From: Gammaproteobacteria bacterium
GTDB taxonomy: Bacteria; Pseudomonadota; Gammaproteobacteria; JAJPIJ01
Assembly (NCBI GenBank): GCA_046347035.1
Contig: JAXMGY010000002.1
Location: 24,552 to 88,551 of the forward strand
Length of the DNA stretch: 64,000 nucleotides
Reading direction: 5' to 3'
The notes beneath the pieces are model-generated. The model did not search any database. It worked only from the letters and a program-made list of their open reading frames with translations, and had not been told where the DNA came from. Of the stretch, positions 1 to 64,000 are shown one piece after another (the first letter of the stretch is position 1; each line of letters opens with the position of its first letter). The position numbers and the translations under genes were made by a program.

Positions 1-1533
1 GGTCAATGCGGCGCGTACGTTGCGCCGCCCTGAGCGCCGTATTTCTTCGCGCAGCTGTTCAATGCTTTCGCCCTGCGCCACCAGCTTGAGGTGACCAGTC
101 TTGGCTTGTTCCAACACGTCGAAGGCCATCTTCGGCAATTCCGGCAGTCGTTCGGCAATCGCAGGCAAACGTTCGCGCGTTAATTTGAACAAGGTGCGCA
201 CGCTCACGCGCCGGCTCATCCACGATTCAAGTGGCGGCCTCGCCGCCGCCCACAGATCCAGATCCGGATAGAGTTGTCGGCCCACGCCTTCGACATTCAC
301 CAGTGTCTTCTGCAGCAACAGCAACTGCGGCAGGATCTTCATGTGAAATCGCTGCGCAGTCTGGAACAGACGCAGCAACAACTGACCGACGGACACATCC
401 TTCACCGGACGATCGAATATCGGCTCACACACCGAACGGATGGCAAATTCAAATTCATCGACGCGCGTGTCAGCCGGCACCCAACCCGATTCGACATGCA
501 GATCAGCCACGCGCCGATAATCGCGATTCATGAAAGCGAGGAAATTCTCCGCCAGATAGCGCTGATCGAAATCACTGAGCGAACCCATGATGCCAAAGTC
601 AACCGGAATGAATCGCGCACGGTCGGTGTTCGCCAGCGGCTCGATGAACAAATTCCCCGGATGCATGTCAGCGTGAAAGAAATGATCGCGGAATACCTGC
701 GTGAAAAACAATTCCACGCCTTTCTCGGCAAGGTGCTTGAGATCGACGCCGGCGCGGCGCAATGCCGCCACATCGTCAGCGCGAATGCCGGACACGCGCT
801 CCATCACCATGACACGCCGATGGCACAGCTCCCACATCACCTCCGGCACGTAAATGTCTTCACAGCCTTTGAAGTTGCGGCGAAGCTGAGAAGCGTTAGC
901 CGCCTCGCGCATCAGGTCGAGCTCGTCCAGCAAGGTCTTTTCGAACTCCGCAACCACACCGGTAGGTTTCAGTCGTTTGCCTTCCGACCAGTAACGCTCA
1001 AGACCTTCAGCGACAATGTACATCAGGCCGATGTCGCGCTTGATGGTCTTGCGAATCCCAGGCCGCACCACCTTCACAATAACTTTGCGTCCGTCTTTCA
1101 GGCGTGCGGCATGTACTTGCGCAATCGATGCCGAAGCCAGCGGCTGCTCATCGAACTCGCTGAAGACTTCCTGCACCGATTTGCCGTAGGTGCGCTCGAC
1201 AATGTCACGTGCCTCACGGCCAGGAAACGGCGGCACGCGATCCTGCAACAATGCCAGTTCATCAGCGAATTCATCGGGCAACAGATCACGGCGAGTGGAG
1301 AGAATTTGCCCGAACTTGACGTAGATGGGTCCAAGGTCCTCGAGTACGTGGCGAATCCGCGTCGCCGTCGGTGCATAATCACGCGTGCGCCAATTCCACG
1401 GCAGCAGATAAAGCAGAAAGCGAAACGATCTCAGCAAGGGCGTGCCAAAAACAATTTCATCGACGCCATGCCGAATGAATGTGCGCTGTATGGTAAACAG
1501 GCGCAGCATCTGCGTGGGCGTGAGCATGCGCAT
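1..1533 (-). CDS. ubiB: ubiquinone biosynthesis protein kinase UbiB (ABC1 family); 3' end cut by the window edge
   Basis: Absent from the ORF track because its stop lies left of position 1. My minus-strand translation from ATG 1533..1531 reads MRMLTPTQMLRLFTIQRTFIRHGVDEIVF...LEDLGPIYVKFGQILSTRRDLLPDEFADELALLQDRVPPF...ASIAQVHAARLKDGRKV, with 511 in-frame codons to the edge. The start overlaps the ubiJ stop (TGATG). The order ubiE-ubiJ-ubiB is canonical. The 470-aa plus-strand ORF 274..1686 is its antisense shadow. Confidence 0.9.
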   Translation of the reverse strand, partial: MRMLTPTQMLRLFTIQRTFIRHGVDEIVFGTPLLRSFRFLLYLLPWNWRTRDYAPTATRIRHVLEDLGPIYVKFGQILSTRRDLLPDEFADELALLQDRVPPFPGREARDIVERTYGKSVQEVFSEFDEQPLASASIAQVHAARLKDGRKVIVKVVRPGIRKTIKRDIGLMYIVAEGLERYWSEGKRLKPTGVVAEFEKTLLDELDLMREAANASQLRRNFKGCEDIYVPEVMWELCHRRVMVMERVSGIRADDVAALRRAGVDLKHLAEKGVELFFTQVFRDHFFHADMHPGNLFIEPLANTDRARFIPVDFGIMGSLSDFDQRYLAENFLAFMNRDYRRVADLHVESGWVPADTRVDEFEFAIRSVCEPIFDRPVKDVSVGQLLLRLFQTAQRFHMKILPQLLLLQKTLVNVEGVGRQLYPDLDLWAAARPPLESWMSRRVSVRTLFKLTRERLPAIAERLPELPKMAFDVLEQAKTGHLKLVAQGESIEQLREEIRRSGRRNVRAALT

Positions 1534-2189
1534 CAGCGTTCGCGCGCCGGATTAGCCACGCCAGACTGTGTATGCATTAACCGCCGCACCCGCTCGGCAA
1601 GCCGGTCAGCATCGCCACGCAGAACATCTACATCGCGCATAAAGCGCTCGACGCTGTCGCGCTCAGGTACGGTTTCAACTTCGTAGCGCACATACTCGGA
1701 GAAATTCATCGCCATCGACTGGCCGGTGCGGCGCAGCCAACCGCTGAAGTCGCGCGCGAACAATCCCAACTTGCGAGCCGCGGTGTCGCCCACCACGCGT
1801 GAAACCATTTCTTCCCAGTCGATATCGATTCGACTTAAAATATTCTGGACATCCTGCGCCGTTCCGAGATCGCCGCTGATGTCGACTGCACCCGCCGGCA
1901 CTGATTCGCCGCGCATTCGAGCACGAGCGAGCTTCACCAAGCCACCAGTGCTACAGCGAATGCGAACATGCGAATCGCCCTCATGATCCAGTTGGATCGT
2001 CATGCCTTTGGTGTTTGGCAGAAGATACAATGCGCGATCGAGACCCGCAATCTCCAGCAGAACTGTTCTTCCTTCGAGACCTGCAAGCGTGGCGCGCGTC
2101 TCCGGATCGAACTCGAGTAAGTGCGCTATCGCACGTTCGAGGTGCGGAAGCAACCGCGCTGCCAAAGGTTGTTGCGTGTATGCCCTCAC
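1533..2189 (-). CDS. ubiJ: SCP2-domain ubiquinone biosynthesis accessory factor UbiJ
   Basis: ORF 1533..2240 lies between ubiE and ubiB. I trim the start to the GTG at 2189 that overlaps the ubiE stop (GTGA). The protein has an SCP2-like core (LEGRTVLLEIAGLDRALYLLPN) and a charged C-terminal tail. Confidence 0.7.
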   Translation of the reverse strand: MRAYTQQPLAARLLPHLERAIAHLLEFDPETRATLAGLEGRTVLLEIAGLDRALYLLPNTKGMTIQLDHEGDSHVRIRCSTGGLVKLARARMRGESVPAGAVDISGDLGTAQDVQNILSRIDIDWEEMVSRVVGDTAARKLGLFARDFSGWLRRTGQSMAMNFSEYVRYEVETVPERDSVERFMRDVDVLRGDADRLAERVRRLMHTQSGVANPARER

Positions 2190-2932
2190 ATTCGATACCC
2201 GCGATGCACGGCGACGATACCGCCGGACAAATTGCACCAATCCACGCGCTCCAATCCGGCCTGTGTCATCATATTTGCCAATTCATGCTGTGGCGGGTGT
2301 TTGCGAATGGATTCGACCAAGTATTGGTAGCTGTCACGATCGCCCGCAACAATCTGCCCGAGGCGCGGCAGCACGTTGAAGGAGTAACGATCATAGACCT
2401 GCTTCAACCATGGCAACACGACCTGGGAGAATTCCAGCACCACGAGTCTGCCGCCCGGCTTTAAAACGCTGCGCATCGACTCCAATGCCCGTTGCTTGTC
2501 CGTGACATTGCGCAATCCAAAGGCAATGGTGACAGCATCAAATCGATTTGACGCGAAGGGCAGACTCTCGGCATTGGCCTGCACGAACTCAACATTGCTT
2601 CCTATCCCGCGGTCCAAGAGCTGATCGCGACCAACGCGCAACATGGAACCGTTGATGTCGGCGCAAATGACATGGCCTGCGCTTCCCACAGCGGACGCGA
2701 GGCGCGCGCTCAGATCGCCGGTGCCGCCAGCCACATCAAGCACATGGTCGCCAGGGCGCAACGCCGTGTGCGCCACCGCAAAGCGCTTCCACAGGCGATG
2801 CAGGCCCATGGACATGACATCGTTCATCAGGTCGTAGCGCGTGGCGACTGAAGAGAAAACTTCTCCCACCAACCGTTGCTTGTCGACAACCGGTACTTCG
2901 CGGAATCCAAAGTCGGTGGTGTGCTGGCTCAT
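2186..2932 (-). CDS. ubiE: ubiquinone/menaquinone C-methyltransferase UbiE
   Basis: The 248-aa ORF contains FGFREVPVVDKQRLVGEVFSSVATRYDLMNDVMS and the SAM motif VLDVAGGTGD. The start overlaps the upstream stop (ATGA). Confidence 0.95.
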   Translation of the reverse strand: MSQHTTDFGFREVPVVDKQRLVGEVFSSVATRYDLMNDVMSMGLHRLWKRFAVAHTALRPGDHVLDVAGGTGDLSARLASAVGSAGHVICADINGSMLRVGRDQLLDRGIGSNVEFVQANAESLPFASNRFDAVTIAFGLRNVTDKQRALESMRSVLKPGGRLVVLEFSQVVLPWLKQVYDRYSFNVLPRLGQIVAGDRDSYQYLVESIRKHPPQHELANMMTQAGLERVDWCNLSGGIVAVHRGYRM

Positions 2933-3300
2933 GCTGGTTTGCTTCGCGTGTGCCCTGATCGCGCTAACGCTTGCAGGTATTCATTCCATACTGCTTCCTG
3001 ATGCAATCCCAAATCATGCAGATAATCCCAGGAGTAGATTCCAGTGTCATGACCATCGTCAAACACCAGCTTGAGTGCATAGTGTCCCACCGGTTCGATG
3101 GCCGTGATGTTCACATTCTCCTTACCCACTTGCAGCACCGCCTGCCCAGGTCCGTGGCCGCGTACTTCGGCCGAAGGCGAATACACGCGCAGCAACTCGC
3201 AGGGAATACGAAAATGACTGCCGTCATCGAAGCTCAACTCCAGCAACTTCGAGTTCTGATGCAAAACTATGTCAGTGGGCGAAGGCACGATTTGTTGCAT
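2929..3300 (-). CDS. DUF971 (gamma-butyrobetaine hydroxylase-like N-terminal) domain protein
   Basis: ORF 2929..3303. The ATG at 3300 overlaps the hslU stop (TGATG). The small protein LELSFDDGSHFRIPCELLRVYSPSAEV...YALKLVFDDGHDTGIYSWDYL is typical of DUF971 and is commonly found between hslU and ubiE. Confidence 0.7.
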   Translation of the reverse strand: MQQIVPSPTDIVLHQNSKLLELSFDDGSHFRIPCELLRVYSPSAEVRGHGPGQAVLQVGKENVNITAIEPVGHYALKLVFDDGHDTGIYSWDYLHDLGLHQEAVWNEYLQALARSGHTRSKPA

Positions 3301-4631
3301 CAAAGAATGTACTTGGCCAGATCTTCATCCTGCGCCAATTCGCCGAGCTGCTGATCGACATAGGCACGATCAATCGTCACGGTCAAACCCAGCTCATCAC
3401 CAGCACGGAACGACAGTGTTTCCAACAATCGTTCCATGACCGTATGCAGGCGGCGTGCACCAATATTTTCGCTGCGCTCATTGACCTGATGTGCGACCTC
3501 GGCAATACGAGTCACGCCATCTTCTGAGAAGCTGACCGTTACACCTTCCGTCGACAGCAATGCCGCATACTGTTTGGTGAGTGATGCATCAGGCTCTGTG
3601 AGTATGCGCACGAAGTCATGCGTTGACAACGCATTCAGTTCCACGCGATTCGGCAGCCGGCCTTGCAGCTCGGGAATCAAATCCGACGGTTTGGCTAAGT
3701 GAAACGCACCGGATGCTATAAATAAAATATGATCGGTTTTTACTACACCATGTTTTGTCGACACCGTGCAACCTTCCACCAGCGGCAGCAGGTCACGCTG
3801 AACGCCTTCGCGAGAGACATCAACACCACTGGTCTCGCCACGGCGGGTAATTTTGTCTATTTCATCCAAGAAGACGATGCCATTCTGTTCAGCCGCTGCC
3901 ACTGCGCGCAGTTTGATTTCCTCCTCGTTGACCAGCTTTGCCGCTTCTTCTTCGACCAAAAGCTTGCGTGCCTCGCTCACTTTCAGCTTGCGGCTGCGCG
4001 TACGCCCACCGCCGAGATTCTGAAACATGCTCTGCAACTGGCCGGACAACTCCTCCATGCCCGGCGGCGCCATGATCTCCACGCCCACCGACGGCCCGCT
4101 TAACTCTACGGTGATCTCCTTGTCATCGAGTGAGCCCTCGCGCAACATCTTGCGAAAGCGCTGGCGAGTGACGCTCTCCTCCTCGGTCATCAACTCGTTG
4201 CCAAAACCCGTGCGCGGGCGCGGTAGCAGAATATCGAGAATGCGGTCCTCGGCACTGTCCTCGGCTTGCGATCGAACCTTGTTCATCGCCGCCTCGCGCG
4301 TCATTTTGATCGACATATCGATCAAATCGCGAATGATGGACTCCACGTCGCGGCCCACATAACCCACTTCGGTAAACTTGGTCGCTTCGACCTTGATGAA
4401 AGGCGCGTTGGCAAGCTTTGCCAGTCGCCGCGCAATTTCAGTCTTGCCCACGCCAGTGGGACCGATCATTAAAATATTCTTTGGCGTGATTTCATTGCGC
4501 AGCGTCGGGTCGAGCTGCGCGCGGCGCCAGCGATTGCGCAAGGCGATCGCAACCGCGCGTTTGGCGGCGTCCTGGCCGACGATGTGCTTGTCCAGTTCGG
4601 CGACGATCTGTCGAGGTGTGAGTTCCTGCAT
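3300..4631 (-). CDS. hslU: ATP-dependent protease ATPase subunit HslU
   Basis: ORF 3300..4676. The conserved N-terminus [37 protein letters not shown] begins at the internal ATG at 4631. Walker A motif is [15 protein letters not shown]. The start could also be 4676. Confidence 0.95.
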
Positions 4632-4688
4632 GATTGTCTTCGTGCGTTGGCGATTGGCCTGAGGAATTCTTGCCAATGGCGAGTGTCA

Positions 4689-5225
4689 TTAACTAAGTTC
4701 TTCGATGGTCAAATTTGAATTGGTGTAGACGCAAATTTCCGAGGCGATGCCCAAACTCGCCTCAACAATAGCGCGCGCGCCTAGATCCGTATGCCGCAAC
4801 AGCGCGCGCGCCGCCGACAACGCAAACGATCCGCCCGAGCCGATGGCCATCACTTCATCTTCGGGTTCTACGACATCGCCATTGCCGGATATGATCAGCG
4901 AGGACACGGTATCGGCAACCGTCAGCATGGCTTCAAGCCGGCGCAGAATGCGATCGGTGCGCCAATCCTTCGCCAGTTCGACGGCTGAGCGCATCAGATT
5001 GCCCTGATGCTTTTGCAGCTTGGCCTCAAAGCGCTCGAACAGGGTAAAAGCATCGGCGGTACCGCCGGCAAATCCAGCCAGCACGCGTTGATCGTGCAGC
5101 CGGCGTACCTTGCGCGCGTTGCCCTTGAGCACGGTCTGCCCCAGCGATACCTGGCCATCGCCACCCATGACGACCACGCCGGCGCGCCGCACACAAAGGA
5201 TGGTTGTGCCGTGAAATTGCTCCAA
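4689..5225 (-). CDS. hslV: ATP-dependent protease peptidase subunit HslV
   Basis: The 178-aa ORF begins [14 protein letters not shown]...GGDGQVSLG, an N-terminal Thr protease of the HslV type, directly upstream of hslU. Confidence 0.95.
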
Positions 5226-5330
5226 GATGACTCCTGTTTCGAAAAACCCGGGACTGCAAATTCTACACGACCCGCCACGGCTGCGGTTGCCGGCAAGGGG
5301 TTGAAATGGCAGCGAATCCCTGCCTACTGG

Positions 5331-6263
5331 TCAGGATTTGCGGCGGGCCCGCGGATGCGCGGTGTCGTAAACGGCGGCGAGGTGCTGAAAATCCAGATGG
5401 GTGTACACCTGCGTGGTGCTGATGTCGGCGTGGCCGAGCAATTCCTGGACGGCGCGCAGGTCCCCCGAGGATTCCAGCAGGTGGCTGGCAAAGGAGTGCC
5501 GAAGCATATGCGGATGTACATGCGTGGCGAGTCCCTGCCGCAGTGCCAGTTGCCGCACGCGTTGCTGTACCGCGCGGGTGCTCAGCCGGTTCCCTCGTTG
5601 GCTAATGAACAGCGCGTCCTTTTCATCGCGCAGCCACTCGGTACGCTGTTGTAGCCAACGGGTCAACGCCGCGCGCGCCTGACGACCAATGGGCACGATG
5701 CGTTGCTTACGACCCTTGCCAAGCACTTGCAACTGCGCCGCCGCCAGATCGATGTCAGCCACATTCAAACCGACCAGTTCTGACACGCGCAGACCACAGG
5801 AATATAAGACTTCAAGTATGGCACGGTCGCGCAGCGCCGAGGTGTCTTCGCCTTGGATCTCAACCAGACGCGTGGTTTCATCGGCATCGAGCACTTTGGG
5901 TAAACGTCGTGCAGTTTTCGGCGCCTGCACCAGATCAGCGACATTGTGTTTAAGCTGACCTTCGCGCACCAAAAAGCCAAGAAACCCCCGGATGCTCGAT
6001 AGCAAACGCTGCAGGCTGCGGCCATGCAGGCCACGGCGATGTTCCGCAGCAATAAACATGCGCAGGGACTGTGCATTGAGATCGCGCCAGTCGGCCATGC
6101 CGAGGTCGATGCGAAAGTTGACTAGCTGCTGCAGATCACGCCGATACGCAGCGCGAGTGTGGGCGGAGTGCGCGCTTAAAGTGGCGAGATAGGATTCAAC
6201 AATTGGATCGCATGGCAATGGCGAGTCGGTGACAGCGGTTTCAATCGCTTTGCTCATGCGCAA
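5331..6263 (-). CDS. xerC: tyrosine recombinase XerC
   Basis: The 310-aa ORF has the C-terminal catalytic region HPHMLRHSFASHLLESSGDLRAVQELLGHADISTTQVYTH. It sits in the housekeeping dapF-DUF484-xerC context. Confidence 0.9.
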   Translation of the reverse strand: MRMSKAIETAVTDSPLPCDPIVESYLATLSAHSAHTRAAYRRDLQQLVNFRIDLGMADWRDLNAQSLRMFIAAEHRRGLHGRSLQRLLSSIRGFLGFLVREGQLKHNVADLVQAPKTARRLPKVLDADETTRLVEIQGEDTSALRDRAILEVLYSCGLRVSELVGLNVADIDLAAAQLQVLGKGRKQRIVPIGRQARAALTRWLQQRTEWLRDEKDALFISQRGNRLSTRAVQQRVRQLALRQGLATHVHPHMLRHSFASHLLESSGDLRAVQELLGHADISTTQVYTHLDFQHLAAVYDTAHPRARRKS

Positions 6264-6316
6264 TGAAAATAATCGCGCAGCCTAGCCATCGTTGCGGCGC
6301 ATTCGTATGTGTAAAT

Positions 6317-7042
6317 TCAATGCGGACTCACCCATGGATTGAGGATGAGGCTGACGATGTCGCCCAAATGCGCAAGCAAATCTATGCCCATCTCCGGATG
6401 GTAGCGGCGCGGATCGTTGCTGGCGATACCAAGCACACCTTCCCAAGTCTTGCCAAACAGCGGCAACACCGCCGCTGAACCGTAGTCATCGCTGCTCATG
6501 CCGGCACTGGTGCCGAAAAGTGCCGCGTGTTGATTATGCTTGAGGCGGCCGCAGAATGGTTTGCGCTGCTTGATCACGTCGGCAATCATGCCGGCCAGCG
6601 GCGAGTCGCGACCAACAAATTCAGCGCGGTTGGCGTCGGCAGCCGTTGCCGGTGTCGCGAAAATGCGTACTGTCAGCGCGTCGGCGGAAAAATCGTCGCG
6701 CACGCTTTGCTCAAGATTGCTCAATACCTGCGCACAGTTTCCAGCCTCAACCAGGCGCAAAGTCAGCCGATGCATGCGCCGTGAAAGCTCTTCATTCTCG
6801 CGAGCAATGGTGACCAATTCTCGAAAGCGCGATTTCAATTGTCGATTCTCATCGCGCAGAAGCAAGACTTGGCGTTCAACCAGCGACACCGCCTTTCCAC
6901 TCTCGTGCGGAATAACCAGATCTGTGAGCAACTCCGGGTGCAGTACAAAGAAGTCGCGATGCTTGCGCAGATACTCGGCTATCGAACTGGTGACATCGCC
7001 GGTCGCCGGTTGATCAGCTTCATCAGGTGTTGTTGAGCTCAT
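6317..7042 (-). CDS. DUF484 family protein (YigA-like)
   Basis: ORF 6317..7090. The ATG at 7042 overlaps the dapF stop (ATGA). It occupies the conserved position between dapF and xerC and has a coiled-coil plus GAF-like layout. Confidence 0.7.
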   Translation of the reverse strand: MSSTTPDEADQPATGDVTSSIAEYLRKHRDFFVLHPELLTDLVIPHESGKAVSLVERQVLLLRDENRQLKSRFRELVTIARENEELSRRMHRLTLRLVEAGNCAQVLSNLEQSVRDDFSADALTVRIFATPATAADANRAEFVGRDSPLAGMIADVIKQRKPFCGRLKHNQHAALFGTSAGMSSDDYGSAAVLPLFGKTWEGVLGIASNDPRRYHPEMGIDLLAHLGDIVSLILNPWVSPH

Positions 7043-7869
7043 AGTTTGATTTGCCCTTCGAAAACTCGCGCCGCGGGTCCAGTCATCCACACTGGTTCGC
7101 CGGCCTGCTGCCAGCTAATCGACAAATGTCCTCCCGGCAATTCCACGTCCACGGCTTCTTTCAACAAACCATACACTCGCCCGATTACCACAGCGGCGCA
7201 AGCGCCTGTGCCGCAGGCCAGGGTTTCGCCTGTGCCACGCTCGAAAACGCGCAGGCGAATTTTTCCCGCGTTCACCACCTGCATAAAACCGACATTGACG
7301 CCTTCGGGAAACAGCGGATGCTTTTCAATCATCGGCCCCAGCGTGCTCACTGGCGCGGTATCGACATTGTCGACCCGCATCACTGCGTGCGGATTACCCA
7401 TCGACACCACGCCCACAGCGACATGACCGCCACCCACTTCGACTTGATAGTTGTTGGCGCGCTTATCAGCACGAATGGGAATTTCGTGCGGCTCGAACCG
7501 CGGCGCTCCCATGTTCACGCGAACCATGCCACCGTCTTCGATATAAACACGGGAAGTGCCGCCCTTCATCGTTTCGACGACTATTTCATTCTTGGCGACG
7601 ATGCCCTCATCGCGCAGATAACGCGCCACGCAGCGCACGCCGTTACCGCAATGCTCGACTTCGCCACCATCGGCATTATAGATACGGTAGTGCACGTCGG
7701 CACTGCCACGCGGCGGCTCGACCACCAGTACCTGATCGCAGCCGATACCGAAGTGCCGATCCGCAATTCGGCGCACGTTTTCGGCGCTGAGATTCAACGA
7801 CTGCCGAAACCCGTTGAGCAGCACGAAATCATTGCCCAGTCCGTGCATTTTTGTGAATGATAACTCCAT
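7039..7869 (-). CDS. dapF: diaminopimelate epimerase DapF
   Basis: ORF 7039..7956. The conserved N-terminus MELSFTKMHGLGNDFVLL starts at the internal ATG 7869. The catalytic Cys motifs EHCGNG and ACGTGA are present. Confidence 0.93.
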   Translation of the reverse strand: MELSFTKMHGLGNDFVLLNGFRQSLNLSAENVRRIADRHFGIGCDQVLVVEPPRGSADVHYRIYNADGGEVEHCGNGVRCVARYLRDEGIVAKNEIVVETMKGGTSRVYIEDGGMVRVNMGAPRFEPHEIPIRADKRANNYQVEVGGGHVAVGVVSMGNPHAVMRVDNVDTAPVSTLGPMIEKHPLFPEGVNVGFMQVVNAGKIRLRVFERGTGETLACGTGACAAVVIGRVYGLLKEAVDVELPGGHLSISWQQAGEPVWMTGPAARVFEGQIKL

Positions 7870-7952
7870 GCCGCTAGGGTACCCGAACTGCGGGTGATTT
7901 TGAACAAAACACCACGTTCGTATATGCAAACTTCGACCGAGCGCCAAGTAAT

Positions 7953-8915
7953 TCAATAAACACGCGTCACGCCAAATCCGCGCTGTTCCAGCAGATGCAA
8001 CAGCCCGTCGTCGCCGGGCAAATGCAGTGCGCCGACTGCGATGAATGCCCCACCGTGCTGCAAAAAAGGTTGCAGCCGCTTCGCCATACGCAGGTTGCGG
8101 TCGGTTATAAGGACCTTGAGCATACGTTCGGCCAATTCCTCGTCACTGCCCTCGTAGGTGTCGGCCAGGCGCACGATACCGGTCAGATCGCGCGCGACAT
8201 ACATTTCGAGCAACCGCTGCAGATCGGCCTGCACACGGTCGTAGTAACAGACGCTGTCGCGCAACATCTTGATTTGATCAGAATCGCTGAAACCGGCAAA
8301 CACGTCAGCCTGTTCGCGCAAGGTCTCAATGCCAGTGACCGACTTCCCGGCGTCGCTGGCCATTTGCATCAAAACCAAATCAAGCGGCAATCCGTGGTCG
8401 CTCTGTGGCTGATTTAACGTCATGAATACCGCCCAGGGCCGCAGGTGCTGCGCCGTCTCGGCCGGCACATTGAAGTGGCTTAACAATTGTTCGGCGCGCC
8501 GAAACAGCGCCGAGCCGACAATGGCTTCAAGTTTCTTGTCCGACGGCAGTGTCATTTGCTGGGCGAACTCCGACATCGAGGTCGGATCGAATTTCGCTTC
8601 CATGAAAAAAGACTGACTGGCGAGCAATGCCGACTTTACGTCCGGCGGCACCGCGGCGACGCGTGGATCACCCAGATGTATGGTGCCAAACACATAACTC
8701 GCGGCGTGATCGCGATGTTGCTGATCTTCGATGCGCCATAACAAACCCTGTCCATGAGTAATTTCGGCGTCCGTCACCAAACTATGTTCGATGAGTGGTG
8801 GACACGAAAGCTCGTCGGCGTATGCCGGCGCTTGTGCCGCAAGCAGAACAACCGCGGCGGCGAGTGTTGGCCAACGATAATTCCAGGTGCTTGTTTTACT
8901 CACCCGACATTCCAT
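7953..8915 (-). CDS. TraB/GumN family protein (secreted)
   Basis: The 320-aa ORF has a signal-peptide-like N-terminus plus GTIHLGD and [17 protein letters not shown], motifs typical of TraB/GumN. It overlaps the nagZ 3' end by 20 nt. The start is uncertain. Confidence 0.7.
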
Positions 8916-9933
8916 CCAGGCTCAGTTGCGGTTGTAGGTCGGCAAGCAGTCTGCATGCATGAGCCAGACGTTCAGCGCTGATGCTTTGGTGACGACCATG
9001 CATGCGCAACAGACGCGAGCGCGACACTGGATCATCTTCAACGTGCAATTCGGCAATCACCTTGGCCGCAGCTTCGGGATCATTGCAGATAAGCACCATG
9101 TCGCAACCCGCGCGCAGCGCCGCCTGCGCTCGTTGCGTGGCGTTGCCTGCAACGGCCGCGCCTGCCATGCTGATATCATCGCTGAAAATGACGCCATCAA
9201 AGCCGAGCTGGGCACGCAGCACCTGTTTCAACCAAAACGAGGAAAAACCAGCCGGTGCTGGATCAACTTTTGGATAGATCACATGCGCCGGCATGATGCC
9301 TTCCACACCATTGCGTACCAGATGCGCGAATGGCGGCAAGTCATGCGATTCGATCTCTGCCAGCGTGCGCTCATCGACGGGAACAGCGTGATGCGAATCC
9401 GCCGCCACCGAGCCGTGGCCAGGGAAATGTTTTCCCACTGCCGCCATCCCAGCTGCATGCATGCCACGCATATACGCACAGGCAAGCGCGGAAACAACCG
9501 CTGGCTGCCGATGAAAGGCGCGATCACCAATGACCGTGCTGATACCGCAGTCGACATCGATCACGGGTGCGAAGCTGAAATCCACTTCCAATTTCCGCAG
9601 CTCGCTTGCCATCACCAAACCGCCGGCCTCGGCGCAAACCAGTGCAGCTTTCGGATCGTCATGATAGCGCTCGCCAAAGCGCACACAGGCAGGCAGTGCG
9701 GTGAAACCTTGGCGAAAACGCTGCACCCGGCCGCCTTCATGATCCACTGCGATCAATAGGCGCGGCGAACGCAGCGCATGAATCTCCTTGGTCAGCGCTC
9801 GCAGCTGCTCCGTATCAGCGTAGTTGCGTGTGAACAGAATCACCCCGCCCACCCGCGGATGCCGCAGTCGATGGCGCTCCTCGGCGGTCAGCGCGGTTCC
9901 CTGCACATCGATCATCAATGGACCCAATGTCAT
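8896..9933 (-). CDS. nagZ: beta-N-acetylhexosaminidase NagZ (GH3)
   Basis: ORF 8896..9936 contains [24 protein letters not shown] and KHFPGHG. The ATG at 9933 overlaps the permease stop codon (GTGATG). Confidence 0.9.
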
Positions 9934-10757
9934 CACGTTGTCCTCGGAAGTCTGTCGGCGCGGGCTGCACGCGGATCGAGCCGCCGCTGCGATTCATCAC
10001 CCAGCACGTTACAGCTCAGCACCAACAGTAACAAAACCAGGCCCGGCGCCACCACCATGTGCGGCGCGACCAACATGTACGCCGTGCCGTCGCGCAGCAT
10101 CGCACCTAGCGATGCTGACGGTGGCTGCACACCCAAGCCCAGGAATGAAAGCCCCGATTCGGCCAGCATTACACCCGCCATGCCCAGGGTCGCTTCGGCC
10201 AGCAGCGGCGCTGCGATCAAGGGCAGAACGTGCTTGGCGAGAATCACTACCGTCGGTGTTCCCAGTGCGCGCGCCGCTTGTATGTGTTCGCGATTTTTCA
10301 CCGCATGCGTTTGCGCCCGCGCCAGACGCGCATAGGCAACCCAACCGGTTACCGTCAATGCAATTACCACATTGCCAACTCCAGGTCCCAGTAACCCAGC
10401 CAGCGCGATGGCGAGAAGCATGCCCGGAAACGCCAGGAGTACATCAATCATGCGCGCCACACACATATCGACCACACCACCGCGCCAACCGGCGATCGCT
10501 CCAATTGAGGTTCCAATCACCACCGACAACGGCACCACCACGGCGGCAACCAATAGGGAGGTACGCATACCGGACATCAATCGTGCACCAATGCTGCGCC
10601 CCAAATCGTCGCAACCAAACCACGCTCGCAACGATGGCGGTTCCATAATCTGCGGCAGTGAAATCGCGTCCGGTTGCAATGGCAACCAAGGCGCCACCAG
10701 CGCCAGCAGCGCAAAAACCATCAGTGTTGCCATCGCAAACTTCGCTAATAGACTCAT
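9933..10757 (-). CDS. ABC transporter permease, DppC/OppC-like
   Basis: The 274-aa multi-TM ORF has a binding-protein-dependent transport signature region ([19 protein letters not shown]). It overlaps the upstream permease gene by 4 nt. Confidence 0.85.
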
Positions 10758-11731
10758 GACATGCGCACGCGCGGATCAATGTAGCCACAAAGAATGTCGG
10801 TCAGCGTATTGGCCAGTACGTAGAACAAGCTGATGACCAGCACGCACGCCTGCACCACTGGATAGTCGCGGCGTAGAATCGATTCGACGGTGAGCAAACC
10901 CAGACCCGGCCATTGAAAAATGGTCTCGGTGATGATGGCGCCAGCAAGCACGCCGCCCATTTGCAAGCCCAGCACAGTGAGAATGGGCAGCGCCGCGTTC
11001 AACAGCGCATGCTTCAATATCACGCGCCAAGCAGGCAGACCGGCGGCGCGGGCGGTCCGCAAATAGTCTTCGTGCAGAACCTGCCGCAGTGATGCGCGCA
11101 CTACGCGCGCCAACGCCGCAGCCATTCCCAATCCCAACGTCAATGCAGGTAACACCCACGCATATGGTTCACCGCGGCCACTGACCGGCAACCATCCCAA
11201 CGCGATCGAGAACAACACGATCAGCAATGGTCCCAACCAGAACGATGGCATGGCGAGCACCACGCTGGAAAAAAACAGCGCAATCCGATCGCTCCAACCT
11301 CCGTCATGCTGCGCAGCCACGATGCCCAGTGGCAATCCAATACAGATGGAGATCAACAGTGCCGCCACCGCAAGCGCAACGGTGGCGCCGAGCCGCTGCA
11401 ATAAAAGTTGCGCGATGGGTGCGTGGCTTTGCAATGATTGCCCAAGATCGCCCACGGCAACCTTGGACAAGTACTCCGACCATTGCTGAACCAGCGGACG
11501 ATTCAGCCCCAGCGTGTTCCGCAAGGCCTCAACGTCGGCGTGAGCGACCGACTCGCCTAACATGGCCTCCACCGGATCACCGGGTATCAGGTGCAGCAAC
11601 ATGAATACCACGCTGATCACGCCGATAGAAACCATCGCTGCACCGCACAGGCGCGTCAGTAGAAATCTTCTCAAACCGTTGCCCTCAACCAAATGGAACT
11701 TGCCGTATGGGACGAACACGCAGGCAAGCAC
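10754..11731 (-). CDS. ABC transporter permease, DppB/OppB-like
   Basis: The 325-aa ORF contains FMLLHLIPGDPVEAMLGE, typical of DppB N-termini, and the EAA-loop region DYLRTARAAGLPAWRVILKHAL. A TTG at 11674 (MRRFLLTRL...) is an alternative start. Confidence 0.85.
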   Translation of the reverse strand: MLACVFVPYGKFHLVEGNGLRRFLLTRLCGAAMVSIGVISVVFMLLHLIPGDPVEAMLGESVAHADVEALRNTLGLNRPLVQQWSEYLSKVAVGDLGQSLQSHAPIAQLLLQRLGATVALAVAALLISICIGLPLGIVAAQHDGGWSDRIALFFSSVVLAMPSFWLGPLLIVLFSIALGWLPVSGRGEPYAWVLPALTLGLGMAAALARVVRASLRQVLHEDYLRTARAAGLPAWRVILKHALLNAALPILTVLGLQMGGVLAGAIITETIFQWPGLGLLTVESILRRDYPVVQACVLVISLFYVLANTLTDILCGYIDPRVRMS

Positions 11732-11779
11732 GTAAACTTATGATACAGTCTGGCAAAAAATGGAGGAGGAACCCGCGTC

Positions 11780-12259
11780 ATGGCCCAATACCAGTTTGAA
11801 AACAGCGCCGACGCCGGTAGTGGAGCCGCGGCATTTGCGCAATCCAGTATGAACTGGTTGGTCCGCCTGGCCGGCCTGGTATTGCTGGGCGTGGGGCTGT
11901 GGGCGGCCATCGGCGTGATCAACGAAGCTTGGGCGATTTACAACGCGCCACGCCAGTCGCGCGTGGACGCCATTGCCGTAGCCATCGATGAAGCCACGCA
12001 CGTCGATTCAGTGCTGTCGCCGCCGGCACGCGCTGATGTCAGCAATGCGGATCCCACCAAACCCGCGGCCAAACCAATGGAGTCGTTTCGGCTCTCCTAT
12101 TTCATCGCCTGGCCGATCGTGATGTTGTTGCTTTTACTGGTCGGGCGGCTGTCAATGGCTGCTATCAAAACCGGTGGTGAGCTGGCATTGTTCGATGTGC
12201 AGTTTCGGCGATTCGCACGCGATCTGGTGCGTGAGGTGGCACGGAGCCAGAAATCCTGA
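11780..12259 (+). CDS. hypothetical membrane protein (two predicted TM segments)
   Basis: The 159-aa ORF is preceded by a strong Shine-Dalgarno (GGAGGAGG, 8 nt upstream). No family was recognised. Confidence 0.5.
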   Translation: MAQYQFENSADAGSGAAAFAQSSMNWLVRLAGLVLLGVGLWAAIGVINEAWAIYNAPRQSRVDAIAVAIDEATHVDSVLSPPARADVSNADPTKPAAKPMESFRLSYFIAWPIVMLLLLLVGRLSMAAIKTGGELALFDVQFRRFARDLVREVARSQKS

Positions 12260-12305
12260 GCGCGCAAGCGTCGCAACGCAGGAACCATTGCGCCTTAACG
12301 ATTAC

Positions 12306-12845
12306 TTAGCGTTGTCGCTGTGCGCGGCGTTGCCGCAACCGTTCCCGAAACGCCTGGCGCCACTTACGGCGCTCCTCGTGGCTCATGCTCTTCCAGTTTT
12401 TTCGAATCATGTCGCGCTCATCGGCGGGAATGGATTGCCACTCCTCGCGAATCTGCGCTTGTACTTCCGGCGGTAATTTGCGAAAGCGCTCAAACTGCTT
12501 GCGCAGGCGCGTTTGATCCTCACTCGGAAGCAAGCGGAACTCCCGGAAACGCTGCCGCGCCGCTTCACGCTCTTCGTGTTTCATGGCACGCCAATTACGC
12601 AACCGCTCCCTGGCATCAGCACGCTCGGTATCGCTCATTGCCGCCCAACGATCGGCGCCCTTGATTAACCTTTGCTGGCGCTCAGCAGGAATGGCATTCC
12701 ACTTTGACTGCAACGGTGCCAGTACTTGTTTCTCAGTCGTGGACAGCGAATTCCAGTCCACCGTTTCATCGGCGGCGTGACTCAGCGGCGCATACATCAG
12801 CAGCATGCCCAACGCCCATGAACAACGCCGCATGCTAAAGCGCAT
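12306..12845 (-). CDS. DUF3106 domain protein (periplasmic, Arg/Glu-rich repeats)
   Basis: ORF 12306..12914, trimmed to the ATG preceding the signal peptide MRFSMRRCSWALGMLLMYAPLSHA. It contains repeated W..L/P..ER..RL motifs typical of DUF3106. It is the last gene of the ECF sigma module. Confidence 0.65.
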   Translation of the reverse strand: MRFSMRRCSWALGMLLMYAPLSHAADETVDWNSLSTTEKQVLAPLQSKWNAIPAERQQRLIKGADRWAAMSDTERADARERLRNWRAMKHEEREAARQRFREFRLLPSEDQTRLRKQFERFRKLPPEVQAQIREEWQSIPADERDMIRKNWKSMSHEERRKWRQAFRERLRQRRAQRQR

Positions 12846-13071
12846 CGACATTCGCCTTCTCATCTTCAGCCGGAATCGGTGACTGCATGTTTGCGCGCTC
12901 AAGCATGGCCGCATCAGTCAGCGTCTGCGGATCCATCCAGCCACCGTCGGCGGTGGAGAACTCACCGAGATATTCCAGCATGTCCTCTTCCGCCGGCGGT
13001 GCGCCATCAGCAGAATAGGCCGCGCTGCAAACGCTAACCATCGCCACCAGCGCTGTCTTAGCCCGTCTCAT
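12835..13071 (-). CDS. small secreted hypothetical protein
   Basis: ORF 12835..13131, trimmed to MRRAKTALVAMVSVCSAAYSADG (signal peptide). It overlaps both flanking genes by a few nt. No family was recognised. Confidence 0.4.
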   Translation of the reverse strand: MRRAKTALVAMVSVCSAAYSADGAPPAEEDMLEYLGEFSTADGGWMDPQTLTDAAMLERANMQSPIPAEDEKANVDAL

Positions 13072-13423
13072 CGACCACTTCCAGCCATTGGTAGAATTCC
13101 ATGTCGAGGGCAATCTGCGCATCGCTGTCATCGCTCAAGATATCGATGTCTTCAGCGGTCGCCATATCGGCGTGCGGAGCAATCACCGCACCGCGCTGCC
13201 ACAAGGTCAAAGCGACCACCGCAATTGCAGCCGCGGCAAAGGCGCCGGCTGGCATCCACCATGCGTAACCAGCGCGGCGTTGCATGCGCGTGGCAAGCTC
13301 GTCAGTCGCGGCATGGCGCGCCAGTCGCAGCCGGCGCAGCGTATCGACATCGAGATTGCACGTACTTTCCTCCAGCGCCGCAGATACGCGTTTGGATAAC
13401 TCTTTATCCTCGATCTCACTCAT
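13058..13423 (-). CDS. single-pass membrane protein, DUF3619-like putative anti-sigma factor
   Basis: The 121-aa ORF overlaps the sigma factor stop by 4 nt. One central TM segment is present (WWMPAGAFAAAAIAVVALTLW). Its position matches an anti-sigma partner. Confidence 0.55.
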   Translation of the reverse strand: MSEIEDKELSKRVSAALEESTCNLDVDTLRRLRLARHAATDELATRMQRRAGYAWWMPAGAFAAAAIAVVALTLWQRGAVIAPHADMATAEDIDILSDDSDAQIALDMEFYQWLEVVDETG

Positions 13424-13965
13424 GCCTGATGCTCCGACAACTGTGCACGCAATGCCTGCAATGCGCGAAAATAATGCGTTTTGACACTACCCTCCGAGCA
13501 AGCCATGGCCTGGGCGGTCTGTTTGACATCCAAGCCTTCCCAGGCGCGCAGCATGAATGCCTGCTGCTGCCGTAACGGCAATGCTCGCAATGCCCGATCG
13601 ATGTCAGCGATTGCCTGATCACCCGCCAACTCGTGCCAGGGCTCGCGGGCGCGTTCATCGGCAACATTCGCCAGTGCATCATCCTCGTCATCTTCATCCT
13701 GCCCAAACGACAACCACACCCGAAAGCGATCGCGCACACCGCGGCGGCGATGCCAATCGTTGATCCGGCTCTGCAAGCAGACCTGGAACAACGGCCCCCA
13801 GTCCGACTCGCTGCGTTCGCCATACTTTCTGGCCAGACTCATCATGGCTTCCTGGACAATGTCGAGCGCATCGTCGCGGTTGCCCGTTGCCAACTCGGCC
13901 ATGCGGAAGGCACGCCGTTCCACGCCCGCCAGAAAGCGGTCTAGCGCCTGCGACGCTGCATCCAC
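13420..13965 (-). CDS. ECF-type RNA polymerase sigma-70 family factor
   Basis: The 181-aa ORF has region 2 (DDALDIVQEAMMSLARKY) and region 4 (LPLRQQQAFMLRAWEGLDVKQTAQAMACSEGSVKTHYFRALQALR). Confidence 0.9.
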   Translation of the reverse strand: MDAASQALDRFLAGVERRAFRMAELATGNRDDALDIVQEAMMSLARKYGERSESDWGPLFQVCLQSRINDWHRRRGVRDRFRVWLSFGQDEDDEDDALANVADERAREPWHELAGDQAIADIDRALRALPLRQQQAFMLRAWEGLDVKQTAQAMACSEGSVKTHYFRALQALRAQLSEHQA

Positions 13966-14073
13966 TCACTGCCCCTTCTCCCGGCAAAAAGCCGTTTCAG
14001 CGATTCCATGGTCTCCCGGCGCACCTGTCCACTACCGTTTAACGCACGCCTCGGCAGTCGGTTGACACAATAT

Positions 14074-14562
14074 CTATCCTCCATCGATATGGACGGGTGT
14101 CCCAACATCGACCAGCTCAAACAGGGTCATGACGTCGGCATTGCGCATGCGCACGCAACCGCGCGAACCCGGCACGCCCATGGCCACTCCCTCTGGCGCA
14201 CCGTGCAGGTAGATGTAGCGGGCGTAGGTGTCGCATTCGCCACCGGCATTGCGTCCCTCCTCGGTACCACGCAGCCAGAGGATGCGGGTGACAATCCAAT
14301 CACGGCCGGGGTGACCCGCTCGCAGCGCTGGCGTACAAATTTCGCCCGTGGGCTTGCGGGCGACGAATACTGTATTCGGTGCGCAATCGGCGCCGATCTT
14401 CGCCTCGATGCGATGCGCACCACGTGGCGTGCACTCGCTGCCACTGATTTCACCGGCACCATTGCGTGCAGTGGACACGGCGCATGCGAATACTACGTCG
14501 TCGCCAGCGCGTAGCTCTAGCCATTGCCGGGCGATGTTGATGAGAATCTTTTTGCCAGCCAT
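14074..14562 (-). CDS. YkuD (L,D-transpeptidase catalytic) domain protein without signal peptide
   Basis: The 162-aa ORF has the catalytic region YIYLHGAPEGVAMGVPGSRGCVRMRNADV (H...S-x-G-C-x-R). No N-terminal hydrophobic signal is present. Confidence 0.8.
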   Translation of the reverse strand: MAGKKILINIARQWLELRAGDDVVFACAVSTARNGAGEISGSECTPRGAHRIEAKIGADCAPNTVFVARKPTGEICTPALRAGHPGRDWIVTRILWLRGTEEGRNAGGECDTYARYIYLHGAPEGVAMGVPGSRGCVRMRNADVMTLFELVDVGTPVHIDGG

Positions 14563-14574
14563 ATTTCAAACGCC

Positions 14575-16068
14575 TTACCAATCTGCCTGCGCCAATTTGT
14601 CATAGCTGCCATCGGCACTGGGAACGAAATGCCGTAATTTCGCTCGACTCACTACCGTTACATCTTCACTCCACAACGGCAGCATGGGCAATTGTTGAAG
14701 GATCCGTGCCTGCACCGCCTGATAGGCATTGGCTTGCGACTCCGGAACAGTTTGAGCATCGGCGAAATCGATCAAGGCATCCAGTTCCGCATCGTGCAGG
14801 CGGCCGCGGTTGGCGCCCGCAGGCGGGATTGATTCACTGTGAAATGCATAGTGAAAAATATCCGGCAGCTTCAACCCCACCCACGACATTGAGTACATCT
14901 GAAACCTGCCCACCTTGATATCGCTGTAGAAAGTGGCGAAGTCGTTGCTGCGCAAACTCACGTCAATCCCAACTTCGCGCAGTTGACTTTGAATGATGGT
15001 AGCCAACCGCACCCGAAAGGGATCGCTTGACGTTTTGTACACCAACCGCAATGGATGGGTCGCACCGTAACCAAGTTTCGCAAGCAGTTCGCGCGATTTT
15101 TCCGGTGCATACCCTGGCGATTGCAGCCCAACTGCACCCGCCCAGTGCATTGGCAACAAAATACTCTCCACAGCCTGTGCCCGACCGCGAAACAAGAAAC
15201 GAATGATGGCATCGCGATCGATGGCATGCGCAATGGCGGCACGAACCGGCCACTGCGATATCAAGGGGTCCTGCATATTGAAGCCGAGATAAGCAACGCC
15301 ATCCCCGGCGGTTCGTTCTGCATGCAGTGAGTCTTGCTGGCTCAACCAAACCAATAATTCCGGTGGCATGTCACCCTGCAGCATGTCGATTTCGCCTCGC
15401 ACCAGCTTGAGTGCGCGCACGGTTGGATTGGGCACGACCTCGAACTGCACGCGCCTGCCATCGGCAGTTCGCTGCAATCGCAAGCGCGTTGGATCTGGCC
15501 ACGATTCAAATCGAAACGGCCCGCTGCCGATAGGAGTGCTTGTGGGTTGCGCGCTGGAAACTGCGTGCGCAGCCAATATCCCCAGAGTAAGTCGCCCGGG
15601 GAATAAAGGATCAGCATGCTGCAAGTGAAAATCAATTCGGTTGGCGTCGATCACTTCAATATGATCGATAATGGTCAGTGAACCTCGATGTGGCGATGCC
15701 GTTTGCGCATCGAGCACCGAATCGTAAGTGGCTTTGACGTCGGCGGCAGTGAGTGTCGAGCCATCATGAAAATCTCGTCCCTCCTGGCGTAATGTAAAAC
15801 GATAATGCGTCGGCGCCAGCATTTCCCAATCGGCGAGCTGAGGCACGGGTTCGTACCTTTCATTGAAATCCACTAGCTTGCGATATATGAGATGGCACAT
15901 GCGTTCGGAAGCCGCGTCGGAGGCAAAGCGCGGGTCGAGCGTGAGCGGCGCCTGCGCAAGGCCCACGCGCAGCACATTCTCCGTATCTGCGGCACAAACC
16001 ACCGACGGCAGGAAAATCAGCGATACCAATGACGCGTAGATCAACAGACAAATCCACTGGCGCCTCAT
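14575..16068 (-). CDS. ABC transporter substrate-binding protein, family 5 (peptide/nickel type)
   Basis: ORF 14575..16086. The ATG at 16068 overlaps the upstream stop (ATGA). It has a signal peptide and the size and sequence style of DppA/OppA/MppA-like binding proteins. Confidence 0.85.
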   Translation of the reverse strand: MRRQWICLLIYASLVSLIFLPSVVCAADTENVLRVGLAQAPLTLDPRFASDAASERMCHLIYRKLVDFNERYEPVPQLADWEMLAPTHYRFTLRQEGRDFHDGSTLTAADVKATYDSVLDAQTASPHRGSLTIIDHIEVIDANRIDFHLQHADPLFPGRLTLGILAAHAVSSAQPTSTPIGSGPFRFESWPDPTRLRLQRTADGRRVQFEVVPNPTVRALKLVRGEIDMLQGDMPPELLVWLSQQDSLHAERTAGDGVAYLGFNMQDPLISQWPVRAAIAHAIDRDAIIRFLFRGRAQAVESILLPMHWAGAVGLQSPGYAPEKSRELLAKLGYGATHPLRLVYKTSSDPFRVRLATIIQSQLREVGIDVSLRSNDFATFYSDIKVGRFQMYSMSWVGLKLPDIFHYAFHSESIPPAGANRGRLHDAELDALIDFADAQTVPESQANAYQAVQARILQQLPMLPLWSEDVTVVSRAKLRHFVPSADGSYDKLAQADW

Positions 16069-17291
16069 CCGCGCCCAGCCCGGCACCGCAATGCAGAATT
16101 CTCCGGCGCATTCTCCGCCCGTGCGTATTGAATGTCCGTCAACGACTGCGCCGCAATGGTGGCCACCGATTCGCGCAGCGCACGCACATCACCGCGGCCG
16201 TTCGGATGCAGTCGATTAGTGAGAACGATAACGAAAGTATCGGAATGGTGATCCAGCCATATTGACACACCGCTGTAACCGGTGTGTCCGAATGAATCGC
16301 AGGGAAAGAGATCTCCACGACTGCCTGAGTAACCTGTGGCGACGTCAAAACCCAGTCCTCGGCTGCCGCGGGCGTGATGAACCACGGCACGCGTCATCGC
16401 ATGCACGGAATCGCGCGAAAGTACCCTTACACCCTGCCATTCACCGTCGTTGAGAATCATGGCGCAGTACACTGCTAAATCGGCGGCGGTGCTATACAAA
16501 CCCGAATGTCCGGAGATACCCCCCATGCGCGTGGCCACGCCGTCCTCAACCTGGCCAGTCACCACATCTTCGCCGGCAATACGTTCCCGACGCAACGCCG
16601 CGGATGGATTGAACAGTGTGTCTTGCATGCCCAGCGGCTGCAGAATGTGGCGATATCCATAAGCATCGATTAATTCGCCGGTGGCGCGCCGAAGAATTTC
16701 CCCCAGCAGCACGTAGTTCAGATCACTGTAACGAAATTGCATGCCCGGAACGCCGATCATTGGCTCTGCGCAGGCCAGTCCAATGGCGTCGTCATAGCTT
16801 CCGATCCGGTGGCGCGTCTCAACGGTGAAGTTGGCCCGCAATCCTGATTCGTGCGCCAGCAGCTGGCGAACCGTAATCGCGCGCCTATCACGCTGGCCGC
16901 ATTCGGGAATCAATTGCCCCAGCCGGTCACTGAGCCGCAGTCGCCTGTCTTCAACCAGCTGCATGATCGCGGGGGCCGTCAACACTACCTGAGTCAGCGA
17001 GGCAATATCGAACAGGGTGTCGAGTTGCATGGGCTGGCGCTGCGGCACGCGGATTCGATCGCCATAGGCGCGCTGGAAGACCACGCGTCCGTGGCGCCCA
17101 ACGGCAATCACGGCGCCCGGGAAGTCGCCGCGCGCTATTCCGGCTGTGACCACCCCATCAATACGCTGCAGCGATGCGGCATCCATGGCGACGGTACCCG
17201 GATTTACCGCTGGCAGGCCGGCGAAAACTGGCTGCGGAACCAACGTCGCGGCAAACAGCGCTAGCGAAAACACTGCGCTCCAACATCGCAT
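16065..17291 (-). CDS. beta-lactamase-fold serine hydrolase (AmpC/AmiE/PBP4*-like); S-x-x-K appears as S-L-T-Q
   Basis: ORF 16065..17372, trimmed to MRCWSAVFSLALFAATLVPQPVFA (signal peptide). It contains FDIASLTQV, YSDLNYVLLG and GHTGYSG, the three motif positions of the class C beta-lactamase fold. Confidence 0.8.
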   Translation of the reverse strand: MRCWSAVFSLALFAATLVPQPVFAGLPAVNPGTVAMDAASLQRIDGVVTAGIARGDFPGAVIAVGRHGRVVFQRAYGDRIRVPQRQPMQLDTLFDIASLTQVVLTAPAIMQLVEDRRLRLSDRLGQLIPECGQRDRRAITVRQLLAHESGLRANFTVETRHRIGSYDDAIGLACAEPMIGVPGMQFRYSDLNYVLLGEILRRATGELIDAYGYRHILQPLGMQDTLFNPSAALRRERIAGEDVVTGQVEDGVATRMGGISGHSGLYSTAADLAVYCAMILNDGEWQGVRVLSRDSVHAMTRAVVHHARGSRGLGFDVATGYSGSRGDLFPCDSFGHTGYSGVSIWLDHHSDTFVIVLTNRLHPNGRGDVRALRESVATIAAQSLTDIQYARAENAPENSALRCRAGRG

Positions 17292-17659
17292 GTTGCGCTG
17301 CGGCAAAAAACACTGCAACTGTGCGCGCAGGTTGCTTCCGCATCGCACCAAAATTTTGACGCCTCCCTCCATGCAGTCCTCGTCAACTATTTGGCGTTTT
17401 CATGAAATCGGACACAAATTGTCACCATATTGACATTGGTATGCTGCTAACCTTAGCTTTCTATTGTGAAGTTGTGCAAATCGCGTCATCGGCGTGACGC
17501 GAACCTCGGAAAAAAACTGAGGAGGAATAGCCGGCAGCGACTCAGGTCGCTTGCCGGCAACAAGACGTAAATGGCGGTCGCCGTGGTAACGAAGGATGAC
17601 TGTCCTCCACGCCGGGCAGAACAACATTCCAACAGCGTCACAAATAACGCGACACTTCA

Positions 17660-18262
17660 ATGCGTCACGACCAGTCTGCTGCGGCTCTTATCGAAGCTCC
17701 CATCGGCGCGGCGCCGGTGCAAAGTTCCGTGGCTGCGGTCCCGAACGCCGTCTCGCGGTTGGCGTGGATGGGTAGTGGTCATCTACTTTACGGACTGTTC
17801 AATCACTTCTTCGATTTTGTTCTCTACCCATTCGTGGTTTACAGGCTGGGTGTGGTTGTGGGCGGTACAGCGATGACGCTGGCATCGCTGGCGCAATGTG
17901 CGGTGACGTTGATTGCCTACCAGCGTATGGGCATCGACTGGGTCGGAGGTAGCTTGATCGATGACATCGCCAAATCGTATTCCAATGCGCGCTTGGGCCG
18001 CGTGCTGGCGCACCTGACAAGCAACAGTCGAGCGCTGACGTTCTTCGCGCTCTGCGCGGTTACCGATCCATTTATTGTTACGGCGTTCTTTCGGCGCGGA
18101 CGGTTTCACGCGCTGACAGCGCAAGATTGGAATCTGTTTCTGGCCAGCGTGGTTGTTTGCAATTTGTATTGGATTGTTGTCGCCGATCTGATTGCGCATG
18201 GAGCGGTGGTGCTTTGGAGCGGTTTGATGAATTGGATCGCCATTCTACAAGGGATGCTTTGA
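17660..18262 (+). CDS. hypothetical polytopic membrane protein
   Basis: The 200-aa ORF has several hydrophobic segments. Its stop overlaps the next start (ATGA). The start is uncertain (alternative MGSGHLLYG...). No family was recognised. Confidence 0.5.
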   Translation: MRHDQSAAALIEAPIGAAPVQSSVAAVPNAVSRLAWMGSGHLLYGLFNHFFDFVLYPFVVYRLGVVVGGTAMTLASLAQCAVTLIAYQRMGIDWVGGSLIDDIAKSYSNARLGRVLAHLTSNSRALTFFALCAVTDPFIVTAFFRRGRFHALTAQDWNLFLASVVVCNLYWIVVADLIAHGAVVLWSGLMNWIAILQGML

Positions 18263-19113
18263 TGACACCCATCGCTGCCGTCAAGCGTCCGCAACGTCCG
18301 TATAACGATTTGCGCGAAGCTATCTATACGCCGCTGGAAGATGCAGTGGCCATGCTCGATCGACGGCAGTCCATGGGGTTGTTGCCCGATCTCGATAGCG
18401 CCGGATTTCTCGATGTGCCCGCCGTGCTGAAGCAGCCTCGCATGGCCGTGATATTCCGTCAGGTAGGCACGCCAAATCATGAATTAATGCGCGCGATGGC
18501 GCTGGCGCAACGCGTGGGTTTGAATTTGGTGGTGTGGGAGTATCACGCCGATCGCTTCCTCAACCGTAACGCCTGCAAACATGCGCTCGGCCGGATGCGT
18601 TTTCATCACGGTGTGGGGCGCAATGGTGGGCGCAAAACGCAATGCATGAATGTCATCGACTTTAATCAACAGGATGGCCGTCGCATGGACGCAGTGCAAA
18701 CGCTTTGGGGTCAGCCGCTGATTGAGTTCCATCATCAACTGCTACAAGTTTCATTTTCCGAAAAAAGTACCCCACAGTTGTTTGATGCGTCAGCCTGGTT
18801 TGCTCGTCATGGCGGTCGCGCCAGCATGTACTACAAAGCCTTTGCCATGCTGTTCCTGCGCCACGCGGTACTTTTTGAAACCTTCATGATGGAAGGTGCC
18901 GAATTAGCGTTTACGCGGGAGGTTTTTCTGCCGGCGGTTAATGATTTGGTTGCCGCCTTCGGCGTTCGGCCATTGGTCGCTCGCATCGAAGATATAGAGA
19001 CCGAGGGCGACGATTACTGGCTCAGCTATCCGGGCGTGCTGCATGAGGAAGTGCTTGCTCGCATGCACAACGCAGCAAACAAGACCAGTTCCATCGCTAA
19101 GAGCGGCGTTTAG
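18262..19113 (+). CDS. hypothetical soluble protein
   Basis: ORF 18127..19113, trimmed to the ATG at 18262 that overlaps the preceding stop. The product is 283 aa with no TM segment. No family was recognised. Confidence 0.55.
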   Translation: MTPIAAVKRPQRPYNDLREAIYTPLEDAVAMLDRRQSMGLLPDLDSAGFLDVPAVLKQPRMAVIFRQVGTPNHELMRAMALAQRVGLNLVVWEYHADRFLNRNACKHALGRMRFHHGVGRNGGRKTQCMNVIDFNQQDGRRMDAVQTLWGQPLIEFHHQLLQVSFSEKSTPQLFDASAWFARHGGRASMYYKAFAMLFLRHAVLFETFMMEGAELAFTREVFLPAVNDLVAAFGVRPLVARIEDIETEGDDYWLSYPGVLHEEVLARMHNAANKTSSIAKSGV

Positions 19114-19185
19114 AGCAGGTGCGGCTACAACAATTTGCTGAGACCACACTCAGAATTCGCGAGTGCAGCCATGGTGAGTTGGGTT

Positions 19186-21957
19186 CTATTCCTTGACCGA
19201 AATTAACGTCAAACTCGGTGCTGCTCCAACTCGAAAATTGTTCAACAACTCCGCGACTTCCGTAGACGGCACTGCGCGCGAGAAATAGAACCCCTGTCCG
19301 GCGTGACAACCCAGACGGCGCAGTTCTGCCAGTTGCGTCGTTGTCTCGATTCCCTCGGCAATTGTTGCCATACCGAGCGAATTGCCCATCGCCACAATCG
19401 CACGCACCAATGCATCACTATTGGCTTCTTCGGTAATCTTGCTGATAAACGAGCGATCGATCTTCAAGATATCGAAGGGGAATTGATGCAGGTAACTGAG
19501 CGCCGAATAGCCAGTGCCAAAATCATCCAGCGCCAGACGCACGCCAAGTTTTTTCAACGCTGACAAACGCCCGAGTGACCACTCGACGTTCTCCACCAGC
19601 ATGCTTTCTGTGATCTCCAAGACCAGCGACTCAGGTCGGATGCCGGAGTGGTGGATGATTTCCTGCAGTTCATCGACAAACCCCTGAGACTGCAGTTGGC
19701 GCGGGGAAATGTTGACGGAAACGTACTGCAGCGCGTCGCGTGGAAGTGATTCCTGCCATCTCCGACCTTGAGCGCACGCTTCAACCAGTACGCGCCGGCC
19801 AATTTGCACGATGAGGTCGCTGCCCTCGGCCACCGAGATGAAAGCACCCGGCGAAACCATGCCGCGCTGCGGATGCCGCCAGCGTACCAAGGCCTCGACG
19901 CCAATGATGGCATTGGTTTGTAGATCGATAACCGGTTGGTAGTGGGCGATGAATTCATCGGCCTGCAATCCACGCCTCACATCCATTTCCACTTCCAGAT
20001 GCTGCAGCACCTGCGCATGCATCGACGCTTCGAAGAATTCGTGACCGCCTTTGCCGCGAGCCTTGGCGCGATACATCGCCACGTCAGCATTGCGCAACAG
20101 ATCCTGTGTGTCGTCGCCCGGATTGGCGATGGCGATGCCGATACTGCCGCTGACAGTAACCGACTTGCCGGCGAGATAAACCGGGACATCGAGCGCATCG
20201 CTCATGCGCATAGCCAGTGTTGCCAGATCTGGCGTGGCTTTGAAGTCTTCGACCAACACAGCGAATTCGTCACCACCAAGGCGCGCAACGGTGTCATCGG
20301 GGCGCACCACGCGCCGCAGCCGCTCCGCCACCGCCATCAATAGATTATCGCCCATTTCATGACCGAGACTGTCGTTGATGGTCTTGAAATTATCGAGATC
20401 GACAAACATCACGGCCACTCGCGTTTCCATTCGCGCCACGCGCTGCAACGCCAACTGCACACGCTCGTTAAACAGATTGCGATTGGGTAACATGGTCAGC
20501 GGATCGTGGAAAGCCATATGGCGCAGGCGATCCTCCAGCCCGCGGCGATCAGTGACGTCGCGGCAGTTCAAGACCAGTCCACCCACTTCTTGGTCGGCTA
20601 TCAAGTTGGAAGCGATGATCTCCATGTGCTGCCAGGAATCATCTCGGTTACGCATGCGATACTCCACCGGCTCGCTCACACCTTGAGCGCTGCCCAGCTG
20701 GCGCAGAAACTCACCCATCGCGGGAATATCGTCGTGATGCATGAGCACCGCCAGGTTACAACCCTGTAAAGTCTCCGGCGGCCAACCCAACGTCCGTTCC
20801 ACCGACGGCGATGCAAAGCGCACTGCGCCGTCGGCATCCGTCACCAGCACCACGTCGGAGGAGTGACGAATCAATGTGCCAAAGCGATGCTCAACACGCC
20901 TCTCGGCCTGCGCCGCATGCAGACGTGCAATATCGCGCGCGGCGATGATCTGTCGTGCAATGACCAGGCAGGTCAACACGAACACGGTGACCAGCGGCAA
21001 CGGATTGGCGTCGCGTCCGCTGACGATGTAGTCGTGCGCCAACAATCCGTAGCCGGCGAACACTGCGATATAGGGAGCGATTCGGTATGGATACGGCTTG
21101 CGATCCGTGACTCTCTCTTCAAACTGTATTCCGCGCCGGTACTGATCGAGCGCGGCCAAAATGATGCAGGTGAAGGAAAGCAGAAACCAGATGTCAGTCA
21201 CGCCACCGGACTGGTAACTGCCAGAGGCCGTTTCCAGAATGAACTCAATATCGGCGATAAAAGTGAGTGCTTGTGCCAACAGCAACAGCAGCACCGGTGC
21301 GCTCAAGCCATGCTGCTGCCGCTTCAACAACACCGATACGATGCCAAAGACGAGCAGGCTATCGCCCAGCGGATAGGCCAAGGCGATTGCCAGATTGAAG
21401 CGGCTTTCTTCATCGGCGCCGACGTGCGGCAAAACGAAATAGGCGATGAATGCCAGTGCCGCCACCATCACCGTTGCCGCATCGAGCGCGAACTTTGTTT
21501 TTTCTCCCGCGCCGTGCAGCGGTTCCGACAGGAACAACAGGCCGATGAACATCGACGGATAGGCAATCAGGAAGAAGAAGTCCGCGATTGATGGCCAGGG
21601 TTCGATCTGAAGTACGCCTTCGTAGTAACTGAACAGGCAGTTACCCACCCAGGTCGAGAAGTAATACAACGCAATCAGCGCCCACGCACGGCGGGTGCGA
21701 GTCTGCAATCGCTTGTCACGCCAAACCGCAATTGAAAGCAGTGCCGCGAAAAAACCCAGCGGCAAATCGTAGAAAGTCAGCCAGCGCGACACCGCCTCGT
21801 GCTGCCATTGCGTTAACATCAGAGTCAACCAGGCAGCGATCCACAACAGCACCAAGCCAGCGGCGCGTTCGAGCCACGAGCCGCTGACAAGACCCCGAAG
21901 GGTGATTGGGCCCACTCTATCCCCCTCGATACCGCTTGAATTCAACAAGTTAGCCAT
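19186..21957 (-). CDS. membrane sensor PAS-GGDEF-EAL protein (c-di-GMP turnover)
   Basis: The 923-aa ORF has an N-terminal block of about 330 aa with multiple TM segments, then a PAS domain, a GGDEF domain (RPDD I-site 5 aa before LGGDEF) and an EAL domain (EALVRWRHPQRG, DDFGTGYS). Confidence 0.9.
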   Translation of the reverse strand: MANLLNSSGIEGDRVGPITLRGLVSGSWLERAAGLVLLWIAAWLTLMLTQWQHEAVSRWLTFYDLPLGFFAALLSIAVWRDKRLQTRTRRAWALIALYYFSTWVGNCLFSYYEGVLQIEPWPSIADFFFLIAYPSMFIGLLFLSEPLHGAGEKTKFALDAATVMVAALAFIAYFVLPHVGADEESRFNLAIALAYPLGDSLLVFGIVSVLLKRQQHGLSAPVLLLLLAQALTFIADIEFILETASGSYQSGGVTDIWFLLSFTCIILAALDQYRRGIQFEERVTDRKPYPYRIAPYIAVFAGYGLLAHDYIVSGRDANPLPLVTVFVLTCLVIARQIIAARDIARLHAAQAERRVEHRFGTLIRHSSDVVLVTDADGAVRFASPSVERTLGWPPETLQGCNLAVLMHHDDIPAMGEFLRQLGSAQGVSEPVEYRMRNRDDSWQHMEIIASNLIADQEVGGLVLNCRDVTDRRGLEDRLRHMAFHDPLTMLPNRNLFNERVQLALQRVARMETRVAVMFVDLDNFKTINDSLGHEMGDNLLMAVAERLRRVVRPDDTVARLGGDEFAVLVEDFKATPDLATLAMRMSDALDVPVYLAGKSVTVSGSIGIAIANPGDDTQDLLRNADVAMYRAKARGKGGHEFFEASMHAQVLQHLEVEMDVRRGLQADEFIAHYQPVIDLQTNAIIGVEALVRWRHPQRGMVSPGAFISVAEGSDLIVQIGRRVLVEACAQGRRWQESLPRDALQYVSVNISPRQLQSQGFVDELQEIIHHSGIRPESLVLEITESMLVENVEWSLGRLSALKKLGVRLALDDFGTGYSALSYLHQFPFDILKIDRSFISKITEEANSDALVRAIVAMGNSLGMATIAEGIETTTQLAELRRLGCHAGQGFYFSRAVPSTEVAELLNNFRVGAAPSLTLISVKE

Positions 21958-22144
21958 CGCGTTGACTGGTGGAAGCTTTAAGTAATTTTACCAATTTCCT
22001 ATAGCAATCTTTGAGCCATAGCTGAATAAGCGTTCAAGGCAACATACGCTTATGGCATACCCTATCGGCCGCAATTCGATCTGGAAGCGACCTTCCGCGT
22101 CTTGCTCGGATTCAGCTGCGAAACAGTTGGCATTCCATCGCCAC

Positions 22145-23458
22145 TCAGCGCACAAACAGGGCAATGGACTCCACATGCGCCGTATGCGGAAACATGTCCA
22201 TGATGCCGACACACTGCAACTGGAAGCCATGCTGGTTGATGATCACCTCGGCATCGCGCGCCAACGTTGCTGGATTGCAGGACACATAAACGATTCTGTC
22301 GACGGCGCCCAGGTTGAGCGTGCGCAGCACCTCGATGGCGCCCGTGCGCGGCGGATCCAGCAACAGCTTGTTGAAATCCGAGATCGGCGGCGTTTCCTTG
22401 GTCAGGTCAGCCTTGAAGAACTGGGCATTGGTCAGACCATTACGATTTGCATTGGCACTGGCACGCACCACTAGCCCCGCATCGCCTTCTACACCAACAA
22501 CTTGCGCCACGTAACGGGCAATGGGAATCGAGAAGTTCCCCAGGCCGCAAAAGAGATCCAACACGCGATCATGGGTGTTCAACGCCAACAACTCGATTAC
22601 TTTATCGATGGCATCCAGATTAATCGCGGCATTGACCTGGATAAAATCCAGTGGCTCAAACGCCAGTGCAATATTGTGCCTCGGGACGGAGAAGCTGGGT
22701 GTTCGCTGACCCGGCGTGACTGGATGGACGCTGTCGGTGCCGCCAGGTTGCAAATAGAATCTCCATCCGTGATCGGCGGCAGCAGATGTGAGTATTTCTA
22801 GATCGTTGGCGGTCAACGGCCGTAGATGCCGCAAGGTCAACACCGGGCCGATGTCATCCACACCCACTTCGATTTGCGGAATCTGGTCGGGACAACTCAG
22901 CGCGCCAACAATCGAGCGAATCGTCTTCAACCTTTCGCCGATCGCCGGGTCGAGGACGGGGCAGCTGTCGATATCGGCGATGAAGTGGCTGTTCTTCTCA
23001 CGAAAGCCAACCAGAACGCCGCCCTTCTTTGGCACCAAACGAAGTCCAAGCCGCGCCCGCCGACGATAGCCCCACACCGGTCCTGTCAGCGGTGGCAACA
23101 CCGCGTGCGGCTGCACTTTGCCGATGTGCTGCAATTGTTCGAGCAGCATGCGCTGCTTGTGTTCTATCTGTGCCAAGGGCGACAGATGTTGCAGACTACA
23201 GCCGCCACAAACGCCAAAGTGCGCACAACCTGCAGGCACTCGCAGCGGCGATGAAGTCAGCACTTCAACCGCGATGGCTTCGTCGTAGCGCCGGTGGCGG
23301 CGCGTCAGTCGCGCCCGAACTTCCTCGCCGGACAGCGCATTGTCGATGAATACGGTCTTGCCATCCCTACGTGCGACACCACGGCCTTCGTGCGATAGCG
23401 AATCGATGCGAACAATGAAAGGCTCGGCCGGGGCGGCGCGACGTTTACCCATGATCAT
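22145..23458 (-). CDS. rlmD: 23S rRNA (uracil1939-C5)-methyltransferase RlmD
   Basis: The 437-aa ORF has a TRAM-like N-terminus, an Fe-S Cys cluster (CAHFGVCGGCSLQH) and a SAM methyltransferase C-terminus (LDLFCGLGNF, VYVSCNPATLARD). Confidence 0.9.
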   Translation of the reverse strand: MIMGKRRAAPAEPFIVRIDSLSHEGRGVARRDGKTVFIDNALSGEEVRARLTRRHRRYDEAIAVEVLTSSPLRVPAGCAHFGVCGGCSLQHLSPLAQIEHKQRMLLEQLQHIGKVQPHAVLPPLTGPVWGYRRRARLGLRLVPKKGGVLVGFREKNSHFIADIDSCPVLDPAIGERLKTIRSIVGALSCPDQIPQIEVGVDDIGPVLTLRHLRPLTANDLEILTSAAADHGWRFYLQPGGTDSVHPVTPGQRTPSFSVPRHNIALAFEPLDFIQVNAAINLDAIDKVIELLALNTHDRVLDLFCGLGNFSIPIARYVAQVVGVEGDAGLVVRASANANRNGLTNAQFFKADLTKETPPISDFNKLLLDPPRTGAIEVLRTLNLGAVDRIVYVSCNPATLARDAEVIINQHGFQLQCVGIMDMFPHTAHVESIALFVR

Positions 23459-23512
23459 TCCGCGAAGAAACGGTGATATCGAATCAGCGTGGCGACGATT
23501 TGACTCTCAGCG

Positions 23513-24286
23513 CTACTCCGGCCACGCGTCCAGAAAGCGATCAAAGTGTGCCTGCTGCTCATCGCGCAGGTAGCGGCGCAGCTTCCGGCATTTGTCCGCG
23601 CAGCCTTCGGCGTTCAAGCGACCGCGCATTTGCTCAAAGCGCAGATAGACAAGATAGGTATTAATCACATCCGTCTCGCAATAGTCACGAATGCCCTCGC
23701 GATCGCCCGCCAAGTACGCGTCCCACACCTGACTTCCATCCATGCCGAGCTTACCCGGGAATCCTAGGAGCGTTGCGATGTCATCGAGCGAGGCCACTGC
23801 GCGCGGCTGATAACCCGACAACACATCCATCAAATCGATGTGACGCCAGTGATAGCGACTCAAATAGTTGTTGTAACGAAAGCTGGTGTCATCTTCGCCG
23901 GTTTCCCAATAACGCGGCGCCGCCACGCCATTGATAAGGGCGCGGTAGTGCAACACCGGCAAATCGAAACCACCGCCATTCCACGACACCAGCGTCGGCG
24001 TGTACTTGTCGATGCCGTCGAAAAAACGGGCCAGGATCTCGGCCTCTGTGGAATCGACTTCTCCCACCGACCACACTTTCAACCGATCGCCGGTGCGCAG
24101 CAATGTTGAAATCGCCACCACCCGTTGCAGATGATGTTTGAGAAATTCCGAACCGCCCGTTTCCTGCCTGCGCTTGGCGAACATGGCCTTGGCCACATCG
24201 GCGTCGCTTAGCCCCGTCAGATCGAGCAGGCGGCGACCGGCCTCAACATCCGGCACCGTTTCAATATCAAATACAAGCAGATTCAC
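23513..24286 (-). CDS. DEDD-type 3'-5' exonuclease (PolB exonuclease-domain-like, RNase H fold)
   Basis: The 257-aa ORF contains MNLLVFDIETVPD, LVSWNGGGFDLPVL and YCETDVINTY, which correspond to the Exo I/II/III motifs. Confidence 0.75.
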   Translation of the reverse strand: MNLLVFDIETVPDVEAGRRLLDLTGLSDADVAKAMFAKRRQETGGSEFLKHHLQRVVAISTLLRTGDRLKVWSVGEVDSTEAEILARFFDGIDKYTPTLVSWNGGGFDLPVLHYRALINGVAAPRYWETGEDDTSFRYNNYLSRYHWRHIDLMDVLSGYQPRAVASLDDIATLLGFPGKLGMDGSQVWDAYLAGDREGIRDYCETDVINTYLVYLRFEQMRGRLNAEGCADKCRKLRRYLRDEQQAHFDRFLDAWPE

Positions 24287-24323
24287 CCGTCACATTCTAC
24301 GTTAATTTGATTGATGGCAGGCA

Positions 24324-24355
24324 CAAAAAAAACGGCCCGATTCTTAATCGGGCCG
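24324..24355 (-). terminator. rho-independent terminator downstream of the ydbL-like gene
   Basis: The minus strand reads CGGCCCGATTAAGAATCGGGCCG (a 9-10 bp GC-rich stem) followed by TTTTTTTT. Confidence 0.8.
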
Positions 24356-24389
24356 CTCTCAGTTTGCGCGGTATTGTATTCGGCGATTG

Positions 24390-25022
24390 TTACTTCTGTA
24401 CCCAACCGCCACCCGCATCCTGGAACCACCAACCACTTGGCGCATTGGCCACCCAGCGGCGATCGAAGATCGTGCGGATCTCCGGCTCCCATTCCGGATG
24501 ATCGTTGGCCTTGGCGATCTCGCCATAGAGCGCATTGCGATCGGCATTTTCCTGCTTGATCAGTTCTTGCACCGTGCCGCGATCCTTCAACGAAACCGCC
24601 TTGGCGTCACGCAATTCAAGCAAGCCGTTCGCGCCCAAGCCGATAGCACCGGCATTGTAGAACGGCACCAGCTGACCATGACGCGTCTGCATCTGTCCCT
24701 TAAGTTGATTGATGGCCGGCGTATCGACGTCGATATTGGGTTGCTGCGCATAAGCCGGCGTCACCATCATCTCCAACAACATGCCAACGGCGTGTGCAGG
24801 ATCGATAGTGCTTGATTTGTCCTTGGGTGCCGGTGCCGATTCCTGTGGAGCAGACTTCTGGTCCTGCATCTCCTTGACCTTTGCGCCATAGACTTCCTTG
24901 ACGATGCGATCGGCGGCCTCTTCCACTGCTGCGGCTGGAAAGTAAACGTTGACAGTGACGCACGCACTCAACGCCGTCATAAGCGACAACAACGCACCAC
25001 GCATAAACGTTTTCATTTCCAA
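24390..25022 (-). CDS. ydbL: YdbL/DUF1318 family lipoprotein with N-terminal extension
   Basis: The 210-aa ORF has a lipobox (LMTALSAC). The C-terminal half QELIKQENADRNALYGEIAKAN...WVANAPSGWWFQDAGGGWVQK matches DUF1318. It lies directly downstream of the ydbH-like gene. Confidence 0.7.
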   Translation of the reverse strand: MEMKTFMRGALLSLMTALSACVTVNVYFPAAAVEEAADRIVKEVYGAKVKEMQDQKSAPQESAPAPKDKSSTIDPAHAVGMLLEMMVTPAYAQQPNIDVDTPAINQLKGQMQTRHGQLVPFYNAGAIGLGANGLLELRDAKAVSLKDRGTVQELIKQENADRNALYGEIAKANDHPEWEPEIRTIFDRRWVANAPSGWWFQDAGGGWVQK

Positions 25023-25090
25023 TCGACCTCCATCGAAAACTTTTCTGATTGAAACACTGTGAACCGCGGCTTAATCACCGCGTTCCCCAA

Positions 25091-27262
25091 CTACTGTAAT
25101 TGCATTTGACCGCTATTGATGCGTTTAAATCCCAACAGTACATCGCTCCAGGCAACCGCGTAGCGTCCGTCGGGCAGTTTGGCGCCGGAACCGCGTACGT
25201 CGATCCACGGCGGAAGAATTCCTCCGCGAGTAACAATGTAAAAACCGTCGCTGGCCGGCGCAACCCCCTGCATGGCGCAAATGCCGTCAGCAAGCCGACA
25301 ATGCAACCCTAGCCGATCGTAGGAGTAATCTTGGAAAATACGCAGGAATCCACGTGACAACGCGCCACCGATTCCTCCACCAATCGCGCTCAAGTTATCC
25401 ACCGCTTTCTGGCTGATGCGATGCGGTTTATCGTCCGACTGCGGTGTCTCGAGATATCCATCGAATGCTACCGGCTGCCAGTTTTGCAATTCAATGTCAC
25501 GAACCTGGCCCTCAATCGTGCCTTCGATCTTTCCGAATGAAAACGCACCGGTGAGTTGTTCGAGATCGATATTGCGAATATCAATGTCGGTGTTCAACTT
25601 TGTTTGTTGACCAAATGGACTGGTCACACTCAGCCCACGCACCACTACCGTGCCGCCGAATACCCGCACCAGCAGATCGCCATCGAGCTCAAGCCTTCCA
25701 TGCCGATAGGAAAGTCCGGGAATTACACCGGACAACGTTCCCTGCATAATTGGCCAGCCCATGGCCTGAGAAAAGGCCTGCATCGGAATCGGTGTCAACA
25801 CCCCCTGCATGGTGACAGTGAAATCCGGCTTGCCAACATTGGCAAGCGATAGTTGCTTGACCTTGAACATTCCACCCAGTATTTCTACGTCGCTCCATTG
25901 AGTCACCTGCAGTGCATGAGCGCGCGACGTCATCGCCACGCTGCCACCACCAAAATCCAATCGCTGCCAACCCGCACTCTGCCAGCGCAGCTCAGAATTC
26001 TCCTGTTCATCACCATCATTGAGAATGACGTTACCGTTGAGGCTGGCAATGCGAAATCGCCTGCGATCGTCATCAGCATGGACGTCGTTGAAAGTCAGTC
26101 GAAGATTGCGCACACCCTGTTCGTCCCAATTGAGCTTGGCGCTGGCAGCGCCTGCTAACTCCACGCCGCACAACGCCGGCAAGTGCGCACAATGCGCTTT
26201 AAGATGCGCGACATTGAAACGCTCCAAATCCTGTATATCCAACGCCAATTCCAGTTCGCTGCTTGTGGCTGCCCCGCTGGATCGACGTTGATGTAAGTCG
26301 AAACTTGCCACACCAGGTTGGGTTAGATTGACCTCCTGCAGCTGCCAAGTCTTCGATTCATCCACCCGCATAGTCCAATTCAACGTAATGGGCGCATCGG
26401 AATATTCAAGCGTAACACCCGGCGAATAATCACCGATTCGCAACCCTGGTTCGTAGTAAAGCGCGCCGGCTTCCAACACCGCCTGACCGTGAAGCATGTT
26501 TGCACCATCGTCTATCGCGGATTTCAACTCGACATGCACGTTGGCATTGTCAGCAATCGCGGGACCGTTAAAGCTCAAGCCCTTGCAGTCCAACTCCGCA
26601 TGCGAGTCACTGACTTCACCATGTCGCAGGGAAAAATCCGCGTCGAAGCTGATTACGCCGTGAACCTCATTGTATTGGGGCGACCAGTATCCGAACGCTT
26701 CCGCCAGTGGCCGCAGTGCTTCAATCGCGGCGTCGTGCCCATGCAATGAGCCTCGCCATTGCCCATCGCGGCCGCGAAGTTCAAGGCGTGCATTGGCGGC
26801 AGCAGCGACACCATTAGCGGTTACACTCACTGCGCCCGAGGCAAACGTGTATTCAAGCTCGATGTTGCCGAGCAAATTCGGGATTGAATTATCCTCAGCT
26901 TTCCCTGTTCGACGCAGAACACCGCGATGGCAGGCAAGCTCCGCTGCGGTCCACTGCACTTCGCCGCAATCGAGACGCAAATGCACGTAATTGCTGCCAT
27001 CGAGATGTAACTCATCCAATTGCAGCGATGCCTTTAGATGATCGTCTTCATCCCAGGCAAGATCAGCGCGCACACTGGCTGCATGCCCATCAACCCATTC
27101 AATGCGGCCAAGATCAACGCGCGCGGTGACTCCACCGAACCCGGTATTCACAATCATTGGCAGCCAGAGAACGCCCGCGAGTGCAAGAGCGATGTTGATC
27201 CGCGCCGAACGATTCGCCACAGGGCTATGCCGGGAAGACTCCGGTAGATAGGTAGCGATCAC
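25091..27262 (-). CDS. ydbH: YdbH-like AsmA-family intermembrane transport protein
   Basis: The 723-aa ORF has an N-terminal TM anchor (INIALALAGVLWLPMIV) and a long beta-rich body. The C-terminal region KAVDNLSAIGGG...YDRLGLHCRL..GIC is typical of YdbH. It is paired with ydbL. A GTG at 27220, just after the cysM stop, is a likely alternative start. Confidence 0.65.
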   Translation of the reverse strand: MIATYLPESSRHSPVANRSARINIALALAGVLWLPMIVNTGFGGVTARVDLGRIEWVDGHAASVRADLAWDEDDHLKASLQLDELHLDGSNYVHLRLDCGEVQWTAAELACHRGVLRRTGKAEDNSIPNLLGNIELEYTFASGAVSVTANGVAAAANARLELRGRDGQWRGSLHGHDAAIEALRPLAEAFGYWSPQYNEVHGVISFDADFSLRHGEVSDSHAELDCKGLSFNGPAIADNANVHVELKSAIDDGANMLHGQAVLEAGALYYEPGLRIGDYSPGVTLEYSDAPITLNWTMRVDESKTWQLQEVNLTQPGVASFDLHQRRSSGAATSSELELALDIQDLERFNVAHLKAHCAHLPALCGVELAGAASAKLNWDEQGVRNLRLTFNDVHADDDRRRFRIASLNGNVILNDGDEQENSELRWQSAGWQRLDFGGGSVAMTSRAHALQVTQWSDVEILGGMFKVKQLSLANVGKPDFTVTMQGVLTPIPMQAFSQAMGWPIMQGTLSGVIPGLSYRHGRLELDGDLLVRVFGGTVVVRGLSVTSPFGQQTKLNTDIDIRNIDLEQLTGAFSFGKIEGTIEGQVRDIELQNWQPVAFDGYLETPQSDDKPHRISQKAVDNLSAIGGGIGGALSRGFLRIFQDYSYDRLGLHCRLADGICAMQGVAPASDGFYIVTRGGILPPWIDVRGSGAKLPDGRYAVAWSDVLLGFKRINSGQMQLQ

Positions 27263-28130
27263 CGCGATCGCAGATGATGGTCACGATGACGGCGTTCTCG
27301 ACTTCGCGTGCGATACGTAACGCTATGGCCGTCGCGCCGCCGGAGGAAATGCCGGCGAAAATGCCCTCCTCGGCAGCCAATCGCCGCGCCATCTCCTCAG
27401 CGTCTTTTTGTGACACTTCTTCAATTCTATCAACACGGCTGCGATCGAAAATGCGCGGCAGATAGGCTTGCGGCCACTTGCGGATACCGGGGATTTGCGA
27501 GCCGTCTTGCGGATGACAGCCAATGATTTGGATCGACGGATTTTTCTCTTTCAGGAATCGCGACACACCCATGATGGTGCCGGTGGTGCCCATCGAGGAC
27601 ACAAAGTGCGTCACGCCACCTTCTGTGTCACGCCAAATTTCCGGCCCTGTGCCTTGGTAATGCGCCAGCGGATTATCGGGATTGGCGAATTGATCGAGGA
27701 TGATGCCTTCGCCGGCATCACGCATTTTTTCCGACAGATCGCGCGCCGCCTCCATGCCGCCCTTTTCGGGGGTGAGAATAAGCTGCGCGCCGAAGGCATG
27801 CATGGTCTGGCGCCGTTCCACCGACAAGTGCTCGGGCATGATGAGCACCATCTTGTAACCCATGATGGCCGCAGCCATCGCCAGCGCAATGCCGGTATTG
27901 CCGCTGGTAGCTTCGATAAGCGTGTCGCCGGGGCGAATATCACCTCGCGCCTGCGCATGCTTGATCATGGAGAGCGCCGGGCGGTCCTTGACCGAACCAG
28001 CCGGGTTGTTGCCTTCCAGCTTGGCGAGCACAATGTTGCCGGGAGACACTCCACTACGCTGAGGCAGGCGCTGCAACCGAACGAGGGGCGTATTACCGAC
28101 AAAGGACTCCAACGTAGCGATATTCATCAT
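27225..28130 (-). CDS. cysM: cysteine synthase B (O-acetylserine sulfhydrylase)
   Basis: The 301-aa ORF contains GNTPLVRLQRL, KLEGNNPAGSVKDRPA and SGNTGIALA. Confidence 0.9.
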   Translation of the reverse strand: MMNIATLESFVGNTPLVRLQRLPQRSGVSPGNIVLAKLEGNNPAGSVKDRPALSMIKHAQARGDIRPGDTLIEATSGNTGIALAMAAAIMGYKMVLIMPEHLSVERRQTMHAFGAQLILTPEKGGMEAARDLSEKMRDAGEGIILDQFANPDNPLAHYQGTGPEIWRDTEGGVTHFVSSMGTTGTIMGVSRFLKEKNPSIQIIGCHPQDGSQIPGIRKWPQAYLPRIFDRSRVDRIEEVSQKDAEEMARRLAAEEGIFAGISSGGATAIALRIAREVENAVIVTIICDRGDRYLSTGVFPA

Positions 28131-28325
28131 GAAATCTTACTTTATGGTTGTGGAATTCGGTTGTTCGAGAACACAATTGCTCGGACAATCACTGATTTTA
28201 AGTTAGATTCAATAAGTTGGCATTTTTCCTGCCCTCGCGTTGCACTGCGCGGGCGGCCGTCAAATAAGTGTACGCGTGTTGACGTACTCAGCTCTACTTT
28301 GGGATAACACAGGGCAGCACAAGGA

Positions 28326-28913
28326 ATGCAGGAACTCATCTCAGCAATGCGACAGATTGGACAAGTTGCATCATCCGAGGCGGAGCGCTCGCTCGGACGT
28401 CTGCTCACTACCAAGGTGCAGCTGCCTCCCGCCACTATCAGCCTGCTCGAATCCCGGGAACTGCTGATGGCGCTGAGCCACGATGAGGACAACGAGGCAG
28501 CGCACACGGTTTGCCAAGGCTTCATTGGCAAAGGCGTGTCCGGCGAAACACTGCTTACGCTCCGCAATGTTCGTTACGATGCCCTGGCGCATCTGGCTCG
28601 GGCCGGCGCGCCAAAGTCCGATGCCGAACGAATTGAGACCCTGCTTGATGTCGCCAACATGCTGGTCGGAGCATGCATACACAGTCTCGCCGCGCAATTG
28701 GAAGTACCCTTCAGTCAAAGTCACCCTGCACTATTGGAGAAAGACTGGCTGAAGCAGCGAGGCGCGGCCATAACGAATAACGACAACCTGAAATTATTGA
28801 CGGTAGAGATGAATATCACCGCCGCGGAATTCGCCATCGACGGCGATTTAATGGTGGTATTCGCCGAGGATTCTATCGCCATGCTGCAACAGCGTACTCG
28901 GTACCTCGTGTGA
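28326..28913 (+). CDS. CheC-like (CheC/CheX/FliY fold) protein with degenerate active-site motifs
   Basis: The 195-aa ORF has two internal repeats resembling the CheC helix motif E-I-G-N-x-x-x-G-x-A-x-x-A-L-S-x-L-L: MRQIGQVASSEAERSLGRLL and LLDVANMLVGACIHSLAAQL. The assignment is by eye only. Confidence 0.45.
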   Translation: MQELISAMRQIGQVASSEAERSLGRLLTTKVQLPPATISLLESRELLMALSHDEDNEAAHTVCQGFIGKGVSGETLLTLRNVRYDALAHLARAGAPKSDAERIETLLDVANMLVGACIHSLAAQLEVPFSQSHPALLEKDWLKQRGAAITNNDNLKLLTVEMNITAAEFAIDGDLMVVFAEDSIAMLQQRTRYLV

Positions 28914-29890
28914 TGCATCCCGCCAACAAAGATTCCGAACTCCAGGAACTCCACCGGCTGGTGGAAATGTTGAGCTATCTGGATGTCGGACTGGTCGTGC
29001 TTGATGGCGGAACCAGCGAAGTCAGCTTCTGGAACAGCTTCATGGAGAATCACAGCGGTATCGCCGCGCATCGCGCGCTGGGCAAGACGATTTTTTCACT
29101 GTTCCCGGATCTCGATGAAAACTGGTTTAGCAACAAGATCGAAAGTGTATTGCTATTGAAGAACCGCGCTTTCACGACTTGGGAACAACGGCCATATCTG
29201 TTTCGCTTTGCCAATCATCGTGTCGTCACCGGTATTGCGGACTTCATGTACCAAAACACCACTCTACTGCCGCTGACCAGTCTGAGCGGCAAAGTGGAAA
29301 GTGTCGCCATACTTATTTACGACGTTACTGACATCGCGGTAAACCGTCTGGCGCTATCGCGCGCCAATGCCGATTTACAGCGCCTCAGCCGCACTGACAG
29401 GTTAACTGGCCTCAACAATCGCGGCTATTGGGAGGAATGTTTAGTTCGCGAATTTACTCGCCGCGCCAGATATGGAGACATCTCAACGTTGGTTATTTTC
29501 GATATTGATCACTTCAAGAAGATCAATGATCAGTTCGGACATCAGGCCGGGGATGAAGTCATTCGCCAAACCGCGGCATTGCTAGGTCGGAATTTGCGCA
29601 ACAGCGATATCGGTGGCCGGTATGGTGGCGAGGAATTCGTCGCCCTATTAGTGGATACTGACGCCAACGGCACCCAGTACTTCGCAGAGCGCCTGCGCAA
29701 GACAGTGGAGTCACAGTCCATCACCTATATGGGTTCAGTGATTAAATGGACCATTAGCCTGGGCATTGCGCAGTTTCACCCTGCGCTCAAGGATCACAAG
29801 CAGTGGCTGGAAAAGGCCGATCAGGCCCTATACCAGTCCAAGCAGCAGGGCCGCAATCGCGTCACAGTATCGAACCTAGCCGCGGCATAA
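28913..29890 (+). CDS. PAS-GGDEF diguanylate cyclase
   Basis: ORF 28910..29890. The ATG at 28913 overlaps the preceding stop (TGATG). It has a PAS-like N-terminus, an intact GGEEF motif and an RNSD I-site 5 residues upstream. Confidence 0.9.
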   Translation: MHPANKDSELQELHRLVEMLSYLDVGLVVLDGGTSEVSFWNSFMENHSGIAAHRALGKTIFSLFPDLDENWFSNKIESVLLLKNRAFTTWEQRPYLFRFANHRVVTGIADFMYQNTTLLPLTSLSGKVESVAILIYDVTDIAVNRLALSRANADLQRLSRTDRLTGLNNRGYWEECLVREFTRRARYGDISTLVIFDIDHFKKINDQFGHQAGDEVIRQTAALLGRNLRNSDIGGRYGGEEFVALLVDTDANGTQYFAERLRKTVESQSITYMGSVIKWTISLGIAQFHPALKDHKQWLEKADQALYQSKQQGRNRVTVSNLAAA

Positions 29891-29956
29891 GAAGCAGAGC
29901 GGAAGTTCATATCACTTCGAGGAGTCGTTCGCACCGTGAGGTGGGCGACTTAACTA

Positions 29957-30436
29957 TCAGCCTTCTCGTGACGGCAACGTAAACGCCAGGATCAATGCGT
30001 CTTCGCGTCCTGTGGCCGCGGGATAGTAGTTGCGGCGATAACCCACTTCCGAAAAACCAGCGTGCCTATAAAGCGCGATCGCTTCCGCGTTCGTTGGACG
30101 CACCTCAAGGTATGCGGAGTGCGCATGATGCAACCTTGCTTCCGCCATTAGATGATCCAATATCGCGCGGCCGTGACCGCGTCCGCGCGATTCCTGTCGA
30201 ACACAGATGTTAAGGATGTGCGCTTCGCCGGCTCCCACCATCATCACACCATAACCTTCGATGCGTTCACCTCCGACCAACGTCCAGCACGGATACCCTA
30301 CGCGCAGGCAATCCTGAAATATGCCGAGCGTCCACGGAAACTCGTAGCATCGCTCTTCGACGTACATGACTTCTGGAAGGTCAGCCTCAACCATGGGCCG
30401 GATCTGGTACTCAACCGGCTTGATGACGGCGCTCAT
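29957..30436 (-). CDS. rimI: ribosomal-protein-alanine N-acetyltransferase RimI
   Basis: ORF 29957..30694, trimmed to [15 protein letters not shown] at 30436, which overlaps the upstream stop (ATGA). GNAT motif is [18 protein letters not shown]. Confidence 0.85.
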
Positions 30437-31119
30437 GCGAGCCCGGCGTACACTTGTCTCGCAAACAGCAGATCCTGCCAAGCCTTGCGCTTTTCCAACG
30501 GCGAGCGCAGCAAATAGGCCGGGTGATAGGTGATTACCACCGGAATGCTGGTGTCCTGATAGCTGTATTTCCTGCCGCGCATTTTCCCAATTGGCGTGTC
30601 CACCTTCATTAGATTTTGGGCGGCGATCCGGCCAACTGCAAGGATGATTTTCGGTTTGACGAGCCGAATCTGCCGCTCCAGATAGTCGCGGCAAGCACTT
30701 TCTTCTTCCGGCTTGGGGTCGCGGTTACCGGGCGGGCGGCACTTGAGGATGTTGGCGATGTAGACCTGTTCGCGAGGCAGATCGATGGCCAGCAACATGG
30801 AATTGAGCAGACGCCCGGCGCGGCCGACAAATGGCTCACCTTGCCTATCTTCGTCTGCACCCGGCGCTTCGCCGATGACCATCCACTCGGCATTGCGATT
30901 GCCGACGCCAAACACTGTCTGCGTACGTGTCTGATGCAGCGGGCAGCGCTTGCAGCTGGAAACTATCGCAGTGAGTTCATCCCAATTCATGGCCGCGACG
31001 CGGTAGGCGTGCTCATCGCCGACTCGCGCAGGCGTATCCGGTTCGCTTGCAACCACCGCAGCGTTGTCCGCCTCCGACTCCGCGACAACACCGCGGCGTT
31101 GCCACACATCGATGCCCAT
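30433..31119 (-). CDS. uracil-DNA glycosylase, family 4
   Basis: The 228-aa ORF contains [50 protein letters not shown] and HPAYLLR. Confidence 0.85.
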
Positions 31120-31181
31120 TTCCCGCAGATGCTTTGTGCGTCGCTTGTCCAGAGTGTTGCTCCTTTGAATCGCGTGCTATC

Positions 31182-32729
31182 TCATATGTGATCCGAAACC
31201 TGCGGGTGCGCGCGCTCCATCACTACGCTGAGTTTATTCAGCGCGTTGATGTACGCCTTTGCCGATGCAACGAGGATGTCCGTGTCGGCGCCCTGACCAT
31301 TGGCGATGCGGCCAGCCTTGTCCAAACGCACCGTCACCTCGCCTTGCGAATCCGTACCCGTGGTGATGTTGTTGACGGAGAACAACTGCAGGCTGCAGCC
31401 GCTGGTCATGATTTTCTCTATCGCTTTGAATGTTGCATCCACCGGGCCGCCGCCAGTGGAGTTTCCGACCCGTTCATTGCCGTCCACGGATAAGGCGATC
31501 TCCGCCACCGGCATTTCACCCGTCTCGCTGTGCACGCGCAGATAAACCAGTTTGACGCGCTCCTGCGTAGCCGCCAGGTTGGTCTCTGTAACAAGCGCCT
31601 GCAGATCCTCGTCGAAGATGTCATGCTTGCGATCGGCCAAATCCTTGAAGCGTGCGAACGCTTCGTTGAGATCCTCTTCGCGTTTGAATTCGATGCCGAG
31701 ATCCGAAAGCCGCGTCTTGAAGGCATTGCGACCTGAGTGCTTTCCCAGCACCATACGGTTGGCGTTCCAACCCACATCTTCAGCGCGCATAATTTCGTAG
31801 GTCTCGCGATGCTTCAACACGCCATCCTGGTGAATGCCGGATTCGTGCGCGAAGGCATTGGCACCGACAATAGCTTTGTTGGGCTGCACGGCGTAACCGG
31901 TGATTGTCGACACCAGCTTTGAAGTCGGCACAATCTGCGTGGTATCAATGTCACAGGTAACGTGGAAGACGTCACGGCGCGTCTTCACCGCCATTACGAT
32001 CTCCTCCAACGACGCATTTCCGGCGCGCTCACCGAGACCGTTAATCGTGCACTCCACCTGCCGCACGCCGGCCTGTACGGCCGCCAAAGAATTCGCCACT
32101 GCCATGCCAAGGTCATTGTGGCAATGCGTCGACCACACCACTTTGCCAGCATTTGGCACACGGGTAATAAGCTGTTGAATGCGCTCGGCCCATACCGAGG
32201 GCACACTGTAGCCAACGGTGTCCGGCACATTAATGGTGCGTGCACCTGCGTCGATGGCCGCTTCGAAAACACGGCAAAGAAAATCCAGATCAGATCGCAC
32301 CGCGTCTTCGGCGGAGAATTCCACATCATCGGTGTATTGGCGCGCGCGCTTGACCGCATGTACCGCCTGTGCGACGACCTGATCCGGCGTCATTTTCAAC
32401 TTCATCGCCATGTGTATGGGCGAAGTGGCGATGAAGGTGTGAATGCGTGCGCGACGCGCGGGTTTCAGTGCTTCTGCCGCGCTGTCGATATCCTTATCCA
32501 AGGCGCGCGCCAATCCGCACACCGTGCTGTCTGTAATTGTTTCGGCAACCGCTTTCACCGACGCGAAATCGCCGGCGCTGGCGATCGGAAATCCCGCTTC
32601 GATGACATCAACCTTCAGGCGTTCCAACGCACGGGCGATACGTACCTTCTCATCCAGGGTCATGGACGCGCCGGGGCTTTGTTCACCATCGCGAAGCGTC
32701 GTGTCAAATATGATCAATCTGTCCTTCAT
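31182..32729 (-). CDS. leuA: 2-isopropylmalate synthase
   Basis: The 515-aa ORF contains [31 protein letters not shown] and a C-terminal LeuA dimerisation/regulatory domain. Confidence 0.95.
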
Positions 32730-32828
32730 GTCTGCTCTCCACCGATAGGCGCAATGCTACCGGTTCTAGTATTTGGTCTTCAGATTTCCGCGTTTAACCC
32801 CGCCGGGGTGGATGAGAATTTTTGCCCG

Positions 32829-32918
32829 TCAGGGCAGCAGCAGAAACGACAGGCGCAGCGACACCCGGAGCAGACAGGCTGCGAATTGATTCTGGTCGTT
32901 GCGGTTGGCAGGAATCAT
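32829..32918 (-). promoter_or_regulatory. candidate Leu-rich leader peptide ORF upstream of leuA (29 codons)
   Basis: My minus-strand translation is MIPANRNDQNQFAACLLRVSLRLSFLLLP-stop. Seven Leu fall in the last 15 codons, including LLL just before the stop. It starts about 20 nt downstream of a good sigma-70 promoter. No clear Shine-Dalgarno and no U-rich terminator were seen. Confidence 0.3.
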
Positions 32919-32945
32919 TTAAGTTCGCACAGCATTTGTAGGACA

Positions 32946-32974
32946 AATATAAACAAAGGTCTGCGCTTTGACAA
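32946..32974 (-). promoter_or_regulatory. sigma-70-like promoter for the leuA leader
   Basis: The minus strand reads TTGTCA-17 nt-TATATT (-35 at 32969..32974, -10 at 32946..32951). Confidence 0.45.
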
Positions 32975-33016
32975 CGCGAGCGAACGCGCAGGCAGAATAA
33001 TTTTCTAGAAGCAAGC

Positions 33017-33867
33017 CTACTGCGAGGGCGTATCGGCCCCGGGCGCCCGCCGCGCGGCGCGGCGCTTGCGCAACTGCAGGAGCGTAAACACCGGTCCCGA
33101 AGCTGCATAGGCCAGGAAACCCAGGAAAATATGTAGCGGCGGATTGATGGAAATAAATACAAACGCCAACACGATAAGCAGAATGATGAAAAACGGCACA
33201 CGGCCTTGCAGATCTAAATCCTTGAAGCTGTGGTAGCGAATATTACTCACCATCAGCAGACCGGCCGCAGCGGTCAACGCCATCGTCAACGTACCCATCA
33301 CCACTGAACCGCGCATCCCGTTCTCGGTTCCCACCCAGACAATGCGCGAAACGAGTGCTGCCGCCGAAGGGCAGCCCCTGAAAATACTTCTTGTCGGCCT
33401 TGCCCACCTGCGTGTTGAATCTTCCAGTCGCAACGCCGCCATCGTCGCGTAAAGAAACGCCACTACCCAGCCGGTCTTGCCGAATAGTGCAGCGCCCAAA
33501 GATAGGAAATCAGCGCCGGCGCCAACCCGAAGGACACCATGTCGGAAAGGCTGTCATACTCGGCGCCAAAGGCGCTTTGCGTGTTAGTCAAACGCGCCAC
33601 GCGGCCGTCCAAGCCATCGAGGATCATCGCCGCAAAGATCGAGACCGCAGCCGTTTCAAAGCGATCATTGATCGCGGCCACGATCCCATAAAATCCAGCG
33701 AACATCGCTGCGGTGGTGAAAAGGTTTGGCAACAGGTAAATGCCGCGCCGCCGGCGTGGCGGCGCCTCGGCATCGCTGTCTTCAGCAGGACGTCGCATCG
33801 ACGGAAACAGGGGACGCGGCTCTTTTGAATCGCGCTCCGAGTTTGCTTTTGTCGCTTCGTCTTGCAA
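33017..33867 (-). pseudogene. pssA: CDP-diacylglycerol--serine O-phosphatidyltransferase, disrupted by three frame changes as given
   Basis: The two ORF-track pieces (33463..33867 and 33017..33499) are in different frames. The N-terminal piece has the CDP-alcohol phosphatidyltransferase motif DGLDGRVARLTNTQSAFGAEYDSLSD. A third frame between about 33367 and 33424 reads the conserved RFNTQVGKADKKYFQGLP. Confidence 0.85.
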
Positions 33868-33916
33868 CCTACCCTCCGGCCCAGATTGTCATACCTACAT
33901 CCAGCATAGCACGGTT

Positions 33917-33948
33917 CAAAAAAGCAAACCCCGCCGGAGGCGGGGTTG
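33917..33948 (-). terminator. rho-independent terminator downstream of ilvC
   Basis: The minus strand reads AACCCCGCCTCCGGCGGGGTT followed by TGCTTTTTTG. Confidence 0.75.
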
Positions 33949-34064
33949 TTGCATCTGGATACCGCACACTTGTGCAGGGGACGTCCTGACTAGATCCTGG
34001 CGCCGTATGCGATCCCTCGCTGAAGCTCGGGATGATCAGCGAGACTCCATTGACGCCTCACTGA

Positions 34065-35704
<1,640 letters not shown>

Positions 35705-35719
35705 GTTCGGTACCTTACC

Positions 35720-37464
35720 TCAGGCAAGCTCGCGGTTGGTGGGTTGCGGCTGCGGATTACCCGGCGCCAAATGCATCTCATGATGGCCTTTACCGGAAGC
35801 GATCATCGGATACACGTTCTCGGTCTGATCGGTGACGAAATCCATGAGCACCAGTTTATCCTTCATGTTTATGGCTTCCTTCAACGCCGAACGAACGTCT
35901 TTGACGTTTTCAACACGCATGCCGACGTGGCCGAACGCCTCGGCAAGCTTCACGAAATCCGGCAGCGCGTCCATGTATGAGTGCGAATAACGGCGATCGT
36001 AGAAGAATTCCTGCCACTGCCGCACCATGCCCATGTAACGATTGTTGAGATTGATGATCTTGATAGGCAGGTTGTACTGCAGCGCCGTCGACAGCTCCTG
36101 AATGCACATGACGAGACTGGCCTCGCCGGTGATACAACACACCACGCTGTTCGGAAATCCGAGCTGCACGCCCAACGCCGCCGGCATGCCAAAACCCATG
36201 GTGCCGAGCCCGCCTGAATTGATCCAGCGCCGCGGCTTGGCGAACTTGTAGTACTGCGCCGCCCACATCTGATGCTGCCCCACATCGGAGGTGATAAATG
36301 CATCGCCCTTGGTCACTTCGTACAACTCTTCAATCACAAACTGCGGCTTGATGACGTTGCTCTTGCGGTCATAACGCATGCAATCAAGCGAAGCCCACTC
36401 AGCAATCTGTTTCCACCACGGGTGCGTCTGGCGATCGAGCGGCTTGACCTCGGCCTCACGTAGCAGCTGATTCATCTCGCGCAGCACTTCACGCGCGGAA
36501 CCCACAATGGGCACGTCGACCGGCACATTCTTGGAGATAGACGACGGATCGATGTCGACGTGAATAATCTTGGCGTAGGGGCAGAACTTCTCCAGATTGC
36601 CGGTGACGCGATCATCAAAGCGCGCACCGACCGCCAGCAACACATCGCAGTTGTGCATGGCCATGTTGGCTTCGTAGGTGCCATGCATGCCCAGCATGCC
36701 TACGAATTGTTTGTCCGTGCCGGGATAGCCGCCTAGCCCCATCAGCGTATTGGTGATGGGATAACCACGATGAGATTGGCCAAACTCGGTCAAGTCCTCG
36801 GCGGCGTCGCAGAGAATAATGCCGCCGCCAGTAATACTATGGGCTTCTTCGCTTCCAGCAGCAATTGCACAGCTTTGCGGATCTGGCCAGGATGTCCCTT
36901 GCTCGTCGGTTTATACGAACGCATTTCAATATTGCGCGGGTAGTAATACTCGCAACTATCAGCCGTCACATCTTTCGGAATATCCACCACCACGGGACCT
37001 GGACGACCACTGGCAGCGATAAAGAACGCCTTTTTGATTGTCGGCGCCAGATCCTCGACCTTTTCCACTAGGAAATTGTGCTTTACGCACGGACGAGTGA
37101 TGCCGATGGAGTCGACTTCCTGGAATGCGTCATTGCCGATGAGGTGCGTGGGCACCTGGCCGGTGAACACCACCATCGGGATAGAATCCATGTAGGCGGT
37201 GGCAATGCCGGTGACGCAGTTGGTTGCGCCAGGGCCGGAAGTCACCAGCACCACGCCGGGCTTGCCAGTGGCGCGCGCGTAACCATCGGCCGCATGGGTC
37301 GCGCCTTGCTCGTGGCGAACGAGGATGTGCTTGACGGCTTCCTGCTTGAACAGTGCGTCATAGATGTGCAGTACGGCACCGCCTGGGTAGCCGAAGATGA
37401 ATTCCACGCCTTCGTCCTTCAATGCCTCGACGAAGATTTCCGCACCACGCATGCGCCTGCTCAC
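35720..37464 (-). pseudogene. ilvI: acetolactate synthase large subunit, single frameshift as given
   Basis: The pieces 36790..37464 and 35720..36793 are adjacent in different frames. The frames join as ...LLEAKKPIV / [38 protein letters not shown] around 36831..36837, consistent with one missing T in GTATT(T)ACT. Confidence 0.9.
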
Positions 37465-37574
37465 TGGTCGCGCCCCTAAATTGTTGGTCGACGATTTGGG
37501 GGCCGTTTCGGCCCCGCTATTCCTAAGTACCGGGATTCAACCCGAAAAACCGGAGAAAACTCAAAGAACAACGG

Positions 37575-37603
37575 AAATTACAGGGCTTCCAGACCGAGGT
37601 CAA
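37575..37603 (-). promoter_or_regulatory. sigma-70-like promoter upstream of ilvI
   Basis: The minus strand reads TTGACC-17 nt-TAATTT, about 105 nt upstream of the ilvI start. Confidence 0.35.
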
Positions 37604-37639
37604 GCTCGGGGCGCCGGCGCCACATTCCCCACCTTTATT

Positions 37640-37659
37640 CTCCCCCGCAGGCGGGGGAG
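37640..37659 (-). terminator. GC-rich hairpin just downstream of phbB
   Basis: CTCCCCCG-CAGG-CGGGGGAG forms a perfect 8-bp stem 13 nt after the phbB stop. There is no clear U-tract on the minus strand, so terminator function is tentative. Confidence 0.4.
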
Positions 37660-37671
37660 GGTAGTCCCGCG

Positions 37672-38418
37672 CTACTGCATGTGCTGGCCGCCGTTGATAG
37701 CAATGTTGGCGCCGGTAACGAAGGCTGCCTCGTCCGACGCGAGGTAAGCTACCAGGCCCGCCACTTCTTCCGGCAAACCGAGCCGGCCGACCGGGATCTG
37801 TGGCAGGATTTTTGAGTCCAGCACGTCCTTTGGAATGGCCGTGACCATCTTGGTGCCAATATAGCCGGGCGAGATGGTATTGACGGTCACGCCCTTCTTC
37901 GCCACTTCCAGCGCCAGCGCTTTGGTGAAGCCGTGCATGCCGGCCTTGGCCGCCGAGTAATTGGTTTGGCCGAATGCACCCTTCTGGCCATTAACCGAGG
38001 AAATATTCATGATGCGGCCCCAACCGCGATCAACCATGCCATCGCAGACCTGCTTGGTCATGTTGAAGCAGCTGTTGAGATTGGTGGTCATGACGGCCAG
38101 CCAGTCGGCCTCGGTCATTTTCTTGAAGGTGACATCCTTGGTGATGCCGGCGTTGTTAACCAGCACATCGACCGGCCCGGCTTGCTTGACCACCAGCGCA
38201 ACCGCCTCCGCACAGGAGGCATAGCTCGTTACATCGCAGGGCACGGCGATAAAGTCGTAACCAGCCGCTTTCATCTCCGCCAGCCATTCGCCGTGCTTGG
38301 TATTGCCTGGCGAGTAAGTCGCCGCAACCTTGTACTTCAAAGCTGCGAGCTTCTTACAAATGGCTTCGCCCAAACCGCCCATACCCCCAGTTACCAGTGC
38401 GACGCGCTGACCCATCAT
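37672..38418 (-). CDS. phbB: acetoacetyl-CoA reductase (SDR family, PhaB/PhbB type)
   Basis: The 248-aa ORF contains VALVTGGMGGLGEAICKKL, NNAGITKD and NYSAAKAGMHGFTKALALE. The full-length style matches PhbB. Confidence 0.8.
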   Translation of the reverse strand: MMGQRVALVTGGMGGLGEAICKKLAALKYKVAATYSPGNTKHGEWLAEMKAAGYDFIAVPCDVTSYASCAEAVALVVKQAGPVDVLVNNAGITKDVTFKKMTEADWLAVMTTNLNSCFNMTKQVCDGMVDRGWGRIMNISSVNGQKGAFGQTNYSAAKAGMHGFTKALALEVAKKGVTVNTISPGYIGTKMVTAIPKDVLDSKILPQIPVGRLGLPEEVAGLVAYLASDEAAFVTGANIAINGGQHMQ

Positions 38419-38700
38419 GCTCTCCTCAACTTGTCCGGATTTTAAATGGAAATGAAATAGGGACAGGCCACGATTTCAAAGTCAGAAAATCAGTGGTCGG
38501 ATTGTACAGCGGTCATTACTTCGATTGGTGGAAGCCAAACGGTGGAAACCGTGGCTCGTCCCCTATTTCACGGCCAATGATAACTCCAATGTCGCAATGT
38601 GCGACCGCATCAGATCAAGTTTTCAGGCAACGCACAAAGCACACAAAAATGGAAAGCCTATGATTAACTTAGACATCGGCCACCGCCGAGGCAGAAATAG

Positions 38701-38720
38701 AAAACCCCGCGAGCGCGGGG
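38701..38720 (-). terminator. rho-independent terminator downstream of PEP-CTERM gene 1
   Basis: The minus strand reads CCCCGCGCTCGCGGGG followed by TTTTCTATTTCT. Confidence 0.65.
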
Positions 38721-38747
38721 CTTATGCACCACCCTGTTCAGCGACAG

Positions 38748-39394
38748 TCAGGAAAGAGGAGTTTGACCACAGGCCCTTCTGCGGCCCATGCCTGCCAAAC
38801 CCAACAGCGCCGAACCCATGAGCCACACCGCCGCCGGCAGCGGAACTGGCGCTGCGATTCCGGGAATGCCACTGAGTTTGAAATCATCGACAGCCCAAAG
38901 GCCACTGGACAGATTCGCTCCCGCAGCATGCAGCTTCACGTTATGTGTTCCCGCCGCGAAGACTAGGCTTGGCAAGACGGTAGAATTCGTACCCCCGATA
39001 CCGCCATGGGTGGAACCACTGCCGAAACCGAATCCGTCAATGGACAACGACCACGCGGTCGGACCGAAGATGGTCGCGTCGAAGAACGACAAAGATGTGA
39101 ACGTTACGGTGAACCCTGCCGTGACGGTGAAACTAAAGGTGTAGTCGTTGCCTAAACCATTCCAACCCTTGCCCCAGACGAAGTCAAACAGCGTGGAAGA
39201 GCCACCGGTGTTGATAAAGGTTGGCGAACCGTTGCTCATAGACCACGGGCTTACAGAAGAAATCGCCGGGCCGAAGTTTGAAGATCCTGAGGCGGAACCA
39301 TTGTCGAAATTGAATTTGATGCTTGCCGCGCCTGCTGTGCCAGACGTGCACAGAAGCGCCAACCGGCAATCGCCGTCAGCAGCCTGAATCGCAT
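38748..39394 (-). pseudogene. PEP-CTERM (VPLPA-type) sorting-domain secreted protein, probable frameshift inside the signal peptide
   Basis: ORF 38748..39416 starts at a TTG and lacks a signal peptide. An ATG at 39394 with the Shine-Dalgarno GGAGGAG opens MRFRLLTAIA... in another frame, which would join to ...LALLCTSGTAGAASIKF. The C-terminus is PVPLPAAVWLMGSALLGLAGMGRRR. Confidence 0.75.
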
Positions 39395-39574
39395 TTTCTC
39401 CTCCACTACATATCAACGCTGGCGTTCGGGTCTGGAAATCCAGCCCGTGCTCTTTTTCGTTGGGGGTCCAGCGGTCCAGGTGGGTCGGCCTGAAAGCCTT
39501 GCGGGTGCGTCCTGCACCTCAGGGTTTATCGCTCCCGGCGGTTTGTATCCGCAAAGGGGTGTTCAGATTGTCGG

Positions 39575-39614
39575 AATATACGACGGCGGCACTTACAAAT
39601 CGCTTACAGATTCG
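39575..39614 (-). promoter_or_regulatory. tandem heptamer box plus -10 upstream of PEP-CTERM gene 1
   Basis: The minus strand reads CGAAT-CTGTAAG-cgat-TTGTAAG-tgccgccgtcg-TATATT. Confidence 0.6.
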
Positions 39615-39640
39615 AAGATTCCTGTCCCAAACAGGTCAAG

Positions 39641-39669
39641 AAATAACAAACCCCGCCGAGGCGGGGTTT
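39641..39669 (-). terminator. rho-independent terminator downstream of PEP-CTERM gene 2 (part of a 46-nt repeat)
   Basis: The minus strand reads AAACCCCGCCTCGGCGGGGTTT followed by GTTATTT. Confidence 0.75.
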
Positions 39670-39723
39670 GCTGCACTGCCATGTGTGAACCGTTCTACAG
39701 AAGCCGATGATATAGGTTCCGAA

Positions 39724-40353
39724 TCAGGCGCGCTTTCTGCGGCGACCGATGTCAACCAAGCCGAGTAGCGCTGACCCCATCAGCCACGCAGCCGCGGGAA
39801 CAGGAACTGCTGCAATTCGAATCTGTTTAATGTCCGCAATATTGACGTTCGATGTAAACGATACACCGTGGAATACTTCACCGGTTGTCGCAAGTAACGT
39901 AATGAAGTTACCACCGTTCTTGTCGAGGTTTACAGTTGCTGGCGTGAAGTTGATCGACCCTGGAGACGCAGCGAAGGTAACAGTGCCATTTGCAGCCGCG
40001 TCGATGTTCAATACCAATTGCGTAAAGCCGGTATTATCGGCGAACGCGATATTAATAAATGTGTTCGCATCGATCACGCCATCTTGATCCGCTGTATCGA
40101 CGGTTGCTTGACCACCGGAAGCGGTCAGCAGCTCACCTGAGCTGGGTTTGGAGATCGACACTCCCTTACCGTGCGCGCTTTCCAAACAACCTTGAACCGT
40201 ATAACCAGATCCAATACCCACACCGGCATTGCAGTTGTTGAAAATAACGTTGTCGCCACCCGGCGTATTGCCAAGCGATACAGTGGCTGCGCTCGCGAGA
40301 CTCGGTAACAGCGCAAACCCTGCCAAACTTAATGCAAATGATCTGGTTAGCAT
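39724..40353 (-). CDS. PEP-CTERM (VPLPA-type) sorting-domain secreted protein
   Basis: ORF 39724..40425, trimmed to the ATG at 40353 (MLTRSFALSLAGFALLPSLASA signal peptide, GGGA Shine-Dalgarno). The C-terminus is AVPVPAAAWLMGSALLGLVDIGRRRKRA. Confidence 0.8.
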   Translation of the reverse strand: MLTRSFALSLAGFALLPSLASAATVSLGNTPGGDNVIFNNCNAGVGIGSGYTVQGCLESAHGKGVSISKPSSGELLTASGGQATVDTADQDGVIDANTFINIAFADNTGFTQLVLNIDAAANGTVTFAASPGSINFTPATVNLDKNGGNFITLLATTGEVFHGVSFTSNVNIADIKQIRIAAVPVPAAAWLMGSALLGLVDIGRRRKRA

Positions 40354-40444
40354 GCTTCCCTCTCTCCCTATTCTTAATTCGTCAGCAACGAGATCCAACG
40401 GCAACGCGCAGCCCTGTGTGTCCAAAGCATTTCTGAGTGAGTGA

Positions 40445-40484
40445 AGAATACTGTCAAGGCACTTACAAACCGCTTACAAATTCG
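40445..40484 (-). promoter_or_regulatory. tandem heptamer box plus -10 upstream of PEP-CTERM gene 2
   Basis: The minus strand reads CGAAT-TTGTAAG-cggt-TTGTAAG-tgccttgacag-TATTCT. Confidence 0.6.
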
Positions 40485-40571
40485 CAGATGATACTGAACG
40501 CGTTAATTTTCACGCTTTCGTCCTATCGATTCCGCGTTGTAGCTATACAATGCGAAGAACGTCGAGCCATT

Positions 40572-40600
40572 AAATAACAAACCCCGCCGAGGCGGGGTTT
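40572..40600 (-). terminator. rho-independent terminator downstream of PEP-CTERM gene 3 (second copy of the 46-nt repeat)
   Basis: The hairpin and T-rich tail are the same as at 39641..39669. Confidence 0.75.
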
Positions 40601-40644
40601 GCTGCACTGCCATGTGCGAAAACTCAATCCTTTTTGCTTCCCTG

Positions 40645-41466
40645 CTAGGCGCTCCCTCGCCGTCCTTTCCCTATCATTCCAAACAAAGCTGATCCGAGCA
40701 GCCACAGCGCCGGCGGCAGCGGCACTGGCGCGGAGTCCCGCAGATTTGCTGTACCGGCAAGCGATATGCGATCCAACCCTACTGCCGTTCCAGTGAGCTG
40801 ATTTTCGTCGCCATCATCATCCTCACGCTCGCCCTCATGTTCTTCCGAGCGGCCGTTTTCGTTAAGCAGGAAGGTGAGTGTGTAGCTTTGACCTGCAATA
40901 AGGTTCGTGAAATTTATCGGGCCACTACTGCCACCGAGCTGTGAACCGAGGAAAGTAACCGGGAACCCACTTAGATCGCCAGGTGCGTTGGTCCCGCCGC
41001 TCAGCGATACAGAAAATCTATCGCGGTTTGCACTATTACCCGCAGCCGGACCATCGAAAGCGTAGAGGAAACTCAAATCCAGGTTGTATGCGAGCACGTT
41101 CCGGCCTGTTATGGCGGTCGGCAAAGTAAATGAATACGCAATAGAGAAGGTTCCAGCACTGTCTTCGTTCCGCGAGATCCTTCCAGTGCGATCTCCGAGC
41201 ACGGCGAACGAACTGGCAAAGACATTTCCGAATCGATCGTGTTGTGACCCGCTCCCATCGATCGTGTTGTTTTGCGCACGCACATTGATCGCGTCGTGCG
41301 ATCCCGTTCCACCCTCAACCCAACCCGACACGTCGTTACCCACGGTATCGAAATCGCCCAAAGTGTTAACGTCGATAATGTTGATGGGCACGGTGGATGC
41401 AAACGCCGCGCTGCTCGCCAGCATTGCCACTGCACCTAATGTCACTGCAAAAATCTGTTTACGCAT
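40645..41466 (-). CDS. PEP-CTERM (VPLPA-type) sorting-domain secreted protein
   Basis: The 273-aa ORF has the signal peptide MRKQIFAVTLGAVAMLASSAAFA and an AAGGAG Shine-Dalgarno. An acidic stretch (EEHEGEREDDDGDE) precedes the C-terminus APVPLPPALWLLGSALFGMIGKGRR. Confidence 0.8.
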   Translation of the reverse strand: MRKQIFAVTLGAVAMLASSAAFASTVPINIIDVNTLGDFDTVGNDVSGWVEGGTGSHDAINVRAQNNTIDGSGSQHDRFGNVFASSFAVLGDRTGRISRNEDSAGTFSIAYSFTLPTAITGRNVLAYNLDLSFLYAFDGPAAGNSANRDRFSVSLSGGTNAPGDLSGFPVTFLGSQLGGSSGPINFTNLIAGQSYTLTFLLNENGRSEEHEGEREDDDGDENQLTGTAVGLDRISLAGTANLRDSAPVPLPPALWLLGSALFGMIGKGRRGSA

Positions 41467-41643
41467 GAACGCCCACAGCTCCTTATATCCGCTGAATAGA
41501 AGGCCAACCTAAATCCTCTCTGGATTGGCCCAGGACTTACTGGCTTGGGCCGTAGCGGGTGCGTATTCGCACCTCTCTTGAACAACATGCGCGGGTTCCT
41601 TGGCGCAAATGCTGGACGTGACCAGCCGGAACTCGTGCCATGA

Positions 41644-41683
41644 ATATTACGGCCGCAGCGCTTACAAACGACTTACAAATTCG
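41644..41683 (-). promoter_or_regulatory. tandem heptamer box plus -10 upstream of PEP-CTERM gene 3
   Basis: The minus strand reads CGAAT-TTGTAAG-tcgt-TTGTAAG-cgctgcggccg-TAATAT. Confidence 0.6.
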
Positions 41684-41703
41684 AGAGTTGGTGGTTGTGG
41701 GAA

Positions 41704-41726
41704 CTTACAATTCGGTTACCGATTGG
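41704..41726 (-). promoter_or_regulatory. additional degenerate heptamer pair upstream of the gene 3 box
   Basis: The minus strand reads CCAAT-CGGTAAC-cgaa-TTGTAAG, with the same 7+4 architecture, 32 nt upstream of the proximal pair. Confidence 0.4.
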
Positions 41727-41807
41727 CGGTTTGGTGCGGCGATTGGTGCTGGAATGCCCAATGCCGCACACTTCGGCAGCAGGAAGGGAAAGTCAGTAGT
41801 CGGACGG

Positions 41808-41830
41808 CCAAAACACACCCAAGGTGTGCC
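41808..41830 (-). terminator. rho-independent terminator downstream of the SARP-like regulator gene
   Basis: The minus strand reads CACACCTTGGGTGTG followed by TTTTGG, 11 nt after the stop codon. Confidence 0.55.
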
Positions 41831-41840
41831 CGAGCACCAC

Positions 41841-42998
41841 TCAGGCCTTGGGTATGGCACCGTCGGATGGGGGCGTAAATACCGTGCTCAGCGTTTCGCC
41901 ACCAACCGTGACGTTGCCGTTGGCCGGCAGTCCGCGCGCGACCGCCATGCGTGCGCGTGCATCGTTAATCTCCTGCACCTTGCGCCGGATCTCGGCGTAC
42001 AGGCGTTGCGTTTCGGCGGCCGGCGCCACCTCCAGCATCTTGTGCAGCATGATTCGGCATCGTCGATAGAGCGTAATCACATCGCTGTAACGTTCAAGCG
42101 CCGCGTACACCGTCATCAAACGACGGTAGAGTTCTTCGGCCAGTGGATCAATTTCAATCGCACGCTGATAAACCGGGATGGCGAGCTCGCGCTGGCCAAG
42201 CTTCTCGCAACGCTCGGCATAGGCGCGCACGGCGCGCACGAATTTGCTACGCAGACGTTCGCGCATGGCCGACGCCCAACGCGTGTCGTCCTGCGGCAGA
42301 AAAGCGCCTTGATAGAGATCCAGGGCGGCATCGAAACGCTCGACGCTATTTTCCAACCACGCCGAGTCCGATTCGCCGGTGTCGAGTTTTTTCAGCGCAT
42401 CCTCGAACGCGTGAATATCCACCCAGCAATGCAAGGGGTCCAGACTGAGACGACCATTACGCGCGACGATGGCGTCGTGAACCACAAGTAATTTACGCAG
42501 ACGATGCACGGTGACGTTCATCGATTGTACGGCGGTCGCGCCATCGGCCTCCGGCCATAGATCCGAGGCCAGTGTATCGGTGGAAACTTCATGACCACCG
42601 CGGGCGACAAGCGCCTTAAGCAGCAGCAGCGGTTTGCGCGGCTGTTTGCGCATGGCGCCGATCGGTTCGCCGTCGATGCTGATCGCGAAACCACCCAAAG
42701 TGTAAATACGAATGCGGGGCTCGCGACCTTCAACCGACTGTGCATCCATCTGTCGAATCGCGTGCAATTCTTGAACACCGGCGCGGCGAGTAAGAACGTC
42801 CAAACCACGCGCCACACCCAACAACAACGCGCGGATTTCTTCATGCGGAAGTTCGGCAAACTCTGGCAGCTGCTCAATCAGGCTACGCGTTTCCTCGATC
42901 CAGCGTGAAAGCCGCACGCTGTCCCAGCCGCCAGCTTGCTTCGCATCTTTGCGCATTGAATCAGTGATTCCGCTCGTTGTGCCCACAGGTCTGGACAT
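41841..42998 (-). CDS. SARP-like transcriptional activator (OmpR/PhoB-type winged helix plus BTAD domain)
   Basis: The 385-aa ORF has a winged-helix segment: IRIYTLGGFAISIDGEPI...RKPLLLLKALVARGGHEVSTDTLASDLWPEADGATAVQSMNVTVHRLRKLL. A BTAD-like helical repeat follows: WVDIHAFEDAL...YQGAFLPQDDTRWASAMRERLRSKF...AIEIDPLAEELYRRLMTVYAALERYSDVITLYRRCRIML. There is no receiver domain. Confidence 0.75.
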   Translation of the reverse strand: MSRPVGTTSGITDSMRKDAKQAGGWDSVRLSRWIEETRSLIEQLPEFAELPHEEIRALLLGVARGLDVLTRRAGVQELHAIRQMDAQSVEGREPRIRIYTLGGFAISIDGEPIGAMRKQPRKPLLLLKALVARGGHEVSTDTLASDLWPEADGATAVQSMNVTVHRLRKLLVVHDAIVARNGRLSLDPLHCWVDIHAFEDALKKLDTGESDSAWLENSVERFDAALDLYQGAFLPQDDTRWASAMRERLRSKFVRAVRAYAERCEKLGQRELAIPVYQRAIEIDPLAEELYRRLMTVYAALERYSDVITLYRRCRIMLHKMLEVAPAAETQRLYAEIRRKVQEINDARARMAVARGLPANGNVTVGGETLSTVFTPPSDGAIPKA

Positions 42999-43183
42999 CT
43001 AGTGCTCGCCGTGATCGAATTGGCTTGAAGACGGGCTGTCGCGCAGCCGCGCCAGCCCTACCGGTAGCGGCTTCATTCTGCTTCTTTTCGCCGATCGATG
43101 CCACGATGAATGCCTGTGAGAAATCACACATTTGGCGATTCCGAAGGGCGCCGACCGCACATTTGCGGCTGAAAATCAGTGCC

Positions 43184-44380
43184 TCAGGCGATGCTGACCC
43201 GTGCAATTCGGCGCTTGCCGACCTGAATGAGGTAGCTCTTGCCAACCTCAAGCGTCATGGCTCGGTCGCTTGCTCGCTCGCCATTCACGCGCACTGCGTT
43301 TTGACCAATCTGACGCACGGCTTCGGTCGTGCTTGGAACCAGGCCCGCTTCCTTGAGCACGTAGGCGATCTGCGCTTTACCATCGCGCGCGGCAACGGTG
43401 ATCTCGTCGATTTGATCCGGCAAGCCGCCATCGCGGAAACGGCGAAAAAATTCTTCCTTGGCTTGCTCGCCAGCTGCCGCACCGTGAAAGCGCGCCACCA
43501 GTTCTACGGCGAGATCGATCTTGGCATCGCGTGGATTTGCTCCCCGCGCCACCGACCGCTTGGTCCGTTCAATGTCAACAAGCGGGCGGAAACTCAATAG
43601 TTCGTAGTAGCGCCACATCAAGGTATCGCTGACGGACATCACCTTGCCGAACATCTCGCTGGGCGAATCGGTGATACCAATGTAGTTGCCAAGCGACTTT
43701 GACATTTTTTGAACGCCGTCCAAACCTTCCAGCAGCGGCATGGTGATGACCACCTGCGTTTCCTGGCCGTATTCCTTCTGCAGCTGGCGCCCCATCAGCA
43801 GGTTGAACTTCTGATCCGTGCCGCCGAGTTCGACATCGGCCTTCATCGCCACCGAGTCATAGCCCTGTACCAGCGGGTAGAGGAACTCGTGAATTGCTAT
43901 CTGCTGACCGTTCGTGAATCGCTTGTGGAAATCGTCACGCTCAAGCATGCGCGCGACATTCTCCTTGGCTGCCAGCCCAATCAAATCGGCGGCGCTAAAC
44001 TTGTCCATCCATGCGGAGTTGAAACAGATTTCGGTGCGCGCTGGATCGAGAATCTTGAAGATCTGCTCCTGATACGTGCGAGCATTGACGGCAACTTCCT
44101 CGCGCGAAAGCGGCTTGCGGGTGACGTTCTTGCCGGTGGGATCGCCAATCATGCCGGTGAAATCACCGATGAGAAACATCACGTGGTGCCCGAGCTGCTG
44201 GAACTGCCGCAGCTTGTTGATGAGCACGGTGTGGCCGAGATGTAGATCCGGCGCGGTGGGATCGAACCCGGCCTTTACGCGCAGCGGTTTGCCGCGCTTG
44301 AGCTTGACGACGAGATCTTTCTCCAACAGCACTTCGACTGCGCCACGGCCGATCTCACTCAGGGCTTCCTCAATATGCAT
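43184..44380 (-). CDS. tyrS: tyrosine--tRNA ligase (type 2)
   Basis: ORF 43184..44440, trimmed to [18 protein letters not shown]. It has the HLGH and KMSKS motifs and a C-terminal S4-like domain. Confidence 0.93.
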
Positions 44381-44522
44381 GGACTGGTGTTCACGTGCGA
44401 TATCAAGATTGAAGCTTAACATGGCGCGGCGGCGCAACAAGACAGCGCCACCGGGAACTGAACAATTGATTGACGTATAAAGGATTCGCCGCTATCTTCC
44501 TGTCAAACAAGAGGCTGGCGAC

Positions 44523-46139
44523 GTGTTCCAGACCCGCGAAATCAGTTACGACTACAAGATTTGCATCGGCTGGGGGGAAGAGCGGCGGCGTTTGCGTCGC
44601 CGCCGTCTGGCGCTGGCGTCGGCCGCCCCGTTAGTTGTGGCACTGATGGCGGGCATGGCTTCCGACCATCTTTCCAATCATCAATTTCATCTGCCGCCTT
44701 GGGATAAACCGCTGGTCGATCAGAAACCCAGCCCGGAGAAATTGCTGCCCATTCGCACTACTTCCGAGGCAGCAATTGCGTATCAGGCGGTGCTGTCCGA
44801 ACTGGAGCCAGTGAGCAACCCGTTCACGCCCAATCACATCATCGGACCCACGCCTGCCTTTCCTGGCACGCAAGAAGACGCAAACGCTGAATCGGTTCCG
44901 GCGAACGAACTGTCCGCGGCGGAACCTGACGCTGAAGCCACACCGGCCGCTGAGGCGGCAAGCACTGACGCTAACTGGCAGACCATTAAGGTCCGCGCTG
45001 GCGACAGCTTATCCACCATTTTTCAACGTTTGGGCCTGAGCGGTAATGAGCTGGATCGCATCATGGGGCTGGGTGCCGTCACTGCGGCGCTGAAAACGCT
45101 GCGACCCGAGTCCAATCTTCGCTTCCGCATCAATGGCGGCTCGCTGAGCGAAATGGTGCATGAAATTGATGCCGCTCATACGCTGCACGTCCGCAATCAG
45201 GAGGGCGGTTACAGCGCCGAGACGATCGCCGAAAAGCTCGAAACGCGAACCACGCAGGCGAGCGGCGTGATCACCAGTTCGCTGTTCGAGGCTGGTCAAA
45301 GCGCCGGCCTGTCGGATACCGCGATCATGAACATGGCCAACATCTTCGACTTTGACATCGATCTGGCGCTGGATATTCGTGAGGGCGATCGCTTCACCGT
45401 CGTGTATGAGGAAATCTACAAGGACGGTAAGAAGATCAAAGACGGCAATATTCTCGCCGCCGAGTTCGTCAACAAGGACAGGTTTATCGCGCGGTGCGCT
45501 ACGACGACAAGCAAGGCAACGCGGAATATTACCGACCGGATGGCCGCACCCTGCGCCGAGCCTTCATTCGCACACCCGTGGCTTTCACGCGCATCACGTC
45601 CAGGTTTGGCCTTCGCAATCACCCCATCCTCAATCGAATTCGAAATCACAAAGGCGTTGACTATGCCGCCCCAACCGGGACGCCAGTTAAAGCCACGGGC
45701 GATGCGAAAGTTGCCTTTGCCGGCTGGCAGGGGATATGGCCGCGTCATTCAATTGCAGCACGAAGGCGGTTACATGACGGTGTATGGACACCTGTCGCGG
45801 TTTGCCAGCAGCGCGAAGGTTGGCCAACGTGTGCACCTGGGCGAAGTGATTGGCTACGTCGGAATGACAGGACTGGCAACGGGCCCCCATCTTCACTACG
45901 AATTCCGCGTCAAGGGCGTACACGTCGATCCGTTAACTGTGAAGTTACCGCAAGCGCTGCCAATTGCGCGCGAGCGGCTTGCCGATTTCAAAGCCAAGAC
46001 CCAACCAACGATCGCACTGCTCGACAAGGCCAGTACGCTCGCTGCAACAAATTTCGGCAAACAGCAGGCGGCCGCAGCGCCTGAATCGAATTCTCCCGAA
46101 GCACGCAATCAGGTCGTCGCCAGCGCGGCGGCACATTAA
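44523..46139 (+). pseudogene. OapA/LysM-like plus M23 peptidoglycan DD-metalloendopeptidase (MepM/YebA-like), two compensating frameshifts as given
   Basis: The 538-aa ORF looks intact, but codons between about 45477 and 45732 are out of frame. The overlapping ORF 45494..46084 carries the conserved [17 protein letters not shown]...[45 protein letters not shown]. The main frame resumes with [24 protein letters not shown]...[10 protein letters not shown]. Confidence 0.85.
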
Positions 46140-46172
46140 ATTGTCGTTGCACTCCGCGCGCCGGAGTAACGC

Positions 46173-47288
46173 ATGACTCTGTACATCGGTTTGAACTCCG
46201 GCACCAGCATGGATGCCGTCGATGCTGCACTGGTAGATATCGACGATGAAAGTCGCTGCCACATTCGTCATTATCGGGAGATACCCTATCCACCCACGTT
46301 GGCTTCAAGGCTGCACGCGGCGCGGCGCAATGCGGCCCGGTTGACGTTGCCCGAGCTGTATCAGCTCGATGTTGAAGTGGGACGCGCTTTTGCCACAGCG
46401 GCGGTTCAATTGCTGAGTGCCGAAAAACTAGACGCCGGCAATGTGGCCGCCATCGGCAGCCACGGTCAGACGCTTTACCATCAACCACGCGGTGATACGC
46501 CGTACTCCGTACAAATCGGCGATCTCAACACCATTGCCGCACGCACCGGCATTGCCACGATTGGCGACTTTCGTCGCATGGATATGGCACTGGGTGGACA
46601 AGGCGCGCCGCTGGCGCCACTGTTTCACGCCGCAGTGTTTCGGCATGAAAGTCGCGGCCGCGCCATCGTCAACATCGGAGGTATCGCTAACGTCACGATC
46701 CTTCGAGCAAACTCGTCAAACATCATCGGTTTCGACAGCGGCCCCGGCAATGCGTTGATGGATGAGTGGGCGCGCGAGCATATCGGACAAGCTTACGACA
46801 AGGACGGCCAGTGGGCGGCGAACGGAAGAATAAACGACGCCTTGCTGCAAGCACTGCTTGCCGACGACTATTTCAAATTACGACCACCGAAGAGCACCGG
46901 TCGCGAGTATTTCAATCGCGAGTGGTTGCAAGTTCACTTGGCGAACTTACCAATCGTACCAAACGCCAATGATGTGCAGACCACACTGCTGCAATTGGCT
47001 GCCTGTAGTATTGCTGCAGCGCTTGCCCCTGATGCATCGGTCGCGGAGATCTATGTCTGCGGCGGCGGCGCCAAAAACGCTGCTCTGATGCAAGCGTTGC
47101 GCACCGCCCTGCCGGCGAAAAAAGTATCGACCACCGCTGAACTCGGCGTGGCACCTGAAGCGGTCGAAGCGGTGCTGTTCGCGTGGCTGGCGCGTCAACG
47201 ACAGATAGGACTACCTGTGAGTCTGGGATCCATCACCGGTGCATCCGGTCCGGCAATACTCGGCGGCGTGTATCTGCCGCCGCCTTAA
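46173..47288 (+). CDS. anmK: anhydro-N-acetylmuramic acid kinase
   Basis: The 371-aa ORF contains YIGLNSGTSMDAVDAALV, IGSHGQTLYHQP and GPGNALMDEW. Confidence 0.92.
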   Translation: MTLYIGLNSGTSMDAVDAALVDIDDESRCHIRHYREIPYPPTLASRLHAARRNAARLTLPELYQLDVEVGRAFATAAVQLLSAEKLDAGNVAAIGSHGQTLYHQPRGDTPYSVQIGDLNTIAARTGIATIGDFRRMDMALGGQGAPLAPLFHAAVFRHESRGRAIVNIGGIANVTILRANSSNIIGFDSGPGNALMDEWAREHIGQAYDKDGQWAANGRINDALLQALLADDYFKLRPPKSTGREYFNREWLQVHLANLPIVPNANDVQTTLLQLAACSIAAALAPDASVAEIYVCGGGAKNAALMQALRTALPAKKVSTTAELGVAPEAVEAVLFAWLARQRQIGLPVSLGSITGASGPAILGGVYLPPP

Positions 47289-47300
47289 AGCAAGCTCAGA

Positions 47301-47654
47301 TTAAGCTGAAAACGACGAGCCGCAACCGCACGTAGTCGTCGCGTTTGGATTGCGAATCACGAACTGTGCGCCGTCCAGCCCTTCGCTGTAGTCAATCTCG
47401 GCGCCAACAAGATACTGGTAACTCATTGGGTCAATCAGCAGCTTCACGCCATTCTTCTCGACGATGGTGTCGCCCTCACCCAACTCCTGCTCGAAGGTGA
47501 AACCATACTGGAATCCCGAGCATCCGCCGCCCTGGACGAAAACGCGCAGCATCAGCCGCTCGTCACCTTCTTCGGCAATCAGCGCGCGCACCTTGTCGGC
47601 CGCGGAATCGGTGAAATTGAGCGGGCTTTCGAATGTTTCAGTGGTTTCAGTCAC
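47301..47654 (-). CDS. erpA: iron-sulfur cluster insertion protein ErpA
   Basis: The 117-aa ORF contains [19 protein letters not shown] and the C-terminal CGCGSSF. Confidence 0.93.
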
Positions 47655-47737
47655 GATTTATTCCTCTTGTACTTGGCCTTTGCATTTCGGCCTTCGCCTT
47701 TCGGCATCGATGTAGATGCGCGTTGCTGGCAACTGTA

Positions 47738-48160
47738 TCAGGTCGCCTCGGTCTTGGCCGCCGGCTTGTGGCTCAGCGCCAACGGCTCGCGTCCACCTTC
47801 GACCTGACGGATGAGTTGGCCATTGACCTCGGCACCCATCGCCATTTCGATGAGGTTGTAGTACACATTGCCTTCGATGCGCGCATTGGGCGCGAGTTCC
47901 ACATGTTGGCGCACATAAACGTCGCCGATGACCGCGCCGTTCAAGACCGCGTACGGGACCCGCACGTCACCCTCAATGGTACCGCGGTCGCTTAAGGTCA
48001 GCACCGAACCTTCTTCATCGGCGGAAATCACCGCGCCGCGCACCACGCCGTCAATATGCAAGCCACCGCTGAAATGAATGTCGCCAGAGACTTGTGAATG
48101 CTGGCCGATGAGCGAATCAAGGCTGGTTGCCTTGCGTCTGCCTTTCTTTCCAAAAAACAT
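47738..48160 (-). CDS. bactofilin family cytoskeletal protein
   Basis: The 140-aa ORF has a repetitive beta-helix pattern (G.I.F.G.L.IDG.V.G...) typical of DUF583/bactofilin. Confidence 0.8.
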   Translation of the reverse strand: MFFGKKGRRKATSLDSLIGQHSQVSGDIHFSGGLHIDGVVRGAVISADEEGSVLTLSDRGTIEGDVRVPYAVLNGAVIGDVYVRQHVELAPNARIEGNVYYNLIEMAMGAEVNGQLIRQVEGGREPLALSHKPAAKTEAT

Positions 48161-48163
48161 GCC

Positions 48164-48913
48164 TTAACCCTCTGCTTTGACCAGTGCCGTCCAATCGTAG
48201 GTTGTATCTTGGCGGGGATTGTCCACGCCCTGCTGGCGAACTACCACGCGAACACTCTCGGGTGTCATCCCGGTAGGAAGCGTAACCTCCCCCTCCAGGC
48301 TGTAGAAATGCACGAAGCTGAAGGCAAGATTAGCCGTGCGGGTACCATCTCGAACGGCCGTCACCATGAACCGCTGCGCCTGGCCGTCTGCCTTGCCGGC
48401 CACCTCGATCGTAGCCTCCCCATCGGTCACCTTATCATCTTTGTTTAGGTTGGTTAACACCAAACGGTACTGAAAGCGACCGGGATCACTGGTTGGCGAC
48501 ATGCGCAGCGCCTGCACCCGCAAACCGTCGGCATCCTTGGCGTTACGGACAACCTTGCGATAGAAGGCCAATTCTTCGCGCAGCGAATAGGCTTCGTCCT
48601 GCAGCGTGCGAATGTGCTCCTTCAGACGATCATCGGCTTCCTTGTCGATCTGCGCGGCGCGCTCAAGAATGGTGGTGCGCTGCTTGAGTTCGGCGTTCTC
48701 TTTCTTGAGCGATTCGAGTTGTTGAATTGAACTCTCATCGTTGTTATCGAAGCGCGCCATCGCACTCATACGCGCATAGATCTGCTGCCATTGACCGTAT
48801 TCGAACGCCATCCAGATGGCGCCGGCGAGAATCAACAAGCCAATCGTGCTCAACAGCGCCTGACGACCGGGACGGTGCGTTTTTACAACCAGGCGAGGTG
48901 TCTTGAATGGCAT
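48164..48913 (-). CDS. membrane-anchored coiled-coil protein (DUF6776-like)
   Basis: The 249-aa ORF has one N-terminal TM segment, then a coiled coil (LESLKKENAELKQRTTILERAAQIDKEADDRLKEHIRTLQDE). It ends 3 nt upstream of the bactofilin gene start. The family name is from memory. Confidence 0.5.
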   Translation of the reverse strand: MPFKTPRLVVKTHRPGRQALLSTIGLLILAGAIWMAFEYGQWQQIYARMSAMARFDNNDESSIQQLESLKKENAELKQRTTILERAAQIDKEADDRLKEHIRTLQDEAYSLREELAFYRKVVRNAKDADGLRVQALRMSPTSDPGRFQYRLVLTNLNKDDKVTDGEATIEVAGKADGQAQRFMVTAVRDGTRTANLAFSFVHFYSLEGEVTLPTGMTPESVRVVVRQQGVDNPRQDTTYDWTALVKAEG

Positions 48914-48926
48914 CGCAAGGGAATGT

Positions 48927-49971
48927 TTACGGCAGCAGCGCCGGTGTACTCAGGCCAGCGGTTTCGTTAAATCCAAACATCAGGTTCATATTCTGGATGG
49001 CCTGACCCGCTGCACCTTTGACCAGGTTGTCGATCACACTGAGAACGATGACGCGCGTCCCACCTGTTGGCCGATGAACTGCAATTCGGCAAAGATTGGC
49101 GCCGCGTACCGAGCGCGTTTCTGGATGCGCCCCCGCCGGCATCACATCGACGAAAGGCTCGCTGCGATAACGATCCTCAAACACCGCTTGAACATCCGTT
49201 TCAGCGCTAAGCTCGGCATATAGAGTGGCGTGAATGCCCCGCACCATGGGCACCAGATGCGGCACAAAGCTCAAGCCGAGCGTGGTGGCGCCTGCGTTTC
49301 GCAGGTTTTGCTGCATTTCCGGCAAATGGCGATGGCCGCTGGCTGCATAAGCGCGGAAATTGTCGCTGGCCTCGCTAAACAGGTTACGCAGTTCCAATCC
49401 TTTGCCCGCACCACTGACGCCGGACTTGCCGTCGGCGATCAGACGTGAGGTATCCACCAAGCTGCGCTCAATCAGTGGCAAAAAACCCAACGTTACCGCT
49501 GTGACATAGCAGCCCGGATTGGTGACCAGCTGCGCGCCGCGAATGGCTTGCCGGTGCATTTCCGGCAGGCCGTAAACCGCGTGCGAAAGTAGTTGCGGAC
49601 AGGCGTGCGGCTTTCCGTACCAGCGCGCCCATTCGTCTGGATCGCCTCAGCCGAAAGTCAGCCGCCAGATCAATAACCCGCACGCCGGCATCCAGCAACT
49701 CCGGCGCCATGGTCATCGCCGTGCCATTCGGCGTAGCAAAAAAAACCAGATCACACTGTTTCAATGCAGCGGGGTCGGGAGCGGTGAAATCAAGTTCTAC
49801 CAAACCGCGCAGGTTAGGAAACATCTCCGAGACAGCCGTGCCGGCATCCGCGCGCGAGGTAATAAGTTGCAACCGCGCGTGCGGATGAACACATATCAGG
49901 CGCAGCAGCTCGGCGCCGGTATAACCGGTACCACCGACTACGCCAATTCTTACCGTCGCGCTATCGCTCAT
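48927..49971 (-). pseudogene. argC: N-acetyl-gamma-glutamyl-phosphate reductase, single frameshift as given
   Basis: The pieces 49468..49971 ([14 protein letters not shown]...DLAADFRL) and 48927..49559 are in different frames. The second frame extended upstream reads [46 protein letters not shown]. The junction is at about 49642..49650 (one extra nt). Confidence 0.9.
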
Positions 49972-50264
49972 TGCATCCTCTAGATTATGAACTACCGACC
50001 TACTCAGCCACCCGACACTTCCCGCGCGTCATCGCTCGCTCAAATGTAGCTAGTGGAATTCCTTTCGCCTTGCCGAGTAACGCAGGGAACCAAGCGTGAA
50101 CGAGGGCGTGTCGCCGTCTCGCCAAGCATAGGAAACGCAAGGAAATATGGAGATTAAGTTTGTGTTCAAGGGGTGTCAACCAAATTGACGCCTGCAGTCG
50201 CAAACATCGCCGGACGGATGAGCACGCTCATCGCAACCTCGGCTGAGCGCTCGGGAGACTTGCC

Positions 50265-50927
50265 ATGCATGCATTAGACAAGATAGCCCTGACTATGGGC
50301 GTAGGTTGGGCGAGCGGTATTAATCTGTATGCTGCCGTATTCATGCTCGGTTTCATGGGCGCAAATGGATACATAACTTTGCCGGTGGATTTGCAATTTC
50401 TCTCCGATCCGATGGTGATGTTGATCTCGGCCTTCATGTACTGCGTGGAATTCTTCGCTGACAAGACGCCGGGCGTGGATACGGCCTGGGATACGCTGCA
50501 CACATTCATTCGCATACCCGCCGGCGCAATCCTGGCCATGAAGGCTGTCGGTGATACGAACCAGGCCGTCGAGCTGGCGGCATTTATGATGGGCGGAACG
50601 CTGGCCGGCGTCAGCCACTTTACCAAGGCCGGTTCACGCGTACTCATCAACACTTCGCCGGAGCCGTTCTCCAACTGGGCGGCATCATTAAGCGAAGATG
50701 TCGCCGTCATCACCGGTCTGTGGGCGGCCTTACACTATCCAATTGCCTTCCTGGTCGTGCTGGCGCTATTTGTCTGCGTTGCACTGTGGTTACTGCCCCG
50801 ACTGTGGCGCGGAATCGCATCGGTATTCAAGCGTTTGCTCGCGGTATTGGATCGCAATCACAATTCGCCTGCGGCAAACTCACCTGAAATGCCGGCTGGA
50901 GGGCATAATTCGCTACCTCACAAATAA
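50265..50927 (+). CDS. DUF4126 domain membrane protein
   Basis: The 220-aa ORF contains GWASGINLYAAVFMLG and FFADKTPGVDTAWDTLHTFIRIPAGA, typical of DUF4126. Confidence 0.7.
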   Translation: MHALDKIALTMGVGWASGINLYAAVFMLGFMGANGYITLPVDLQFLSDPMVMLISAFMYCVEFFADKTPGVDTAWDTLHTFIRIPAGAILAMKAVGDTNQAVELAAFMMGGTLAGVSHFTKAGSRVLINTSPEPFSNWAASLSEDVAVITGLWAALHYPIAFLVVLALFVCVALWLLPRLWRGIASVFKRLLAVLDRNHNSPAANSPEMPAGGHNSLPHK

Positions 50928-50930
50928 TGA

Positions 50931-51455
50931 TTGTTGAATGCGATGCTGAAAACACTGCGAATTCTTGTAGTTCTGCTTGCGCTGACAGCCGTTGGAATAT
51001 TCGGCCGGCACTATTGGCATTCTCTTTACCACGGGCCGAGCATGGTGCCGGCGCTGACATTGACTGCCACCGACGGCTCACAAATCAACCTGCAGTCCAT
51101 GCGCGGCAAACCGCTGCTGCTGAATTTCTGGGCCCCGAGCTGCCACGACTGCCTTAAAGAAATCCCTGACCTAAAAACCTTGCAGTCGGAATACCAGGCC
51201 AAGGGGTTCACGGTTATCGCGATCGCCGTACCCTGGGATCCGCCACCCGCAGTCCTGGAGATAATGACGCGCAAGCAGTTTAACTTTCCCGTCGCCATCG
51301 ACCTCACCAACGAGGCGCAACGCGCTTTTGGCGGTGTGGAATCGGTACCGACCAGCTTTCTCATCGCACCTGACGGCCGCTTGGTCAAGCGCATTGTCGA
51401 CCGGGTAGATATGGACGCCTTGCGCAAACAATTGAACGATTGGCTGGGCTCTTGA
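50931..51455 (+). CDS. TlpA/redoxin family thiol-disulfide oxidoreductase
   Basis: The 174-aa ORF has an N-terminal TM anchor and a thioredoxin-fold CxxC (NFWAPSCHDCLKE). An ATG at 50943 is an alternative start. Confidence 0.8.
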   Translation: MLNAMLKTLRILVVLLALTAVGIFGRHYWHSLYHGPSMVPALTLTATDGSQINLQSMRGKPLLLNFWAPSCHDCLKEIPDLKTLQSEYQAKGFTVIAIAVPWDPPPAVLEIMTRKQFNFPVAIDLTNEAQRAFGGVESVPTSFLIAPDGRLVKRIVDRVDMDALRKQLNDWLGS

Positions 51456-51489
51456 TTCCGACCATACGTTGCGGCTAGGGTGCAGCGCA

Positions 51490-51915
51490 ATGCTCTGGAT
51501 CCGCGCCTTACACATCATCTTCATGGTCACTTGGTTTGCGGGGTTGTTCTACCTGCCGCGACTATTTGTCTATCACGCGATGAGCGAAGACAGAACCAGT
51601 ATCGAGCGCTTCAAAATCATGGAGCGCAAGCTTTTCTACGGCATTACCACGCCGGGTGGGACTCTAACTATCGTATTCGGATTGATGCTGTTGTTTGGAA
51701 ATGGGTGGAGCCTTTATACGCACGCCGGATGGATGCACGCAAAGCTCGGATTGGTAGCGGTTCTTGTCACGTATCACGTCTACTTGGGCAAATTGCTGGT
51801 TGATTTCAAACACGACCGCAATCGGCACGGCCACGTTTTCTATCGCTGGCTCAACGAATTCCCCGTATTGATTCTTGCCGCAGTGATTGTCTTAGTGGAA
51901 GTCCAACCCTTTTAG
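51490..51915 (+). CDS. hemJ: protoporphyrinogen IX oxidase HemJ
   Basis: ORF 51469..51915, trimmed to MLWIRALHIIFMVTWFAGLFYLPRLFVYHA, the characteristic HemJ N-terminus. Confidence 0.85.
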   Translation: MLWIRALHIIFMVTWFAGLFYLPRLFVYHAMSEDRTSIERFKIMERKLFYGITTPGGTLTIVFGLMLLFGNGWSLYTHAGWMHAKLGLVAVLVTYHVYLGKLLVDFKHDRNRHGHVFYRWLNEFPVLILAAVIVLVEVQPF

Positions 51916-51936
51916 AAGCGCGCACCGGCACCAATG

Positions 51937-51971
51937 AAAAAGCCGCGCAACATTACTGCCGCGCGGCTTTT
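51937..51971. terminator. bidirectional rho-independent terminator between hemJ and the 6-Cys peptide gene
   Basis: AAAAGCCGCGC-13 nt loop-GCGCGGCTTTT has T-runs on both strands. It sits between two convergent genes. Confidence 0.7.
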
Positions 51972-51995
51972 ATGCACTGAATTTACTAGGGCGCA

Positions 51996-52253
51996 CTAAC
52001 CGGAGACTTTGCCACCCTTGGCGTCGCAGTCCGACGGGCTTGTCATGGTAATGCCATGGCCCTTGCAAGCGTTCTGGCCCTTGCAGGCATTGGATGCGGA
52101 CTTGCAGGCACCCTGACCTTTGCAGGCATTGATACCCATGCAGGCCACATCCTTACCCTCGGCGTGAACAGCAGTGACAGGCGCGAAGGCAAACAGCATC
52201 GCGGCGGTGGTGGCCAGCGCGGCGCCGGCACGTGTCTTGGTCGATACGGTCAT
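51996..52253 (-). CDS. small secreted 6-Cys peptide, possibly a BufA2-type bufferin precursor
   Basis: The 85-aa ORF has a GGAGAG Shine-Dalgarno and a signal peptide ending AVHA. The mature part is EGKDVACMGINACKGQGACKSASNACKGQNACKGHGITMTSPSDCDAKGGKVSG, with six Cys in A-C-K-G-like repeats. The family resemblance is from memory. Confidence 0.6.
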   Translation of the reverse strand: MTVSTKTRAGAALATTAAMLFAFAPVTAVHAEGKDVACMGINACKGQGACKSASNACKGQNACKGHGITMTSPSDCDAKGGKVSG

Positions 52254-52429
52254 CGTGTCTCTCCAGTGATATCAGTGGTTGGGAAAATCATTGCGGCCCT
52301 TGCCGCACGCACGTTGGATGCCAACAGACGAGCAAGGTTACAGCACGCAGCTGAATGGGCACTGTATTGGCCTTAAGGTTCCCCGCCGCAGGCGGTCAAA
52401 TAGTCGAAACCGTCGCATAAAATAGCCGA

Positions 52430-53215
52430 ATGAGCCTTTCCAATTACAGACCTGTGATTCTAGCCATCGGTGGCCACGACCCCACCGGTGGCGCCGGCAT
52501 CCAGGCCGATATCGAGGCGATCAGTGCCAATGGCGGCCGTGCCGTTACCCTCGTCACGGCATTGACCGTACAAAACTCGGCACGATTTCAGCGCTGCATT
52601 CCCGTGGCAACCGACACAATCATGGAAGCAGCGCAAGCACTGACTGAAGATATAGACATACAGGCAATTAAGATCGGACTGGTGCCGAACGCCGCGATTG
52701 CTGAAACGATTGCGGCATTGCTCGATCGATTCTCGAAATTGCCGGTGGTGCTGGATCCAGTGCTCGCTTCAGGAACCGGAAGCGAAGTCGCCGACGCGCA
52801 AACCGCCGCGGCGCTAGTCGCCTTGCTACGACGAGTCACGGTGGTGACGCCAAACACCGACGAAGCACGGCGTTTGACCAGCACGCGGCCATTGGGCGAA
52901 GCGGCGGCTACACTGCTGGAAGCTGGGGCCGCGAATGTGCTCGTGACGGGCACGCACGCGCAAACACCTGAGGTCATCAACACGCTGTACCAACGAACGC
53001 ATTCAATGCACTGGAGCTGGCCAAGACTGCCGCATGTGTATCACGGCTCAGGTTGCACGCTGGCGTCCGCGCTCGCGACATGGCTTGCAAGCGGCGTGGA
53101 GGTAACTGCGGCCTGCAGCCTCGCACAAGCCTTTGCCTGGCAAAGCCTGGCGCAGGCCGTGAGGCTGGGCAAGGCGCAATATCACCCGCAACGGCTTGCG
53201 GGCAGCGAAGATTGA
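52430..53215 (+). CDS. thiD: hydroxymethylpyrimidine/phosphomethylpyrimidine kinase
   Basis: The 261-aa ORF contains VILAIGGHDPTGGAGIQADIEA, VVTPNTDEA and GSGCTLASALA. Confidence 0.9.
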   Translation: MSLSNYRPVILAIGGHDPTGGAGIQADIEAISANGGRAVTLVTALTVQNSARFQRCIPVATDTIMEAAQALTEDIDIQAIKIGLVPNAAIAETIAALLDRFSKLPVVLDPVLASGTGSEVADAQTAAALVALLRRVTVVTPNTDEARRLTSTRPLGEAAATLLEAGAANVLVTGTHAQTPEVINTLYQRTHSMHWSWPRLPHVYHGSGCTLASALATWLASGVEVTAACSLAQAFAWQSLAQAVRLGKAQYHPQRLAGSED

Positions 53216-53217
53216 TC

Positions 53218-53871
53218 ATGGCGCTGCCACTGCCACAACATGGTTTATACGCCATTACTCCCGAGCGGATAACCGACATCGAAGAACTACTGAAACGCGT
53301 GGAGCAGGCAATCCGAGGCGGGGCGGTGATGGTGCAGTATCGGGCCAAGTCCTCGGCGCAGGAGTCGCATGCGCGCGCCCTGCTTGTCATCTGCAGAAAG
53401 CTCAATGTTCCACTCATTGTCAACGACGATGCCGAGCTTGCGAGCAGAATTGGCGCCGATGGCGTGCACCTGGGTGCCGCGGACATGAGTTTAACGGGCG
53501 CGCGCCAACTGCTGGGAACCCAAGCCATCATCGGCGTCTCCTGCTACAACGATTACACACGCGCACAAATGGCTGTTTCTCGCGGCGCAAACTACGTGGC
53601 CTTCGGCAGTTTTTTTTCTTCTCCGACTAAGCCTAACGCCGCACGTGCACCGCTGGAGCTGTTACGCCGCGCCAGGGCGGAACTCGGCGCGCCGGTCGTT
53701 GCCATCGGCGGCATCACACCCGAGAATGGCGGTTCGCTCATCGCGGCGGGTGCGGATTTGCTAGCCGCTATCGACGGCCTGTTCGGCAGCAGCGACGTGC
53801 TGAGCGCCGCGCGTCGTTACGCTGCACTGTTTACAACGCAAACCGCCGGCGGAAACAGCGTTACAAATTAG
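53218..53871 (+). CDS. thiE: thiamine-phosphate synthase
   Basis: ORF 53053..53871, trimmed to [16 protein letters not shown], 3 nt after the thiD stop. It contains [14 protein letters not shown] and VAIGGI. Confidence 0.88.
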
Positions 53872-53902
53872 ACTTCACTTCATCGAAACGGTCCAATCAA
53901 AC

Positions 53903-55186
53903 ATGACTCGCTCATCAGAACTCTTTGCTCAAGCGCAGCGATATATTGTTGGCGGCGTGAATTCACCGGTGCGCGCCTTCAAGCACGTCGGCGGCGATCC
54001 GATTTACTTCCGTCGCGGCGAGGGCGCTTATCTCATCGATGAGGACGAGCAGCGCTACATCGACTACGTGGGTTCATGGGGGCCGCTGATTCTCGGCCAT
54101 GCGCATCCTGAGGTGCTTGAAACGGTAACACGTGTTGCCCGCGATGGGTTGAGCTTCGGCGCACCCACAGCCATCGAAACGCAACTGGCGCGCAAGGTAT
54201 GCGAGCTGATGCCCAATATCGAGCTGCTGCGCTTTGTAAGCTCGGGCACGGAAGCGGCCATGAGTGCCATTCGACTGGCACGCGGTTTTACCAAGCGCGA
54301 TCGCATCATCAAATTCGAAGGTTGCTACCACGGCCATGCCGATTCCTTGCTGGTGAAAGCCGGATCGGGCGCACTAACGCTTGGCGTTCCTACCTCCCCG
54401 GGCGTACCCGCGGCATTAGCGGAACTCACGTTAACGCTTTCCTATAACGACCTCGACCAGGTCAACGCCGCGTTCGCGCGCTATGGCAGCGATATTGCCG
54501 CCGTTATCGTTGAACCCATTGCTGGCAACATGAACTTCATTGCGCCGGAATCGGATTTCTTGCCGGGATTGCGCCGAGTTTGCGATCAGCACGGTGCCTT
54601 GCTCATCATCGATGAGGTGATGACCGGCTTCCGTGTTGCCCTGGGTGGCGCGCAATCACTGTATGACGTCAAACCTGATTTAACGGTCCTGGGCAAAGTC
54701 ATTGGCGGCGGTATGCCGGTCGGCGCATTTGGCGGTGGGCGTGAAATCATGGAGCACTTGGCGCCGCTGGGGCCGGTGTATCAGGCCGGCACCTTGTCCG
54801 GCAATCCGGTGGCCATGGCGGCAGGTTTGGCAACGCTGGATCTGGTTTCTCGTCCCGGGTTCCATGACCGATTGCTGGCCACCACCGAAGCACTGATGCA
54901 GGGTCTGCGCGCCGAGGCGCGGCGCGCCGGCGTTCCCATGCATACGGCTCACGCCACGGGCATGTTTGGCGTTTTCTTCACGGAACAAACAGCTGTTTCG
55001 CGGTTCTCACAGGTAATGCAATGCAACGTGGAACGCTTCAAGCGCTTCTTTCACGGCATGCTGGCGCGCGGAGTGTACCTGGCGCCGTCGGCGTTTGAAG
55101 CTGGTTTCGTCTCCTGCATGCATGGATCGAACGAGATCGATCGCACGCTGAGCGCCGCCAGTGAAGTGTTGCCCACACTAACTTAG
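53903..55186 (+). CDS. hemL: glutamate-1-semialdehyde 2,1-aminomutase
   Basis: The 427-aa ORF contains [21 protein letters not shown] and [16 protein letters not shown]. Confidence 0.95.
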
Positions 55187-55202
55187 AACGTTTGGAGGAA
55201 GC

Positions 55203-55772
55203 ATGTCGCGCCTCATCACCGCGCTGCTGTTATGCCTACTTGCCAGCGCCACCATGGCGGATCAAAGCGATCCGCGGCTCAACCCGCTGTTCGAAAAACT
55301 CAAGGGCGCACACGAAGAAAATGAAGCGGTCGGTACGGCGAACGAGATCTGGAAGATCTGGTTTCAGTACCGTGATGCGGATATTGCCGCGCAACTGCAG
55401 GAAGCGGTGAAAGCCAAAGATGCAGGTAATCTTGATCAGGCACTGGAGATCGTCAACAAGGTGGTCGAGCGCGCACCGGATTTCGCCGAAGCCTGGAACC
55501 AGCGCGCCATCATTTACTACAACGTTGGCTATTACGATGCGTCGTTGAAAGATGTGGAAGAAACACTGAAGCTGGAGCCGCGCCACTTCGGCGCCCTGTC
55601 CGGGCGTGGCATGTGCTATCTGGGATTACGTGATCCGGATGCAGCGCTCGATGCGTTCGAGGAAGCGCTTTACGTCCATCCTTGGCTGACGACGGCGCGC
55701 ACTTATGCCGCTACGTTGCGCGAACGCGAGGCCATTCGCCGCCGCAACGGACTGACCGACGTCAACCGCTGA
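55203..55772 (+). CDS. secreted tetratricopeptide-repeat protein
   Basis: The 189-aa ORF has a signal peptide and TPR-like units (AWNQRAIIYYNVGYYDASLKDVEETLKLEP). Confidence 0.7.
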   Translation: MSRLITALLLCLLASATMADQSDPRLNPLFEKLKGAHEENEAVGTANEIWKIWFQYRDADIAAQLQEAVKAKDAGNLDQALEIVNKVVERAPDFAEAWNQRAIIYYNVGYYDASLKDVEETLKLEPRHFGALSGRGMCYLGLRDPDAALDAFEEALYVHPWLTTARTYAATLREREAIRRRNGLTDVNR

Positions 55773-55784
55773 CCGACATCGCGC

Positions 55785-56327
55785 CTAGAAGCCGTCGGTA
55801 GAGGTAAACAACCCCACACGCAAGTCCTTGCCCGTATAAATTACGCGGCCATCGACTTCCATCTCGGCATCCCCAATGCCCATCACCAGCTTGCGCAGAA
55901 TGACGCGCTTCATGTCTATGCGGTACGTCACCAGCTTGGCTTTTGGCGTGACCTGGCCAGTGAATTGAACCTCGCCGCAACCCAACGCCCTGCCGTGCCC
56001 GGGACCACCCTGCCAGGCGAGGAAAAATCCAATCAACTGCCACATTGCGTCCAGGCCCAGACAGCCGGGCATCACCGGATCGCCGGTGAAATGACAGTCG
56101 AAAAACCACAATGACGGATTGATATCGAGTTCGGCGTGAATGAAACCCTTGCCGAATTTGCCGCCGTCAGCCGCGATAGACTGGATGCGGTCGAACATCA
56201 GCATCGGCGGGAGGGGAAGTTGGGCGTTGCCCGGTCCGAAGAGATGCCCATTGCCGCAGGCAATGAGCTCGTCGCGGGTGTAGGCGGACTTGGGTGTAAA
56301 AGTGACTGGGGCGTTCATGGGGCGCAA
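55785..56327 (-). CDS. fabA: 3-hydroxydecanoyl-ACP dehydratase/isomerase
   Basis: The 180-aa ORF contains [12 protein letters not shown] and [24 protein letters not shown]. Confidence 0.93.
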
Positions 56328-56584
56328 AGACTACGGAAGAAAGCCCGCTAACACAAGTGCAACGTGCCGATTGTTCTTTTCAAATTGAGCACTTACGTGC
56401 GTTCGGAGGAATCAGCGAACCCTCTGCCGCAGTGCATTACCGAAGCGCCTGAATTTCCTACGAAGTTGAACAAGAAATCGATAGCCGCTGCAATCGGAAC
56501 GGAGCTTGCAATAACTTTCCTGAATCACCCTATAGCAAGCGTCACGGATGCCGCTAAATTCCGGACGCCCGAAAACGATTTTTC

Positions 56585-58932
56585 ATGCTCAGAACCATTC
56601 GCGGTCGCATTCTGCTCATGCTAGTTGCCATGTCTGTTGCAGCGGGCTTGGGCTTGTTTGCGCTGGAAAAAATGCAGCAGAGCCAACTGGCCATCGCCGC
56701 AGGCATGCAATCGGAGGAGTTTCGCGATCAGCTGCAACGCAGTATGGAGCTGTTTGGCGCCACCCACGCCAGCCATACCTTTGACTACACCTACTGGGAC
56801 GAGATGGTGGATCTGGTCACCACACGCGACGAAAAGTGGGCGCACGACAACATCGAAAGCAGTATTTCCACGATGGGTGTTTCCGCAGCCTGGGTGCTCA
56901 ATCCGGCCCTTGAAGTTGCCTACGCCACAACACTGGGGATGCCCAATCCCGAAGACAAATCGCTTCCAACAGGCATCGACATGGCTCAGTTGAAGTGGCA
57001 ATTGCAGCGACAGCCGTTCCAGCACTTCTTCGTCACCGATAGCCGCGGATTACTGGAATTCCGAACAGCGCCGATTCAGCCCACCACCGATGCCGAACGC
57101 AAGACTCCGGCACAAGGTTACTACCTCACGGCGAAGCTTTGGGATAAGGCCTATCAGGATCACATCGGCACGTTTCTCAACGGCCACGTTTGGGCGAGCC
57201 CACAAAGCGATTCGCCCGACCCCCACGATGCAAACGCCGGCCATGTACAGATCCGTTTGTCCCTGCCCGGGCTGGACGGAAAACCCACCAGCTGGCTTTT
57301 TGCTCATCGCGATTTCGCACCGATAGATCTCTGGCAACGTTACCTGCATCTGCAAGTCATTCTGTATCTCATCATGAGCGGAATACTGCTCGCCGCCTTC
57401 TACCTTGTTTTGACGCGCCTAGTGAGCAAACCGCTGAATCTGGTGAATAACGCACTTCGTGGTGACAACAGTGCAATCAATGGACTGGCTGCAACCGGAA
57501 CCGAATTCTGTGCGATTGCTGGCTTGCTCAACGACAACCGAATTCAGCGTGTCGCATTGGAAGAAGAAAACCTGCAGCGCCGGGCGTTGCAGGAGGAGCT
57601 TGAACACTTCGCGAATCACGACCCGTTGACTGGTTTAGCCAATCGCAAACTTTTCACCGAAGTACTGAACAACCGGATCGCCGATGCCGCGCATTTTGAC
57701 CGCAAGCTGGCGGTCCTCTACATCGATCTCGATCGATTTAAGAACATTAACGACATGCACGGGCACCCGCTCGGCGATCGGCTGCTGTGTGTTGTCGCTG
57801 ACCTGCTGCGCAACTGTCTCGGCCCAGATGGTCTCGCAGCCCGCATTGGAGGCGATGAATTCCTGCTCTGTGTAGGTCCATACGATGAAGTGGGGGAGGT
57901 TCTTACACTCGCGGAAGGACTGCTGCAATCATTGTCGAAACCTTTACGCATTGATAACAACGAGGCGTTCACTGCCGCCAGCATCGGCATCAGTCTCTTT
58001 CCTCAACACGGCGATGACGCAGGTAAACTCATCGCCTATGCCGATCAGGCAATGTATCGTGTCAAGCACAGCGGCCGCAACGGCTACAAAGTAGTGGATC
58101 CGGAGTTGATGAACGAAGAAGTCACGCGCCTCTCCATTGAGGCGCAGTTGCGACGCGTTCTCGAGCGCGGTGAACTTTACCTGCAGTATCAGCCACGCAT
58201 GGATCGGCGCAGCGGCGAAATTGTAGCGGTGGAAGCCCTTTTGCGCTGGAAGCATCCTGAGCGTGGAAACATATCGCCCGACGTGTTCATTCCCCTGGCC
58301 GAGGAGAACGGGTTGATCCAACCCATCGGCCTGTGGGTTTTGCGTGAGGCTTGCAGGCAGCATGTGAACTGGCAGAGCGAAGGACTGGGCCTTTCCGCAT
58401 GGCAGTTAACCTGTCGGCAAAACAACTTCGGTCGCCTAGCCTCGCCGAAAACATCTTGGCGATTGTCAATGAAACCGGAATCGAGCCGCATTTCCTGGAA
58501 TTGGAGTTGACTGAAAGCGCGCTCGACACCAATCACACCGCCACCGCGGCATTTATGAATTCCATGGCAGAACGCGGGATTCGATTTGCCATCGATGATT
58601 TTGGCGTCGGTTACTCAAGCTTGGGTTATCTCAAGGACCTTCCCGTAAACACACTGAAGATCGATCGCTCGTTCCTGCGTGGCGCTGAGCACAATCCCGC
58701 ACAATCGCGCCTGATCGCCGGCATCACCTCACTGGCGCACGGATTGGGCGTCGCGGTTGTTGCCGAAGGTGTTGAAAATTCAGAGCAGTTGAATTTGGTA
58801 AGCGTACATGGCTGCGACGAAATGCAAGGCTATCTCATCAGCCGTCCGCTGCCAGCCAGTGAAATCGCACCATTTATCGCGCGCGTCAGCGAACGTCCGG
58901 CACATTTGCGCATCGCCGTTTACCGCGCCTAG
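56585..58932 (+). pseudogene. membrane sensor GGDEF-EAL protein, single frameshift in the EAL domain as given
   Basis: The pieces 56585..58510 and 58351..58932 are in different frames. They join as ...NWQSEGLG / PFRMAVNLSAKQL around 58389..58392, consistent with a CCC read as CC. GGDEF (RIGGDEF) and EAL (VEALLRWKHPERG, DDFGVGYS) are intact. Confidence 0.88.
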
Positions 58933-59030
58933 AGGCGCCCCTCTTGCACGGCACGCCGCGCGCTAAATTGCTCGCACAATACTGCAGCACAATTCCCACC
59001 ACGAAGCGATCTTGTTTTTCAGTCTGCTAT

Positions 59031-60485
59031 TTAGTGTCGCCACGCACGACTGCGATCGACCGCGTTCGCAAATCGTTCGTGTATGGCTTTGGCAAGCGGC
59101 TCACTGTGCACGCGGCGCGTTGATCCGGCATCCGACCCTTTTTCGATTTCCAAACTAACTGCCGACGCAGTCAATTGCGCATTGCCGAATCCCGTCAACT
59201 CCGCGAGATCGTTAACCACAATTTCGCATCCGGTCGCCGCGGAAAGAAACCTGCTGAAATAGCCATTGCGCCCCAAACCGCCGTCGATGGAAATAGAGGC
59301 CCCCATCGGCACGTGCTTGCCCATGGCCGCAACGACCTGAGCCGCGCGCAGCGCCACGCCTTCAAGTACGGCGCGGACCAAATCATGGCGGGTTGTCTCC
59401 AATCCCAACCCCAGCCACATACCGGCGGCACTGCGATCCCAGTAAGGACACGCAAGCCCTGATAATGCCGGCACAAATACCAGTCCGCGCTCGATAGCGG
59501 AAACACCTTCAAATGTGTCTATCTGGTGATACTCACTAAACAATCCAAGTTTGCGGATCCAATCGATGGCGGACCCCGCGTTGTAAACGCCACCATCCAA
59601 CGCGTAGATCGGTGATTGTCCATGCAGCTGCCAGGCAATGGTTGGCAACAAACCGCTCCGTGGATCACTGTATGGCGAGTCGCCGGTCACGCACAGCGCG
59701 AAAGCACCGGTTCCGAAAGTGATCTTCGCATCACCGCAGCTTCGACAACCATGACCATATAGTGCCGCCTGTTGGTCGACGATACTCATGACGATGCGCG
59801 GCGCCGAGGATCCGCCGCCCATTTCGGCGAAACTGCCCGTGCACGGCACGATCTGCGGCAGCACAGACATCGGCACGCCAAACAGATCGCAGAGTTCCGA
59901 ATCCCATTGTCGAGTGCGAAGATTCATCAAACTGGTCCGCGATGCGGTGGTCACGTCGGTCACGAAACATTGGCACAGGCGATCCAGAAAAAAACTATCA
60001 CTCGTCCCCATGCGCAGCCGCCCTGCCGCAAGCAGCGCACGAGCGTTTGCAACGTGATCCAATATCCACCGCAGCTTGGTCGCCGAAAAATATGGGTCCA
60101 GTGGCAAGCCAGCGCGTGTCAGCGTCAATGCCTCGCAACCATCACTGCGTAACCGTTCGACCGTATCGTGCGTACGATTGTCCTGCCAGACGATGGCATT
60201 GTAGATTGGTTCGCCAGTTTTAGCGTCCCAGGCCACGACGGTTTCGCCTTGATTGTCGATCCCAAGTCCAGCGGCACCTTTTGACTGCTCGATACCCCGC
60301 TCTACCGAACGCAACAATTCATTGGCGTCATGCTCTACCCAACCAGGCTGCGGAAAATATTGTGCGTGAGTAATCGACTCCAAGGTTGTGAAGTCGCCAC
60401 TCTTATCGAGGCGATGGATCTTGGTTGCCGTCGTACCCTGATCGATGGCAACGACAAACTCGCTGTTACGAGTCGATGCGGACAT
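59031..60485 (-). CDS. FGGY-family carbohydrate kinase, glycerol kinase-like
   Basis: The 484-aa ORF contains VVAIDQGTTATK, GWVEHDANE, IVWQDNRT and DPYFSATKLRWILD. Confidence 0.8.
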   Translation of the reverse strand: MSASTRNSEFVVAIDQGTTATKIHRLDKSGDFTTLESITHAQYFPQPGWVEHDANELLRSVERGIEQSKGAAGLGIDNQGETVVAWDAKTGEPIYNAIVWQDNRTHDTVERLRSDGCEALTLTRAGLPLDPYFSATKLRWILDHVANARALLAAGRLRMGTSDSFFLDRLCQCFVTDVTTASRTSLMNLRTRQWDSELCDLFGVPMSVLPQIVPCTGSFAEMGGGSSAPRIVMSIVDQQAALYGHGCRSCGDAKITFGTGAFALCVTGDSPYSDPRSGLLPTIAWQLHGQSPIYALDGGVYNAGSAIDWIRKLGLFSEYHQIDTFEGVSAIERGLVFVPALSGLACPYWDRSAAGMWLGLGLETTRHDLVRAVLEGVALRAAQVVAAMGKHVPMGASISIDGGLGRNGYFSRFLSAATGCEIVVNDLAELTGFGNAQLTASAVSLEIEKGSDAGSTRRVHSEPLAKAIHERFANAVDRSRAWRH

Positions 60486-60488
60486 CGT

Positions 60489-61715
60489 TTACCGCTCCGA
60501 CGCAACAATAGTGAGCAACTGTGGCGATCGCAAGGAAGTGAGGGCAGCAGGCAATTTCAAACTCTGAAACGCCGCGAATGTAACTTTTCTTGACCACACT
60601 TCACGCCCACCGCTCACCACTTGCAACCGTCCGCGCCAGCGACGCTTGGCGCGCACATGCAAGGGAATGGCCGCAGCAATCGTCGAACCCACCGCCAACC
60701 TTTGTGGACAAACATACTGCAGGGGCGAAGTAGTGTTGACGACAATGTATGACGACGATTCCGCAAGTTCTCCACGCAGAGAAGCGATGATGCTCCCTGC
60801 CACTGCCCTCCCCTCGCGCCACGCGTTCCATGACGGTTCGACAGCGCGCAGAAGATTGCCGGCGGCAAAATAGGCCGGATCGGTGCAGCGTCCGTATTGA
60901 TCAATGATAGGTCCTTCAGTGCCGGGGTCGATTGCAATGTGACTGGCGCGCAACAGCGCTGATTCCGGCACAAAGTCGCCACTGAAGATAACGGCATCAC
61001 AATCGATACGCTCCGTGCCACCGGCTGTGTGCACGTCAACCGCGCTAACACGCTCACGACCATGAATCATCGCCACCGTGGCGTTGGTTATAAGACGAGT
61101 TCCCATTAGCTGGGGAAGAAAAGATTGAAAAAACCGAAGAGCACTGGAGCAGTTCTGATCTTCAATCATCGCAACCACTTTCGCTCCAGCACGCTTCAGC
61201 GTCAGCAGCGCCGAGTACGCTACCAGCTCACTTCCCACAACCACCGCACGCTTGCATGGGCTCCTTTGTGAAAGATATACAAACTGCTGCAATGCGCCGG
61301 TGGTCATGACGCCCCAAGGCCGTGAACCACTGATGAGACGCGCGCTGCGCGGCGTTTCTCTAATACCCATCGCCAACAAGACATGCCGGCCCGTTACGCG
61401 CTGTACGCCGTCCACCGTGCTGACATCAATCTCGCCGCCCCGATGTAGCGCCGTCGCGGTGGCTCCGCAGAGAATAGGCACATTATGGGCTGACTGCCGC
61501 AGGCGTTGCGCATAGTCAGGGCCTCGCAGCCAGCGATAAAACTCCAGCCAACCGAAACTGCGATGTCCGCAGTGGCGAGGGACGCCGCCAGCCACACTCT
61601 CGCGCTCGACCACGAGTATGTCGTGCACACCCCGCGCACGAAGCTCGCACGCTGCCGCCAATCCCGCCGGCCCCGCGCCGATAATGATGACATCGTACCG
61701 CGCGTTGATATTCAT
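60489..61715 (-). CDS. FAD/NAD(P)-binding pyridine-nucleotide-disulfide-type oxidoreductase
   Basis: ORF 60489..61763, trimmed to MNINARYDVIIIGAGPAGLAAA, 4 nt after the upstream stop. A second dinucleotide fold is present (RAVVVGSELVA). Confidence 0.75.
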   Translation of the reverse strand: MNINARYDVIIIGAGPAGLAAACELRARGVHDILVVERESVAGGVPRHCGHRSFGWLEFYRWLRGPDYAQRLRQSAHNVPILCGATATALHRGGEIDVSTVDGVQRVTGRHVLLAMGIRETPRSARLISGSRPWGVMTTGALQQFVYLSQRSPCKRAVVVGSELVAYSALLTLKRAGAKVVAMIEDQNCSSALRFFQSFLPQLMGTRLITNATVAMIHGRERVSAVDVHTAGGTERIDCDAVIFSGDFVPESALLRASHIAIDPGTEGPIIDQYGRCTDPAYFAAGNLLRAVEPSWNAWREGRAVAGSIIASLRGELAESSSYIVVNTTSPLQYVCPQRLAVGSTIAAAIPLHVRAKRRWRGRLQVVSGGREVWSRKVTFAAFQSLKLPAALTSLRSPQLLTIVASER

Positions 61716-61719
61716 GACA

Positions 61720-63093
61720 TTACGAAGTAATGCGGGTGGTGTTGAGATCACGCAAGCGGTCATCGGCCAATTCCGCCACCCGAGCGCTGCAATAGAAGCC
61801 TTGGCATCGCCCCATCATGCAACGCGTTCGCCGTTTCAATGCGCCGACACTGCAGGCTGGCAACGGCTCCTGTAACGCTGCTTCGATCTCGGCGCGCGTA
61901 ACCTGCTCGCAGTGGCAAATAATCTCACTTCGGCCAGACTGCTGATACGGACGCGGGCGATGCTCGGCGAGATTGGGCACGGGCGTCCATCGCGGCGATT
62001 TCGTAACGGACAATTCGCTGACTGACCCAGAGTAGAGCTTGGCAACATACGATGCGATGCCCAGAGCCGCGGTCAGTCCGGTTGAACGAATGCCGGCAAC
62101 CGTAATCCAGCGCTGCTCCCCGTCGATTGCGACTTGGTATTCCTTGCGTTCGGTGGCGGGGCGTAGGCCCGCATAGATGGCGTTGACTGGCTGCGTTCTC
62201 AGTGCGGGTAAAATCTTCTCGCCCTGCTCGATAAGCTGCGTCAGCACCCTCTGATCGACTGAAGCATCTTCGCGCGAGTCTTGTTCTTCCGCCGTCGGTC
62301 CGACAAGGACATTGCCAAAAATCGTGCGACAGACCAGCACACCCTTGGTCTTTTCAGTTGGCACGGGAAGAACGATCGACGTCAAAAGCGCCGCCGCAGT
62401 CTTGTCGTAAACAACAAACTGACCTTTACGCGGCTTAATCGTGAATCCAGGACGCTTGTGGATCGCTTCGATCAGATCGCCGTACAGTCCTGCTGCATTG
62501 ATCACGATTCGCGCACGCACGCCGCCCCGTGATGTATTCAGTTGCCAACTATCACCTTCGAACTTGCCACCGATCACTTCGCAATCACGGCGCACCTCTG
62601 CTCCGTGGGCAATCGCCTGCAACGCATAAGCCAGCGGCGCCGACCAGGGATCGATGAGATGTTCGCGCGGCACCCAAACCGCGCCCAGCGCCCTGGATGC
62701 CAAATTCGGCTCGCGTTTGTAAAGTTCGCTGGCGTCGATCTGAACCACATCGCGCACATTGTTTGCATGCGCCTTGGTGACGATGGCCGGCAATCCAGCA
62801 AGCTCTTCTTCCGTCCAGGCGACAACAAAAGCACCACATTCAAGCAGGGGAAGATTGAGCGGCTCGCGGATCGCCAAGTATTCCTCATAGCCAGCCTGCA
62901 TGCAGGCCAACTCGATACTACCTGGCGGCGCGTCGAAACCGGTGTGCAGAATGGCGCTATTACCCTTGCTGGCGCCGGAGAGAATGTCATGGCCCTTCTC
63001 CAGCAAGATCGACTTCAATCCACAAAGCGCCATCCGGCGCACAATGGCGCAGCCCACCACGCCGCCACCGATTACTGCGACATCAAATGTCAT
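61720..63093 (-). CDS. FAD-dependent dehydrogenase (GlpA/LhgO-like) with C-terminal BFD-like [2Fe-2S] motif
   Basis: The 457-aa ORF contains FDVAVIGGGVVGCAI and the C-terminal ICHCEQVTRAEIEAAL...RRTRCMMGRCQGFYC. Confidence 0.75.
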   Translation of the reverse strand: MTFDVAVIGGGVVGCAIVRRMALCGLKSILLEKGHDILSGASKGNSAILHTGFDAPPGSIELACMQAGYEEYLAIREPLNLPLLECGAFVVAWTEEELAGLPAIVTKAHANNVRDVVQIDASELYKREPNLASRALGAVWVPREHLIDPWSAPLAYALQAIAHGAEVRRDCEVIGGKFEGDSWQLNTSRGGVRARIVINAAGLYGDLIEAIHKRPGFTIKPRKGQFVVYDKTAAALLTSIVLPVPTEKTKGVLVCRTIFGNVLVGPTAEEQDSREDASVDQRVLTQLIEQGEKILPALRTQPVNAIYAGLRPATERKEYQVAIDGEQRWITVAGIRSTGLTAALGIASYVAKLYSGSVSELSVTKSPRWTPVPNLAEHRPRPYQQSGRSEIICHCEQVTRAEIEAALQEPLPACSVGALKRRTRCMMGRCQGFYCSARVAELADDRLRDLNTTRITS

Positions 63094-63114
63094 CGCACTA
63101 GAAACTATCTCCAG

Positions 63115-63151
63115 AAATGAAAACGGGTGTCACCGTTGCCGATGACACCCG
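63115..63151 (-). terminator. rho-independent terminator downstream of the permease gene
   Basis: The minus strand reads CGGGTGTCA-10 nt-TGACACCCG followed by TTTTCATTTCT. Confidence 0.7.
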
Positions 63152-63175
63152 TGCCTCGATACAGCGCGCCGTTAA

Positions 63176-64000
63176 TTAGGCTTCGCCGAAGCTGCGCTCT
63201 GAGGCAGCGATTTCCGCTTGACGCTTGGCGACAGCTTCCGGTGTAAGCGGCGGTCCTTCAAAACGATTGCGCTCAACGGCCCACCAAATCACACCCAGGG
63301 CCAGCAAACCCCAGAATAGCAGGTAGCCCACCTTCTCATTCGGCGGTTGAACGCCGACGATGATGAGAAGAATGCAGCCGATGATTGCGAGCGCGGCGAT
63401 CGGCTTGGACAGAGCGCCGAGATCGAACGGGCCTTTCTTGGTCCAGGTCTTGCCCTCATTGAGCAAGCCTGCCGCAATCGGCATCACGTAGGACACGTAA
63501 AGGAAAACCGCGCAACCGGTGGACAACACCACGAAGGCGTCACCGTACAAGGTCGCAATGACTGACAGCACGGCGCTTGCCCAAATCGCATTCGCGGGCG
63601 TGCGATGTGCATGGCTTACCTTACGCAGTGCGCCAGAGAAGAACGGCACACCCCCGTCACGGGAGAACGCATACAACATACGCGAGCAAGAGGTGAGACC
63701 AGCCAACGCACACAGGTAGTTGGACACGACGATGACGCAGATAAGGAAGTTGCGAAGCGGCACGTTCTTGATCTGTTCCAATACCATGTTGAATGAGGTC
63801 CAACCCTTGGCTGCACCCTCTGCCACCGACGGCAACGCCAGCACGAAGGAACAAACCATCACGTAACCAAAAACGCCAGACCACAGCACCGAATGAATCA
63901 TTCCCTTGGGTACTTCGACCGCAGCATTGCGTGTTTCTTCAGAGGTGTGACCCGAAGCGTCGAAACCCGTGATGGTGTAGACGCCCTGCAGCAGTCCGAG
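63176..64000 (-). CDS. APC-family amino acid permease; 5' end cut by the window edge
   Basis: ORF 63176..63901. The same frame stays open to position 64000 (LGLLQGVYTITGFDASGHTSEETRNAAVEVPKGMIHSV...). It has multiple TM segments and a cytoplasmic C-terminal tail. Confidence 0.8.
   Translation of the reverse strand, partial: LGLLQGVYTITGFDASGHTSEETRNAAVEVPKGMIHSVLWSGVFGYVMVCSFVLALPSVAEGAAKGWTSFNMVLEQIKNVPLRNFLICVIVVSNYLCALAGLTSCSRMLYAFSRDGGVPFFSGALRKVSHAHRTPANAIWASAVLSVIATLYGDAFVVLSTGCAVFLYVSYVMPIAAGLLNEGKTWTKKGPFDLGALSKPIAALAIIGCILLIIVGVQPPNEKVGYLLFWGLLALGVIWWAVERNRFEGPPLTPEAVAKRQAEIAASERSFGEA

Follow-up and report, generated by a model that had tools for sequence, protein, structure and literature searches.

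What controls the expression of three adjacent PEP-CTERM genes is the question raised by this locus, since all three are preceded by the same pair of short direct repeats on the minus strand of a 64-kb window (the whole stretch of DNA analysed, 64,000 nucleotides). The genes and the terminators that follow them are:

38748..39394, minus strand: gene 1, VPLPA-CTERM protein (TIGR03370, 30.2 bits, cut-off 25.35)
39724..40353, minus strand: gene 2, secreted 209-aa protein with a VPLPA-CTERM tail (TIGR03370, 27.3 bits, cut-off 25.35)
40645..41466, minus strand: gene 3, secreted 273-aa protein with a PEP-CTERM-type tail (PVPLPPALWLLGSALFGMIGKGRRGSA) that matches other PEP-CTERM tails (BLASTP)
38702..38723, minus strand: intrinsic terminator after gene 1
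39641..39685, minus strand: intrinsic terminator after gene 2
40572..40616, minus strand: intrinsic terminator downstream of gene 3, a 45-nt sequence identical to the gene 2 terminator

A sorting domain, i.e., a PEP-like motif, a transmembrane helix and a basic tail, was found in each of genes 1–3 (gene 3 carries PVPLPPALWLLGSALFGMIGKGRR), and no NCBIfam sorting-domain model reached its cut-off for gene 3. Gene 1 starts at an ATG at 39394 preceded by a GGAGGAG ribosome-binding site, and a frame shift lies inside its signal peptide.

Repeat pairs upstream of the PEP-CTERM genes

Read on the minus strand, the three upstream regions have the pattern CGAAT-YTGTAAG-N4-TTGTAAG-N11-TAnnnT in common, and a fourth, degenerate pair lies upstream of gene 3:

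39575..39614, minus strand: predicted promoter/operator of gene 1, with CGAAT, CTGTAAG (39609..39603), cgat, TTGTAAG (39598..39592), N11 and the -10-like hexamer TATATT (39580..39575)
40445..40484, minus strand: predicted promoter/operator of gene 2, with CGAAT, TTGTAAG (40479..40473), cggt, TTGTAAG (40468..40462), N11 and the -10-like hexamer TATTCT (40450..40445)
41644..41683, minus strand: predicted promoter/operator of gene 3, with CGAAT, TTGTAAG (41678..41672), tcgt, TTGTAAG (41667..41661), N11 and the -10-like hexamer TAATAT (41649..41644)
41700..41725, minus strand: degenerate upstream pair, CGGTAAC-cgaa-TTGTAAG (heptamers 41721..41704)

These positions agree exactly with the original prediction for the three main pairs, and its degenerate fourth pair was also recovered. 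No -10-like hexamer was found downstream of the latter, which may be an auxiliary or decayed site.

Such pairs are rare in this DNA. Allowing up to two mismatches, TTGTAAG-N4-TTGTAAG has four matches in the 64-kb window against 0.16 expected (none of 100 shuffles reached four), and all four fall within the PEP-CTERM region, where three correspond to the sites and the fourth is an overlap in a shifted register. With a weight matrix built from 11 sites and scanned over the window and 20 shuffles, the sites of genes 1, 2 and 3 scored 42.0, 42.2 and 35.8 bits, respectively, and the degenerate pair 22.5 bits vs. a shuffle maximum of 20.7; the next best score across the 64 kb was only 11 bits. Both approaches thus bear out the earlier claim, made by eye, that the window holds no further copy, and the matrix, which had been proposed at the same time, indicates that the sites are not scattered there.

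Two other parts of the description had to be amended. The flanking sequence was said to be unconserved, which is mostly true, but the upstream regions of genes 1 and 2 share the 45-nt terminator block, and the leaders of genes 1 and 3 have a short hairpin in common (GAGGTGC...ACGCACCCGC). The repeat was described as 7+4 nt; its 11-bp period stands, but a better unit is the 9-mer RT-YTGTAAG followed by 2 nt.

A SARP-like regulator and its relatives in other lineages

Directly upstream of this region, on the same strand, lies a gene whose product is a candidate binder of the repeats:

41841..42998, minus strand: SARP-like regulator, OmpR-type winged helix followed by a bacterial transcriptional activator domain (BTAD)

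The protein comprises a helical N-terminal extension (~aa 16–82), a winged helix (~aa 95–190) and the BTAD (aa 193–338); the public gene call begins at the ATG at 42956 (371 aa). The BTAD model PF03704 is matched over profile positions 1–146 of 146 (E=5e-25, 89 bits), Pfam Trans_reg_C reaches 24 bits (slightly below the 26.2-bit cut-off), and no Response_reg match, i.e., no receiver domain, was detected with Pfam. Residues 93–347 align with EmbR residues 8–263 (E=5.5e-8) and the protein also aligns with AfsR (E=3e-4), both domains being covered. An AlphaFold2 model has pLDDT >90 for ~aa 95–355, including the winged-helix region, and the six best PDB matches returned by Foldseek are EmbR and AfsR SARP modules (E 2e-11 to 1e-9, 248–281 aligned columns), with TM 0.69 over the entire AfsR chain; the top EmbR and AfsR structures are transcription-initiation complexes. 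The helical extension of ~90 aa is conserved among the regulators compared. The genomic neighbours are tyrS, a short-chain reductase gene, ilvI and the PEP-CTERM genes.

To look for the same arrangement elsewhere, orthologous loci were retrieved by protein and not by motif, and counted where the contig keeps a co-directional downstream gene; the P0003 locus, whose contig stops 45 nt past the stop codon, was left out as uninformative. The four orthologues counted (P0007, P0012, P0005 and P0011; 44–56% identity) reside, like the others, in gammaproteobacterial MAGs, and all four have YTGTAAG-N4-TTGTAAG just past the stop codon and before the next gene, with TAnnnT 10–11 nt after the pair in three of them. 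The next gene is complete in two of these loci and is a PEP-CTERM gene in both, namely at L001 (P0007), where it is of the VPLPA-CTERM type and its product is 36% identical to that of gene 1 over 201 aa, and at L031 (P0005). The same order of regulator, site and PEP-CTERM gene was seen at L015, a locus found by motif. Around this common scheme there is some variation: the -10 at L004 is poor (TGGCCT), the recognition helix is divergent and the site canonical at L029, and at L023 the main site is preceded, at a distance of 165 bp, by a second, weak one (18 bits), comparable to the degenerate pair of the window. Together with the SARP architecture seen in sequence and predicted fold, this co-occurrence across lineages supports the earlier nomination of the 41841..42998 product as the binder, and from it we infer that this regulator probably both binds the repeats and activates through them.

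Searches that started from the motif gave 12 matches in the genome collection and 10 in the metagenome, and this total of 22 is close to our estimate for chance. In five cases (L011, L015, L022, L023 and L029) the match immediately follows a BTAD gene, and in one (L024) it precedes a PEP-CTERM gene. The genome collection alone was estimated to yield ~17 chance matches vs. the 12 found, only two of which are true orthologous sites; among the 10 metagenome matches, L020, L021, L027 and L028 resemble chance, and L025 and L026 may be either chance matches or true sites. Two further related regulators, P0010 (L005–L007, with a convergent neighbour) and P0018 (L036), have no such site adjoining them. 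L001 and L015 also contain PEP-CTERM genes of the choice-of-anchor C/DUF642 type in the vicinity of the regulator; these are without a site, so the regulon looks local.

A distant paralogue clade, with the helix NAFEITLHRLRK or KSFDITLHRLRK, has a shifted site, ATCCGTAGG-N2-ATCTGTARG, which keeps the 11-bp period and the 11-nt offset, here to TAGACT or CATTGT. By this comparison, recognition helix and half-site co-vary between clades.

These data bear on two other readings of the repeats. One is that they are a neutral leftover of a tandem cassette duplication, or a small repeat element, and play no part in regulation, as could be imagined for three adjacent genes of which two intergenic regions contain an identical 45-nt terminator, so that some sequence exchange has occurred. 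However, BLASTP shows the three target genes to have only a 25–40-aa sorting tail in common, the rest of their coding regions being almost unalignable, so a duplication relic does not account for the conserved sites. The recurrence of motif and -10 offset in lineages with regulators of just 44–56% identity contradicts it as well, and the motif is not scattered in the window or in the collections; we therefore find this reading scarcely credible.

The other is that the repeats are true Pho boxes, or sites of another OmpR-family response regulator encoded elsewhere, which would place the genes under phosphate or two-component control. The consensus of the E. coli Pho box is CTGTCAT-N4-CTGTCAT. 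Like the sites described here, Pho boxes are tandem repeats with an 11-bp period and a CTGT start that replace the -35 element ~10–11 bp before the -10, and the winged helix with which PhoB binds them falls in the same class of folds. The half-site here is YTGTAAG, however, and agrees with the Pho-box consensus at no more than ~4 of 7 positions; synteny between the motif and BTAD regulators recurs across several lineages and architectures, these regulators have no receiver domain (PhoB has one), genome-wide matches adjoin BTAD genes, and the linked genes are not related to phosphate. This makes control of the Pho type very unlikely, and it is where the original prediction, which had likened the geometry to both Pho boxes and SARP sites, does not hold: the likeness to SARP sites, with the repeat in the place of a -35 element, stands, and that to Pho boxes is undone by the difference in sequence and by a linked regulator that lacks a receiver domain.

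Promoter geometry and alternative promoter types

Although TAnnnT was never included in any search pattern for the sites, it lies exactly 11 nt past the proximal heptamer in 8 of the 11 distinct sites of the cross-lineage set, and two others have a good -10 at 10 nt (TATAAT and TAAAAT). If the count begins where the 11-bp unit ends, and not at the end of the heptamer, the 11-nt offset (10 nt in two lineages) corresponds to 8 nt. A fixed -10 offset across lineages is typical of activator-dependent promoters. At the three promoters of the window, candidate -35 elements match TTGACA at 0–2 of 6 positions (spacers of 16–18), and no consensus sigma-70 promoter was found in 38400..43300, which suggests that the three promoters should be weak without help.

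This bears on the possibility that the same SARP-like protein binds the repeats as a repressor and blocks RNA polymerase from the -35 region, the classic position of a repressor. A precedent exists in Geobacter GSU1771, which is reported to repress pgcA, pulF and relA, and the sign of regulation here is thus not certain. Promoters that would be weak on their own, an offset to the -10 that is fixed across lineages, and a predicted fold that matches AfsR as seen in an activation complex argue instead for activation, and we regard repression as unlikely.

Other sigma factors could in principle account for the conserved elements. Some ECF sigma factors use TGTAAC-type -35 and CGTA-type -10 elements, and many of the sites have cGTA immediately before or at the -10 position, so that TGTAAG might be read as the -35 and CGTA as the -10 of an ECF-type promoter. 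The distance from heptamer to CGTA is 9–10 nt (proximal) or 20–21 nt (distal), however, vs. the 16–17 nt needed; both heptamers are conserved to an equal degree, as expected for a tandem binder; and the sites show no consistent linkage to an ECF sigma gene. Such a promoter is accordingly highly improbable.

For most proteobacterial PEP-CTERM genes, including single-gene units with long upstream regions, the published scheme is PrsK/PrsR/PrsT with sigma-54, in which an NtrC-type enhancer-binding protein acts on a 17-nt motif ending in TTTACA, followed after ~63 nt by a -24/-12 promoter (Haft et al., 2006). That element resembles the one described here in being conserved DNA before single-gene PEP-CTERM units with long leaders, recognised through comparative genomics. 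Yet its 17-nt motif and sigma-54 promoter are absent from the three upstream regions: none contains TTTACA, and none has a coding-strand match to TGGCAC-N5-TTGCW at up to two mismatches, a pattern whose count over the whole window is at chance level (50 vs. 48). The probability that the known element operates here is close to nil.

The presumed 5' UTRs of genes 1 and 3 are 171–174 nt long. A riboswitch or attenuator in these leaders was considered and dropped, as their folding is no more stable than that of shuffled sequences (z = -0.8 and -1.0). Rfam returned nothing at the gathering score in the region (E up to 1) or in the whole window, and no tRNA was found in the window. The region search gave just sub-threshold Rfam matches, which were driven by the terminators.

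Proposed mode of control and comparison with known systems

We consider it likely, from the comparative evidence above, that the three sites are SARP-type, activator-dependent sigma-70 promoters served by the adjacent regulator. Each PEP-CTERM gene would then form a transcription unit by itself, closed by its own terminator and driven by a promoter made of a -10-like TAnnnT, no -35 box and, in place of the latter, two head-to-tail 11-bp units RT-YTGTAAG-nn. Assuming a transcription start ~7 nt past the hexamer, the repeat units would cover roughly -43 to -22, where each unit would be occupied by one of two adjacent copies of the 41841..42998 product, which would recruit RNA polymerase or adapt it in the manner of AfsR at the afs box. 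The signal to which the system responds would perhaps be sensed through the conserved helical N-terminal extension.

Members of the SARP family (AfsR, ActII-ORF4, DnrI and RedD, with EmbR as a structural relative) likewise combine an OmpR-type winged helix with a BTAD. Their sites consist of two 11-bp repeats, the first 8 bp of each being contacted, and overlap the -35 region (PMC10936776). In published cases the direct repeats are 11 or 22 bp apart with the 3' repeat classically 8 bp from the -10, and the afs box spans -40..-19. The sites described here share the two tandem 11-bp direct repeats (~8–9 conserved and 2–3 free bases), a predicted overlap with the -35 region and the want of a good -35 box. 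They differ in half-site (YTGTAAG here, TCGAG-like in SARP boxes) and in the distance from the 3' heptamer to the -10, which is 11 bp rather than 8 bp but comes to 8 bp when measured from where the 11-bp unit ends; the registers are thus close without being identical, with a difference of 1–3 bp from published SARP cases. As for the residues that contact bases in AfsR, the arginine equivalent to R92 is invariant among the regulators compared, within HRLRK, whereas T88 is replaced by a valine in the regulator of this window. The additional N-terminal extension is a further difference, as is the setting, which is gammaproteobacterial MAGs and PEP-CTERM surface or secreted targets instead of actinomycetes and clusters for antibiotics and secondary metabolites.

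The nearest precedent outside Actinobacteria is GSU1771 of Geobacter sulfurreducens, a SARP-type regulator whose binding to promoters is proven by EMSA. Its deletion lowered the expression of several PEP-motif exosortase substrates and changed that of epsH, and besides repressing the genes named above it is reported to activate others; the study gave no consensus site and did not tie the protein directly to PEP-CTERM promoters. GSU1771 carries a receiver domain at its N-terminus and is global in its effects (cytochromes, pili and biofilm), whereas the regulator described here has no such domain, appears to act locally and comes with a defined predicted operator. Our literature search returned no paper combining PEP-CTERM with BTAD, and only the two GSU1771 studies for PEP-CTERM and SARP.

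SARPs are regarded as peculiar to actinomycetes and as bound up with the making of antibiotics, and it was not until 2023–2024 that their "sigma adaptation" mechanism was solved. A survey of biosynthetic clusters cautioned that proteobacterial proteins matching its SARP profile might fall outside the typical SARP regulators, since most of them are without the HTH or BTAD domain (PMC7040171). Here, a proteobacterial protein with the SARP fold is accompanied by a clear, phylogenetically conserved predicted operator of the same architecture, which offers a directly testable case for the SARP mechanism in Gram-negative bacteria with a housekeeping-type -10. The pair of regulator and operator also provides a handle on when PEP-CTERM surface proteins are made, and its small size (a 22-bp operator and a small regulator) could make it a portable activator-promoter pair.

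Haft et al. (2006) stated that further regulators and motifs were left to find, many PEP-CTERM genes being without the PrsR/sigma-54 element, and a candidate regulator can now be proposed for this gap. The best reading of the sequence data is that PEP-CTERM genes are here under a second scheme of regulation, distinct from PrsK/PrsR/sigma-54. Somewhat more tentatively, although we lean towards it, the regulators may form a sizeable non-actinobacterial SARP-type clade with a DNA code of its own (a pair of RT-YYGTARG units with an 11-bp spacing, 10–11 nt before the -10) and hundreds of relatives in environmental metagenomes, many of them from Gammaproteobacteria such as Sulfuricaulis-like lineages. 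Regulator, operator and a gene for a secreted or PEP-CTERM protein would be packed together as a compact module, giving a second, sigma-70/SARP-based control of exosortase substrates that is independent of PrsK/PrsR/sigma-54, and in some lineages the operator would lie within the last six codons of the regulator gene.

Repeat pairs and PEP-CTERM genes in the window

Re-reading of the minus strand returned exactly the sequences and coordinates of the original prediction for the sites preceding genes 1, 2 and 3, three neighboring PEP-CTERM genes, with each site carrying a distal and a proximal YTGTAAG heptamer (as seen from the -10) followed by a -10-like hexamer.

Repeat pairs in the window
39614..39575, minus strand: gene 1 site, CGAAT-CTGTAAG-cgat-TTGTAAG-N11-TATATT
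40484..40445, minus strand: gene 2 site, CGAAT-TTGTAAG-cggt-TTGTAAG-N11-TATTCT
41683..41644, minus strand: gene 3 site, CGAAT-TTGTAAG-tcgt-TTGTAAG-N11-TAATAT
41721..41704, minus strand: degenerate pair, CGGTAAC-cgaa-TTGTAAG

Allowing up to two mismatches, the heptamer pair occurs four times in the 64-kb window (0.16 expected), always in this region. With a weight matrix derived from 11 independent sites, the three sites reach 36-42 bits, the degenerate pair 22.5 bits, and the next best match in the 64 kb 11 bits (shuffle maximum, 20.7). When the three upstream regions are aligned, a conserved island of ~45 nt stands out, which runs from CGAAT to the end of the -10 hexamer. Two earlier descriptions need amending: the repeat, read as a heptamer plus four bases, is better taken as a 9-mer (RT-YTGTAAG) plus two free bases, and the flanks, described as not conserved, include for genes 1 and 2 an intrinsic terminator of 45 nt, the same in both, upstream of the sites. 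This block (CACATGGCAGTGCAGCAAACCCCGCCTCGGCGGGGTTTGTTATTT) follows gene 2 (39641..39685) and gene 3 (40572..40616), themselves barely related, has only these two copies in the window, and could stem from local gene conversion or belong to a terminator-promoter cassette.

Putative target genes
40645..41466, minus strand: gene 3, secreted protein with PEP-CTERM/VPLPA-CTERM tail
39724..40353, minus strand: gene 2, secreted protein with PEP-CTERM/VPLPA-CTERM tail, passes TIGR03370
38748..39394, minus strand: gene 1, secreted protein with PEP-CTERM/VPLPA-CTERM tail, passes TIGR03370

By BLASTP, these genes have little in common beyond a sorting tail of 25-40 residues and, judging from their sequences, are no recent duplicates of one another. 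A duplication relic is ruled out by this coding-region divergence and by conservation across lineages. Each gene has its own terminator and is therefore a single-gene unit, as are most PEP-CTERM genes (Haft et al. 2006). The cluster neighbors are housekeeping genes (tyrS, a short-chain reductase, ilvI, an M23 peptidase and anmK).

Gene 1 appears frameshifted within its signal peptide (39360..39394, minus strand): the ATG at 39394, after a GGAGGAG ribosome-binding site, reads MRFRLLTAIAGW..., the long ORF lies in another frame (...LALLCTSGTAGAAS), and an extra T in GGTTGG would bring both frames together. The acetolactate synthase large subunit (35720..37464) is split into two ORFs overlapping at 36790..36793, and the N-terminal catalytic part of the M23 peptidase (44523..46139) lies in a different frame (ORF 45494..46084). 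These broken housekeeping genes suggest indel errors in the assembly, so that the frameshift in gene 1, too, may be spurious and gene 1 not a pseudogene.

Genes 1 and 3, whose leaders are long, share a short leader hairpin, GAGGTGC-(loop)-(A)CGCACCCGC (39500..39519 and 41555..41575, minus strand), that the shorter leader of gene 2 lacks. As wholes, these two leaders showed no unusual structure, and a leader RNA element found no support. Elsewhere in the window are two large GGDEF-EAL signaling proteins (19186..21957 and 56585..58510), one with PAS and one with CHASE4; surface proteins are commonly under cyclic-di-GMP control.

The adjoining regulator and its orthologous loci

The gene adjoining the three PEP-CTERM genes (41841..42998, minus strand) encodes the candidate regulator. 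Its BTAD domain is full-length (E=5e-25), its winged helix falls narrowly short of the Pfam cut-off, and the protein aligns over both domains with the actinomycete proteins EmbR (E=5.5e-8) and AfsR (SARP module, E=3e-4). An AlphaFold2 model (26 homologues) has high confidence between residues ~95 and ~355, and its six best PDB matches are EmbR and AfsR SARP chains from transcription-initiation complexes (E 2e-11 to 1e-9; TM 0.69 across the full AfsR chain). At the position of the base-contacting R92 of AfsR, the recognition helix (AVQSMNVTVHRLRKLL) carries an arginine that never varies across the family; a valine takes the place of AfsR T88. A helical N-terminal extension of ~90 residues, conserved among orthologues, is not shared by small SARPs.

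Metagenomes contain many homologues of the regulator, listed by JGI as SARP family activators, and the closest ones on usable contigs come from gammaproteobacterial MAGs. Loci were fetched by protein, which makes the comparison blind to the motif, and the test set comprised the four orthologues whose co-directional downstream gene was still on the contig (P0007, P0005, P0012 and P0011, at 56, 55, 44 and 44% identity to the regulator). In all four, YTGTAAG-N4-TTGTAAG-YGC lies at or just past the regulator stop codon. Where complete, the downstream gene is a PEP-CTERM gene (L001 and L031, the loci of P0007 and P0005), as it is at L015, a locus found through the motif. At these three loci (L001 11003..11023, L015 3987..4007, L031 1562..1582), both heptamers form the last six codons and stop of the regulator (GGA TCT GTA AGC GGT TTG TAA, ...GSVSGL*), so that the putative operator of the downstream gene is embedded in the regulator coding sequence. 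No site was found beside the regulator gene of P0018, nor next to that of P0010, whose neighboring gene is convergent; the P0003 contig ends 45 nt past the stop and is uninformative.

In a more distant, Sulfuricaulis-like clade (~40% identity, 250-268 aa), the recognition helix reads NAFEITLHRLRK or KSFDITLHRLRK, and the regulator stop is followed by ATCCGTAGG-ct-ATCTGTAAG or ATCCGTAGG-tc-ATCTGTAGG, again with an 11-bp period and with CATTGT, CATTCT or TAGACT 11 nt further on. Helix and site thus vary together in this clade, within a fixed architecture.

Promoter architecture and predicted mode of regulation

Although TAnnnT was part of no search pattern, 8 of 11 distinct sites have it exactly 11 nt past the proximal heptamer, and two more have a very good -10 at 10 nt (TATAAT in L033, TAAAAT in L029). 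With a spacer of 16-18 nt, the window's -35 candidates share just 0-2 of the 6 TTGACA positions, and a consensus promoter scan of the region found nothing. Published SARP sites have the same build: two 11-bp direct repeats, each contacted over its first 8 bp with the remaining 3 left free, form a box that overlaps the -35 region in promoters whose -35 element is poor, and there two protomers sit side by side, replace sigma region 4 and touch several RNA polymerase subunits (PMC10936776). Most likely, then, the two units of each site would each take up one copy of the regulator, switching on three sigma-70 promoters that are otherwise dead; in this scheme, we infer regulator binding, its activating effect, the start points of transcription and the signal it responds to. 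Repression by the regulator itself is possible, as Geobacter GSU1771 both activates and represses, but fits poorly with promoters that have no -35 box.

The original prediction had likened the geometry to both Pho boxes and SARP sites. The SARP likeness holds for regulator and site alike (domains, predicted fold, tandem 11-bp repeats), whereas a real Pho box is ruled out, since the sequence, the linked regulator (without a receiver domain) and the linked genes all differ. An ECF sigma promoter is ruled out by spacing, and the PrsR/sigma-54 element of PEP-CTERM genes (Haft 2006) is absent.

On the structural criteria of modeled fold, domain order and site architecture, the regulator is a SARP. 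It departs from known members in its setting (Gammaproteobacteria rather than actinomycetes), its targets (exosortase substrates rather than antibiotic clusters), its half-site sequence, its N-terminal extension and a register shifted by a few bp: 11 bp separate the heptamer from the -10, against 8 bp in classical SARPs, and counting from the end of the 11-bp unit gives 8 bp, near the classical register without being identical.

SARPs are described as mainly actinomycete proteins (PMC10936776), and in a survey of biosynthetic clusters most proteobacterial SARP-profile matches were without an HTH or BTAD domain, hence the conclusion that they may not be typical SARP regulators (PMC7040171). Our literature search found one studied SARP-like protein outside Actinobacteria, Geobacter GSU1771, which has a receiver domain, for which the study consulted reports no consensus site, and whose deletion lowers several PEP-motif exosortase substrates. 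The search found no paper linking BTAD with PEP-CTERM, and further PEP-CTERM regulators and motifs were said to be still undiscovered (Haft et al. 2006). As a comparative prediction, the proposed regulator-operator scheme is well supported, moderately surprising and readily testable.

Distribution of the motif

Searching 185,579 species genomes and the JGI metagenomes with an extended pattern gave 12 and 10 matches, respectively, about the number estimated for chance. Five directly follow a BTAD gene (L011, L015, L022, L023 and L029, the regulators of L023 and L029 being larger TPR-BTAD proteins) and one lies upstream of a PEP-CTERM gene (L024), so the motif is not a generic repeat, an outcome that the original prediction had named as refuting it.

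A near-perfect look-alike (GAATCTGTAAGaggtTTGTAAGTGCC, 37 bits) occurs in a Firmicute, Lachnospiraceae bacterium AC2029 (L019 288..313, JNLK01000001.1), with TATCCT 11 nt past the proximal heptamer and a 181-aa secreted protein ~70 nt downstream; the site is at the contig start and the gene upstream is off the contig. TTGTAAG units at 11-bp spacing were also seen at L009 315..340, L013 3639..3664 and L012 2219..2255, with two or three units upstream of an asd-like gene (MKQSVGLVGW...) in two betaproteobacterial MAGs and three units in AT-rich DNA of a Rhodospirillales MAG; chance, or binding of other winged-helix regulators, could account for them. At two Sulfuricaulis-like loci (L034 6898..6919, L037 4898..4919), a 268-aa SARP-like paralogue with its repeat pair lies ahead of a 70-aa ORF, and a 262-aa ORF and a family-2 glycosyltransferase come next, which suggests that this clade controls cell-envelope/exopolysaccharide genes more broadly.
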